Part shown: in pieces, positions 1 to 64,000 of the stretch | Numbering within the stretch: the first letter of the stretch is position 1 | Layout of the letters: the number at the start of each line of letters is the position of its first letter | Assembly (NCBI RefSeq): GCF_964204645.1 | Contig: NC_134031.1 | Location: forward strand, 3,286,001 to 3,350,000 | Reading direction: 5' to 3' | Source: Tubulanus polymorphus | Taxonomy: Eukaryota; Animalia; Nemertea | DNA length: 64,000 nucleotides | The notes under the pieces: model-generated | The model's database searches: none | What the model saw: the letters and a program-made list of their open reading frames with translations, nothing else | What the model was told of the DNA's origin: nothing | Position numbers and translations under genes: made by a program

Positions 1-1607
1 ATTTTTACATGGTTGGTCACCGTAGCAATAATGCGAATAATGCGACAGTTCAATTCTGAAGAGATGAATACGCTGTGATTAATTTGCTATGATGTTTGGG
101 TGGAGTCGTCATCGAACGGTTCTCTGCTGATGAATGCTGTGTGCGTCAACAGTTGCGCCATCTGAGTTCTCGTTTCGAGACCAAACGACCGTTCGCCGCA
201 TCTTTCATTTATGTTCATTCGTAAAAAACTGAAAAAAATGTTCTGCAAAAAATGTAAGGTAATAATTTGGCAAGAAGTTTTTGACAGAAAGAAAAAGATT
301 ATTTTCTGAGTGAGTGTTGCACGAATGGATTTGAATGACAATCATCTCGCTGTACTTATGCGGATAAATAATTCTTAAGTCTTTGTATATGTTGTTACCG
401 TCACTTCGTCCATTCCTCGCTTGCCGCGGCCCGAGCTGGTCGTCTCGTCGATCGACAGGCCTCCTCGAAACTCTCCCCGGCAAGCGAGGAGGTTACAATT
501 TGCTCCGTGATCGTAGACTCGTTGAAATGCTCCTCATGTGCTCAAATGTAAGCGATATTTCTTTGCAACACTCACGGTTCGATCAGACAAGGTAGGCTAT
601 ATAGAGCGACTTTCGATTAGGAAGAAATGAGACAATTCTTAAACTGGGTTTAAAACAGTTTAAGGCGGTTTAAAACAGTTTTTAGAGTAGCATCCATGCT
701 TTTTGTGTGGTATAGAGATAGCAAGGGTAAAAATGATACGCTAGTTCCATGGCCTAGACATATTGTACGCGCGCTTGTATTTTGAAATTTAAATCTTCAT
801 ATTTCTTCGTTAGAAAAATGTGGAGAGGCGGCGCCGCGGCAAATTAATTGAGTTTGGATATTTGAAAATACCACATGAGTTCGTAGTTGAAGTTTAGGGA
901 TGAATAGTAGTAGCTTAGATCATCCAGTATCCCAAGTACGTCCATTGCAATTGGCCGTATATCCACATGATTTCAGTGAAATCTTTACACTATTCAAAAC
1001 ACCCTATATTTTTAGTATAATGTCTACTTCAAGGCCATTCAATGACGCTTCACCGAATGCAGAACCTGGGCTACTGTTCGCCCCCTAACGTCAACTACGA
1101 ACCTCTGTCGGAAAATACCGATCGAATTATCGTTCAGTTTATGCGGTGCTGTCACGATTAATCCGATTGCTCCAATTCCTAGTTAACGAGTATTGCATTG
1201 ACGGCGTATTCGAGTGATATATGATAATAATACATTGATAATAAATATTCTTGGCTTCTTGAATAAATAAAAAGGTGACACTGAATTTAGCCATAAATGC
1301 ATTTTCTATTTTGTATGTGTCTTGTTGTTAATATATTTAAACGTTAATATAATTACTATTGTTGTTATATCATTGGTGTTTTTCCTTCCAGCATGTATTC
1401 ACTGTGTAAATAAATGACATAAAATCGGGAAACACTGATGTTTGATTCTCTTTACGTCGTTAGCGTTTCTATTCGTCGTTTCTAAACATTACATCTGGAA
1501 AAAAATGGCGCTTGTGTTGTAAAATTTCTACAGTTCGGTTTATGTGTATATGCCACTTCAAAGTGACTTTCCGATCGAGTTCCATCTGGCCCACAGGAGT
1601 ACTTTAA

Positions 1608-1894
1608 CCCTTTCAGTGCTGACTAATTAATACCCTATAGTGCTGGAGAAATTTTGAAAATTCTAAAAAATTCCACCCTAGTGTGTTGAACAATGGGAAT
1701 ACCACTATAGTGCGTCTACACCGCAGTGCGGTGTATCGTTAGTTACTAGTATTCACTATGTTTGACACTTGCTGCCATTTTTCAATAGAGATAATTACAA
1801 ATTACTAATTACATCAATACACCGCAGTGCGGTGTACTAGCAAAATCCATCACTGATTTATACACCGCACCGCGGTGTAGACGCACTGAAAGGG
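1608..1894. mobile_element. piggyBac-type MITE (287 bp)
   Basis: TIRs CCCTTTCAGTGC...GCACTGAAAGGG flanked by TTAA at 1604-1607 and 1895-1898. Three internal palindromes of the type TACACCGCAGTGCGGTGTA. No coding capacity. Confidence 0.9.
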
Positions 1895-2183
1895 TTAAAC
1901 GAAAGTAAAAAGGCGTGTGTAACATACGAGAGCGCGAAGCTCTAGTTCATTTGAAAGTATGTAGCCCTAGTCGAATATTAACACGTCGGTATCATACAGC
2001 GCCAGAGGGCTTCGTACTGAAGAAAAAAACTATGAAATGTATATACATGCACTAGTTTTGTCATTTTATCGCGAAGCAAATTCGTCATGAATGAATTTCG
2101 TATTTCTCCGGAGAAAGATACGCAAAAGGTAAAACGAAACATAATACAATAGAACTAGCTTAATTTGGAAACTGGATTTTCAC

Positions 2184-2335
2184 TTAATTCGGATGCAAAA
2201 TACTTGGTAAATTTAACCCGGAACCCATAATGAGTTTCCTCGACGTATTCATGATGGCGAATGACAAAAAGCGCCCGTTTTGCGGTATTTATTCAAAATT
2301 CCGAACACAGGCCGCCATCGGGCCCTCGAGATGGC
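2184..2335 (-). pseudogene. Truncated duplicate of the antistasin-like gene's exon 1 and 5' flank
   Basis: GAGTTTCCTCGACGTATTCATGATG and GGCCGCCATCGGGCCC match 6166-6258. It reads MNTSRKL from ATG 2252, then diverges and stops after 22 aa (TAA 2184-2186). Confidence 0.7.
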
Positions 2336-2451
2336 TTTGCGTTGCAACAAGTTCTACAGTTCGGGTTATGTATGGTCTACGTATTTAGTATAGACATTTT
2401 CGCGCCCGGGTGAATGCATCTGCCACTTCCCGGTGACGCTACGATCGAATT

Positions 2452-2980
2452 TCATCTGCCCCACCGAGTTATTCCATCTGCCCCACAGGATTACTTCCAT
2501 CCGCCCCACATGAGTACTTCCATCTGCCCCACGGGAGTACTTCCATCCGCCCCACAGTAGTACTTCCATCTGCCCCACGGGAGTACTTCCATCCGCCCCA
2601 CAGTAGTACTTCCATCTGCCCCACAGGAGTACTTCCATCTGCCCCACAGTAGTATTTCCATCTTCCCCACGGGAGTACTTCCATCTGCCCCACGGGAGTA
2701 CTTCCATCTGCCCCACAGTAGTGCTTCCATCTGCCCCACGGGAGTACTTCCATCTGCCCCACATGAGTACTTCCATCTACCCCACGGGAGTACTTCTATC
2801 TGCCCCACGGGAGTACTTCCATCTGCCCCACAGGAGTACTTCCATCTGCCCCACGGGAGTAATTCCATCTGCTCCACGGGAGTACTTCCATCTGCCCCAC
2901 AGGAGTAATTCCATCTGCTACACAGGAGTACTTCCAGCTGCCCCACAGGAGTACTTCCATCTGCCATACAGGAGTACTTC
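2452..2980. repeat. 23-bp minisatellite, ~23 copies (CCCCACRGGAGTACTTCCATCTG)
   Basis: Directly visible head-to-tail units with point variants and no spacers. It accounts for the repetitive ORFs at 2366-3038. Confidence 0.95.
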
Positions 2981-4019
2981 AACCGAAGTTAAAAAGACAC
3001 CTGTAACACATGAGATCGTGAAGCTCTTGTTCACCTGAAAGCAACTGATAATGTGTCCTAGTAAATTATCCCTTGAAGAATATAAACGCTAATAATTTGA
3101 TAGCTCGCGCCTGTGAATGAGGGACTGGGTGCTAAAAATGTTCGGAACGTGAACCATACTATAATCCTCGTTATTAATCACTCTCTCAATATCTAGTTCT
3201 GTCGCTTATCGTCGAGAAAGATAAACAGTAAAAAAACAAGAAACACAACCATTCAACGATGACTAAAATCTAGAATCTATGCAATCTATGCTAATTCAAT
3301 ATGATTGATTTATTCGATTCAGACGTGTTCGATTTAAACAGTGTTCCGAATGAAAGAAAGTAATGGTCTGAGAAGGTCGCCAAATCCATGGATTTACGGC
3401 ATCTGAAGAAAGAAGACATGATATATATGATTCATAATAGTAGTTTTCTATAATCCTCACCCCAAACCTCCCTGTGAATTTCAGGATAAACGATTATCTA
3501 TCCCGTTCAACCGGGGTAATTTTTGACGCGTAAAAATCGTTACAAAAATGATTTTTTTGACATTGTAAACTACGATTTGTAATCAAATATATTCCATAAC
3601 TCTTATTTTCTATTCCAATCAATGAATAGATGTGTTTTTGATAATGAATTTTGATGAGCCCTACGTCTCCAATATTGGGGTTAAAAATCAATTGTCGATA
3701 TATCCACAATCAAAATAACTTGACTATATATTATCCATTGTCGAAAATATCTAGAAATATACACGTTTTGCTTTTCAAGGCGTCAACAAACTTTTAAGAG
3801 AGTGTTTTGTTATAATATCATTTCATTATATATCGATTTATTCAAAATCACTTTATTGAAATCATTCGTTGTCAATAATATACAATACATGTTTTATTTT
3901 TCTTCAAGGCGTCAATAAACTTTCAAGTTAGTTTTCTAGTTAATGACGATTTTTGTAGCTTTATATCCGTGCACCACGGAAATTCTGATCGTGTACAAGT
4001 TCTGCGCTACTTACTTGAT

Positions 4020-6186
4020 TTAATCAAACGATTCTACGAGGTCTTTTGGAAGGAGAGTTTTCACGAGCGGAAATGCGTTTTGCTTAATATTCTGCCCATC
4101 GTCCTCTTTTTTCCCCTTTCCTGAAACAAAAATCGAAAAAAAGGTGCAGAATCACTTCTGGAAAAGGACATTTTCATTGCGTTCGAAGAAGCCATTCCGA
4201 AGAAACAGCTCAATAATAATATCGAACATTTTTGGATAATAGTTGAAAACGAGGGTATTTTTCTGAAACTGAATTTGCATTTCTACAAACCTATCTTGCA
4301 TGTGCAACTTATGCAGCTTCCTATGAAGCCGTTCGGGCATCGTTCTCGACATATCTTACAAAACGCTGAATAGAAAAAAAACATGATGATTCAATTGCGA
4401 ATCAATCCTGATTAAATTTCTACGAAATTGCGTTCCCCTTCAAGCGTACGCACCTCGTTCTACTTCTTTGCATTTTCCGCAAATTGGACACCCCTTTTTA
4501 TCGTTTACTTGTTCGTGGCCATCTTTACAGGGACTTTCTGTACATTCGCTGCATTCTGAAATTGTGTAAATCATATGGACGGTCGTAGAGATACAGTGAA
4601 TTAAAGATCTGTATAAACCAGAATCAGACTCACAGCTAGTTCTCCCCCTTCCTAATTGATTTCTATCCGAAATACAAAATAAAAGATGAAATGAATTACT
4701 TACATAGGTGTGTCAAGCCACCCAATTTAAAAAGAATCCGCATTTTTATTTGCAATATTTTTTTCACAAGAATTACAATTTTCACCATTGAAGTCGTTAT
4801 TTCGAGGCATGAATAAATGCTACGTGTAGTACGTTTTAAATTGATAGACCTTGATTGATTCCATTTCACGATATCATAGTTTTGTTATACATGTACATTC
4901 ATAGGATTCATTAAGCATAGTAGAGTAGATATGACTTTTAATTTGAGCATAAAAAGAATGAAAGTTGGGAGGCATCTGCCTAGTGATTAAAAAAAAACGG
5001 CTTACTTACCCTTGATTTCTTTGCATTTACCACATTTTGGGCAGCCGTTCTTTTTCATAACTTGTCTGTAACCTTTTGGGCAGACAAATTTACATTCCAT
5101 ACACGCTAAAATTGTACAATCGTCGTATTAATGGTTGGTTGTGCTTCACTCAACGGTACTATGTACATTCTCGACACCACCCCAGAAATTGAGCCCTGGG
5201 CCTAGCACCTATATATTTCTATCTACCCGGTAGGTATTGTGCAAAAAAACAGCTTACTTACACTTGATTTCTTTGCATTGACCACAGTCTGGGCAGCCGT
5301 TCTTTTTCATAACTTGTCTGTAACCTTTTGGGCAGACAAATTTACATTCCATACACGCTAAAATTGTACAATCGTCGTATTAATGGTTGGTTGTGCTTCA
5401 CTCAACGATACTATGTACATTCTCGCCACCACCCCAGAAATTGAGCCCTGGGCCTAGCACCTATATATTTCTATCTAAATATTGTTAAAAAAACAGCTTA
5501 CTTACACTTGATTTCTTTGCATTCACCACAGTCTGGGCAGCCGTTCTCTTTCATAACTTGTCTGTAACCTTTTGGGCAGGCAAATTTACATTCCATACAC
5601 GCTAAAATTGTACAATCGTCGTGTTAATGGTTGGTTGTGCTTCACTCAACGGTACTGTGTACATTATCGCCACCACTCCAGAAATTGAGCCCTGGGCCTA
5701 GCACCTATATATTTCTATCTACCCGGTAAGTATTGTGCAAAAAAACAGCTTACTTACACTTGATTTCTTTGCATTCACCACAGTCTGGGCAGCCGTTCTC
5801 TTTCATAACTTGTCTGTAACCCTTTGGGCAGACAAATTTACATTCCATACACGCTAAAATTGTACAATCGTATTAATGATTTTTTGTGCTTCACTCAACG
5901 TTACTGTGTACATTCTCGACACCACTCCAGAAATTGAGCCCAGGGCCTAGTACCAAACTTTTTCTATCTAAGTATTGTGCAAACGGAATCCTAATTACGA
6001 AAATTCTCGAAGCAAAAACATAAGATTCGCGCGATGGCACGGAATTATTTCAAACCACATCGAAGGGTCTTCCATGGTTCGAGATCAGAACTTACGTTCC
6101 CCATTTTCGTCTGTAACACTTTCAGCAATTACTGCAAAGAAAAACAAAATTGCGACGCAAATAACGAGTTTCCTCGACGTATTCAT
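4020..6186 (-). CDS. Secreted antistasin-type (6-Cys module) serine protease inhibitor-like protein, 250 aa, 8 coding exons
   Basis: Exons (minus strand): 6186-6096 (signal peptide MNTSRKLVICVAILFFFAVIAES...); 5853-5758, 5601-5506, 5357-5262, 5105-5010 (each 96 nt, CMECKF[VA]CPKGYRQVMK[EK]NGCP[DK]CG[EQK]CKEIK); 4555-4454 (CSECTESPCKDGHEQVNDKKGCPICGKC); 4365-4291 (CKICRERCPNGFIGSCISCTC); 4120-4020 (GKGKKEDD...ESFD*). All junctions are GT-AG and phase 1, total 753 nt. The CxxxCPxGY/F...NGCxxC spacing matches antistasin modules. Probable 3'UTR exon at about 3402-3300 with AATAAA. Confidence 0.85.
4990..5985. repeat. Tandem array of four ~244-252 bp exon+intron units
   Basis: Near-identical units with periods of 252, 244 and 252 bp. 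Each unit holds one 96-nt exon with a TTTTAG acceptor and a GTAAGT donor on the minus strand. Confidence 0.95.
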
Positions 6187-6853
6187 GATGACGAATGAAA
6201 AAAAAACACGTTATGCGATCCGAACACCGGGTCACCACCTGGCCGCCATCGGGCCCTTGAGATCGATGGGAGACATCGCGCCAAACTTTATGTAGAAACA
6301 GATGTAGGATAGTGTCCGTAAAGTGCTGCCACCTAGCCGCAATATACACTTTTAGCTTACAGAAATAGTGCGTCTAGTTTTGACCAACGGACGAAATTAT
6401 CACATAAGGTGATAGTGAAATATCGCATTTAATGTGACAGTTTTTATGTAATTAGTTTAATTAATTGCATTACAATGAGTAATTGAAAGTGGTTGATTGG
6501 CGGTTGAGCGGCGCGTATTGATATATACTACATGAACCAGGAAGTAAGTTTCAATATGGCGCGAGAATGGAATATTTGAACATTTTTTGCGGATAGAAAT
6601 ACTGAATTTAAACAGTTTATACGGGTCTGTACGATCATTTTATAATCTAGATACGCGGCAGTCCCTTGCAATTTATATAAGACGGATTTGATTTGTTAGG
6701 AATGGGACTCTACCGAGCTTTAAAAGGCTTGAAGCGACCCATCTAGAAACCGAAGATAACCTCTCGAAATCTCTTTTTATGATTGTTAAACTTTACTGTG
6801 TGTAACTACTGGAATTGAAAACTTTTTGGTATGGTTCCAGGTTCAATGAAAGA

Positions 6854-9800
6854 ATGTCTTCCAATGAATATTCAGTTGGACAAGACGTCCTGAATCGCTG
6901 GTGTGATGGTCTGTTTTATTTAGGAAAGGTGTTGAAGGTAAGTGTATGAAACCATTGGCATTGTTCTTGACCTTGTGTCATTGTCAGTCAATCAATGATA
7001 ATCAAATTTCAGATCAACTGCTTAACTCTTCTAAAAACAATTTGATATCTTTACTGATTCCACAGAGGCTTGTCACAATTCGATGGAGGATGATACCAGC
7101 AGCATCCCAGTAAGAAAAGGATACTGTACTGGTATCATCCATCCTCCTCCATCAAATTGTGACAAGCCTCTGAATGATGCTGTTAATGTTTATTTCAACC
7201 TGACTTGAGAGCATACCGGGTCGGTGGCCTAGCTCAGTCAGTTTTGGTGGTACATACCTGATAGAAGTCTTATTTGGACCAGAAAGCACTGGCAGTGGAC
7301 CTAAATCATCATTTTTTAATCCATTTGAAACTATTGAAGGATATCCTCTGAGCTAGCGCACCCGGTATGCTCTCAAGTCAGGTTGAAATTTCACCAAGAA
7401 CCTTAGTGTCTGATGTACCACAGACACTAAGACACGAACGACATTTTCTCGATACTCTTAAATCACTGTGACTTTAAACCACCAGAAATCCAGTTTCACC
7501 AAATCGATTGTGAAAAATAAACTATCATTACAAACCTCACATATTCAGTTTTTTATAATTATTATGTTCATTCGGAGGTTCCTTCATTATACTCCGTGCT
7601 TGATGCGATATAAATACAGAAATAGCAAAAATGACACCATTTTTTCACTTTGAAACTAGGCATTATAACACTGTAGTTCGTTAGCAACAAGACACTTGAG
7701 CGATGCGTGTCTCATCGCTAATCAGCGCATCATTTTTGTATCTTAAATTTAATCGTACTAAAATCAGATTTATCATCAAAATGATATAATGTAAAATGTA
7801 AGACATCATAAGGTTAGTGTAGATAGTTTATTTATCAAAATCGGTTGTTTATTTGCTGAGATATCGCAGTTTGAACACAGGCAAAAATGCCGACAGTAGT
7901 TCTGTCGGCAAAAGTCACGCGAATTTGAATGAATGTGTCTGGGTGGGTGCTTACACAGGATCGTAGAGCAACGTAGATACACTGTGGAGACAGCCACTGC
8001 CAGGACTGGGTGAAGTTGAAATAAACATTAGCCTTAAATTGATTTGGAAGTTTTTCCTTCAGTTAACGAAGCTGTATGTCCCATGCTGTTCAATAATCAT
8101 TGCCATGATATAGCAAATCATCTCGAGGTTTTCAAATTCCTGAACACGAACTTGACTTTGATTTTACACGTAGGTTGACGTGAAAAAAGATCGCTGTTAC
8201 ATCAAATATGAAGATAAATCAGAAGGCTGGGCTCAGTATAAAGACCTACGTACTGCGATTCTACCTGAAAATGAAATCTGTTGCAGTGTTTGCAGCGGTG
8301 TCGAGTCAGTCATTCCTAATGAGATTGTGCTTTGTGATAAATGCGGCCACGGTATGTGATATCAGTCCCGTCATCGAAACTGTAGGTTCCCTGAGAATAT
8401 CCTTGTAGTCTTTATACCAACCGCTGTTCACCGTTCAGGCCATCGGTTACCAGCGGAATTTTAAAGTGCCTTTTTATTTTTTCTAAATATATAACCGGTT
8501 CCTTGACTAAATGCCTCTCAGAGATGCTCAGAAAGCTCTAAAATGATAGTAAAATTTCAACAATTTTGCTGATATGCCTTTCCGCCCTAAATTAAGAATA
8601 TATGCCCTTTTTATTGGTCGACATGGTCTCAACATGCCCCCAATATGCCCCTGTATCCGCCCCTGCTACTCAGAGAATCAGAAAAAAATCTGCAAATTTG
8701 ACAAATTTTTCCTGGCCCCCTAAGAACATCCTTGTCTCTTTCTCCGCTGAGCACCTTTCAGGCCATGGATTACGGGTACTAAACTCAGAGAATCGGAAAG
8801 AAATCAGAAACCTTTTGACAAATTTATCCAAAAACCTGGAAAACATAGCGAACTCAGATATGTGTTTCTCTGTTAATACGTGATTCATGAAAAATTTATT
8901 ATTCTAAGCCTAATGGTTTTCTTAAACTAAACCAAAACATTTCTCCATTCACCTGCCGTGAATACACATGTTGAATTTTGTGTTTATAACCATGGAAAAG
9001 TTGGGGAATATTTGGGGGGAGGTGGACATCTTTAACTAAACCAAAACATTTCGGGGGAGGTGGACACCCCCTGTTATAACTAGCCTCAGCAACTTCAACC
9101 CTGATTCCTCTTTCTCAATATGCGGTTGTATTTACAGTATGTGTTTTCGACTTATTTTAGGTTATCACCAGAAATGTCATTCACCTGTGATTGAAGACAT
9201 GGTTTTACAACCGGACGTACCTTGGTTCTGTCGACAATGCGTATTCGCGTTGGCCACTAAGGTATGTGTACAATCCATCTTTCTTAGAAGAACACACGGA
9301 CAATCTCAATCCAGTAGGCCTAATCCTTGGATTAGTCATCTCTATTTTCGAGTCACAATTGGTATTTCCAGTGTAAGGCTCTTGTTATCTACATTCTCTT
9401 TCAATTGTCAATTTTGCCAGCTCTTCCACCTTCGTGACGGCAGAAAATTTCTCTGCCCAGCACAATTGAAAAGGGCCAAGTTTTCGTTCCTGTGTCTATA
9501 AGCCATCAACACAATAATTGTCCCAACTATGACAACTTCAAAGACAAGATCAACAACCTTACGCGATTTAAACGGATTATAAAATGTCAGTTCGACGTGG
9601 TTTCGATTATTGATTATTCATTTGACTTCTCGTTTCAGAAAGGTGGGGCTGCAAAGAAGGGCCCAAACGGTAAGCTGCATGCTAATAAAAACGCTGGTAA
9701 GAATGATCCTTTTTCCTCCTATCCCGTTGTTGTTGTCGTAAGCACTATCAATGTGTGTCTCTGGTGGTTTGCACGGCACTGTGTGGAGGTTTCGTTCATT

Positions 9801-12800
9801 CGTCACAAGCGTTTTTCTTTTTTAAACATATCGCGACATTCTCCGACATATAGGGGGCGTAGCAACATTGGGAAAACATGATTGAAGGCTAGCGAGTATC
9901 TCCCGCAAGCTACTGGGCCTAATGCCAACACTAACAAAATATTCTTAGTTCTGAAAGTGGAGCTTTCTTGCTGAGGCCAACTATAAATCCCAGTGTTAAG
10001 CCACGTTCGCAAGCAGACTTCCAGGATGAATTTGATATTTTGGACTTAGCTGCGCTCCTTCCTGCTTATAGCAAAAATACCTACATGTATCTAGCTGCTT
10101 ACTTATTGTAGTCGATCCAGGGTTCATACTACAACTACTCGATTCCTTGAAAACTGCTCTCAATTGATCAATTGTTTTCACCTCTTCATTTTGAGAGAAA
10201 TTCCTTGAATGTTTGCAATTTACGTGGTTAAAAGTTTGCATGTGGCCTTTATATCAACAAATTACCCCGTAGATTTAAAACTATAAAAAGGGGGCCCAGT
10301 GCATAATACAAATTCCATTTTGTACATTTTCTCAGTATTTTGTCGGAATGCTTGATATTACCATTAATGTAAACACCTGCTAATTTTGCTCATCCTGGAA
10401 TGATGAAGTGGTGTGAACCCTGTAAGTGTTTGTGTGTGGTCTGAATGAAGTGTTCATTGTCCATTAATTTATAGCATTGTTGCAGATTCAGATGATTATA
10501 TGTTTAGTTAGCTAAGTTTCGAATATATGGAAATTAAAAAAACCAGTAGGCTTAAAAAAATGATACCTTGTTTCTCTTTAATCAGCCAGGTCTCTTTTCT
10601 AAACCACCATAGAATTTTTCATCAGTTCATTTCTACAGTTGCCGGGTCTGTTATAGTTAAATTGATCTTGATTTTAATAAGAATAATGTACAGGGCAGAT
10701 AGGCGGCCGGTTGGGTCAACTTAAAGTACAGCAGAAATGAGAAACAATGTATCCAATCATTTTAGCCTTTTGTCTCGAACGTTATGTTATTTTGACAAAC
10801 TTATAGAATAGTTTCATTTTTTGGTTGCAGCGAAAGCCCTTTCAAAAATGAAACAAACTTTATCGTATGACGTAAGTGTTGCAGTACGTCGATGTTAGTC
10901 GAGTTCATAATTTGGAGCGTCCAATTTTCAACTTTTGAATATTATTTTTTTTAATTTCAGTTGAGTGAACTGGACTGGGATCTTCACCACAAAACCAACT
11001 TGCAGGATACATACTGCTATTGCGCCGGGCCTGGAAAGTATGTTTCAAAAATAATCTCGTCCATAAGTTAAATCTGAAAAGTGCTGATTATATGGTTTCT
11101 TAATTTAATTCTCAAAAATTCAGTAGACTCCGCATAAGTCAGATCCGTTCTACTCTGATATATTTTTTTTTTTTTTCTTTAAATATTTTTTGTGACACTT
11201 TATTGAAATACATAACAACTGACTTGAGCGAAGTCTACTGTATGTATCAAAATGATGATATATGTATTGAAAAGAATACTTGATTTTCCTGTCACTTATC
11301 AAGTGGAATTGAAATGGATACATATTTTTTTATCAGTCATCCCTCTATCTCGCTTGGAACTTGCATCATATATTAAGTATATTCCTTTAATTATGCAATA
11401 TTTGTACGCGCTTTGAGTGTTGTATAACAGATTCTGTATCGGTCATCTGTCATTCGAGACTTGTTGTCATAGCACACGCCCCGCCCACACCTCTCCCAAA
11501 ATAGATGTCTGTAAAATTTGCGATATATTTCATGTGCTTTCATTGTTCAGGGTTCGTACTACTATTTCCGGGTGGCCGCTGACCTGGAAATCTCTGGAAA
11601 TTTGGACAAATTTTTTGAAAAACCTGGAAAACTCAGGAAATTCGGATAATGCACGTGTTTCTTGATCAGTATAAATGATTCAATGAAAAATGAATGAATT
11701 GTAACATTTTAAACCTAGAAATATCTCTGATTCACCCAGAATTTTGTGTTATCGCATGGAAAACTCAGTAAACCGTAATTCTGATGTTTTCACGTTGAAT
11801 ACTTCCATAATTCTAACAGAAACCGTGTAATAGTATGAACCATGTTGTTGTTGTATTTTTACAGATGGTATTTGAAAATGTTACAGTGTTGTCGTTGTAA
11901 TCAGTGGTTCCACGAGGCGTGCGTGCAGTGTTTATCGACGCCGCTGTTGTACGGAGACCGGTTTCATATATTTGTTTGTGCTTGTTGTAACTTCGGTACG
12001 GAATACATTAAACGTATTGAGTGTACATGGTACGTTTACGATACATGATATTCATTCTTGGGACCAGTACATTAGTACGGAATTACATATTGAATTTCAC
12101 CCATACTTTACCCTAGAACCCTTCACCCTAGTAATTTTTGCTTAATTGTGAAAAATGAAAAGTACGTGATATTTCAATTTATGGATTTAGAATCTATGGA
12201 ACATCAGTCATAGAAATGATAGATCTGCTTCTCATAAAGGGTTCATGTGCATTTATGCCCTTTCTATATTTTGACTTAAGTACCTATTGAATCGTACCGG
12301 TTTATGCCAGAGCTCCTGGGTCTAGTTCCACATATGTGAGTTGAGATTTAACTCTGAGTTAACTCATTGAAAATGTACTAACTTTAACTCGGAGTTAAAT
12401 CTAACTCAGAACTGTGGAACTGGGTCCGGGCTACTGGTAAATTTGATTTAGCTGCCTTGTCACCGTATTGAATTATGATTTTATGTCAATTTTCTCCTCA
12501 GGTCCGTCGTCATTCAACTCGCTTTGTTCAATCAAACGATAACGTGCGGAAAAAAGTTTCTCGACCACAAAACGTCGATTTTACCGTGGATCGACGAAAA
12601 CATGGGCGTATTCGAAATAAAAGAGGTAAGCTTCGATCTCGCTATTAGATTACACGTTTTCAACGAGTCAGTTTTTCCTCGCGTTCCTTAAATGTCTGAT
12701 CTCATTCGGTCTGCATATTTCAGAGAGCGAATATAAGTCAAAAACAGAGGCACGAGATGGTGCTAATGGAACTAGAAAATAATTACGAATGGTGAGACTC

Positions 12801-15431
12801 GAGGAAGTAAATTCTGATATGTCCAATATGCTCAACTTCTTTCATCTTACTGCAATGGAATATAGAGTAGACTTTGCTTACCAAACCTAAAGTTGATTGT
12901 CTCTTGTATCAATTCAGGGTGGGCACTTACCGTACCTGAAAGTCAGGGAATTTGTAAGAAAAAATTAAAAAGCTAAAAATCAGGGAAATGTGTTGAGATT
13001 ACGAGATCGCGCATAAAATCAAACAGTTTCCGTCTATGTTTTTGTATTTGGCTGTGTTAATTGATTAGATTATTAGGAAGGGAAAAGTCAGGAGAAGGCA
13101 AGTCAGAAGTGGTCACGCTGATTATCAAATTTGGTTTCTCTAATGCATTGTTAGAACAAACCATCTCTGCTTTGACCGCCCTGGACCTCGGGGAAAATCC
13201 ATTGATTCCGCAAGATCTAGGGCAGAGAGTTTATATAATGTGCTCAACGAATCAATATTTGTGGCCCACAAATTACAAAATTGTATTACTGAATTGGAAA
13301 TTATTTGACTTGTTTATTAATTCTATATCCTCTTTCGCAGGTATGCGAATGGCCGGGAAACTCGTAAAAAATCATCGCTGTACGGCCTGCGACACTTGGT
13401 GCCACCCTCACCCCAATCATTCTTTGTACCGGAGTCAGGGCCTGTGAACGACACGACCGTCAAAGCGAAAGGCGCTAAATTAATCAGAATTCGTCCAGTA
13501 GAAACGTGAGTGAACTTTTAAAAAATCATCGCATGAGACCAGTGATACCCAGAGATCACGGAAAAGTCGGGGAATTTTCTTTGCTTTGAAGAAGTCGGGG
13601 AATAGTCAGAGAATTTTGTATAAAGACTTGCTAATCAGGATCATTAAGTCAACAGATCCAATCAGATCGGAAGGAGGCGAGTCTGCAATTATGGCTTTAG
13701 ACATATATTTAGTTTTATTGCAACCTCCACAGTGGAAAATAACTGGATGTTTCCATGGTGGAAAATAACCACGTTGTGAATCACTAATTGAAAAATATCC
13801 ACTCAGCTTTGTAGAAATTCGAGGCCCACCTGTTTTTATGCGAAAAAGAATAATGAAATCGTTTTGTTTTTTTTTTTTCTGCACAGTTGCGATACGGTTG
13901 TTTTACACAAGCGAATATCGTCGATGAAGGAGATTCGTTCGGACCTCGTGAAACCGGAAAAACGCAAACTCAGTCTCGATTCGAACGAAGAGCCGCAGCA
14001 GCCGCGGAAACGTCTGCGAAATTCTTACTACCATCAGGTCAGTTGTTATGAATATCGGGGACGAAAACGATAGAAAGGTCGGCCGCAACCTGTCAGGGAT
14101 GAAAATCTTCCGACCATAGATGGATTTCCGACCTTTTCTAACATTTACTTTATTCCTGAGAACAGTGTAAATCACCTCAAACTCTTTAATCACCTCAATC
14201 GCAGGCGTCACATCGGAGCGCTCTGTAGTTAGGAGTGCTCCTTAAGGCGGTTTTCGGCAGTTGTTAGCACAGTTGTGGAGTCAGAGAAACCATTAAGGCG
14301 TCTCATAAAATATTGTCCGACTTTTTCAATATGGGCCGTTTTCATCCCTGACCTGTAAAACTCGGGAAATTTGGCAAATTTTGTCAAAAGCTTGGAAAAC
14401 CCTGTCCCAGGGAATTTGGAAATAAGGTTTTGACCACGTGCTTCCTTATCAGTATGTGATTCAATGAAAAATGTATGGATTGTAACGTTTTCAACCAAGA
14501 ACTTTCTCCATTCACCTGCTGCCGATTAAGGGAATTTTCTGTTACTGGTACAACATCAGGGGCCGGTTCCATAGACAGGACTTAGACTTAAGACCAGTCT
14601 AAGACAAACTTAGTTCTATAGACAATCTAACAACTTAAGACCACTTTTGGTCTTAAGTCTTGACTATGGAACCGGCCCCAGGGAATTTTGTAAATTGGTG
14701 AAAGTGGCCTCGTTATAATGAAATTGATATATATTTCGTTTGATTTTTCACAGAGTGCCGAGGACGTAGAAGAGAACGAGCCTGAAATCAACAGCGCGAA
14801 TCAAAATTACCAAGGATACAATGGACTGAATAATAACAATTATAAAATCTCGGTCGACGACGACGAGATCAGCACGGATTGCGAGTCGATGCGTATGCTC
14901 GAGGATATAATACCGCCGCCGGTGAATTTCACCGGAATCGACAATCCGTTTATGACGTTCATCGAAAGAGAGCAACTGTTGAATACGAATCGAAGCAAAG
15001 TGCATTTATTGAACCTATACGGCGCGGAATACGTCGTCGACGACGCCGTCAGTTTGGCGGAGAGCGGCGACAGCGCGCGCAGTTACGCGACCGTCATCGG
15101 TAACGATAACAACAACGACGTTCGCAGTTCGAACAATAACGATACGTACGTCGTCGATTGGCTGAAACGCGGGAAACGCGGCGCTCGTAAATTGAAACGT
15201 CCGCGTAGCGTTTCGAAAACGGCGAAGGAAATCGACCGCTCGACCGACTGTACGGGTCGATACGATTCGAGCGTTTCGTCGTCGACCGGTTCGAATCGGC
15301 AGCCGATTCGCCAGGCCGATATCGCGCGCAGTCTACGCGGTAAGCGTATACACGTTTTGGCGAAGCGTTTCAACATCGAGGGGAAAGTTCAATACCTCAT
15401 CGAGTGGGAAGGATTCAACGCCACGACTTGA
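6854..15431 (+). CDS. Pcl: Polycomb-like protein (PHF1/MTF2/PHF19 family): Tudor, PHD1, PHD2, EH winged helix, C-terminal chromo-like domain
   Basis: Exons 6854-6937, 8174-8351, 9161-9261, 9639-9669, 10831-10871, 10961-11037, 11865-12029, 12502-12625, 12724-12791, 13341-13505, 13887-14037, 14754-15431, all phase-consistent. Motifs: [72 protein letters not shown]...[11 protein letters not shown]. Confidence 0.95.
7063..7172. repeat. Foldback/MITE-like palindrome in Pcl intron
   Basis: CAGAGGCTTGTCACAATT...AATTGTGACAAGCCTCTG arms with inner ATGATACCAG/CTGGTATCAT pairing. Confidence 0.75.
7192..7389. mobile_element. MITE with ~30-bp TIRs
   Basis: ATTTCAACCTGACTTGAGAGCATACCGGGT...ACCCGGTATGCTCTCAAGTCAGGTTGAAAT. 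Confidence 0.8.
11121..11240. mobile_element. Tc1/mariner(pogo)-like MITE
   Basis: Imperfect TIRs CAGTAGACTCCGCATAAGTCAG...CTGACTTGAGCGAAGTCTACTG, followed by TA on the right. Confidence 0.65.
12316..12430. mobile_element. Recurrent ~110-bp palindromic MITE family (Harbinger-like termini); other copies at about 31254-31358, 36729-36842 and 54347-54449
   Basis: Shared AGTTCCACA...GAGTTAACTC...TGTGGAACTGG core in four dispersed, diverged copies. Confidence 0.75.
14560..14678. mobile_element. PIF/Harbinger-like MITE
   Basis: TIRs GGGCCGGTTCCATAG...CTATGGAACCGGCCC with 3-bp CAG duplication (14557-14559, 14679-14681). Confidence 0.8.
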
Positions 15432-15527
15432 TGTTTGAACTAGCGTAGCTTTTCATATGTAGCATGGTCTTTACAACTTGATTCCTTGAAAACTCCTAAA
15501 CAGAATATGCTTTTTAAGGTACTTGGA

Positions 15528-15925
15528 TACGGAAGCGATAAAGGGCCTCGAGTTGTCGCGCTCCGACTCGACAAGTCGCCATATTTATGTTGATATATCG
15601 CGTCAAGTCGACATGAATATGTCGACATATTTTCACAACAAATTTCGCTTTTTCGCCCATTTTCCACGGGACAAGCCGTCATTTGAAGACACGTCTAAAT
15701 GTAAGATGAGGACGCCAGTGATATTACGACTGAGTTTCAAGTCGTCATGAATATGTCGACTTGTCGCGAGGAAAATGGTCGTGAAAACGAAATATTTCGT
15801 CAAAACGTCATGATATGTCGACATATTCATGTCGACTTGACACGATATATCGCGATATGTCGACATAAATATGGCGACTTGTCGAGTTGGAACGCGACAA
15901 CTCGAGGCCCTTTATCGCTTCCGTA
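15528..15925. mobile_element. Long-TIR foldback MITE, IS3EU-like (TAYGG termini, 6-bp TSD)
   Basis: TACGGAAGCGATAAAGGGCCTCGAGTTGTCGCG...CGCGACAACTCGAGGCCCTTTATCGCTTCCGTA, with CTTGGA on both sides (15522-15527, 15926-15931). Inserted into an older repeat also seen at about 32770-33117 and 33750-33914. The superfamily is inferred from the termini and TSD. Confidence 0.8.
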
Positions 15926-16511
15926 CTTGGAACTACTTTTATTTGAGCAAAATACCCAAAACTCCTTTGATTTTGAGAAATAGACAATTAGAAATACTCG
16001 TAGTTGTAAAGAAAATTATGCCTAAATCAATACTGTTAGGAACAGGATTATTTTACCCAATTTCGTTTACAAATTTGCTTGCAAAACCACTGAATTAATA
16101 CCAGTTTACTGAGATAAATGTACCAATTTAGGAGGAGTCTACAGTTATTGGGATTCTGAAAGTGATGCAGATGATGCTTCCTCGAAATTTGAAATTATCT
16201 CCTTGAAGATTGATTTTATATCTAGGAATGACCGATCTGTAGGGACCCTGTGTGGAACTAGCCTTAGATTTGATGTATTAGTTGCTTCACAATTGGATCA
16301 GCTGGATACTGCGAGGCTATGAATTCATCAGCAATATGGAAATTCATTTTATTACCGGTCCACACTAGGTGTCCACAAGGCTGCCACCTATTCCTCATTT
16401 TCGGTTTTCTAGTTACTATTTCGTCCTGATTTGATTTGTTTGATGTGTTAACGAAAAATGAATGATGTTACTGAGCGTCTCTCACCATTGATAACTGATT
16501 AATTTGAACAT

Positions 16512-16677
16512 GGGGTCATTCATTTATTACGTACGCATAAAATTTGAATTTTTCAACCCCTCCTCCCCCTCTGTACGCAAAATCGGCAATTTTTTCATAT
16601 ACATTAAGCATTACAGTACGCAATTGCACTGACCCCTCCCTCCTCCCCTAATGCATACGTAATAAATGAATGACCCC
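16512..16677. mobile_element. MITE with 3-bp TSD nested in a hAT-like element (~16376-16753; uninterrupted relative at ~32207-32430)
   Basis: TIRs GGGGTCATTCATTTATTACGTA...TACGTAATAAATGAATGACCCC with CAT duplication. The host ends in GTTGGCAGCCCTG. Confidence 0.8.
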
Positions 16678-17894
16678 CATGTATTTCAATGAAATGTACC
16701 TGAAAAAAATTAAGTTCGTTGCTAATAGCACTTTCCAGAAGTTGGCAGCCCTGGTGTCTGCCTCAGAAAAAGTTTTCTTTGATCAGACGGTTTAATCATG
16801 ATGCACTTGATTGCACCTTACTCGGTTGCTTTGGGCCTGTAAATATTTCACTGAGTTGGGAATAGATTTTTTTAGACTCAACGAATCGAGTGATGTTGTT
16901 ACCATGTTGACCAGCATTGAGTTTTAGGAAGAGTCTATTGTCCTCAAGATTAGATCTAGTTTTTGTTGCGATCCGAGCAGTCTAATAAATTTTGCCAGTT
17001 AAGGAAGGGTGGGAAGGTTATGTTAGTTGACACATTTTTGATAATGAGCCAGAGAGCATAGAGCTGGACTAGTTTTCAAATATGTTCAATTCCTGATTCT
17101 TAAATGGATGGAAAAGTTACCTGCAGGCATATTCATCAGGTTAAGTAATGAAACAATCTTTGAGAGATGAGTGAAAAAAAGTGTCCATAATTTGTAAAAT
17201 TTTCTATGCGATAAAGTTATGAGATATAACTGTTTTTAAAATTTGTATGAATTTTTTTTGATAAAAATATTTTAAGAGTATTGTATCGAAGCTGTCTAAA
17301 TCTAAATGATTAATTATTATGTATAATATTATAGTATTTATATCAACAATTTTAATAAGTGCACAATTGTTATTATGACTTTATGCGTGGAATAAAAGCA
17401 TTCCATTTTCATCTAGATCATGTAGTTGCTAGTCTTTAAAGGGCTCTGAATCAAAAGTAAGCTCAAAATCGGATTATTTTCTTCACGCAGTTCAAGTGAA
17501 TAGCTTATTTTTGATGTCAGATTACATGTGCTTTCATTTTGTATTAAATTTTACTCCCAAACCCTAAATGAGTAGTAGTCAGTTCTGTTTACATGAAGTA
17601 CAAAGAAGCTTGCGTAAGTTGGATCTTTTGGGACTTGAGAAAAATCCAAAATTTGTTTTAAAAAAGCTGGCAGTTTTTAACGTTATCAACGGTCAGAAAA
17701 AAATGTTTTCGCCCCTAACAAATTCTTTAAATTGAAACTTTTTTTACAATTTCTTTTTCCCTGAAAAAGGCGTAAAAGCAATGTGTACACACTTGGTTTT
17801 ACTAATTTATACAAAGTAAGAATACTCGCGCGCACTAACTTTGAGCTCTAACCGCTAGTGTCATCTGGTGACATTTATTGCAACTAAATCCAAG

Positions 17895-18449
17895 ATGGCA
17901 GCCTCCATGGCGACCCTGAACGTCCTTCGATTGAGAAGTAGTTTAGGCCCTAAATTAACGGGGCTGGTGCGATATCGTGACAATCTATCGATTCTAGGGA
18001 AATCTTTCAGCGTGACCTCTTCGTGCGGAGTGAATGACAAGCTGTGGAAATTGGGTCGTTTAAACCATGTCGCGATAGCAGTGCCTGATCTCGAGAAGGC
18101 CACCGCTTTGTACAGGGACGTTTTGGGAGCTAAAGTGTCCGAACGCCAGGCGCTACCCGAACACGGCGTCTACACCGTGTTCATCGAACTGGGTAACACT
18201 AAATTCGAGCTGCTGCATCCGCTCGGCGAAAAAAGCCCCATCGAGGGTTTCTTGAAGAAAAATAAATCCGGCGGCATGCACCACGTTTGCATCGAAGTTA
18301 AAAATATCGAGGAGGCGATGAAAGATTTGAAGAAACTGGGAGTTCGTCTGCTGAGCGAAACTACGAAGATCGGAGCTCACAATAAACCGGTGGTCTTCCT
18401 GCATCCGAAAGACTGCGATGGAGTTTTGGTCGAGTTAGAAGAAGAGTGA
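17895..18449 (+). CDS. MCEE: Methylmalonyl-CoA epimerase, mitochondrial (single exon, 184 aa)
   Basis: WKLGRLNHVAIAVPDLEKA, LPEHGVYTVF, GGMHHVCIEV, IGAHNKPVVFLHPKDCDGVLVELEE. Arg/Ser-rich N-terminal presequence. ATG in AAGATGG context at 17895. Confidence 0.97.
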   Translation: MAASMATLNVLRLRSSLGPKLTGLVRYRDNLSILGKSFSVTSSCGVNDKLWKLGRLNHVAIAVPDLEKATALYRDVLGAKVSERQALPEHGVYTVFIELGNTKFELLHPLGEKSPIEGFLKKNKSGGMHHVCIEVKNIEEAMKDLKKLGVRLLSETTKIGAHNKPVVFLHPKDCDGVLVELEEE

Positions 18450-19810
18450 ATTGAATCTCGTCAAACTCGTTTACTGGCGTGCTTGACACCAAGATAGTAT
18501 TATTTATAGACGCTTTAAAAGAATTACGTTGGGTCTGGTAGACATGATAGACATTGGCATGATTGTGACATTATTGTCTGACTCAATTAGCATTTTAACA
18601 TGCTAATAGTCATGATTTGGGTGGCGCATAAATGTCATCGAAATACAATACCATGCTATTGCACTTGCGGATTTAAGTTACTACATGTATAATTAGAAAT
18701 GTTTACTATTATATATACGATTGATAGGTTTTGCTATGTACGTAGTTAGTTATTTATAGCTGTTATAAGTAGTCAGTTATCTATATAATTAGTTAGTTAT
18801 CTATAGTGTTCTTTAATGGAACTTAAACCGACATACGTCCCTCCGTTTAAAGCCTGCTGAAATAAATATATAAACATTGAATAAAAAATTCGATTTCGAT
18901 AGTTTTTGCACGACCGCTGTGCCACTGTCGGTTTTTAATTCTCTATTTGGCGTGTGGCCGATCGGATGGGCTGATACCGTGAAAATATCCGATCGTGAAT
19001 AATATAAACCACTGACTCAAGCTGCGACCAATAAGGATAGCGGTTAGGGTGTGGTGTGTTTCATTCATTTCCCTCGAAAGGTCGATTGCTTCATCTCTTA
19101 ATCTGAATTGAACTGAACTAGCCAGGGGCGTAGCCATGATTTTCTGTGGAGATTCATGTTTTGAGAAAGTGGAACTGACATAGTGGGGACAGTAGAAAGC
19201 GATTGCGGTGCGGAATGCGTCAGTAAGGCTACTATTGGTCTATGGGGCCAATCCGTTTTGAAGAAAAAGACCATTGGTTTCAAAAGTAGAGTTTGTAAAC
19301 CTCAATACTTAACATAAAAAATAGTGGGGGCTAAAATTATAGCGGAACCCTAAATGATAGGCCGACTATAACGCCCTTCCTAGCCACGACGAAAGATTAG
19401 TACATTTGATACAAAATTGCACAATATCCCGGTATTATATATTCCCTCTCTGATTATTGATAAATGGGTTATCGTTGTTTCTAGATTAGGACGCATTAAC
19501 AATTCGACGGAGGTCAATTGTTTTGCCAATTCCCGAGAGATCACTCGACCCTTAATCATATATACATATACATATATATATGGGAGATCTCGAGTCACCC
19601 GTGAATAAGCTTTAAAAATACATGTAGGCATGTGTATTTCATAACACAATGACGTGTCCGGTACTGATTAACGGTTTCATCGCGTCGTGTGAGTCGCACT
19701 TCGTCATTTATTTGGGTGGGTTACACAGTTGTTTTGTCGAATATCATCAAGTGGGTATTTTTATTCAGACTTGGACACCCGCCAAAATAGACGTCGTTTC
19801 CCGCCATCTG

Positions 19811-20290
19811 CCATATATGGATGGGAATTCCATATCGAGCCGTGGCGTACTAAAACGTAGTAGAGCTCCGCCGACGAAACGAACTTAATTTTGACGATTG
19901 GTAATTTCGCCATCATCTAAGTTCTTTACTAATATCGTTACTTTAAATGCTGCTCTTAAAGGGATTGCCATATTTTGTACACATAAAGTCATTTATAAGG
20001 TGTTTGCGGTGTTATTTAACATGAAAACGCGATATGGAACAGAATGAAAATATCATTCACGTGAATGATAACGGTTGCCATCTTGGCAACGGTTCAATGT
20101 TTTTCTTTGTTTAGTTGGAGGGGGAAATTTAGGTCAGCTGACTGGCATTCTTTCATGCGATTGGCGGAACGTTGAATCGACGAGGCGCGCACCTTGCGAT
20201 ATAGTGAATGGGTATTTAAATTTAGCCTTTGTGATTGGTCGATGAGTCAGACGCTTACGTCAGACCATTCGAATAGACTTGCTATACAAA
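19811..20290 (+). promoter_or_regulatory. Immediate-early-type promoter of the IER gene
   Basis: CArG CCATATATGG 19811-19820; NF-kB-like GGGAATTCC 19823-19831; E-box palindrome 20051-20070; X-box-like 20074-20090; two reverse CCAAT boxes (~20160, ~20234); AP-1 TGAGTCA 20243-20249; CRE-like TTACGTCA 20255-20262. Confidence 0.7.
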
Positions 20291-20401
20291 CGCAAACAGC
20301 CACGCCACATTCTACTACCAACCGCCTTGTGTACGGACGTTCTAAAAACAAGTCTGATAAATACACGTATTCTTGCATTTTGTGGCAAAACAATTATCGA
20401 A

Positions 20402-21163
20402 ATGGCAGTAGAAGCTCAACGAGTTATTGCAGTATCGCTGGGAAAAATTGCATCGTCAAGACAAAAACGTACTGGTGTGGATTTACACAAGAACTTATTG
20501 GTTTCGGGTGTTTTGCAGAAAGCCCGAAGTCAGTTAATGATCGAAACATATCGAGCCGCTGTCCAGGCCCAACAACAGAAGGAAATAGTTTTGAAACAAG
20601 CTCCGGTTGAAGAACTCACTCCGATTGAACACGAAGAAATGGAGGATAAAGAAAACGCGCCACCGGCAGTTTACGAAAGTGACTCCGATTCCGATGAATT
20701 CGGCGATGACGATTGTTTTGAGCCACCAGCTTCCTGTCAGGAGGACGAACTCAGCAACCGTTCTAATGACAATGCCCTCGAAGCTAAAGACGTGAACATT
20801 CTCGAAATCGGGGCGCTACCGACTTGCGGGAAATGTGTCAAACGCCGCCATTCCGATATCGGTGAATGGGAAGAAGAGAATTTGACACCGGTCAAGAAAA
20901 CAAAGTGCTCGGAATATGACTATGATAGCGAATGCGACGAAAACTCGCCAAAGGAATACACAGAACTGGAAGTGCCTCAACTGTCGAGTTTAGTGACAAT
21001 TTTTAATACGGGTTTCACGGGACTTGTCAATAACATGTCTTCTATTAACAATAACACTGACTCATCTTCGATCTCATCAAACAATTCTTCGTGTTCGATA
21101 TCAATCAGGAATACATTCGACTCCATCACCAGACCAATTCTTGCCGTTGCAATGAGCGTATGA
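20402..21163 (+). CDS. IER5L-like: Immediate early response (IER2/IER5/IER5L family) protein, intronless, 253 aa
   Basis: N-terminal EAQRVIAVSLGKIASSRQKRTGVDLHKNLLVSGVLQKAR and C-terminal LSSLVTIFNTGFTGL match the two conserved IER blocks. Confidence 0.92.
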   Translation: MAVEAQRVIAVSLGKIASSRQKRTGVDLHKNLLVSGVLQKARSQLMIETYRAAVQAQQQKEIVLKQAPVEELTPIEHEEMEDKENAPPAVYESDSDSDEFGDDDCFEPPASCQEDELSNRSNDNALEAKDVNILEIGALPTCGKCVKRRHSDIGEWEEENLTPVKKTKCSEYDYDSECDENSPKEYTELEVPQLSSLVTIFNTGFTGLVNNMSSINNNTDSSSISSNNSSCSISIRNTFDSITRPILAVAMSV

Positions 21164-24100
21164 TTGACTTAGATGTTGATTTTTCTTTCGTGCGAGAAAT
21201 TTTCCTGGAACTGTATACGTGAACGGCGAACTCGTGGTTCGAGCGAAAACCGCTTGCATAAGCAGGCGAGAGGTGTACCGGGTGCGTGTGTGTGGAAATG
21301 GTGACGTCAGCACTGCGGAGTATGTAAATTCCAATGTGCGTCGAATGAGTCACGCGCGAACCGAGAGAGATAAAGGATTGACCCATAAACTAGATTAGAA
21401 ATCTCCTTTCTATTTATCACCAGACTTCGGAAAGAGATACTCCAGCGGTCAAGGTCGTTTGAAACCGGTTTCACGACAATGACTCACACGATTCATAAGA
21501 ACATTGTTGTTCCCATAAGTAAAAATAGACTATAAAGTTTTCTTTGGAATACCTGAATGTAGATCGGATTTTATTTTAGCGCGACCACACCACTGTTGCC
21601 CGAACGAAGAACAACAGACATTTTCCTGTTAATAATTAATCGGATCTTTTGTTTCGAAATGTTGTTTTATAGAACGTCTGTTGCTAAGATCATAGTCTTT
21701 GTTTGTGTATACGATTGAATTGAATTAATTTTCTACATGTATTATGAATAGCATTCCTACGCGAAAGATTGAAGCTGGAAACTTATACAATGTGTACAAA
21801 TGAGATTTTTCCATTTTGGTCTGTTTGTTTCTATGTATCTTTCTTTCCAATTCAATACGTTTGTCAGAGCGTCTACTAGAGGTTTACATCTTGCCAATCA
21901 TTTTATGCCATCGCTGCTTGTATTTTTGCATATGAATCGCTTCAAAATTTGAAGTCAATGTACATAAGATTATAAATGGCTGATATTCAGTCGCAATAAA
22001 TAAGCAAATGAAAAGTATATATAGTACCGATTTTGTATTTTATGCAGTGCTTGTTTTCCGGGTTAAACGTTCCATGGGGTAAAATATGATTGGATACTGA
22101 CAGGTCTTGAGGATGTATAGGTGTGAAGATATAGAGGATTCCTTGAGGTTCTAACACATAATTAGTGCTGTCGACGTTGTGGTCAAGAGGAAGTGACACT
22201 TTATTAAAGAGTAATTATATACGTGTCAAACATTCTTGCCACTCCCAGCCACATACAACACCACCTGCGTCGACCACTTCCAATAAGCCGATGACTCAAA
22301 AATACTTTTATTGGTCTTTGACTCATTGAGAAAAAGATATTTATGTTTAGTCGCCAGTTGCAATGTCAGATATTTTTTTCTGGAAGTCAAAGCCACGTTT
22401 TATAACACTACGCAGTTTTGAACACTACAATATAGGCCGTGCGGATGTTCTTTTTATTCGCAAAATATTTCTGTGACACAAGATAATATTAGATACAAAC
22501 AAGATTTATCAAATCAGAATATGAAGCCGTTGGTGTATCAAAATATATAGAAATATGTAAACGACAACTAAAAAAACCTATGCTATCATATTTTGTTCAT
22601 TCAGACATGATCCCGTGAAATAGAGACTGGTGTATTTTGAGCTAAGAATGCTCTCAGTTACGAGGTAAACAGAGAATTGCATATCATTCAACCGCTTTAC
22701 CGCCGCCTCCGCGAATTCCCAGTACTACGTAGAGGGTAGAGTTAGCGCGTCACGACATATCGATTTTCGCTTCCATCTATTCCTAGAATGTTCTATTTAC
22801 GTCGCCTGCGAACGAGAATAAACAGACCCATTATCCCGATCCTTATTCGCGTAGGAGGTAGAAAGTCTGAAAATATGTTTTTTACATCAGCCCTCCGTCA
22901 CTAAGATGATTTATTCTTAATGCCTATTGTGGAAAATTTCTGTTTTTTTGATTCCAGAAAAATAACGGCGGAATTAATTTTTCGGTAATGTTCTACGAAA
23001 CACGAATCTAGGCGCAATAGAGTTCTAGTAAAATATGTTCAACAGAAATTTCCTATTCTTTATATGACAATGTGCATATTTTCGAATCAGATCATCGTGT
23101 TTATGGTGTACTCTTCCGAGTCAGGTCAACTTACAATAGACCGTTATATGCGCGTCGATTGAACTTTGGACCTTTATAATCATTGTGATTTATTTCCGGA
23201 AGTAGTGTTTGGATAAAAAAAGTTTTTAACATCATTGAAATCATGACCCAGAATCATTGTGTAGATTTCCATCGTTGTCAAATCCCGTATCGGGAAGTAC
23301 AGCGCTAACTGTTTGTAAATACCCGAATAAATAGGTCATCGTGTTATCTATTCGCAGGTGTCATCCTAGAGGGCATCGCGTGTTCCATCGAAAATCCAAT
23401 AGGCCGGTTCTTGGGAAACCTAGTTCTACAGACGTAGAGCCAAACAAACAAACTCTGTACGACCACTGGGTATACTACCGTATGTAAGGTCCATGATTAA
23501 CTCAGGTTTTTACGGCAGATGATTACCATGGAGCCACCCGCCCTGATCCGATTGTAATGTGAAATCTGCAATATGGTCACCAATATATCAGTGAAACAAT
23601 TACTTATGTTAGCCGTTAGTCAATTTTGAACAAACAATTTCCCTTTGTATGTTGTTGTTATGAACACATCGAGTTTGGGGGACTGATCAGTCCAATAATG
23701 CCTGAAGGGCAAGTGAATTAAGCCATGTCTGATATCTTAAATTAAATTCCTTTTACGGAGTCCTTATCGGTAGAAATGGAAAGTAGACCCCCTCGTCTTT
23801 GTAATCTTCATTAACAAGTTTTCTAAATTTCAATAAAGGTTACCAGGTAACGGATAATTCGTGGAGTGGTGATTCATTGCGTTCTGGGAAAGTCTCCTTC
23901 TCGGCGACCACTGCCCGTTAACAAGATCTTCCTTTCGTAGACGCAACGAACAATTAAGCAGAGTGGAACCTCGTTACAACGGACTCCAAGGAACCAGAAA
24001 ATATGTCTAGTTATAACGAGGTTCCAGCATAAACAAAAGAAGTGACCCAGACCCATTCCATACGTCGATACGAATACGCGACTCGGTCAATGTCACGTGA

Positions 24101-25635
24101 GAAAAGGGATGCCGTTCCGTGTAATATTGATCAAAATTTCCCAGAATGACAACGAAGTTCACCAGACAGATATTGCCTGAAATGCTAAATTTGTTGACTA
24201 CAGCAGTTCTGTAGTTCTGAATTTTCTTTGTGTAACGTCCATCGAGAAAGACAAAGGCTATATCTACGTGCTGCAACCCTTTGTTTCATTGCTCCACTCG
24301 CTCATCTACGTATCAACTTTCAATACAACGGTCTTTGTCTCCGGGTTCCAGTTCCACAATCATAAATGACGAACACCGCTGATCTATTGTCAGTGGCGGT
24401 CGGGCGAGAGAATCTCTGCAGCCTCGAATAGTGCCGGAGTCTGTCAGTCAAGTCCCGAAATAACCCGACGTTCGCTTTGTCCCGCTACGAAAAATCATTG
24501 TCGCACACGTGTATTTTTACAATTCAAGAATAGAAAAAAAACGACGTCGTCGCGTTCTTTATGATTCATCGTCGCCGTCGGTCGATACGCGATCAGGTCT
24601 TGTGCACACAGGTTCAGTCAGTATGTACGTGAACTCTTGCTTTGATGCGTGGTGCGCTCACGGGCAGTTCATACCCAGGTTATCTGTACTATATTTACAT
24701 ATCTCCTTGGATTTAAAAAATATATCAACATACAGGTTTTAATGATCTCACAGTGAACGGACACGTGACCACCTATTTTACCGACGTCAATACGAAATCG
24801 AAGTATATCGCAAAGCCAAATAAATAATATGTGCATATGTACATATCTTTGATTGTACCTATTTCTGATTTTTCTTTAAATGTCCATGTACATTATATAC
24901 GGATTTCATTTTCAACATAAGATTTGTGCAGTATAATGACAGAAATAGAAGACCATCGCACAATTATGTACGTATGCACAATTATGTACGTATATATGTT
25001 CCTTGTGGGGGTCCCCGAAATTCTGATTTTGAGTTCCATGATAACGACTGAAATTAATATATTTATATATTATCAAAATGTCACTAGGTTTAGATTTTAC
25101 TGGGAATTCATTTCCAGTAATAGATACAGTGATAAGCTGAACACTACGCTGGCATAATATAACATTCATTATGTCAACTGCTGGCACGTAGCCAGCATTG
25201 TCATTTAAACATCGCCATGATACGACACTCTTCGCGGAAATCAGATGATCTGGTCCCTATCCTGGAAGCATGGGACATGATTAATAAACTATTGCGAAAT
25301 GATATTAAATCGAAATCGATACGTGTGGATTTAAGTCGTTCGACAAGTCCAAAATAGGGGAAAAACGAAAGCTGCTATCCTAAGCGGAAGACCAAAACAT
25401 TTAGGAAACTCACTCCAAAAAAAAATGATCGAACAATATTTCCTAGTAAAATCAAATAAATAACTTCAACTTCGATGGTTCAACAATGTTAGTGAAACGA
25501 CAAACCAAACCATAATCCACCTACACGTATTAATTACGTAGTTGCTACGTAGGCGTATATCCAATCCCGTGTGCTACACGTTACTACTGTGCGCTAACCA
25601 TGTTGGCCACGCTGTTTCTGAGAATGCTTCCTGTT

Positions 25636-25637
<2 letters not shown>

Positions 25638-25677
<40 letters not shown>
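25638..25677. repeat. (AT)n microsatellite
   Basis: About 20 AT units. Confidence 0.95.
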
Positions 25678-25680
<3 letters not shown>

Positions 25681-27045
25681 ATTTAAACATGCGATGTGTT
25701 CTGAATATGTATAATTGATATATCCCAGTTCAAATACTAGCCGTGTAAAAAAGAAAATGCATAACGACTGGACGGGGTAGGTGTAATACTGTCCAGTAAA
25801 TAAGATTGAAATTGGTATGTCGTATTCTGTAATGTACTCGTCGTTTTGACCGTTACCCAAAACGAAATAAGATTGGGGTTTTAGTCTTCAGTACGAAGAA
25901 CATTCATTTTTCCGTTTTACTTACCAACTTTTAAATGAGAAAATGATGTATACAATTCCATATGACGGTTTTTAACAGCAAATTTTAAACTATATTAGTA
26001 GTAGATTAAAAACTAGAAATTTTGATTTTATTGCTACGGATTTTTTGTTGCTACGGATTTGACCACGAATCAGATGTTTTGTTTCCACTCCATTGTTTTT
26101 CTCATCATGAGTCACGCCTCCGCGCTACCCCAGGCAGCAGACACCAGATGACGTCTATGCGTTCGTTGTCGATCGGTCGCAAACTGCGTCGTCGACAAAA
26201 AAATGGCAATGAACGTTCTACCAGACCTTGTCGCTTGTTTCTAATTAAGTAATATATACACATTTCCTTTTGGTAGCGTCTATTTTGAGACTTTAGGTGC
26301 GCTGGCATTGAGCGGCCACCGACAAGAAATTCATCTCGATTCTATAAATACAACGTGTCATTGAACTGCAATCGATATGAACGATACATTGATGTAATCA
26401 AAAATAACCAGTTACCAATGCTGATAATGCTGATATCAGACACCAACCGCTTCGAAAATTGCGAGAGGGATGATCATATCAATACGCGGAACATCTTTCG
26501 GAAATATAGCTAGATGAATGAAGAAATCTGTAAAAGGTGTGGAATAAATTACGTTATTGCTGTCATTTTGACGCGAATTGACGCACGTCACATTGATAAA
26601 GCTTTGTTTTATGCCCCGGGGGGTAAACACATACACGTACGCAGTGCGTAAAATAAAGCTCTCTCAATTGACGCGTTAATGAAAGAGATGAGGGAGGTCG
26701 TTGTAGACTTCAAAGGTATATTTCGTGATACGTGCGAAGCGGCGATTGTAGCGGGTAACGAACCCGGCGATCTAACACCGCCGAAACCTGCCAAATGCGT
26801 ATACAGTAAACTGCGCCTTACTTGGATAAACTGGGAGCGGAAAAATTGGTCCGAGATTCGAGCAAAGTCCGGGTTAATGATAGGAAAATACGTTAGGAAG
26901 TCAGTAGAATTAATTCGTTTTTGTCTGAGAATAGTCTAAAATCAGAGTTGGCCATGTCTGAAGTATGTTACAAAATACTTCGGGGCCTACTTGCTTTTGT
27001 ACCCCATTCGCCCCAGCATTATCTCGGATGCATGCATCTAAATTC

Positions 27046-27269
27046 AGGGGTGAATCTAGGGTCTGGTACAGGGAGGGATGAACACGACCCCCAAAATAGT
27101 ATGGGCACCCCGTCCCCTTCTCCACAAAATAAAAGCTCACCAGAAAACATCAAATCATTTTGGGAAATACAGAGGACAATATTTCAATCTCTAAACTTCT
27201 AGGAATCGGTTTAATGTTTTTCATTTTCCTGTAAAACTTGGTGCGCGCACCCTCTTAGATCCGTCCCTG
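27046..27269. mobile_element. Degenerate hAT-like MITE
   Basis: CAGGGGTGAATCTAG...TTAGATCCGTCCCTG imperfect termini. Confidence 0.5.
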
Positions 27270-27875
27270 TTAATCTACTTGACTTCGCCATACGCGAATA
27301 TGTGCCGGTAATTAAAATGTTTATCCAAAAGAACTGATTTGAACCGAAACCAAGTAAATGGGGAAAACAGGAAATATGAGTCGCGTAATATACGTATATA
27401 GACATGGACTTTCCATCGAGCCTATCCCCTGTGCAATATATTTTCTTAACGATATGATGCCAAACGGTTAATTGACGGACTTCCTTTCTCTGTTGTCATG
27501 GGAGACCGCACCCAACGTCACAAATCAAAGCGATATCAAAATGATATTGAAAGGTCAAAGAACGAATTGTGCGTATGTTTTGTTATTTTTGTATCGTTCA
27601 CATGTACACGCATGTGATAAACTAACGCTGTAGCGTTTTCCTTCCTGGAATAGCAATGAATAGGAAAAAACACCGCGCCATCTAGTTAGAGAAAAAAACA
27701 TCCAACGGCCTTGTGACGTCATTTATGTCGAGACCGACGGATCGTGTTCCTGGAAATCAACGTAAATATTTACATGCGGTGTGTTGCCATGCATGACTAA
27801 AATTGTATTACATCATAATTTCGATATATTGCCACATTAAGCCACATCGATTTTTTGCCACAGCGCTTTACAAGC

Positions 27876-28460
27876 ATGGCCACGCGTGCACTGGGGAGGA
27901 ACTCGCGGACAACTTATCGCAGAAAATCCGAACCGATCCGTCTCGCCGATACGAGGGCGGTTAAAATCGCGTATGGCGCAATATCGCCACGAAACTGGGA
28001 TATACCGAGAAGTTTTTTCGCTACGAAGAAGCCTGCGGCGAGTTGGTGGACGGAGATTAGAATGCCAGGGTTTTCTGGTGACGAGATATCGGCTGCTGCT
28101 GCTGTGACTGCTACCGAAACTGGACACCGAGTCGTCGTCGTGCGTGGACGAATGTTAGACTGCAAGGATTCGATAGAAAAAACAAAAACTACTCTTATCC
28201 CTGACCACGTTGAAATCGATCAATTGCGTTACGATTTCCGAGATGGAACGGTGATTATTTTCACGACGCAAACGCGGAGTCCAGTGCTTCCACAAGGAAC
28301 AAACTCAGTGCCGGCCCGGCAACGCGAGGCTACAACACGGGTTTCCACTATTCCGTGTTTTCGCCGTCGGAACACTATTTCTTGCATTGTGACCCCTGCA
28401 ACTCCACCGCCGACCAGTGATGACAGAAATAGCTGCTTGAAGACTCGCATTTCGACTTAG
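27876..28460 (+). CDS. Divergent small heat-shock/alpha-crystallin-domain protein (194 aa)
   Basis: EIRMPGFSGDEIS...HRVVVVRG...TTLIPDHVEIDQLRYDFRDGTVIIF resembles the HSP20 pattern (D.PG...E.I / L.V.G / LP..VD...I.A.F.DGVL.I). Polypyrimidine-CAG acceptor just upstream of the ATG. Exon-like composition. Confidence 0.6.
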   Translation: MATRALGRNSRTTYRRKSEPIRLADTRAVKIAYGAISPRNWDIPRSFFATKKPAASWWTEIRMPGFSGDEISAAAAVTATETGHRVVVVRGRMLDCKDSIEKTKTTLIPDHVEIDQLRYDFRDGTVIIFTTQTRSPVLPQGTNSVPARQREATTRVSTIPCFRRRNTISCIVTPATPPPTSDDRNSCLKTRIST

Positions 28461-31400
28461 ATCCGGAATTCAAATTAACTATTTTCTATCCAAAATAACT
28501 CAGTATTTTAAGGAACTGTTGAGATTATCTAGTATTTTCTATCGTGATGATTTTTTTATTCATTTTTCTTTTAATTATCTACGTTTATGTAATTGGAAGT
28601 TTCTAAAATAAATGAAATCGGAATGGGATTTTCCCTTCGGCAAATCTTTCAGTACATTGTCTATTTTTTAACATAATTTCAATGCCGGGGCCAGCAGTAG
28701 TCCTCCATTAGGTACTTGGTGGAAGCTGCAGCATAAATCACTGGGAAGCATGGAACTGGCCATGGCATAAGTAAGGGCTCAGAAAGGGGCCGGCAGCCGA
28801 GTTCCACTAGTCTGACTTAGTCCCAGGCGAACGAGCGCGAGCAATGATCCGAATAACGCTTTCGCATATTCTTCATATCGTGTTCCATCTACGAGCAAGT
28901 AGTTTCTACGAGGAGTTAATCTTTGGAAACCAAGATCCGAACAAATAAATCCCATAAAATGGCCGAGTTCATCAACGCCGGCACTGTGCCGGGCTCTGCC
29001 TGCGGCAAGTGAATGTAATTTATTCAACCAGTTAGTATCGCCCTCTACGGGTGGCGCCACGTTACGAGTCACAAAAAACTAATCGGCAGGAAGTTTGTAA
29101 TAAATTTTAATTTTGATTTTTTTTCCTCGAAGGAGTAAAAACACTAAACAGGATACAGTAATGTACATAATGTATCGCTTGATACGAAGAATGAATTATT
29201 CTTAGAATAATAAATAGTGTATTCATGCGTGCAAACCGCCAGTGAAGTGAATAGAGCGATCTCCATCTGTAAGTATGCCAAAAAACATGTCAAATGTCAT
29301 TTCATTGTCGATTAACTATTATTATTGTAATTTTTGGATTGTAGTATTTGAATATCCTGAATATCGAGGTTTTCGGCTTCTTTTTCTAAAATTTTCACTT
29401 TTAAGCAGTCAATGTTTATCAATTGAAAAACTATTGAAAACCCTATTTTGGACTGCTGGCTGCGGACTGTATACCACACACAGCAGGCGAACTCCAGTTC
29501 AGTTTTCGTAGTAAGTCAACTTATAAGTTTAATTATGGCCGGCGCTAATAATCGAACGCGCTCTAGTTCAGTCTTAACACATTTCACAGTGCCGACCATT
29601 TTGTAACTACGGCGACCACGCTCAGTTGCGGAGTATATTTTTTTCAGATTATCTGATCTGATGACATTCGGTTTCACTTTTCCACCCAGAGGCGACAAAC
29701 CAATCAATCTCCCTCCCTTTATTAGTAACCTACTAATCTTTAGTGGTATGCTGTTTCAATCGTATGGGCTTATATGACTTATACCATTTAACTATTCATT
29801 TTGTGGCTTGTGTGAAAATATCTGATTGTGAAAATCACAGACAGGTTCAGGAAGGAGTGGTCAGTACCCTGTCTGTGGTTTTGCGTCTTGGATTTAGTGA
29901 TATTTTTATAAACCAAGAATGGTTAAGCCTGAATGGTAGGCCTGTACTAGCCTATCCCACTAATGATTAGGTAACTGACGCTACCGCCCTACCTCCCCCC
30001 CCCCCCCCAACCACAGCTCTCACCTGTGAAACAAACCTACCCGGTACTTCATTCATCAATCAAGTTGAACTTGAGCAATCACAGTTTAGATTAAATTTAG
30101 TTATTTTTTTTCACTCTCATTGAGTTAAGTGTCAATCGATCACTTCGCTAAATGTCTTATCATTCAATAAAAACATTCTTAAAGATTCAACTGGCCGCAC
30201 GTCACACTTTATCCTTTAGAATAATTTCGACGTTCAGAAATAGTTTTTCTTTGCATCAAATAACCGGTGTCAAAAGGCCCAACTCAGCTGAAGAGACATT
30301 CATCTATTCTTTTCAATGCATTGATGTCTGTTTATTTTTAATGAAATTTCATGAATCAATTACTTAGTAGCAAAAATAGAAATACTATAGCCTTCAAAAC
30401 GCTTACACTATGTGGGTTACTGATAGTTTTGATATCGTGTGTGAACTACTGATAAGCCACGAGTGCCACCAGTCCTATCTGCCTATTATGAATTTGATTA
30501 AAATGAGCTGGTTTATAAATCCGAAGTCATTATGGATTTTATTCGGAAACATTTAGGGCCATACCTTTATAATCGGTAAATTTAACTAGGTGATGTAATT
30601 GAATATAGCATATTTGTATTATTCCATAGGCCTCGGCGTGGTTGGTTATTGGCATAACTTTAATACGAGAAGATCATCGAATAGTTTTGAGTATTATTAT
30701 GTCAACACACTGCCACTACCCTCGCTGTATTTTTTTTTGTGGTGTGCTTTTACTTCAGAAGTTTCTGAATACGCTTTATACAAACAGTTCCAGTGTTTGT
30801 TCCAACAGGTATAATTATTTGATGTACGATTTTACGAGGGTTGCTGAACTACCTACAATTTTATCGCGTGTAGTTTTTTCTCTGAGGTGAAAAGTTCTTC
30901 ACGTGCCCCAAAACATCCATCGTAATATACAGCATACTTAGTACCATACCTAGTAGCTACTCACAGGGCGGTTGAACAGTTGAGGCTTATATCAGACATT
31001 TCTGTTGCAAATCTAACAACGACAGACCATTGGTAAGATTTTAGACCTGTCCTGGTCAGGGAATTCTGACTCCTCTAATAAATTAAAGAATTAAGTACCT
31101 CGTTGTTCTTGTTGGTGATGCCCGGCACCTGGAACCTCTTGAGAAGAAACAGCCTCCATTGCGGGTATGTTATTAATGTAATCAGGGAATTTTTGGTCAA
31201 GTGTCAGGGAAATACTTGGGGGGGTTTCGTCCCCTGCTTTGTAAGATCACTAGATCCAGTTCCACATTTGTGAATTAACATTTGACTCGGATTGAATGTT
31301 GAAAATGAACTAATTTCAACTCAAGAGTTAACTCTAACTCACAATTATGGAACTGGTTCCTGGAAATCAACTTCGGAACCAGATTCTGATTAAACAAATT

Positions 31401-31496
31401 CATGGAACTGGGCCCGCATGGTTTAGACTTGTTTCTGGTCCTAGTAAAGAAATTTTTTCATTAAAATTGATTTGTAGATCGAATGAATATGAGTCG

Positions 31497-38893
<7,397 letters not shown>

Positions 38894-39124
38894 ACGTCAA
38901 CTGATAGTTGAAAACACGATCAAATTCATAACTATTCATGCTACGTGAAATTGATATTTTTCACGTAAGAAAATAGAAAAAATAATGTGCCATCGAATAT
39001 ATCAAAGCAAAACAACGTGTTGTGACATTATTGCTGATTAATCTGAAAAAAATTTACCGTAAATGTCAGTGTGTTGTCTCAAAAAACTTATTGAGCTGTT
39101 CCTATTGTATGATCATCGTAACAT

Positions 39125-39400
39125 GGCAGGGGTTTGTACTGTGTTTCATGATACCATCACGTTCAAATCCTTGCGAGTGAGGAGATTTTTACTAGACAGA
39201 GTTTCGTAATGTGGTTGAGGCTCTTGACGCCATCAGGTTCGAATCCGTTTAAGTGAGCGTGTATCACCTAGGGCAGGGATTCTTCTGCGGTTGAGTCTCA
39301 TGATGCCATCAGGTTCGAATCTCTGCGAGGGAGGATGGGTCTATCAGGGCAGGGATTTTTCTGCGGTTGAGTCTCATGATGCTCGGGTTCAAATCCTTGC
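39125..39400 (+). repeat. Four ~65-75 bp degenerate tandem units, each with a Pol III B-box-like motif (tRNA/SINE-derived)
   Basis: Repeated GGCAGGG...GGTTGAGTCTCATGATGCCATCAGGTTCGAATC motif. Confidence 0.6.
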
Positions 39401-40598
39401 TACTGAAAGTATGTAATGAATATAATAAATAACAACGCTACATAATTATGTGGTCATCAACTAATAATGAGATTTATATCGAACAGAGTAATCAAAATAC
39501 TATCATCGTACATGTACTTTATTATATGCCTCAAATCAAAGTATTTTTAATCATATCCCACCGATAGACTACCGTACCGGTAAACTACTCTCAATGACAA
39601 ATTCTAATTATGTATGTAATTTTTAACGAAAATATCAACGTATTATTATCAATTGTTATATAGTAATTAAACTAAGTTTACATATATCCGTGTCTTGCGA
39701 TTTAAGTTCGATATTTTTGATGATGTGACTGGAATTCGTTATTTATCGCGCCGTGATTAGATTTCAGTTTTAAATGGTAATTCTGCTGTGCTTCATTATG
39801 ATTCTGGTCATAGAAAGTTGAGATTTTTGTCCAACGCGCTGTTTCAGTTTCTTGAGAAAATTTCCGTTTCGTGTGCTCTGATATTCTTTTATTAAGCGAA
39901 TATGATATATTGTGGTGTAACTTTTAGAGATGTTCCAACTATTTTAAAAGTAGGCTACTTGTATGCATGTATGTATGTCATGTGCGCTTCAAAAGAGGTT
40001 GTGTCGAAGTTTGCTCAGTGGTATCAGTCGAAAATGTTTTTGCCAGTCTTGTAATGAACACCCGATTGTGGTGTGAAGTTTTATTTATTCATTAACGATG
40101 ATTGATGATGATGATAGTGATAATAAAGTTTATCTATACCCTATCTGAAAAATTACTTTTAGTCGAATACCGTAGCTTATCGCAAAAAAATTGATATGCA
40201 AGTCACCTTTATGGAAGTGCTTCAGATAATTCTAACCAGTTTTGTTAGAAAAATCTACTTGCAGGGAAAAAGGATCTATTTCGGACAGTATTTTTTTCTC
40301 AGCCTACGATCGGGATTCGAACCTAATCGCAACCACATACAGACGGCAACCAGTCTATCGGTATTTCGGATTCAAGTCACTGTCCGAAGGTCGTCGCGCA
40401 AGTCGTGCTAAATGAACTCATAGTCATATCAAAATAGGTGGTAGGTTATAGTTTTTAAAAGGATCAGGATGCGATGAGTATTTAGTCTAAAAATAGACAA
40501 CAAGACTGAGCAGTTTAAACCCAATTAACCTGATATTTGTATTTCAATCTTTCTCTTTTTGTGTTATTTTTTTAAGGTGATAAAAAAAGATTATCAAT

Positions 40599-41444
40599 AT
40601 GCACGATTTTCCAATAGGATACTTGAAAGAAATCAAGCGTGAAGGTCATGGTTTTTCGACGCCGAAAGAATTCAGTATTTGTTCTTATTCGACGTGCGAC
40701 TGCGTCGACGACCTTCTCGACGACGACAAAAAAAACGAAGAAATCGGGGTAAACCGAAACGATACGTTCATCGAACTGGAATTAATTTACAGCGGTTTAG
40801 AATCACACAATTCCGTTATCGACGCTTTGTCGACGATGAAACCGGGTGAAATTTCTGCGTTTGTTCCGACGACAGAAGACGGCGACCGATCGAGGCGCGC
40901 GATGAATTTACATCTGAAATCTTTTACGAACGCGAAAAGCTGTTGGGAGTACGAAAAAACGGAGCTATTCGCGAAAGCCACGCGTTATAAAACAGATGGT
41001 TCGGTTCGTTTCAAAGCGGGCGATATACGGGCCGCGTTTGCCCTGTACGGGCGCGCTTTAAAATGGGCGCGTTTAGCCGGGCCGAATAAAGACCTGAACG
41101 CCGACGAATCGAAATTGATATCGAATTGTTACCTGAATTTGAGTTTTTGTCAAATTAAACGCGCGAATTTCCGCGACGTGATTCGTAACTGCTCGAAAGC
41201 GCTGTCGATCGACGGTTCGAACGTGAAGGGTTTATATCGTCGCGCGCTCGCGTCGGCGAAGTTGAATAAACTCGATCAAGCGAAAGACGATCTGGTGCGC
41301 GCTGCCAGCGTTGAACCGAACAACCGAGCAGTGATCGACGAACTCGCCGCCGTCAACAAACTTCTATCCGAGTCCGCTAGTAGAAATGACGACCCGGTTT
41401 CAACCGGAATGAAGAAGTTCTTCAATTCGGAATATGTTAAATGA
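40599..41444 (+). CDS. FKBPL: FKBP-like TPR co-chaperone (degenerate FKBP fold + 3 TPR), 281 aa
   Basis: ALSTMKPGEIS...LHLKSF FKBP remnant. TPR motifs KTDGSVRFKAG...YGRALK, YLNLSFCQIK, NVKGLYRRA...EPNNRA. C-terminal STGMKKFF resembles the FKBPL end. Orthology is inferred. Confidence 0.75.
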   Translation: MHDFPIGYLKEIKREGHGFSTPKEFSICSYSTCDCVDDLLDDDKKNEEIGVNRNDTFIELELIYSGLESHNSVIDALSTMKPGEISAFVPTTEDGDRSRRAMNLHLKSFTNAKSCWEYEKTELFAKATRYKTDGSVRFKAGDIRAAFALYGRALKWARLAGPNKDLNADESKLISNCYLNLSFCQIKRANFRDVIRNCSKALSIDGSNVKGLYRRALASAKLNKLDQAKDDLVRAASVEPNNRAVIDELAAVNKLLSESASRNDDPVSTGMKKFFNSEYVK

Positions 41445-42463
41445 CGATTGTGTAGCATTAAATTTGAATTGTGTTAAGATTTACAGTATTTTTATTAGCT
41501 TTTCACTTTTCCCCCCCAAGGCTACCTTTTACAAAATTTTCCTCTCCAGAGATATAAACATGATCCATTTATTTTCAGAAGTCTCGATGCTGAACTGAAT
41601 TTTGATTGACCCGATGCTGGGTGCCGATTGACCTAGATGCTGACTAGGGAGTGTCTCTAGTTATTTAGTGAGCTGGGTGCTGAATAGAGAAACTAGGGGT
41701 GTTACTAAAACTATGCACTACTAATACAAAGACCTATGCACTTTGCAATACTAGAACTACCTCCAAGACCCATAGAAATAAAATGAAAGAAAACATCGCA
41801 TCATATTGTTAATTGTCATTTTATTTTCTTTAAGAAAATAGCACTACATGTATTTCATAAAACATTTTTATTCTAACACTTGTGAAGCAAGTTGAATATC
41901 CGAACTATGCCGTTTAACCGGGTTTTTGATAAGAGATTCACGATGTCGGAAAGCATGATCAACAAGGCGCTAAATGCTGCTATATCGCACGTACCCAAAT
42001 CATTTTTGAAAGTCCATGCCTTGTTCCCAAGTATTCAGGACCCCGCATCAATCTGTATTCATCGAGGGATGTATGTGATTTGCCTAATTTCTGCCGTATG
42101 GAGTGAAAAATCTAGATGAAAGTTCATTAAAAATGTAAATTTTTAACGAGTTATCGTATTCTAGTGGGATAGCTGGTGGCATTGAGTCCTCTTTGAAATT
42201 AAACATAACAAATGAACTACAAACACAAAACAGATGTCGTTATCAGCGCGCTTAGAAAAACTGATCTCCCAGACTCCATGTTACCAATGGTAAATATCTG
42301 AAGGGGTGGTTCCAGGCTGCAGATATAACCGAAATTTATCCGAATATCAAAATCCAGTCACCACAACTGATATCATCCAATTCCACTGAATCCATATGTG
42401 TTGACAGCCACCAGGTGGCACTGATTGAAAGTAAAGATAAGATTTTTAAGAATACGGTATTTC

Positions 42464-44494
42464 TCATTCGTATTCATCGTCAGAGTTCGTATTTTGCTCT
42501 TGTTGAAGTTGCTGAGCTTGCGTGGCAGCTTCCTGAATTTGTAACCATTGTTGCTGCTCGAGTTGTTCTTGTTCTTGACGCGCCTGGAATAATGAAACAA
42601 ATGCAAACTATTCAGATATTGATGGAGATTTCATTCGCAGATGTCGTAGTCCTGGTTGAGTTGTTGGGTAGTTGTAATCTAGTTCACTTAATCCCTAGGT
42701 TATGTTTTTAAACCTGGTATTGTCCTCAGGCAGCACAATTGTCCACATTGCCACTCTCCAACTAGGGCCAATTGTAGTTAGTAACCTGTCTGTGGTTTAG
42801 TTTCATGATCGGATATTTTCACAAACCACATTTGGTATAAGCCCATCCGATTATAAAAAGCTTACCACCAACTTTTAGGTAACTAACTAGGCCAATTTGA
42901 AACTATTATGATATCACTTCTCGACAGGGAGAGATAACTGATACACTAAGGACGCAAAGGTTAGCGCTAATAATACCAATGTCGCTTCTCTCCTGGGAGA
43001 GATGACTGACATGAGTTAAGAGATATAGACTAGAGGAAATAACACCACCCAGGGGGTTTTATTGGATACCGGTTCCAATAATGAGCTTACGAACAACTTC
43101 TCACCAAACAGATGATTGAAAGGGAAAGATTAATTACTAAATCAGATCAAGGCTAGCTAGGGAATACTATTTAGTATTTCCCCAGGTATGAAGAGATTTG
43201 AATAGTATATCCTGTTTAACTCACGCGATCAAATAATTCTTGTTGCTGTCTCAGTAATTCCTCCTCTGGAATACCCAGATTTTCTAACCTAGTACTGGCG
43301 CGTCGTTTCTTAGCGGCGACTGCCTTCGCCTCGACCATAACCGCTTGAGCCTCTTCTCGATACGACGCGAAGCCTAACCGGTCCAACGCTGAAACAAATA
43401 CAACCATTCTCGTTCATAAATTCGTCTCATTTAACTTATAAATTGAATTCACAAATATTGGTATCTAACCGAAAGAAAATAATCCCCTTAAGCCAAATCA
43501 ATGACAGAGCTCATTGCATCATAGGTGGATTAACATTAGCGGGGGCCCGGTACATATGTCATCTAGGTCTTAACCTGACACCGACTGGGATGCGGGTTAA
43601 ACGATTATCAGATCAGACTACCTGATACCTCTCATTATAGTAGGCCTTCACCAAAAATCAGTAATTTGATATAAAAAAATAGTAGTTTAATTGAAAATGA
43701 ATGAGAAGCAATTCTGATTTTGAGAGTATTTTGATACTTTCGGGAGCTCTTCAAAAGAGTAGAAATTACTTGCAAATAGTAAGAGAGTCAGATATGAATT
43801 ATATGCCAATTCTGATTCTAATGATTTGATTGAATTGGCAATGCTAGAGCTATCGCACAGAATCCATACAGAACTGGTATTAAATCTTGATGGTTCAACC
43901 TGTGTCCCAGATTTCCGGGCTCGTCGGTATTTGCAGAGTAAGTCAAGCGAAATACAGGGTTCGATCTAAGGAATGAAAGTCACTTGCCCGGGGGCAAGCA
44001 TATCTGAAATTTCGCTTGCCCCCCTCCAAAAGCTACTTGCCCTACACAGGCAGTCCGAATAGTGGCACTATCATCCGTTGTATCGAGTTGGAAGAAAGTT
44101 TTGTGACATAAAATTGCACGAGCCCGGCGGACAAGTGATAATGATAACCAACTTGCCCTGATGAGAATATACTTGTCCCGGGCAATCGGACAAGTGCTTA
44201 GATAGGACCCTGGAAATATCAAGATAAAACTCCTCTCATCAATAAACGGACAGCAGTATCTCATATATACATACCACCAAGTATATGATCGGGTGAAATA
44301 GTTTTCTTGTTTTGTCCGTTGCACAATTCGTTCGCCTCTGAAGAGATCAGGTGTATGAACTCTGTACAACAGTTTAAAATCAGTTCTCTCGCTTCGTTGG
44401 CCACGCGCACGTTCGGCGCTAATTCTTTGATCATCTTGTTTAGAGCAGCTCGAGGAATACTCAAATCATCATCTTCACCGCGGTTCTCAGCCAT
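42464..44494 (-). CDS. DR1: Protein Dr1 / negative cofactor 2 beta, 167 aa, 3 coding exons
   Basis: Exons 44494-44275, 43388-43225, 42583-42464. DDDLSIPRAALNKMIKE...CCTEFIHLISSEANE...KKTISPDH, RLENLGIPEEELLRQQQELF, Q-rich tail. Confidence 0.97.
43955..44212. mobile_element. hAT-like MITE with 6-bp TSD in DR1 intron
   Basis: CAGGGTTCGATCTAAG...CTTAGATAGGACCCTG flanked by GAAATA on both sides. Subterminal CTTGCCC repeats. Confidence 0.75.
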
Positions 44495-44673
44495 TTCAAA
44501 ATCTATGAAAGGAATTTTGTGAATTGTTCAATATACGTTTATACCGTCCACATCGGGGCAGACCGATTTTGGCGGTATAAAGAATACGGCGGTATATGAG
44601 AGGTGAGACAACACTATCAATTTGTGAAACGTCTTTTAGTACAGTATATAAAAGACAAGGTAGTTGACGAAGC

Positions 44674-44863
44674 GTGAGCGTATAGGAAAAACTTAACAGG
44701 CGTTCATACGGCAACACTAGGTCACCGAACATGGTACAGCCGCTGAGTGACGTCATTAAGAAATCCCGCTACATTTGAAGATAGAGAGGAATACTTGTAG
44801 CAGGTGCCCGTGTGACCTAGTGTTGCCGTCTGAACGCCTGTTAAGTTTTTCCTATACGCTCAC
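44674..44863. mobile_element. MITE/foldback with ~50-bp TIRs upstream of the DR1 ATG
   Basis: GTGAGCGTATAGGAAAAACTTAACAGGCGTTCA...TGAACGCCTGTTAAGTTTTTCCTATACGCTCAC. Confidence 0.8.
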
Positions 44864-45727
44864 AGTTCATCACAGTTCAAAATGATAGTGTCTCACAATC
44901 GGATGGAATAATAGGACATATAACTGTAACATCACAAGTAAGTGTCATAAACAAAAGTGTTAACTTGAGATTGAAAAACAACGTTTGTTCAGTATTTTGT
45001 GATGTCGCTCTGTGGTGTGCATGGAGCCAGCGGCCATTATCTTTTTAAACGTATCAGTAGCGAGACGTTTTTTCTCTGATTTATTGCAGAATAACCACTG
45101 AAAACACTGATACACTATCAAAAACTCCAGGAATTGTATCCCAAGCCCGCCGGCAAGTGCTTGTGGTCCCAACAACCACAGCGGTCAAAAATTTAGAAAA
45201 TTTAGTATATTTGCATTTGCATTTCTTAAACGTTTTCATAGGAAAAACGGACGTACACCGATGAAGTAATGTGTAAATACGGCATATCATTTTTAGATAC
45301 ATACATGCCTTCGTCCTCTGCACCTACAATTCCGGCCTCAGCTACTTTTAATCGCTTTTAATCGGAAAAGTTAAATTTTTTGAACCCGGAAGTAAAATAT
45401 AACCCCACGTAGAATGTTGACCGGCAAATTTGGACTAAAGTGTAGTATGTTGATTCAATTCACTTTATTGTTCTTGTATTTGGTGGCAGCACAGTACGGT
45501 CTCTAAGTGAATTTCAGCTGTTACACTTGGGTCAATTATTCAAAACAGCCATATGGCATTTATCACTGGTATCGTACGGAACAGCCATTTATTGGTACGG
45601 GAGCGCCTGGAGACATGATTTGAGAAAAAATAGAAATATTTGTACCAAACGTACAAAATTATCATTTGATTCGAGAGATTGGCCATTGCCCATCGGGACG
45701 TTTCGATAAAAGAAAACGAATCTTTAA

Positions 45728-46777
45728 TCAAAATAAACGTTTCGTTAGAATAGTTTTTACTTCTGCTCGAAATGGTTTTAACATAACGATATACACTACG
45801 AAATTCAGACAGTTGTTCAGGGCGAAAATAAAATAACTCATGTCGTACAAACGACCGAGAAAATTCAATGTCGTTTGATGGATGCAAGCACCCGTTTCCT
45901 TGTATTGGACCTCACAACTATTAGAAATAGCGAAGAACAGCGGCGAAAGTACCGCAACCGGAGTCGTACAAACTAAACACAGCGTACAAATTGTCATTTG
46001 ATTCAAGAGACATCGGTTTTCATCGCTTCTAGTTTGGACTGATTTCGCTTTTCGAATTCCGGTCTTTCTTTGGTGGAACAAACCAGCGATAAGAATTACA
46101 TTGATGACGAGCAATAGCCCCGTTTCTCCGCTAGAACGAACTAACGGACTGTACCAACCTGCCAACCAATTGGGGATCAGTTTTGGGTCGATGTCACAGA
46201 ATTTGAACGGAGAGTCATACGTGATGAACCCGACGGTAAAAAGTAAATCTATATTCAAGAGTATCCCGGCGATTACAACAGATATAAGTATGTATTTGCG
46301 TTTCGACGTTGTAAAATAGTATCTGGCCTTCAGTGGAAACCAGGTAACCAGACAACGTTCGGCAGAGAAAGCAGATAAAGTAAGAAAAGACACAACGACA
46401 AAAGCCCAGCGAAGGAAAAACACAATTTTACAAGCGTTGATTGTCCACGTATTAATTGGAGAATATGCATCGACACGGTGTTTAGTAAAATCGAGTAAGT
46501 AATAGGGCCAATCGCACAAGAAACTACATAAGATGCCCACCGCATCGGCAGCCGACAGGACAAACAGGTATTGCGCCGTGGCTACTTCCGTTCGCTTGAT
46601 CATACGCGGGAAGATGAATACGGCAGCCGTATTACCGAGAATACCGACAGCGTAGAAAGCGGGACCGATGAATGAAAGAACGCCAGTCGGAGTCCAGTTG
46701 AATCGGGAAACGTCTACTCTGTTGTTCGTTGATGGTTGAATAGAAGTGATGCGCACAGACAAATTGAATGTATGCAT
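45728..46777 (-). CDS. Intronless class A (rhodopsin-like) peptide-receptor-like GPCR
   Basis: TM1 GILGN, TM2 LSAAD, TM3 C...SAERCLVTWFPL, TM6 CTTP, TM7 NNCLNFVVY, helix 8 FRAE. First ATG at 46777. Confidence 0.9.
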   Translation of the reverse strand: MHTFNLSVRITSIQPSTNNRVDVSRFNWTPTGVLSFIGPAFYAVGILGNTAAVFIFPRMIKRTEVATAQYLFVLSAADAVGILCSFLCDWPYYLLDFTKHRVDAYSPINTWTINACKIVFFLRWAFVVVSFLTLSAFSAERCLVTWFPLKARYYFTTSKRKYILISVVIAGILLNIDLLFTVGFITYDSPFKFCDIDPKLIPNWLAGWYSPLVRSSGETGLLLVINVILIAGLFHQRKTGIRKAKSVQTRSDENRCLLNQMTICTLCLVCTTPVAVLSPLFFAISNSCEVQYKETGACIHQTTLNFLGRLYDMSYFIFALNNCLNFVVYIVMLKPFRAEVKTILTKRLF

Positions 46778-47270
46778 CTTCAAGTAAAAATCAATAAACT
46801 CCAAGTGAATCTCTGAACAACATTGGCTCAGTTATAATTATGTAATGACTATTTATTAAGGATGTATTTGCAGTTGTGTATATAGGTTGCGAACGTCATT
46901 GATTTTATCATCATTTATTTATAAACTAAAACACTTTTTCGTAGATATTTTCATAGTGTGATAAATGTTTGATACAATTTGCGTACCACAATGCATATCA
47001 GCAGTTGAGGGAAAGAACATGAAATACTTCCGGGTAATACTTCCGGTGTCGCGATGTTCGCTCGCGTTTCAAAAATTCTACGTTAAAATTGGTCGAAAAT
47101 CCGAGTCTCAACTTTATTCCGTTAGCGGATTTGTATCTCACCTACTTGTTGGTACTTTCTCGTTGTGCGCAGTGCGTATTTCGTCTGCCTTGTTGGCCGG
47201 TTTATGATATATTATTACTTTCTTGGATCCTTGCTGCTCGAGCAATAACGAGTCAACGAAACAAAACAAA

Positions 47271-49301
47271 ATGGCGCCGAAACTCTACTTCTTCGCCGTC
47301 GCCGTCGGCCGTCGTGTTGGCATCTTTACGGACTGGTACATTTGTGAAGAGAGCGTCTCAGGTTACTCAGGTAGTACCCACAAAAAGTTTAATTGTATTA
47401 ACCTTGCGTGTTCCTTCCTGAACGACGCCGGTCTCTGCACCAAGGATATTTTAGTGCATGAGGCTGACACGATCGGCGCCGTCAAGTCGGTAAGTGTTTC
47501 GGACTTCTGTTACTCCCGTAATATGCAGCCACCTATGACTCACATCACTCCTGCCGAGGCTGTACCGTTACCGAGCTCCTGTGACGATGATCTAGACAGT
47601 GCCTGTGAAAATGGTCCGGTCAGTATCTGTGAACCGGTCTCTCAGCAACTGGAAAACCCACTCGCCTGTTTTTGCGGGAAGCCTGATACTGAGCTGATGA
47701 TCGGTTGCCACTACTGTAAATGTTGGATCCATTTCTCCTGTTCAAAACTTCCAGTGTACCAGCTGTTTTTACTTTGTAACACTACGCGTAAGTTCCAGTG
47801 CGAGCTGTGTACACAGGTTGACCCTGACTTCCAAACTGGCGATCTGAGTTCTGCCGGTGTGCCTCGATGTGACGTTGCTGTCCAGTCCGTACCTGTCTCC
47901 GTTTCCCAGGGTACATCACCTGAGGTTGTACTGGGCTCCCCCGTGAACCAGGAGTCCTCACACCCGTTGCAAGATATGATTCGTGACTTGGAGTCGCGCT
48001 TTGTGGATAAACTGTTAAACGCGTCTAGTGAGAACGAATCTCTAAAGCGAAAATTCCTGGACTCCGAGCTGTCCGCTGCCAACAAGCGTATTAAAGAACT
48101 ATCAACCGCCTTGCGCTCCTCGAATGATAAATGCGAGGCTCTCGAGAGCCGCCTCATTGGTCTCTGTGACAAACTTTTGTCTATGCCGTTCGATCGTTCA
48201 ACTTGCGACCAGTGTGCTCTGCTGAATTCCCGCTGCGCTGACCTGGAACACAGTCTGAATAAAGCTAACTCCTTGAGTGACAGTGCCATTGCTGAATCGG
48301 CCATGTTAAAGCTTTCTCTTGGCTCGAGCCAAGAGGAGCTCACAACTGCGAGGTCCGACCTCCTGCGTAGGAATGAACGTATTGAGTCCCTAGAAAAGGA
48401 CCTGCGGGATGCTACTGCTAAAATCGGTTCGCTTAAGGATGAGGTTCTCTCGCTCAAGACCTCCCTACATGCTAATTCGGATCCGCGCCCGTTTGTATCA
48501 GCAAACCCAGTGAACGGTGTTCCGCGTAGAGGTGTTGATGTCCTGGTTGTGGGAAACTCTCACACCAAACCGCTTAACTCGTCTCGTCTCTTCCCGCAGA
48601 TGAGGACTCAAATCAAATCGCTTGCCGACAAGACCATCAGTGGTGCGTTCGATTTCGTGAAAAACTATCCGCAGGATGACAACATCCAGTCGATTATTTT
48701 ACATGTATGTGATAACACCCTTGCGTCCCATACCGTCGAGGAGACTTCTACACAACTAAAAGACCTCGTCGTCTTATGTGCTTCTACCTTTCCGCATGCG
48801 AAGATTTACGCGGTGCATGTGTTGCCTCGCTGCCTCACTTCCAGCCAGCAAACCGAAGCCTACATGAAGAAGGTTGATCTATTCAACGCGAATATTTCTA
48901 ACCTAGGCTGTTCCGCCATCACTCTGCCGCCCGAACTTAGCGCGATTTCTGATGAATTCTTCTGTAGTGACCGCATCCACCTGAACCGCAAAGGTGTCTG
49001 GTCCCTAGTTAACCGCTACCGTGTTTCGATTATGGGTTCAACGTTGAACTCTCGTCCAACTGATCATCCTACTGATGCCGCTCATACGTTCCAGCCCAGA
49101 AACCGACCTACTTCAACATCCTCTCGTAATCCTGATCGACGCGCTCCAAATCCGGTTTTTAACAAGCGCTCATTCAATTATCGCTCGAACCCGGTCCGTA
49201 ACGGTACTGGTAACTTCAGTAACAACTACAGTTCGTTCTCTGGTGAAATCGTTCACCAGCTCGGAAATTTGCTGCAATCTGTTTTCAGGGACCGTCGCTA
49301 G
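47271..49301 (+). CDS. LINE ORF1: RNase H1 N-terminal-type hybrid-binding domain, PHD finger, coiled coil, SGNH esterase
   Basis: FFAVAVGRRVGIFTDWYICEESVSGYSGSTHKKF; CFC...CHYCKCWIHFSC...CELC; long heptad region; VLVVGNSH...LHVCDN...DRIHLN. Confidence 0.85.
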   Translation: MAPKLYFFAVAVGRRVGIFTDWYICEESVSGYSGSTHKKFNCINLACSFLNDAGLCTKDILVHEADTIGAVKSVSVSDFCYSRNMQPPMTHITPAEAVPLPSSCDDDLDSACENGPVSICEPVSQQLENPLACFCGKPDTELMIGCHYCKCWIHFSCSKLPVYQLFLLCNTTRKFQCELCTQVDPDFQTGDLSSAGVPRCDVAVQSVPVSVSQGTSPEVVLGSPVNQESSHPLQDMIRDLESRFVDKLLNASSENESLKRKFLDSELSAANKRIKELSTALRSSNDKCEALESRLIGLCDKLLSMPFDRSTCDQCALLNSRCADLEHSLNKANSLSDSAIAESAMLKLSLGSSQEELTTARSDLLRRNERIESLEKDLRDATAKIGSLKDEVLSLKTSLHANSDPRPFVSANPVNGVPRRGVDVLVVGNSHTKPLNSSRLFPQMRTQIKSLADKTISGAFDFVKNYPQDDNIQSIILHVCDNTLASHTVEETSTQLKDLVVLCASTFPHAKIYAVHVLPRCLTSSQQTEAYMKKVDLFNANISNLGCSAITLPPELSAISDEFFCSDRIHLNRKGVWSLVNRYRVSIMGSTLNSRPTDHPTDAAHTFQPRNRPTSTSSRNPDRRAPNPVFNKRSFNYRSNPVRNGTGNFSNNYSSFSGEIVHQLGNLLQSVFRDRR

Positions 49302-49501
49302 GCTCTTTTCGTGGTGCTCCCTACGTGTAGTATTCAACTTATTTTCAGTTACTTAAATCCTGTTACTCATTACTAGTTTGTATATCCTTTCGCGTTATTT
49401 TATCTGTTCTATTGATATTGTGTGCTTTTATCCTATTCTAGCTTTTGTGTATAATTGGTGTGTTCTCGGATTTTCCTCCTCTTATTTGGTCTCATTTATT
49501 C

Positions 49502-52500
49502 ATGTCACCCTCGAAATTTCTTAGCAGAATTAGTTGTGGTTTTTGGAATGTTGATGGCCTCCACAGCAGAATTGCTGGCCATCGCACATGTAAACTATCA
49601 AATGTTGATATTCAAAGTATTATCTGTAAATACGATATTTTTGGGCTTGTGGAGACACACTGTTCAAAAGATGATATTCTAGACTTTGAGGGCTACAAAA
49701 TTTTCCAAAACATCCGTCCGCGAAGTAAAAACGCCTCCCGCAATTATGGTGGTACTGCTATTCTTATCAAAGACGAGATTAAGGAAGGGGTCAAGGTCCT
49801 CCCCGTCACTTCGAGTGAACTGTTATGGGTTCGGCTCTGTAAATCCTTTTTCAATCTAGAATATGATATCTTTTTAGCTGTGGTCTACATAAGCCCCCTT
49901 TCTTCCACGGCTTCTAAACTGGGTGACGATATTTTTGATCTCTTAGAAAGTGATCTAGCATTTTATTCGGCCAAGGGTCATTGTCTCCTCTTAGGCGATT
50001 TTAATGCCAAAACGGCTACCTACCCTGACTACTGTAGTGATATCCCTAACAACACTGATATCTCTGACTACATTGACCCGCTAGCTGATCAGGTTTTGCG
50101 TAGATACAATTCGGACAACCACCCTATTGATGCCCATGGTAAAAATCTGCTTAATCTGTGTAAAAACTCTAGCCTCCGTATATTAAATGGCCGTTGCCTG
50201 GGTGATACCTTAGGCTCCTTCACCTGTTACAGCCACTCTGGTTCTCCCAGTGTCATCGATTACTCTATCTGCTCGGTTGATATGTTGCCAATCATTGACC
50301 TGTTTCACGTAGACTCCCCCAACCTATACTCCATCCATTGTGTACTATCCACTGTTATCTCTGCGCGTTTTAGTGTCGAGCGTTCGGTTCCCTCCTCTAC
50401 TGACTCGCATCAAAATTCGTCTGTGAAGGTTATTTGGAACCGTGGTGACGATACGAAATTCATGGCTGCGCTCGCTTCCCATGACGTTTCGAAGGACATC
50501 TCATCTCTAACCAACAGTCAAGCTGACGTCAATAATAATGTCACCGATCTCTGTTCTATTTTTGATAAAGCCTGTCTGAAAGCTGGCATTAAGCGTAAAC
50601 GTCCTAACCAAGCTAAAGCGAGACCTCCACACCTCACTAGTCGTTCTAACAAATGGTTTGACTCTGAATGCTCCGCTCTCAAGAAAGAGATCCTGTCCCT
50701 TGCTCCTTGTCTTCGTAAACACCCTTATGACCACCGTTTGCTCTGTAGATTCCGTTTGTTGAAGAAGAAGTATAAAACCCTCCTAAATCGCAAAAAGTCG
50801 TCTTATAAAAACCTCATTCTCTCTCAGATGGAGCTACTCCGTTCCAAAGACCCCAGAGAATACTGGAATTTATTTGATAACCTAAGAAACATTGACAAAC
50901 CCTCGTTTAAGTCTAATATAAGTTTAGCCCAGTGGTCAAGTCACTTCACTAGTCTCCTTAATACCTCTCTTGGCAACATTCATCCTCTCTCCGAAAATAG
51001 AATTGAATCCATACTAGCCTGCCATAATCATTCTACGTCGCCCCTGAACCACGAGATTTCCTTCAATGAAATCTCCTCTGCTATCTCAAAACTCAGGTGT
51101 GGCAAAGCCCATGGCACTGATAATATATGTAACGAAATGATTAAGGCTGGCCATAGCCTATTGCTCCCTGTACTCCATAAAATCTTTAACCAAATTCTGT
51201 CGACCAGTGTTTTTCCTGACCCCTGGCGCTGTAATATCCTTCACCCTGTTTTCAAAAAGGGGGACAGAAATCTTTGTTCTAATTATCGGGGTATTGCTGT
51301 CAGTAGCAATCTATGTAAACTTTTTTGTAGTGTTCTCCATCAACGCCTTTATGACTTTTCACTTACCAACCATCTCATCCCTCAGTGCCAAATTGGTTTC
51401 CAGAAAGGTATGCGCACTGCCGACCACATATTAACCCTTAAAACAATCATTGACAAATATATCAAAAAACTCTCTAAACAAAAACTCTACTGCTGCTTTG
51501 TCGACTTCCGGTCTGCTTTTGACTCCATCCAACGTACTGCCCTTCTATCTAAATTGTCTCAACTGGGCATAGGTGGTAAATTTCTATCTGTTATTGAAAA
51601 TATTTATTCTGATGTGAAATATGTAGTAAAAAGCAACGGTGATTTTAGCTCTGTCATCGGTTCCAATGTTGGTGTCAAACAAGGTTGTGTACTAAGTCCT
51701 ATCCTGTTTAATTTATTTATAAGTGATCTTCCCCTTATCTTTGACGAATGTGACCCGGTTTCCTTACATGATGTAGATATAAACTGCTTACTTTATGCCG
51801 ACGACCTTGTCATTATTAGCAAATCCCACTCTGGTTTACAGTGTGCCCTTAATAAACTGGCCCTTTATTGTAATATGTGGGGTCTATCTGTTAACCTTGC
51901 CAAAACTAAAATAATTATATTCAATAAGGGGGGTCGGATCATCAGCAAACTTTCTTTCTTCTATTCAGGCTCTCCAATTGAAATTGTCAACAGCTATTGC
52001 TATCTAGGTATCACGTTCACTCCTTCTGGTAAATTTAATAATGCATGTGACCTCCTGCTTGAACGTGCTTCTAAGGCCCTATTTAAATTAAAAACTATTA
52101 ATATCAGGGATTGTGTCTCTACTGCATATTTTCTCTTTAACAGCCTTATCCGTCCCATTATCGGTTATTGTACTGAGGTCTGGTGTTCCTTCTTTGTTTC
52201 CAAGCTGGAACCTTCTAATTTTTATAACACCTGTAACTCTCTGCCCTGCGAAAAGCTTTATCTGAACTTTGGCAAATACTTACTTGGTGTCAACAAAAGG
52301 TCCGTTAATGCGGCTGTTCGCGGCGACTTAGGCCAGTACCCCTTGCTTATATCATTTATTCCCCTGATGGTTAAATTTTGGTTTCGTCTTTGTAAATTGA
52401 ATCCCGCCTCATTAGTGTATAAATCCTATCTGGACTGTGTGCAAAGTATGGACACACTCCCAAATTGGTGTTCTGGAATTTTTTCAATACTAAAATCATT

Positions 52501-53047
52501 TGACCTTCATGGTGTTTGGTCTAATCATGGCTCCAACCACCCCAATAAAATTATCAAGCTGCTCCAGTCTAAAATGTATCTCTTTTATTCTTCTTCGTGG
52601 CTATTTCAAATAAACGACAGTAATTCCAACCCCAAATTAAGGACTTATAAACTTTTTAAAAAACGCTTTGAACTAGAAAAATATATTATTTCGAACTCTT
52701 TCCTTAAAAGACGCGAATTTTCCAAACTGCGTCTCGGTTCCCATCGGCTTAGAATCGAGACGGGGCGTCACTGTCGTCCATTTTTACCAGCCAATGAGAG
52801 ATTTTGCCTCTACTGTACTGTAAATAAAGTCGTTGAGGACGAATCCCACTTTTTACTCGAGTGTCCCTCGCTTCATCCTGCCAGAGTCTCCATTTTATCC
52901 TCACTTGTATGTTTCACAGAGTTTGAGTCTTTTTGTGTTTTCGATAAATTCCTATTTTTGATGTCCTATAACAACGGAGACTATGAAATTGCCAGCCTTA
53001 TGTGTAACCTAGTTAACTCTTTATTTGCCCTCCGTTCAACACTTTGA
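49502..53047 (+). CDS. LINE ORF2: apurinic-like endonuclease + reverse transcriptase + C-terminal zinc-knuckle-like motif
   Basis: WNVDGL, GLVETH, GDFNA, SVIDY; NYRGI, QIGF, FVDFRSAFDS, GVKQGCVLSP, YADD, YCYLG. Confidence 0.95.
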   Translation: MSPSKFLSRISCGFWNVDGLHSRIAGHRTCKLSNVDIQSIICKYDIFGLVETHCSKDDILDFEGYKIFQNIRPRSKNASRNYGGTAILIKDEIKEGVKVLPVTSSELLWVRLCKSFFNLEYDIFLAVVYISPLSSTASKLGDDIFDLLESDLAFYSAKGHCLLLGDFNAKTATYPDYCSDIPNNTDISDYIDPLADQVLRRYNSDNHPIDAHGKNLLNLCKNSSLRILNGRCLGDTLGSFTCYSHSGSPSVIDYSICSVDMLPIIDLFHVDSPNLYSIHCVLSTVISARFSVERSVPSSTDSHQNSSVKVIWNRGDDTKFMAALASHDVSKDISSLTNSQADVNNNVTDLCSIFDKACLKAGIKRKRPNQAKARPPHLTSRSNKWFDSECSALKKEILSLAPCLRKHPYDHRLLCRFRLLKKKYKTLLNRKKSSYKNLILSQMELLRSKDPREYWNLFDNLRNIDKPSFKSNISLAQWSSHFTSLLNTSLGNIHPLSENRIESILACHNHSTSPLNHEISFNEISSAISKLRCGKAHGTDNICNEMIKAGHSLLLPVLHKIFNQILSTSVFPDPWRCNILHPVFKKGDRNLCSNYRGIAVSSNLCKLFCSVLHQRLYDFSLTNHLIPQCQIGFQKGMRTADHILTLKTIIDKYIKKLSKQKLYCCFVDFRSAFDSIQRTALLSKLSQLGIGGKFLSVIENIYSDVKYVVKSNGDFSSVIGSNVGVKQGCVLSPILFNLFISDLPLIFDECDPVSLHDVDINCLLYADDLVIISKSHSGLQCALNKLALYCNMWGLSVNLAKTKIIIFNKGGRIISKLSFFYSGSPIEIVNSYCYLGITFTPSGKFNNACDLLLERASKALFKLKTINIRDCVSTAYFLFNSLIRPIIGYCTEVWCSFFVSKLEPSNFYNTCNSLPCEKLYLNFGKYLLGVNKRSVNAAVRGDLGQYPLLISFIPLMVKFWFRLCKLNPASLVYKSYLDCVQSMDTLPNWCSGIFSILKSFDLHGVWSNHGSNHPNKIIKLLQSKMYLFYSSSWLFQINDSNSNPKLRTYKLFKKRFELEKYIISNSFLKRREFSKLRLGSHRLRIETGRHCRPFLPANERFCLYCTVNKVVEDESHFLLECPSLHPARVSILSSLVCFTEFESFCVFDKFLFLMSYNNGDYEIASLMCNLVNSLFALRSTL

Positions 53048-54027
53048 TTCTTTTATATTATATTCACTTGATTGTATCGCCACCTAGTTTCCTTGCTGTA
53101 ATATTATATTTTGTTTTACGTTTAACATATTTTATTTGTAAATATTCTCTATTCCTATGTTATCCATTATAAAAGCGATTTTAAATGTATGTCCACTCTT
53201 GTACTGTTTTCCCTGTGTCTTGATGTTAATATTTTATTGCTTGTCATTTCCTATGTAACTTGTGTATTATATGGAGCAATAAAATGAAAGTTCAAGTTCA
53301 AGTTCAAGTTCATGAAAATGAAATGTGTTACACTCCATTTTGGCCTGACACTATGCCAAAACTACCCAAATGAGAGAGTCTTTGCCTGGGCATTTCATGG
53401 CAATCTCAAAATTAGCAAGAACATTTAATCATAATCTGTGATATACTCTCACTAGTTGCTATAAAACTGTAAGATTCAATTGATAAATTGTTTGAAATAA
53501 AAATGTTCATCATGGCATTAGGTTCTTCTCGCATTCCTAAATTAAAATTCACAACCGAACTGCCGTTTTGAGAACAATACACGTGTATTAGGTCTATTCC
53601 GTATGACAAGCATGGTTACTTGGCATACTCAGAGGTGATAATTTCTTATGGATTCAGAGATAAATAATTAACGGTCCGGCTCCCGGCCCGACAGTTTAGT
53701 TTTGATATAGGGATCGCTCCCGCCTTGGTGTGATATTTTCGGAGCTACCCTCTATGGTACCAAAAAAGTATAACTTTTCTCGGCTCCAGTGTTCTTTATG
53801 TTTTTATCTTTAAAAACTATTGGTTCACTTTACTATTATTTTTTCAAATCATATGTTAATGATGTTTACTAAGTTGTACATAACATGAAAATTACACACA
53901 ATAAAAAGTAAATTGAATTGAATGGTAAAGAGTCCGGGGAAAACCCAAAAAACTTCCGGGTTGTGATATTTTGTAATCAATGTCGTTGTGTTTTTCGGTC
54001 CTATATTAATTAGTTTAACGAACAATA

Positions 54028-57000
54028 ATGCGGCTTGTAATTTCATGCGGTAGCCACCTATATGATGTGGGCACGGTGTGTTTGAAGAATGGATATTTGC
54101 CGTCTATATGTGACTACAGCCCTGTCAATTCTGGTACGAATGGAATTAACGACAAATTAAAATAAAATTTATTCAATCTTATTCGACGAAGAAGGTTGCT
54201 TTCGTTAACCAAACCGATAAACTTGACACGTTCACCAAACCCACAAAACAATATAGTGGCTTGATGCAACTCGTCCATCCTCTTATAGCAATATTAATTT
54301 CATTCTCAATTCGTAGTGTGTACTAATACTAAGGCCAAGGGTCACACAGTTCCACAGATTGTGAGTTAAATTTTGATTCGGAGTTAACTCTTCAAAAATG
54401 AACTGATTTTAACTCTAACTCTCTAACTATGGAACAGAACTGAACCCAGACCAATTTCACAGGATAATCAGCCCCCCATCCAATAGTTCACTGATGCTGT
54501 ACTTTTAACTAATTTAATTATGTAACCTTTCATTCATGTTTTAGACAATCTTCCGGAAATCGAGCCGGCTCAATGGTTTAAAGTGGAAGTATTTCCGATG
54601 ATGCTGATCGACTGCAACAACCTGACGGTGAAACTCGACGTCGAGACCACTGTCGCGTTGGAAGACGTCGACGATATCGAAGTTTTGACGCTGAGACAAA
54701 TTTCAACGGACGACACGTGCGAGGCCGAATACGACCTCGCCGAACTGTTCCGCGTGATTCCCGATTTACCGTTACATTCCGACCGACCGGCTGATCGAGC
54801 AGAGGTCAATAAAATTCTGTTACGTTATTTACACTTTTACATTCTGCCGTTAGTCCGCCTGTTGCCCGGGGACGAGACGAACGTGAGAAAAGTCAGCGAA
54901 AATTTGAACGCGCATTTGACGCGTATAAACGATGATTTGCAGGCGCGTTGTCGCGAAATCGTCGGCACGAAACAGGCGGTCGCCGAAAAGCGCGAACGCA
55001 TGGTTCAAGAATTGCAGGACGCAAAATGCGCGCGCGAATACCCGCACGAGCTTCTGTTGCTGTTAGAAGCTCAGCTACTCGAAGATATCAATGGGGAAGA
55101 GAGAACGTTGGCTTTGCTGCTCTCAGATGTGAATTCTCTGAAAAAACGGGATTCTTCGAGCGGGTTGCCAGATAAACGAATTTCCCGCGACGTCTGCCAG
55201 GAGCGGCTCGTGGCGTTGGTGAACGCGCGCGAGAATATCGTCAGCGCGTTGACCGTCGCGCGTAAAGCCGCGCAGCAGAAACGCCGGTGGTCTCGTACGC
55301 GACAGAAGTTCGGCGCCGACGCCGAACACGCCATGTACATGCAGGTGTTCGATTTTCTGCAGGAGCAGCGGAAAAAACGCGCGACCTTGAATCGACGCAA
55401 GGACTTCGTGTTAAGCGTGCGCGCGGCCGTCGACGAAACGCTGAAAAAGCTGCGCGGCGGCGAAGAAACGCTCGGCGTCGTCAACAATCGCAAGAACAGC
55501 CAACGCGCTACCGATATTTTACAATACGCGACGATACCGAACGAATGGCGTTCCGTATCCGATCAAGTCGCCGCGATCATGAACGACGTCGATCACGACC
55601 TACGACGTAAACACGACGCGTTCGTACGAACGGTCGTCGATGAGTGCGCGAAATTGTGCGACGAATTACGCGATCACCGATCGTCGGTCGGTCCCGAGAA
55701 TAGACCGACGCGTCGACAGTCGTTTCGTAACGAGATGCAGTCGTTAGTGCTCGATTCGAGCGAATCCGACCCGGTCAGAGACGCCGTATTCAGCTCGATC
55801 AAAACACGTTCGCCGTCGCTCGAATCGATCGGTTTAGTCGTCGTTAATCCGTCTGCCGTCGAGGTGATGAAACGCGTCGACGTGATCGAACGCTCGAAAA
55901 AGTCGCTGAAGCTTTTACAGGAATGCGTACACGCTCATTTCGACTTGATGTGTTCGGAATTTCAGGTGGCGATCGATACGATGCACTGCACCGTTTACTA
56001 CAAAGTCTGGTTGTGCTACGAGGTTTATTTCTATGAGCAGACGATGTCGTCGTTGGCTGCCGCGTTCCGTCTCGTTTACGAGAACGTCTCCGAAAACTTG
56101 CGCTCGAGTCTCGACCTCGGGCAGATTTCGTACGAACAGCTCGGCATCCAGGAACCGTGGATTATCGATTTAGTCGCGCACGAGGACAACGTCAACGACG
56201 AGGTTTTCGAAGATAAACGGCGTAATTTGATTCGCGAAGATTCTAGAGAGGATATTTGCGATTCTAGCGATGTTGACGATCGATCGAAAATTCCTAGACC
56301 CGGCGATGATGAAATCGACGATAAGGTAAATGATGCGCACGTGGTATTATTACCGAATTCGGGGGTCGAGGATTCATCGGCCGAAGCGGCAGAAATTCTC
56401 GACGAAATCGTATCGAAACTGGAATTGAGTACGGGGGAGACGAGTTCAGCGGTTGAGCTTGTGTCTACGCGGTCTGCCGACCACAACGTCGCCGAAAATT
56501 TGTCGGTCTCACGATCGGGAACCGCGGTCGCTGGCCAGGTCAAAGTAATCAGCAATCAAATACGAGGTGCCGAAATGGATTCGTACGAATTGCAACGGCT
56601 CGCCGAGACGTTGCGTAGACCGCGCGAGCCGTATGGCAGCGACGCCGCGTTCAGCGGAGACCGACGCGTGCGCTCAATGCGCTGCGTGCCCAACTCGCGA
56701 ATGCGCGTATCGCGCGATCTCGATTCACGTCGATTCGAACGCGTGTTTCGACCGGCGATCGATTGCGCGCGGCGAATCGTCGACGAATCGACGCCAATGC
56801 ACAAACTGGAGTTGATGACGAAGTGCGTTCGTCTCGTGCAGCAAATCGTAACGACCGAACAGAGCAGACGCGTTTCGGCGGCGAAAACGCTGATGTGCTG
56901 CGATGATTTCTTGACGATCATGCCGTTGTTGTTATCGCACACCGGTCCCGATAAGATGGCTGAATTATACCCGCAAGTGACGCTACTCGTCGACTTCATG

Positions 57001-57105
57001 GCTCCGTTCTTATCGTCCGGAATTCACGCCAATTCGCTGACTCATTTCTACGGCGCTTACCACTTTATATTCTCCGTAATTCTGACGACGAAGGCAAAAG
57101 ACTAA
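54028..57105 (+). CDS. Coiled-coil + C-terminal VPS9-domain protein (putative Rab5-family GEF, VPS9D1-like), 2 coding exons
   Basis: Exon 54028-54133 (phase 1, lower confidence) joins 54545-57105. The C-terminal TPMHKLELM...MCCDDFLTIMPLLL...LLVDFM...GIHANSLTHF fits VPS9 motifs. Confidence 0.7.
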
Positions 57106-59395
57106 GTTTCCGAGTAGACTGAACTTGAAAAATGAAAACCATTTGGATCCGGATTTCAAACTGGTCTCGCGTTATTCACTCAATCACTGTAGAAAATGCC
57201 CCAGATTGAGTTTGCTGAATTTAATGAGTTTTAGAACATTCACAAGGTTCTTACAGATCAGGGGAAATCAGGGAATTGAATTTTGAAAATCACAGTTAAA
57301 GTCAGCAGGGAATTTGAATTTTCGGTGTCTTATTGTTCTCACTGAGTGGCACATTTTGAGAAGAAACAGCCCCTGCTGAGGTTTTCTTATGATTCAATAA
57401 AAGGCAATTTTCATTCAAGGGTCAGAGAAAATAATAAAAATATAAGGGAATATGGATCCAGATAGTAGGCTTTAGTGATAGCTAAAGAAAACCTGTAATC
57501 CAGACCCATATCGTGGTGGTTGGAGTCGCATTTGACTCCATCCAGAATTGAAATCAATTATTTAGTTATGGAGTCAAATTCTAACTCAAACAGTCAAACC
57601 AGGTCCTGCATTGTAAATGTTATATAAACATATTGTAATGCTATTATGATAGTTTTATCATAAAACTGTGTATGAACAAGAAAGCATAAACTGTTAAAGC
57701 AAGTTGTCTGGTGATAGACTACAGGTCTATAGTTTTATTGCCTCTATGCTGTAATAATACCCTTTATTTTAGACATAGACCATTCATTTATTACTTATCT
57801 ATTTTAAGCTACGATCAAGATCAAATTTACCTAAGATATAAACGGTCATTTTTCGGATCTGATAAATATGGCTTCCATAAACACGTGATTATGAATGTTG
57901 GAATTGTTTCTTCATTGAAAATGATTTTCTTACGTAAAAAAAAATTCAGCTCATGTATGTATGTCGTGGACGGGTGTAATTCAGATCAGTCTGAATTTGA
58001 AAATTGGCCAAGTTAGCAAAAATTATGCGGTCCAGAATTTTCCCATTTAATTTTCCTAATTAATTCTGTTTGTGTTAATTGCATTTTCAAAATCAAAAAT
58101 TCACCTTCATTGGATAAATATTTAATTTCCGAAAATTTTTTATTGGTTTATATGGCGTCTTAACTCCAAAATTGTTGGGTTAAAGTTGCTTCATGAATTT
58201 CTGATGCCAAATTTTGGATTTTAACCATTCCATAATTAAATGTTTTCCTATTTAAAATCCCTAAATTTGACTCATATATGGTCGGATTTGTGACTCATTC
58301 ACGGTCGGACATATTTTGCCGGTTCCAAGTTGTCCAACATACCGGTAGATACTGTTGCTTGTTTTGCATTATGACCGAATTTCGTATATTCATTAAGCAT
58401 AATGCAGGGTAAATTTGGCGTCTTCAACGAATGTGATAATCGTTAAATTAGATAGAGTTTTATTCTAGAATATTGATTAAATATTTCATGTGCGTATTTA
58501 AGATTGTAAATAAGAAATAATTGGAAATATTCCATATCGAAATAAGGTGCTATTTCTGAATTGATATCATATCCTGTTCGAAATAAACAACTCTAATTGA
58601 TTAAATGTAGTAGTACCACGTGAAATTGGTGCAATGAAATCGAAAGAGCGCAATTACTTTTATAGCACTGGAAGGTTATTAATCTGTGATATTAAGTGCT
58701 TTTTCTTATTAATGGTAGCTATACTTGTCTATAGTGTGTATATATGACAATATTGTTATCGAGATTTTAAATCAATTTAAATTTTGATATATGTGAGATA
58801 ATATTTGATAATCTAGATAACTGTTAGCACCGTTGACTTCGCTACTCCAGGTGAGCGGGTGACTGTGGTTGCGGAGGTACTTTCCCGCCACTGGTCGGCT
58901 GGAAAATTTGAGTGAACAATTTTGAAATGTTTGTTACCGAGTTGGAATCGACCTGCTACTCTAAACACAACTCCTAAACATCGCCCAGCACCTGTTTTGA
59001 GCGGAGTCTACGGTCAATTTTTCTACTGATTTTATTTCGATTTTCGAATAATATTCACGATTTATGAATAAAAGTTACAAAAATACAAATAGATGTGTCC
59101 TTTTCTTTCCTTTTTTTATTGGTGTCGTTAAGAAGACTTTTTTTCTCATCTCTGAATTTCAATTTTAATTGTCGAAATATCCTGTGAAGTCTATCTAAAA
59201 CCAGATAGAAGCGGCTTGCTAAATTTGTCAATGGCTTAGAGAACTGCGCGCGTGGGACCGACAAAATCTATTCTTTACTTCTTGAACATACACGTTAGCA
59301 ACACCGAAATACTGGGGAAATCTGATGACCGTGCATTTTACGTGTGTTCAGTATGGCACGAGAATCAGTACCCTGTTTATTGATATATAGCGAAT

Positions 59396-59500
59396 AACTT
59401 GAACTTGAACTTGAACTTATTTTTATTGCGCCGTATATAACATTTATACATAGGATAAGACACGCAATAAATTCACAGGACAAAACATTTAAGAATGACA
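59396..59500 (-). mobile_element. 5'-truncated 3' end of a related LINE
   Basis: The minus strand reads TTTATTGCGTGTCTTATCCTATGTA...GCAATAAAAAT(AAGTTC)n, similar to 53234-53312. Confidence 0.8.
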
Positions 59501-60066
59501 TTTAATATAGAGTACATAATACATGTAGCGTAAAAAAACAAAAGCTTATACAAGAAATAATTAGAAAAGCGCCCTCGGTCTCAAAGCTGAGGAATTACGA
59601 CGAAACGGAGTCGAGTCTAAGCTTAGCGAATAAATATCTTGATAATTTGTAAGAATCCATTCAAACTCGTTTGGCTGTCGTCGTTTGTGTTGACGGCTTA
59701 CGGAAGATTTAGGCTTATTCAATTATCCAACAGTTTTTTTTTAAACTGATTTTAACAGTGATTCCAAATGTGTAGGCTCTAGATCAATTTCTCGTGGTTG
59801 TAATTCACCTTACGCACAGTGAGGTAAAACTGATTACAGTGATGCGGCGGTAAATTTGCGAATGCAACCGTTCGGAAATATTCACGCATCGATGGACCAT
59901 TTTGTCGCTAGAAATAGATTTTACAACTTTCCTACATCACCAGATTTTTTGCACGAGATTCTTCTCCATAAAACGTTTGCGAAAATGTCCATTTGCGAAG
60001 ATTTATCTGGTGCCATTAAGTCGAAGGAGATTGATATTGCGCTCCTGTGACTTCGTCTTGAAAAAA

Positions 60067-61083
60067 ATGAACGCTACGTCAAGTTCTGCAGTAACTCAAA
60101 GCCGGGAAACTGGTCGGGCAAGTTCAATGCGGTACTTTCGTACTAAAGTAGCCAAGTTCAGCGAGGGTTTGTTCTTGTACGGGTGCCCGTTGTTGATCGT
60201 GATCGGAACTCTCGGAAACGCCCTCACCGTTCTCGTGTTGAACGTTAAAAAAGAAACGCGAAAATCTTCGACGTCGTTGCTTCTGTCGGTGTTGGCCGTG
60301 GTCGACACGTCCGTCTTACTCACGGGTCTGTTGCGACAGTGGATCATTCGTCTTAAGGGAATTGACATTCGTGACAATCCCGACTCTCCGGCCGTCTGTC
60401 CCATCCATTTATTTCTCACATACACGACGTTCAGTTTGTCTGCCTGGATGGTACTTCTTGTTACTATCGAACGTTATATTTCCGTCGTCAAACCGATAAA
60501 AGCTAAGTACCTGTGTACACGTCGCCGAATGTCAGTCGCTTCGGCGATGACGATTTTAGGTATAAGTGCCTTGAACGGGCACATCCTAGGCGGTTGGAGA
60601 CTCGAAAAAACCGGTAGCGGGAAATTCGCCTGCACGATGCCCGAGCGAAACTATTACAAATTCTTCGTCGAAGTTCAAGTCTGGCAACATTGTCTTACAT
60701 ATTCGGTGATTCCGTTCATGATGATCGTTTTTTGCAATACGGCCATCATTCGTCGTCTGCATTTAGCGAAACTGGAATTCGCCGGTAGAAGTACCAGAGA
60801 CGACACGAAAAAGGACAAATCGAATTCTCTGACGAAAATGCTTCTTTACGTGAATTTGATGTTCCTGTTGACGACTCTGCCAGTTTCTGGTTTGATAATT
60901 TACCAGGAACGAAGAAATTTCGGTTACACCGAAAAGGACCCGCCATTGATTCGAATCCTGTACCCAACGTTTATTTACTTGTCGTACGTCAACAACGCTT
61001 GTAACTTCTTTATTTATTGTTTCAGTGGCCGGAAATTCAGGGCTGATTTGATTTCGTTATTCGCGTGTTTATGCAGATCCTAA
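60067..61083 (+). CDS. Intronless class A peptide-receptor-like GPCR (338 aa)
   Basis: GTLGN, LAVVD, TIERYISVVKP, IPF, TTLP, NNACNFFIYCFSGRKFR. N-glycosylation sequon after the Met at 60067. Confidence 0.93.
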   Translation: MNATSSSAVTQSRETGRASSMRYFRTKVAKFSEGLFLYGCPLLIVIGTLGNALTVLVLNVKKETRKSSTSLLLSVLAVVDTSVLLTGLLRQWIIRLKGIDIRDNPDSPAVCPIHLFLTYTTFSLSAWMVLLVTIERYISVVKPIKAKYLCTRRRMSVASAMTILGISALNGHILGGWRLEKTGSGKFACTMPERNYYKFFVEVQVWQHCLTYSVIPFMMIVFCNTAIIRRLHLAKLEFAGRSTRDDTKKDKSNSLTKMLLYVNLMFLLTTLPVSGLIIYQERRNFGYTEKDPPLIRILYPTFIYLSYVNNACNFFIYCFSGRKFRADLISLFACLCRS

Positions 61084-61966
61084 GTGTATTTGCTTCGACA
61101 GCAAATTTTTCATGTTTCTGCATTTCTCTACTTCGGCGTCAATGTGCTCTAATCATTGGTACTCGATCATCCATGCCAAGCCTAATTGAAAAAAACTCAC
61201 GCACAAAAAACTCCAATTTTCAAGGTTCGCCACAATGACCACATCCCGCTTCGAAGGGTCCAGTTTTAAAAAGTGAGATGAATATAGCTCTACTGCGAAG
61301 CCATAGAAATTCGACGGTATATCGACGGTATATCGCAGAATGCAAAAGACTTTTTTTAACCCTGGCCTGATGACCAAGCTCTCTCTATCAATCAGAGAAG
61401 TTTTGATGGGGCAGGGGCAAGGGTTTGAGCTCCGTCGAATATGGAATATGTAATTGGAGATATCTGATATTGTCTCAATATTGTCTATTAAATGTTTAAT
61501 GTTTTTTACCACTGCTTTCGCGCGGGGAGCGTTGTGTTGTGAAATGGGGTTTTTACATAGTTTGAAAGTCAAATATGTATCTTATCTGTAAAATACTATA
61601 TTCATAGACGGTATGATATTAGATAATTAGATAATTAAAATTGTTGTCATCATAGTTTGGATAGTTCATTGTTAATTTGGCAGTCTGCTACAGTTTGGAT
61701 CACTTCTCAGATCTATAGAAATAATATAGAAAGCTCTATATTATAGGCTACAGCATTCGCACGGTATCAACGGGTCGACCAGCACGAAAGTACAATCTTT
61801 CGGTTGATCGTGGAATCGACGAAAACAGTTTCCGTCTATTCGTTTCAGTTGCGTGTGCGTCGATCTCTTTAATCAGACACACTGCCATTGTCACCTCAAA
61901 GCTACAATTTTCTTCCAACGTTGCAAGTACCATTCGCCACTGAATACGAGTTCCCGCGCGATAACA

Positions 61967-62932
61967 ATGTTCAATGCCTCAATCGGTGTGGAGAAATGCT
62001 TCCCTCACACCCGTGTTATATGGCACCTCGTGGCAGCAACTATCACAGGACCGCTCGGATGGTTGGGTATCGTTACCAACGCGTTAACTATAAACGCAAT
62101 CCATCGAATACGTAAAACACATAGATCAGCTACTTCGTATTACATCGTATTGCTGTTAGCCGGTTTTGACATTGTATGTTGCATCGCAATCATTGTCACT
62201 AACCATTTCGTTTGGGTCTTGAAATTCATTCGCCATGGACAGACGGCACTGTATTTAGATGGCGGTTACGGTGCCCCCGAATTCTACATAGCGGGCAATA
62301 TAATCTCAAAATGGAGTATATATATTCGCAACAGTTTAACCTTTTTTTTAGCACTGGACCGAGCAGTTCATATATGTTTCCCGCTGAAAGCTACGGGATA
62401 TTGGAATTTGAAACATTGTTATTTCTTTTCAACCGCTTGTATAATCGGATGGACTGTACTTTTTTGTTTCCGTGCGCAGTACCGCATTGTCGCATACGTC
62501 ACCACAGAATGTACATACGGCTTGACTGTCCTCGATAGTAAAGAGGTTAAAAAAGCGCCGAAAAATTCCACTTTCATAGAAGTTGTTTTCTCGACGTATT
62601 TGCCAGCCACGCTTGTACCTCTTCTCAATGCGATTATGATAATCAAACTACGAATTCACGCTAACAATAGGAAAAAACTCACCTGCGACGACAGAAAAGA
62701 AAATAAACAGGCTAGGGCGGGACACGTGATGGTATTTGTGGCATCCGCGATATTCATCGTATCATTATTGCCGGAAATGATTTTCAGCATCGTTAGAAAT
62801 TACCCTGTTAACTGGCCGATTTTGCTTTTGAACGAAATATTCCAAGCAGCCAATTCATCTCTGAACGGCATATTTTATTATGTGTTCAGCAAGTTATTCA
62901 GACAACAAATGAATTTGTTGTTGCCCTGTTGA
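61967..62932 (+). CDS. Intronless divergent class A GPCR (321 aa)
   Basis: GIVTN, LAGFD, ALDRAVHICFPL, YLP, LLP, NSSLNGIFYYVFSKLFR. Confidence 0.88.
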   Translation: MFNASIGVEKCFPHTRVIWHLVAATITGPLGWLGIVTNALTINAIHRIRKTHRSATSYYIVLLLAGFDIVCCIAIIVTNHFVWVLKFIRHGQTALYLDGGYGAPEFYIAGNIISKWSIYIRNSLTFFLALDRAVHICFPLKATGYWNLKHCYFFSTACIIGWTVLFCFRAQYRIVAYVTTECTYGLTVLDSKEVKKAPKNSTFIEVVFSTYLPATLVPLLNAIMIIKLRIHANNRKKLTCDDRKENKQARAGHVMVFVASAIFIVSLLPEMIFSIVRNYPVNWPILLLNEIFQAANSSLNGIFYYVFSKLFRQQMNLLLPC

Positions 62933-63120
62933 TTAACGGACAACAGTTTCTTAATTATAGCCACCTTGTTCGCCTCAGCCCACTCTTTTTTTCTTCTCAA
63001 GATAAATTTTTCGAAGTGGTGTGAAATTTTTTCTGTCTTTCCTAACAAAGGAATTTTAGGTTTTAGGCTTGACGTGACGTCACGTGAAATTAAAATAATA
63101 GTTTTAATGGTTTTTGTGAT

Positions 63121-63735
63121 AGACCACAAAAAGAAATACCCTAGTTTCTCAAGAAAGTGAAATACCACCCGCGTCATGAAAAAGAGTCCCTAACAAAAAT
63201 TAAAACGACAAATGCGCTCGCCCGCATTGGCAAAGCATCAATCGTCTTTTTTTTAATAAAAATTGAATCCCGCTCGCCCGCATAGCTGTATAGTGCACAC
63301 GTGATTTTTTTTCTGCGTTATGCTCATCGTCGACGTACTGGTAATCCGACAAAAACAGCGCCAGGTTCGTTTCATTTTACTTCATTTCAAGGAAGCGTGA
63401 AAATAGCAAAAGACAGTGATTGTTTCAACTTCGATTAAATGAGTCGATATAGTTTGATTTTATAGGTTTTTGCATAGAACTCTTTGAGTTCTATGGTTTT
63501 TGGGAGCTACTTAATACTACAAATAAAGTTTTTGCATATATTTTACTTGCATTACTGGTATTTGTTTGGCATTGGTAAAAAGACATCCCTCCCGCGTCTG
63601 TTCTATAAGTCTCAGGTTGAGCTTTTTATTTCAACTTTTTTATTTAAAAAAGCAATAAAAATTAAATTCGCCCGCCCTCGTCACTTTTCAGAAAAAAAAT
63701 CTGATGAGAAACCAGGGTATTTCTTTGTGTGGCCT
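63121..63735. mobile_element. Non-autonomous DNA transposon with ~30-bp imperfect TIRs
   Basis: AGACCACAAAAAGAAATACCCTAGTTTCTCA...TGAGAAACCAGGGTATTTCTTTGTGTGGCCT, with internal CGCTCGCCCGCA repeats. Confidence 0.7.
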
Positions 63736-64000
63736 TATGCACTTTAACGAATCAGCGCTTCCTCATTTAGCCTATAGTATTTTGTTCTCTCCAGTCAGTG
63801 CCTCGAATAACAATTATCTTTACAAACTATTTTGCAAATTACATGTTCCATTTTTCTTGCGCGCTGAAAAATTGTGCGTTCAACAATTTTACCATTTTTT
63901 CAGCACTGGACCGATCATTTCACCTCCAACGAAATTTTTCATTCACCAATTCCATTAACGCCGAATGCTTCATTCACTGAAATTTTTCTCTCAATTGATA

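What the first reader, a model, noticed from the sequence alone, without database searches (positions are those of the whole stretch)
47271..49301. LINE ORF1 carrying an RNase H1-type RNA:DNA hybrid-binding domain fused to PHD, coiled coil and SGNH esterase
Seen: ORF1 starts with FFAVAVGRRVGIFTDW..C...V.GY.G..HKKF, followed by a C4HC3 PHD, a long coiled coil and a GNS...DxxH esterase. Known: the first motif matches the hybrid-binding domain of eukaryotic RNase H1 and caulimovirus P6 (Cauli_VI). PHD and esterase modules are documented in non-LTR ORF1 proteins, but I do not know this hybrid-binding domain as a standard ORF1 module. No RNase H catalytic domain is recognisable in ORF2. Inference: ORF1p could bind the RNA:cDNA intermediate or genomic R-loops, either shielding it from host RNase H or, together with the PHD, steering insertion to transcribed chromatin.
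Basis: partly seen in the sequence, partly recalled or inferred. Interest (0 to 1): 0.8.

Follow-up and report, generated by a model that had tools for sequence, protein, structure and literature searches.

The report
LINE ORF1 with RNase H1 hybrid-binding head
A young, intact jumping gene (LINE) starts its first protein with the small domain that RNase H1 uses to grip RNA:DNA duplexes; many invertebrate LINEs share this head, some with a complete RNase H1, and I found no paper describing it.

Summary
ORF1 (47271-49301, 676 aa) belongs to a 6274-bp LINE (47039-53312). A second full-length copy is 99.8% identical, and there are at least 40 mostly 5'-truncated copies.

- **Hybrid-binding domain (HBD):** residues 6-51 score 43.7 bits on Pfam Cauli_VI (cut-off 21). 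The model overlays human HBD 3BSU at 0.6 A, and W22 and K38-K39 match human W43 and K59-K60.
- **Other domains:** a C4HC3 PHD finger, a coiled coil predicted to self-pair in parallel, and an SGNH esterase with S430, N482, D567 and H570 follow.
- **No RNase H:** neither ORF has a catalytic domain.

The architecture is not unique. About 47 of the top 150 cluster representatives share the HBD head. The best-scoring relatives carry a complete RNase H1 (HBD plus an intact catalytic domain) ahead of PHD, coiled coil and esterase. A decayed copy of that type lies in this genome.

The HBD is the most conserved ORF1 segment between the genome's two intact families.

Best reading (inferred): an ancestral ORF1 captured RNase H1, this lineage lost the nuclease, and it kept a multivalent clamp for the RNA:cDNA hybrid made during integration. 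The searchable literature does not describe an HBD or RNase H1 in LINE ORF1.

The parts
47039..53312 (+). Full-length non-LTR retrotransposon (LINE), 6274 bp
   Evidence: It aligns end to end with a second copy on G000:C5 at 99.825% identity (11 mismatches, no gaps). Both ORFs are open in both copies. A search with the 3' end gave 42 matches, most of them 5'-truncated, at 80-100% identity.
47039..47270 (+). 5' UTR, starting with ACTTCCGGTG (reverse complement ACCGGAAGT, which I recall as ETS-site-like)
   Evidence: The start is set by where the two-copy alignment begins. The motif reading is from my own knowledge and was not tested.
47271..49301 (+). ORF1, 676 aa
47286..47423 (+). RNase H1-type hybrid-binding domain (HBD), residues 6-51. 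W22 and K38-K39 correspond to human W43 and K59-K60
   Evidence: Pfam Cauli_VI 43.7 bits. 1QHK and 3BSU matches. Fold match to 3BSU at rmsd 0.6 A. It is the most conserved ORF1 segment against the C8 family: 67% identity, dN 0.23.
47436..47525 (+). Beta-hairpin plus helix extension of the HBD, residues 56-85 (motif DILVH ... SDFC)
   Evidence: pLDDT 91-95. It is shared collinearly with the RNase H-bearing ORF1 relatives, upstream of their catalytic domain. It is not an RNase H relic.
47661..47840 (+). C4HC3 PHD finger, residues 131-190, with W152 before H154
47946..48485 (+). Coiled-coil region, residues 226-405. The modelled parallel dimer interface covers residues 312-402
   Evidence: Weak Pfam coiled-coil hits. 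Complex prediction score 0.51 against a best control of 0.11.
48540..49055 (+). SGNH esterase, residues 424-595 (G428-N-S430-H, N482, D567-x-x-H570)
   Evidence: Model pLDDT about 97 with 131 SGNH matches in the PDB. The catalytic residues are conserved.
49056..49298 (+). Arg/Asn/Ser/Pro-rich, low-confidence C-terminal tail, residues 596-676
   Evidence: pLDDT 50-61 for the part that was modelled. Five of the 11 differences between the two copies fall here.
49445..53047 (+). ORF2: APE endonuclease (residues 34-283) and reverse transcriptase (residues 604-856), with no RNase H
   Evidence: Pfam Exo_endo_phos and RVT_1. PDB hits to L1 ORF2p and R2. The RNase H profile is negative.
53278..53312 (+). 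AATAAA followed by the (GTTCAA)3GTTCA tail
   Evidence: The same tail ends the truncated copies.

Best explanation
Shown:
- This is a recently active LINE whose ORF1 protein reads HBD head (with a 30-residue extension), PHD finger, coiled coil, SGNH esterase.
- Its ORF2 has an endonuclease and a reverse transcriptase but no RNase H.
- The same head module sits in front of a complete, catalytically intact RNase H domain in the ORF1 of the closest relatives and in a decayed copy in this genome.

Inferred:
- An ancestral esterase-type ORF1 captured a whole RNase H1 (HBD plus catalytic domain). That let the element remove its own RNA from the RNA:cDNA hybrid made during target-primed reverse transcription.
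- In this lineage the catalytic domain was deleted and the binding head was kept under strong constraint.
- The coiled coil pairs in parallel, so each ORF1p multimer presents two or more HBDs at one end. That would make a multivalent clamp for A-form RNA:DNA duplex.
- I propose that the clamp holds ORF1p, and with it the particle, on the nascent RNA:cDNA hybrid. It may also hold the short duplex formed when the RNA's GUUCAA tail anneals to the nicked target.
- RNA removal would then be left to cellular RNase H.
For: Identity of the HBD:
- Sequence and fold matches are given.
- The residues whose mutation abolishes hybrid binding in the human domain (W43, K59-K60; PMC10639055) are present as W22 and K38-K39.

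Constraint:
- All 37 aligned relatives hit Cauli_VI, and W22, G13 and G17 are at least 90% conserved.
- Against the second intact family in this genome the HBD is the best-kept segment. It shows 67% identity and dN 0.23, compared with 47% for the esterase, 42% for the coiled coil and 26-38% for the linkers.

Link to RNase H:
- P0002-P0011 carry Cauli_VI plus a full-length RNase_H match (E 1e-25 to 1e-32), followed by PHD, coiled coil and esterase.
- Their motifs VDGAC, TNNRAEL, RSDSxYV and GNxxAD are intact.
- The extension after the HBD is collinear in both types.
- The HBD most similar to the window's in its own genome (55% identity) heads a decayed HBD-RNase H-PHD locus on C1.

LINE context of the relatives: an APE-RT ORF2 lies downstream of both P0006 and P0151.

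Multivalency:
- A parallel in-register dimer model scores 0.51 against a best control of 0.11. The runs agree in at least 51% of contacts and partner pLDDT is at least 70. The mark was reached by 21 of 30 solved homodimers and 0 of 23 solved single chains.
- A single human HBD gives diffuse staining, whereas three in tandem give focal R-loop binding (PMC10639055).

The ligand exists: LINEs without RNase H form an RNA:cDNA hybrid and depend on cellular RNase H2 (PMC6068448).

Tail annealing: about 13 of the 20 3' junctions continue with A or AG, the next bases of the tail repeat.

Recent activity.
Against: - No binding data exist for this protein.
- From my own knowledge (Cerritelli 1998, Nowotny 2008; not read here), the HBD fold also binds double-stranded RNA, less tightly. 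The ligand could therefore be structured LINE RNA.
- F8 and H37 replace the human aromatic residues Y29 and F58. Position 39 varies across the family (the consensus reads K-G-F rather than K-K-F).
- The direction of change (loss rather than gain of the nuclease) is inferred from the layout of cellular RNase H1. The esterase tree is unresolved.
- The coiled-coil model was folded without an alignment, and a pass may reflect generic coiled-coil geometry.
- Expression was not shown. No RNA run holds the element.
Confidence: 0.5

Rival explanations
1. The HBD is the missing RNA-binding module of esterase-type ORF1p. It would grip double-stranded stems of the element's own RNA (for example a 3' UTR stem-loop) and so package the RNA in cis, with no role at the RNA:DNA hybrid.
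For: Schneider et al. found no structured RNA-binding domain in any esterase-type ORF1p in Repbase and asked how these proteins join the RNP (PMC3905857). The HBD is the only nucleic-acid-binding fold in this ORF1. My own knowledge is that the domain was first described as a duplex-RNA binder.
Against: In the closest relatives the same head is fused to an active-looking RNase H, whose substrate is the hybrid. Many sister ORF1s work without any HBD, or with a J domain in the same position. The head is therefore an accessory, not the core packaging device. I did not look for a conserved RNA stem.
Confidence: 0.2
2. The HBD would recognise genomic R-loops and the PHD finger would read H3K4me3, so that together they steer insertions to active promoters.
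For: The PHD is closest to H3K4me3-reading fingers such as Spp1, PHF13, PHF23, DIDO, BPTF, ING4 and TAF3, and it keeps W152. The window copy lies 235 bp upstream of a 7TM-like ORF on the other strand. Both full-length copies lie within 40 bp of the rare 12-mer ATACTTCCGGGT.
Against: Only 1 of 20 truncated copies has the CTTCCGG core within 300 bp of either junction. This test is weak, because the genome is not annotated. In the window copy the 12-mer may be a 13-nt duplication of the element's own 5' end rather than target DNA. The cage Trp of the PHD is replaced in several relatives. RNase H-bearing relatives would destroy the R-loop they were meant to read.
Confidence: 0.12
3. HBD-only ORF1p would coat the RNA:cDNA hybrid and keep cellular RNase H off it until reverse transcription is complete.
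For: The catalytic domain was lost while the binding head was kept. A multivalent binder could compete with RNase H1.
Against: LINEs without RNase H need cellular RNase H activity to finish insertion (PMC6068448). The ancestral state delivered a nuclease to the hybrid. No data bear on timing.
Confidence: 0.08
4. The HBD is a functionless relic of a former RNase H1 head.
For: The catalytic partner is gone.
Against: The HBD is the most conserved ORF1 segment between two families whose synonymous sites are saturated. It is kept in dozens of 50%-identity clusters. It is unchanged between the two young copies.
Confidence: 0.04

Closest known systems
Esterase-type LINE ORF1p of the CR1, L2 and RTEX clades (Kapitonov and Jurka 2003; ZfL2-1 ORF1p, Schneider et al. 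2013, PMC3905857)
   Same: Both have a PHD finger, a coiled coil in front of an SGNH esterase with conserved active-site residues, and an APE-RT ORF2 downstream. The long coiled coil, the lack of an Arg-rich motif between coil and esterase, and the esterase position match the RTEX rows of their Table S1.
   Different: This ORF1 has an N-terminal HBD head. [quoted passage not shown] The modelled coiled coil is parallel, whereas the ZfL2-1 coil crystallised as an antiparallel dimer.
Hybrid-binding domain of eukaryotic RNase H1 (human 3BSU, yeast 1QHK; Pfam PF01693)
   Same: The fold matches (rmsd 0.6 A) and Trp and Lys-Lys sit at the positions needed for hybrid binding.
   Different: The domain here is not attached to a nuclease. 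It is followed by a structured 30-residue extension and sits in a transposon protein that multimerises.
LINEs that carry RNase H in ORF2, downstream of the reverse transcriptase. The I, Tad, LOA, Ingi and plant L1 examples are from my own knowledge; PMC6068448 describes the two classes of LINE
   Same: The relatives of this element also encode their own RNase H.
   Different: In those relatives it is a complete RNase H1 (HBD plus catalytic domain) placed at the N-terminus of ORF1, not in ORF2. The window element has only the HBD.
Caulimovirus P6/TAV, the other founding member of Cauli_VI
   Same: It has the same small domain in a protein of a reverse-transcribing element, without an attached nuclease.
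   Different: The rest of the protein is unrelated, and the viral protein is a translational transactivator (my own knowledge).
J-domain-headed LINE ORF1 in the same genome (earlier notes s1-511927 and s1-496744)
   Same: It has the same PHD-containing ORF1 body with a different small domain in the same N-terminal position. At C7:6677479-6679531 I confirmed DnaJ (29.8 bits, cut-off 27.8) followed by PHD.
   Different: The head recruits Hsp70 rather than binding nucleic acid. This suggests that the position in front of the PHD is a swap-slot for accessory heads.

Membership tests
RNase H1 hybrid-binding domain (Pfam PF01693 Cauli_VI) | Profile match above the curated cut-off | tested here: met
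   43.7 bits against a cut-off of 21, E 3.2e-11. All 37 aligned relatives also hit the family.
RNase H1 hybrid-binding domain (Pfam PF01693 Cauli_VI) | Three-stranded sheet with two helices, superposable on a solved HBD | tested here: met
   Model strands 7-12, 17-19 and 36-40, helices 22-29 and 43-52, pLDDT 91-97. 3BSU matches with TM by target 0.91 and rmsd 0.6 A.
RNase H1 hybrid-binding domain (Pfam PF01693 Cauli_VI) | Residues required for hybrid binding in the human domain (W43, K59, K60) | tested here: met
   W22, K38 and K39 align to them. Their role is stated in PMC10639055. Human Y29 and F58 are F8 and H37 here.
RNase H1 hybrid-binding domain (Pfam PF01693 Cauli_VI) | Preferential binding of RNA:DNA duplex | not testable with these tools
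   This needs EMSA or anisotropy with recombinant protein.
RNase H1 enzyme | RNase H catalytic domain with the DEDD residues | tested here: not met
   No Pfam RNase_H hit at E<=1. A profile built from the ORF1-borne RNase H domains scores below zero on both ORFs. Only 80 residues lie between the HBD and the PHD.
PHD finger | C4HC3 ligand spacing and PHD fold | tested here: met
   The ligands are C133, C135, C146, C149, H154, C157, C177 and C180. Spp1 PHD matches at E 5e-6. The fold matches DIDO, BPTF and ING4. Pfam PHD misses this copy but hits 20 of 37 relatives.
PHD finger, H3K4me3-reading subtype | Aromatic cage and peptide binding | tested here: inconclusive
   W152 is present and the nearest solved fingers are H3K4me3 readers. 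The aromatic residue before the first Cys is Ala here, and the Trp is not invariant in relatives.
SGNH/GDSL hydrolase | SGNH fold with a Ser nucleophile, an oxyanion Asn and a DxxH pair | tested here: met
   131 PDB matches at E<=1e-3, all SGNH enzymes. S430, N482, D567 and H570 are at least 90% conserved. Pfam Lipase_GDSL_2 misses this copy but hits 13 of 37 relatives.
Esterase-type LINE ORF1p | Coiled coil in front of the esterase, in the first ORF of an APE-RT element | tested here: met
   The layout matches Table S1 of PMC3905857.
RTEX clade of non-LTR retrotransposons | Placement of the RT domain in the RTEX clade by phylogeny (RTclass1/Repbase references) | not tested
   No labelled reference RT sequences were available, and the defining paper is not held. 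Only the ORF1 layout is RTEX-like.

The most novel reading that the evidence does not exclude
A broad lineage of invertebrate esterase-type LINEs moved the RNase H step of retrotransposition into ORF1 by capturing a whole cellular RNase H1. Derivatives such as this element then dropped the nuclease and kept a multivalent RNA:DNA-hybrid clamp. In that case ORF1p would act directly on the integration intermediate rather than only packaging RNA. It would be the first ORF1p with a defined nucleic-acid ligand at the reverse-transcription step, and the first structured nucleic-acid-binding domain in the esterase class.
Probability: 0.35. Interest if true: 0.8.

Novelty: new variant of a known kind. 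Interest (0 to 1): 0.62.

Why it matters
How esterase-type ORF1 proteins meet nucleic acid is an open question. It was stated explicitly in the only structural study of the class (PMC3905857). A conserved hybrid-binding head gives that question a concrete, testable answer.

The relatives with a whole RNase H1 in ORF1 add a new route by which LINEs acquire RNase H. All cases I know of are in ORF2.

The pair of HBD-only and HBD-plus-nuclease elements is a natural experiment on whether a LINE needs its own RNase H or the cell's (PMC6068448).

The HBD, J-domain, NADAR and CCCH heads in the same position suggest a general slot for accessory domains in ORF1.

Tried and rejected
- **Word search:** the word-index protein search with full ORF1 gave nothing. 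The exhaustive search was needed.
- **RNase H relic idea:** I suspected that residues 56-85 (DILVH...) were a remnant of the first RNase H strand. A profile of the ORF1-borne RNase H domains finds no consistent match in 49 HBD-only N-termini. The alignment shows that the segment is a shared extension lying upstream of the nuclease. Rejected.
- **Esterase tree:** a tree built to ask whether the HBD was gained once was unresolved, and the careful search did not finish. Labels are scattered, and many 'esterase-only' rows may be truncated gene models. No conclusion drawn.
- **Promoter-motif test:** the 8-mer ACTTCCGG occurs 6075 times in the genome and the 12-mer ATACTTCCGGGT 63 times. Only 1 of 20 truncated copies has the core near a junction. 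This gives no support for promoter targeting.
- **Atlas searches:** the feature search with residues 1-200 gave no usable hit. The structure search returned only Cauli_VI proteins of bacteria and giant viruses at low TM.
- **Expression:** no run on record as RNA holds the element. Read laying was not used, because the holders are of unknown kind and the element is longer than the 6000-letter limit. An empty site could not have been seen.
- **Papers not held:** Kapitonov and Jurka 2003 and Kapitonov et al. 2009. ORF2 was therefore not placed in a clade.
Full report
**The element**

The finding lies in a complete non-LTR retrotransposon at window 47039-53312.
- Its limits come from an end-to-end alignment with a second copy on G000:C5. 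That alignment covers 6274 bp at 99.825% identity, with 11 mismatches and no gaps.
- Both ORFs are open in both copies.
- ORF1 runs from 47271 to 49301 (676 aa). ORF2 runs from 49445 to 53047 (1200 aa).
- ORF2 hits Pfam Exo_endo_phos and RVT_1 and the solved L1 ORF2p and R2 proteins.
- The element ends in AATAAA followed by (GTTCAA)3GTTCA.
- A search with the last 1 kb finds 42 matches at 80-100% identity, most of them 5'-truncated.
- Twenty truncated copies that I fetched end in the same tail. Several show 4-6 bp target duplications.
- This is therefore a low-copy family that has been active recently.
- The genome is a 268-Mb eukaryote assembly. Earlier notes of this scan call it a ribbon worm; I did not verify that.

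Hybrid-binding domain (HBD):
- Pfam Cauli_VI matches residues 7-46 at E 3.2e-11 and 43.7 bits, against a cut-off of 21.
- The yeast RNase H1 N-domain 1QHK matches at E 6e-9 and the human HBD 3BSU at E 4e-4.
- An AlphaFold model built on 21 homologues has pLDDT 91-97 over residues 1-85.
- Its best PDB match is 3BSU, with TM by target 0.91 and rmsd 0.6 A over 45 residues.
- W22 and K38-K39 align with human W43 and K59-K60. W43A and KK59/60AA are the substitutions known to compromise hybrid binding (PMC10639055).
- Human Y29 and F58 are F8 and H37 here.

PHD finger:
- The C4HC3 ligands are C133, C135, C146, C149, H154, C157, C177 and C180.
- The Spp1, PHF23 and PHF13 fingers match by sequence at E 5e-6 to 2e-3.
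- The DIDO, BPTF, ING4 and TAF3 fingers match by fold.

Coiled coil:
- There are weak Pfam coiled-coil hits over residues 226-405.
- A two-copy model gives a parallel, in-register interface with heptad spacing over residues 312-402.
- The score is 0.51 against a best control of 0.11. The runs agree in at least 51% of contacts and partner pLDDT is at least 70.
- That mark was reached by 21 of 30 solved homodimers and 0 of 23 solved single chains. The model supports self-association but does not show it.

Esterase:
- This copy has no sequence-level hit.
- The model (pLDDT about 97) has 131 PDB matches at E<=1e-3, all SGNH hydrolases. Sialate O-acetylesterase and PAF acetylhydrolase lead the list.
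- S430, N482, D567 and H570 are at least 90% conserved across relatives.

RNase H catalytic domain: none is present in either ORF.

**The architecture is widespread**

- An exhaustive HMMER search of 1.84 billion cluster representatives found 630 proteins at E<=1e-3.
- Among the top 150, about 47 combine an N-terminal HBD with the PHD and/or the esterase.
- All 37 that I aligned hit Cauli_VI. Twenty hit PHD, 13 hit Lipase_GDSL_2, 5 hit RNase_H and 2 hit NADAR.
- I looked up two on their contigs. Each has an APE and/or RT ORF2 directly downstream.
- An ESM Atlas cluster of 713-aa eukaryotic proteins is 100% Cauli_VI. It has 75 members, and the only member with a known phylum is a brachiopod.
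- Two relatives are auto-named 'ribonuclease HI' by JGI/IMG.
- In the window's own genome there are 13 PF01693 matches. One set is an intron-split cellular RNase H1 gene on C2.
- Most of the others lie next to ORF1-like PHD, coiled-coil or esterase matches.
- One of these is a second family with an intact 734-aa ORF1 on C8, 43% identical to the window's.

**The closest relatives carry a whole RNase H1**

- The best-scoring homologues, P0002-P0011, are ORF1 proteins of 900-1170 aa.
- They read HBD, full-length RNase_H (profile positions 3-140 of 141, E 1e-25 to 1e-32), PHD, coiled coil, esterase.
- Their catalytic motifs VDGAC, TNNRAEL, RSDSxYV and GNxxAD are intact.
- The ORF2 downstream of P0006 has no RNase H.
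- The window protein's first 95 residues are collinear with theirs.
- The HBD is followed in both types by a structured beta-hairpin and helix (DI.V[HY] ... [DE][YF]C). This segment has pLDDT 91-95 in my model and precedes the start of the nuclease in the long forms.
- I first took this segment for a relic of the first RNase H strand. A profile test rejected that idea.
- In the window's genome, the HBD most like the window's (55% identity, the same GYSG..HKKF) heads a decayed HBD-extension-RNase H-PHD locus at C1:18419297-18420238.
- Cellular RNase H1 is itself HBD-linker-nuclease. The simplest history is therefore capture of a whole RNase H1 into ORF1, followed by deletion of the nuclease in this lineage. 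This is an inference, because the esterase tree is too poorly resolved to test it.

**The head is constrained**

- Between the two intact families of this genome, synonymous sites are saturated.
- The HBD is the best-conserved segment, at 67% identity and dN 0.23.
- The other segments are PHD 62%, esterase 47%, coiled coil 42% and linkers 26-38% with dN 0.84-1.1.
- None of the 11 differences between the two young copies falls in the HBD. Five fall in the disordered C-terminal tail.

**Mechanism**

Shown:
- The domain identities and their conservation.
- The link to an ORF1-borne RNase H.
- The lack of any RNase H in this element.
- Recent activity of the family.

Established elsewhere:
- Target-primed reverse transcription makes an RNA:cDNA hybrid.
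- LINEs without RNase H, including a zebrafish L2, depend on cellular RNase H2 to finish (PMC6068448).
- One HBD binds weakly and diffusely, whereas three in tandem give specific binding to hybrids in cells (PMC10639055).

Inferred:
- ORF1p multimers present two or more HBD heads at one end of a parallel coiled coil.
- These heads clamp the nascent RNA:cDNA hybrid. They may also clamp the short duplex formed when the tail repeat of the RNA anneals to the nicked target.
- About 13 of the 20 3' junctions continue with A or AG, the next bases of the repeat.
- I put this reading at about 0.5.

Rival readings:
- Binding of double-stranded stems of the element's own RNA (0.2). This would answer the question raised by Schneider et al., who found no structured RNA-binding domain in any esterase-type ORF1p (PMC3905857).
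- Shielding the hybrid from RNase H (0.08).
- A functionless relic (0.04).

Shielding sits badly with an ancestry in which the same head delivered a nuclease. Targeting got no support from a crude motif test, but that test is weak.

**Comparison with what is known**

- The body of the protein (PHD, coiled coil, SGNH esterase) is the known esterase-type ORF1p of CR1, L2 and RTEX elements.
- Its long coiled coil, and the absence of an Arg-rich motif between coil and esterase, match the RTEX rows of Table S1 in PMC3905857.
- I could not place ORF2 in a clade, because no labelled reference sequences were available and the defining papers are not held.
- The new feature is the head.
- Seven full-text searches combining Cauli_VI, hybrid-binding domain or RNase H/H1 with ORF1, non-LTR, RTEX or esterase found no description of it.
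- The main survey of ORF1 modules does not mention it (PMC4120745).
- Earlier notes of this scan report a J domain in the same position in other LINE ORF1s of this genome. At C7:6677479-6679531 I confirmed DnaJ at 29.8 bits (cut-off 27.8) followed by PHD.
- Together with the NADAR and CCCH heads among the relatives, this points to a swap-slot for accessory domains in front of the PHD.

**Verdict**

This is a new variant of a known kind: common in invertebrate assemblies, apparently undescribed, and directly testable. Interest is 0.62.

Noticed in passing
window 47024-47035 and G000:C5:20009999-20010010: The 12-mer ATACTTCCGGGT occurs only 63 times in the 268-Mb genome. It nevertheless lies within 40 bp of an end of each of the two full-length copies. 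It is upstream and forward in the window copy, and downstream and inverted in the C5 copy. The element itself starts with ACTTCCGGTG. In the window copy the 12-mer may belong to a 13-nt imperfect duplication of the element's 5' end. The C5 case is unexplained.
   Followed up: partly
window 45728-46804 (- strand): An intronless 358-aa ORF that looks like a seven-transmembrane receptor starts 235 bp from the LINE's 5' end, in divergent orientation. It was not checked against any family.
   Followed up: no
window 54583-57105 (+ strand): An 840-aa open frame lies 1.27 kb downstream of the LINE. It was not examined.
   Followed up: no
proteins P0010, P0013, P0030, P0074 and others: Among the hits are proteins made of 2 to 8 tandem hybrid-binding domains, some ending in an RNase H domain. 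They are natural multi-HBD arrays, reminiscent of the engineered three-HBD R-loop sensor.
   Followed up: no
G000:C7:6677479-6679531 (L074:1798-3582, - strand): A LINE ORF1-like locus has a DnaJ domain (29.8 bits) in front of a PHD finger, as earlier notes of this scan reported. The frame is split into two ORFs here.
   Followed up: partly
G000:C2:24169868-24171841 (L076): This is the probable cellular RNase H1 gene, split by introns. The stretch after its HBD shows a faint resemblance to the extension seen in the LINE heads (I.V.E....G.V ... CY; tblastn E 6e-4 over residues 25-87). The extension may therefore have come with the captured gene.
   Followed up: partly
L054-L073 (3' junctions of truncated copies): The flank right after the GTTCA tail starts with A or AG in about 13 of 20 copies. 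This fits priming by annealing of the tail repeat to the target. Short target duplications (for example GTCAT, AGATCG, GTGA, TCAT) are visible.
   Followed up: partly
G000:C2:12558325-12559127 and G000:C20:110298-111100; also G000:C27:111498-116831: Identical HBD-ORF1 fragments sit on C2 and on the small contig C20, probably a haplotig or a segmental duplication. Two near-identical truncated copies lie 4.4 kb apart on C27 with the same flanks.
   Followed up: no
relatives in alignment A1: Two HBD-bearing ORF1 relatives also hit the NADAR domain (best E 9e-13), and one hits CCCH zinc fingers.
   Followed up: no
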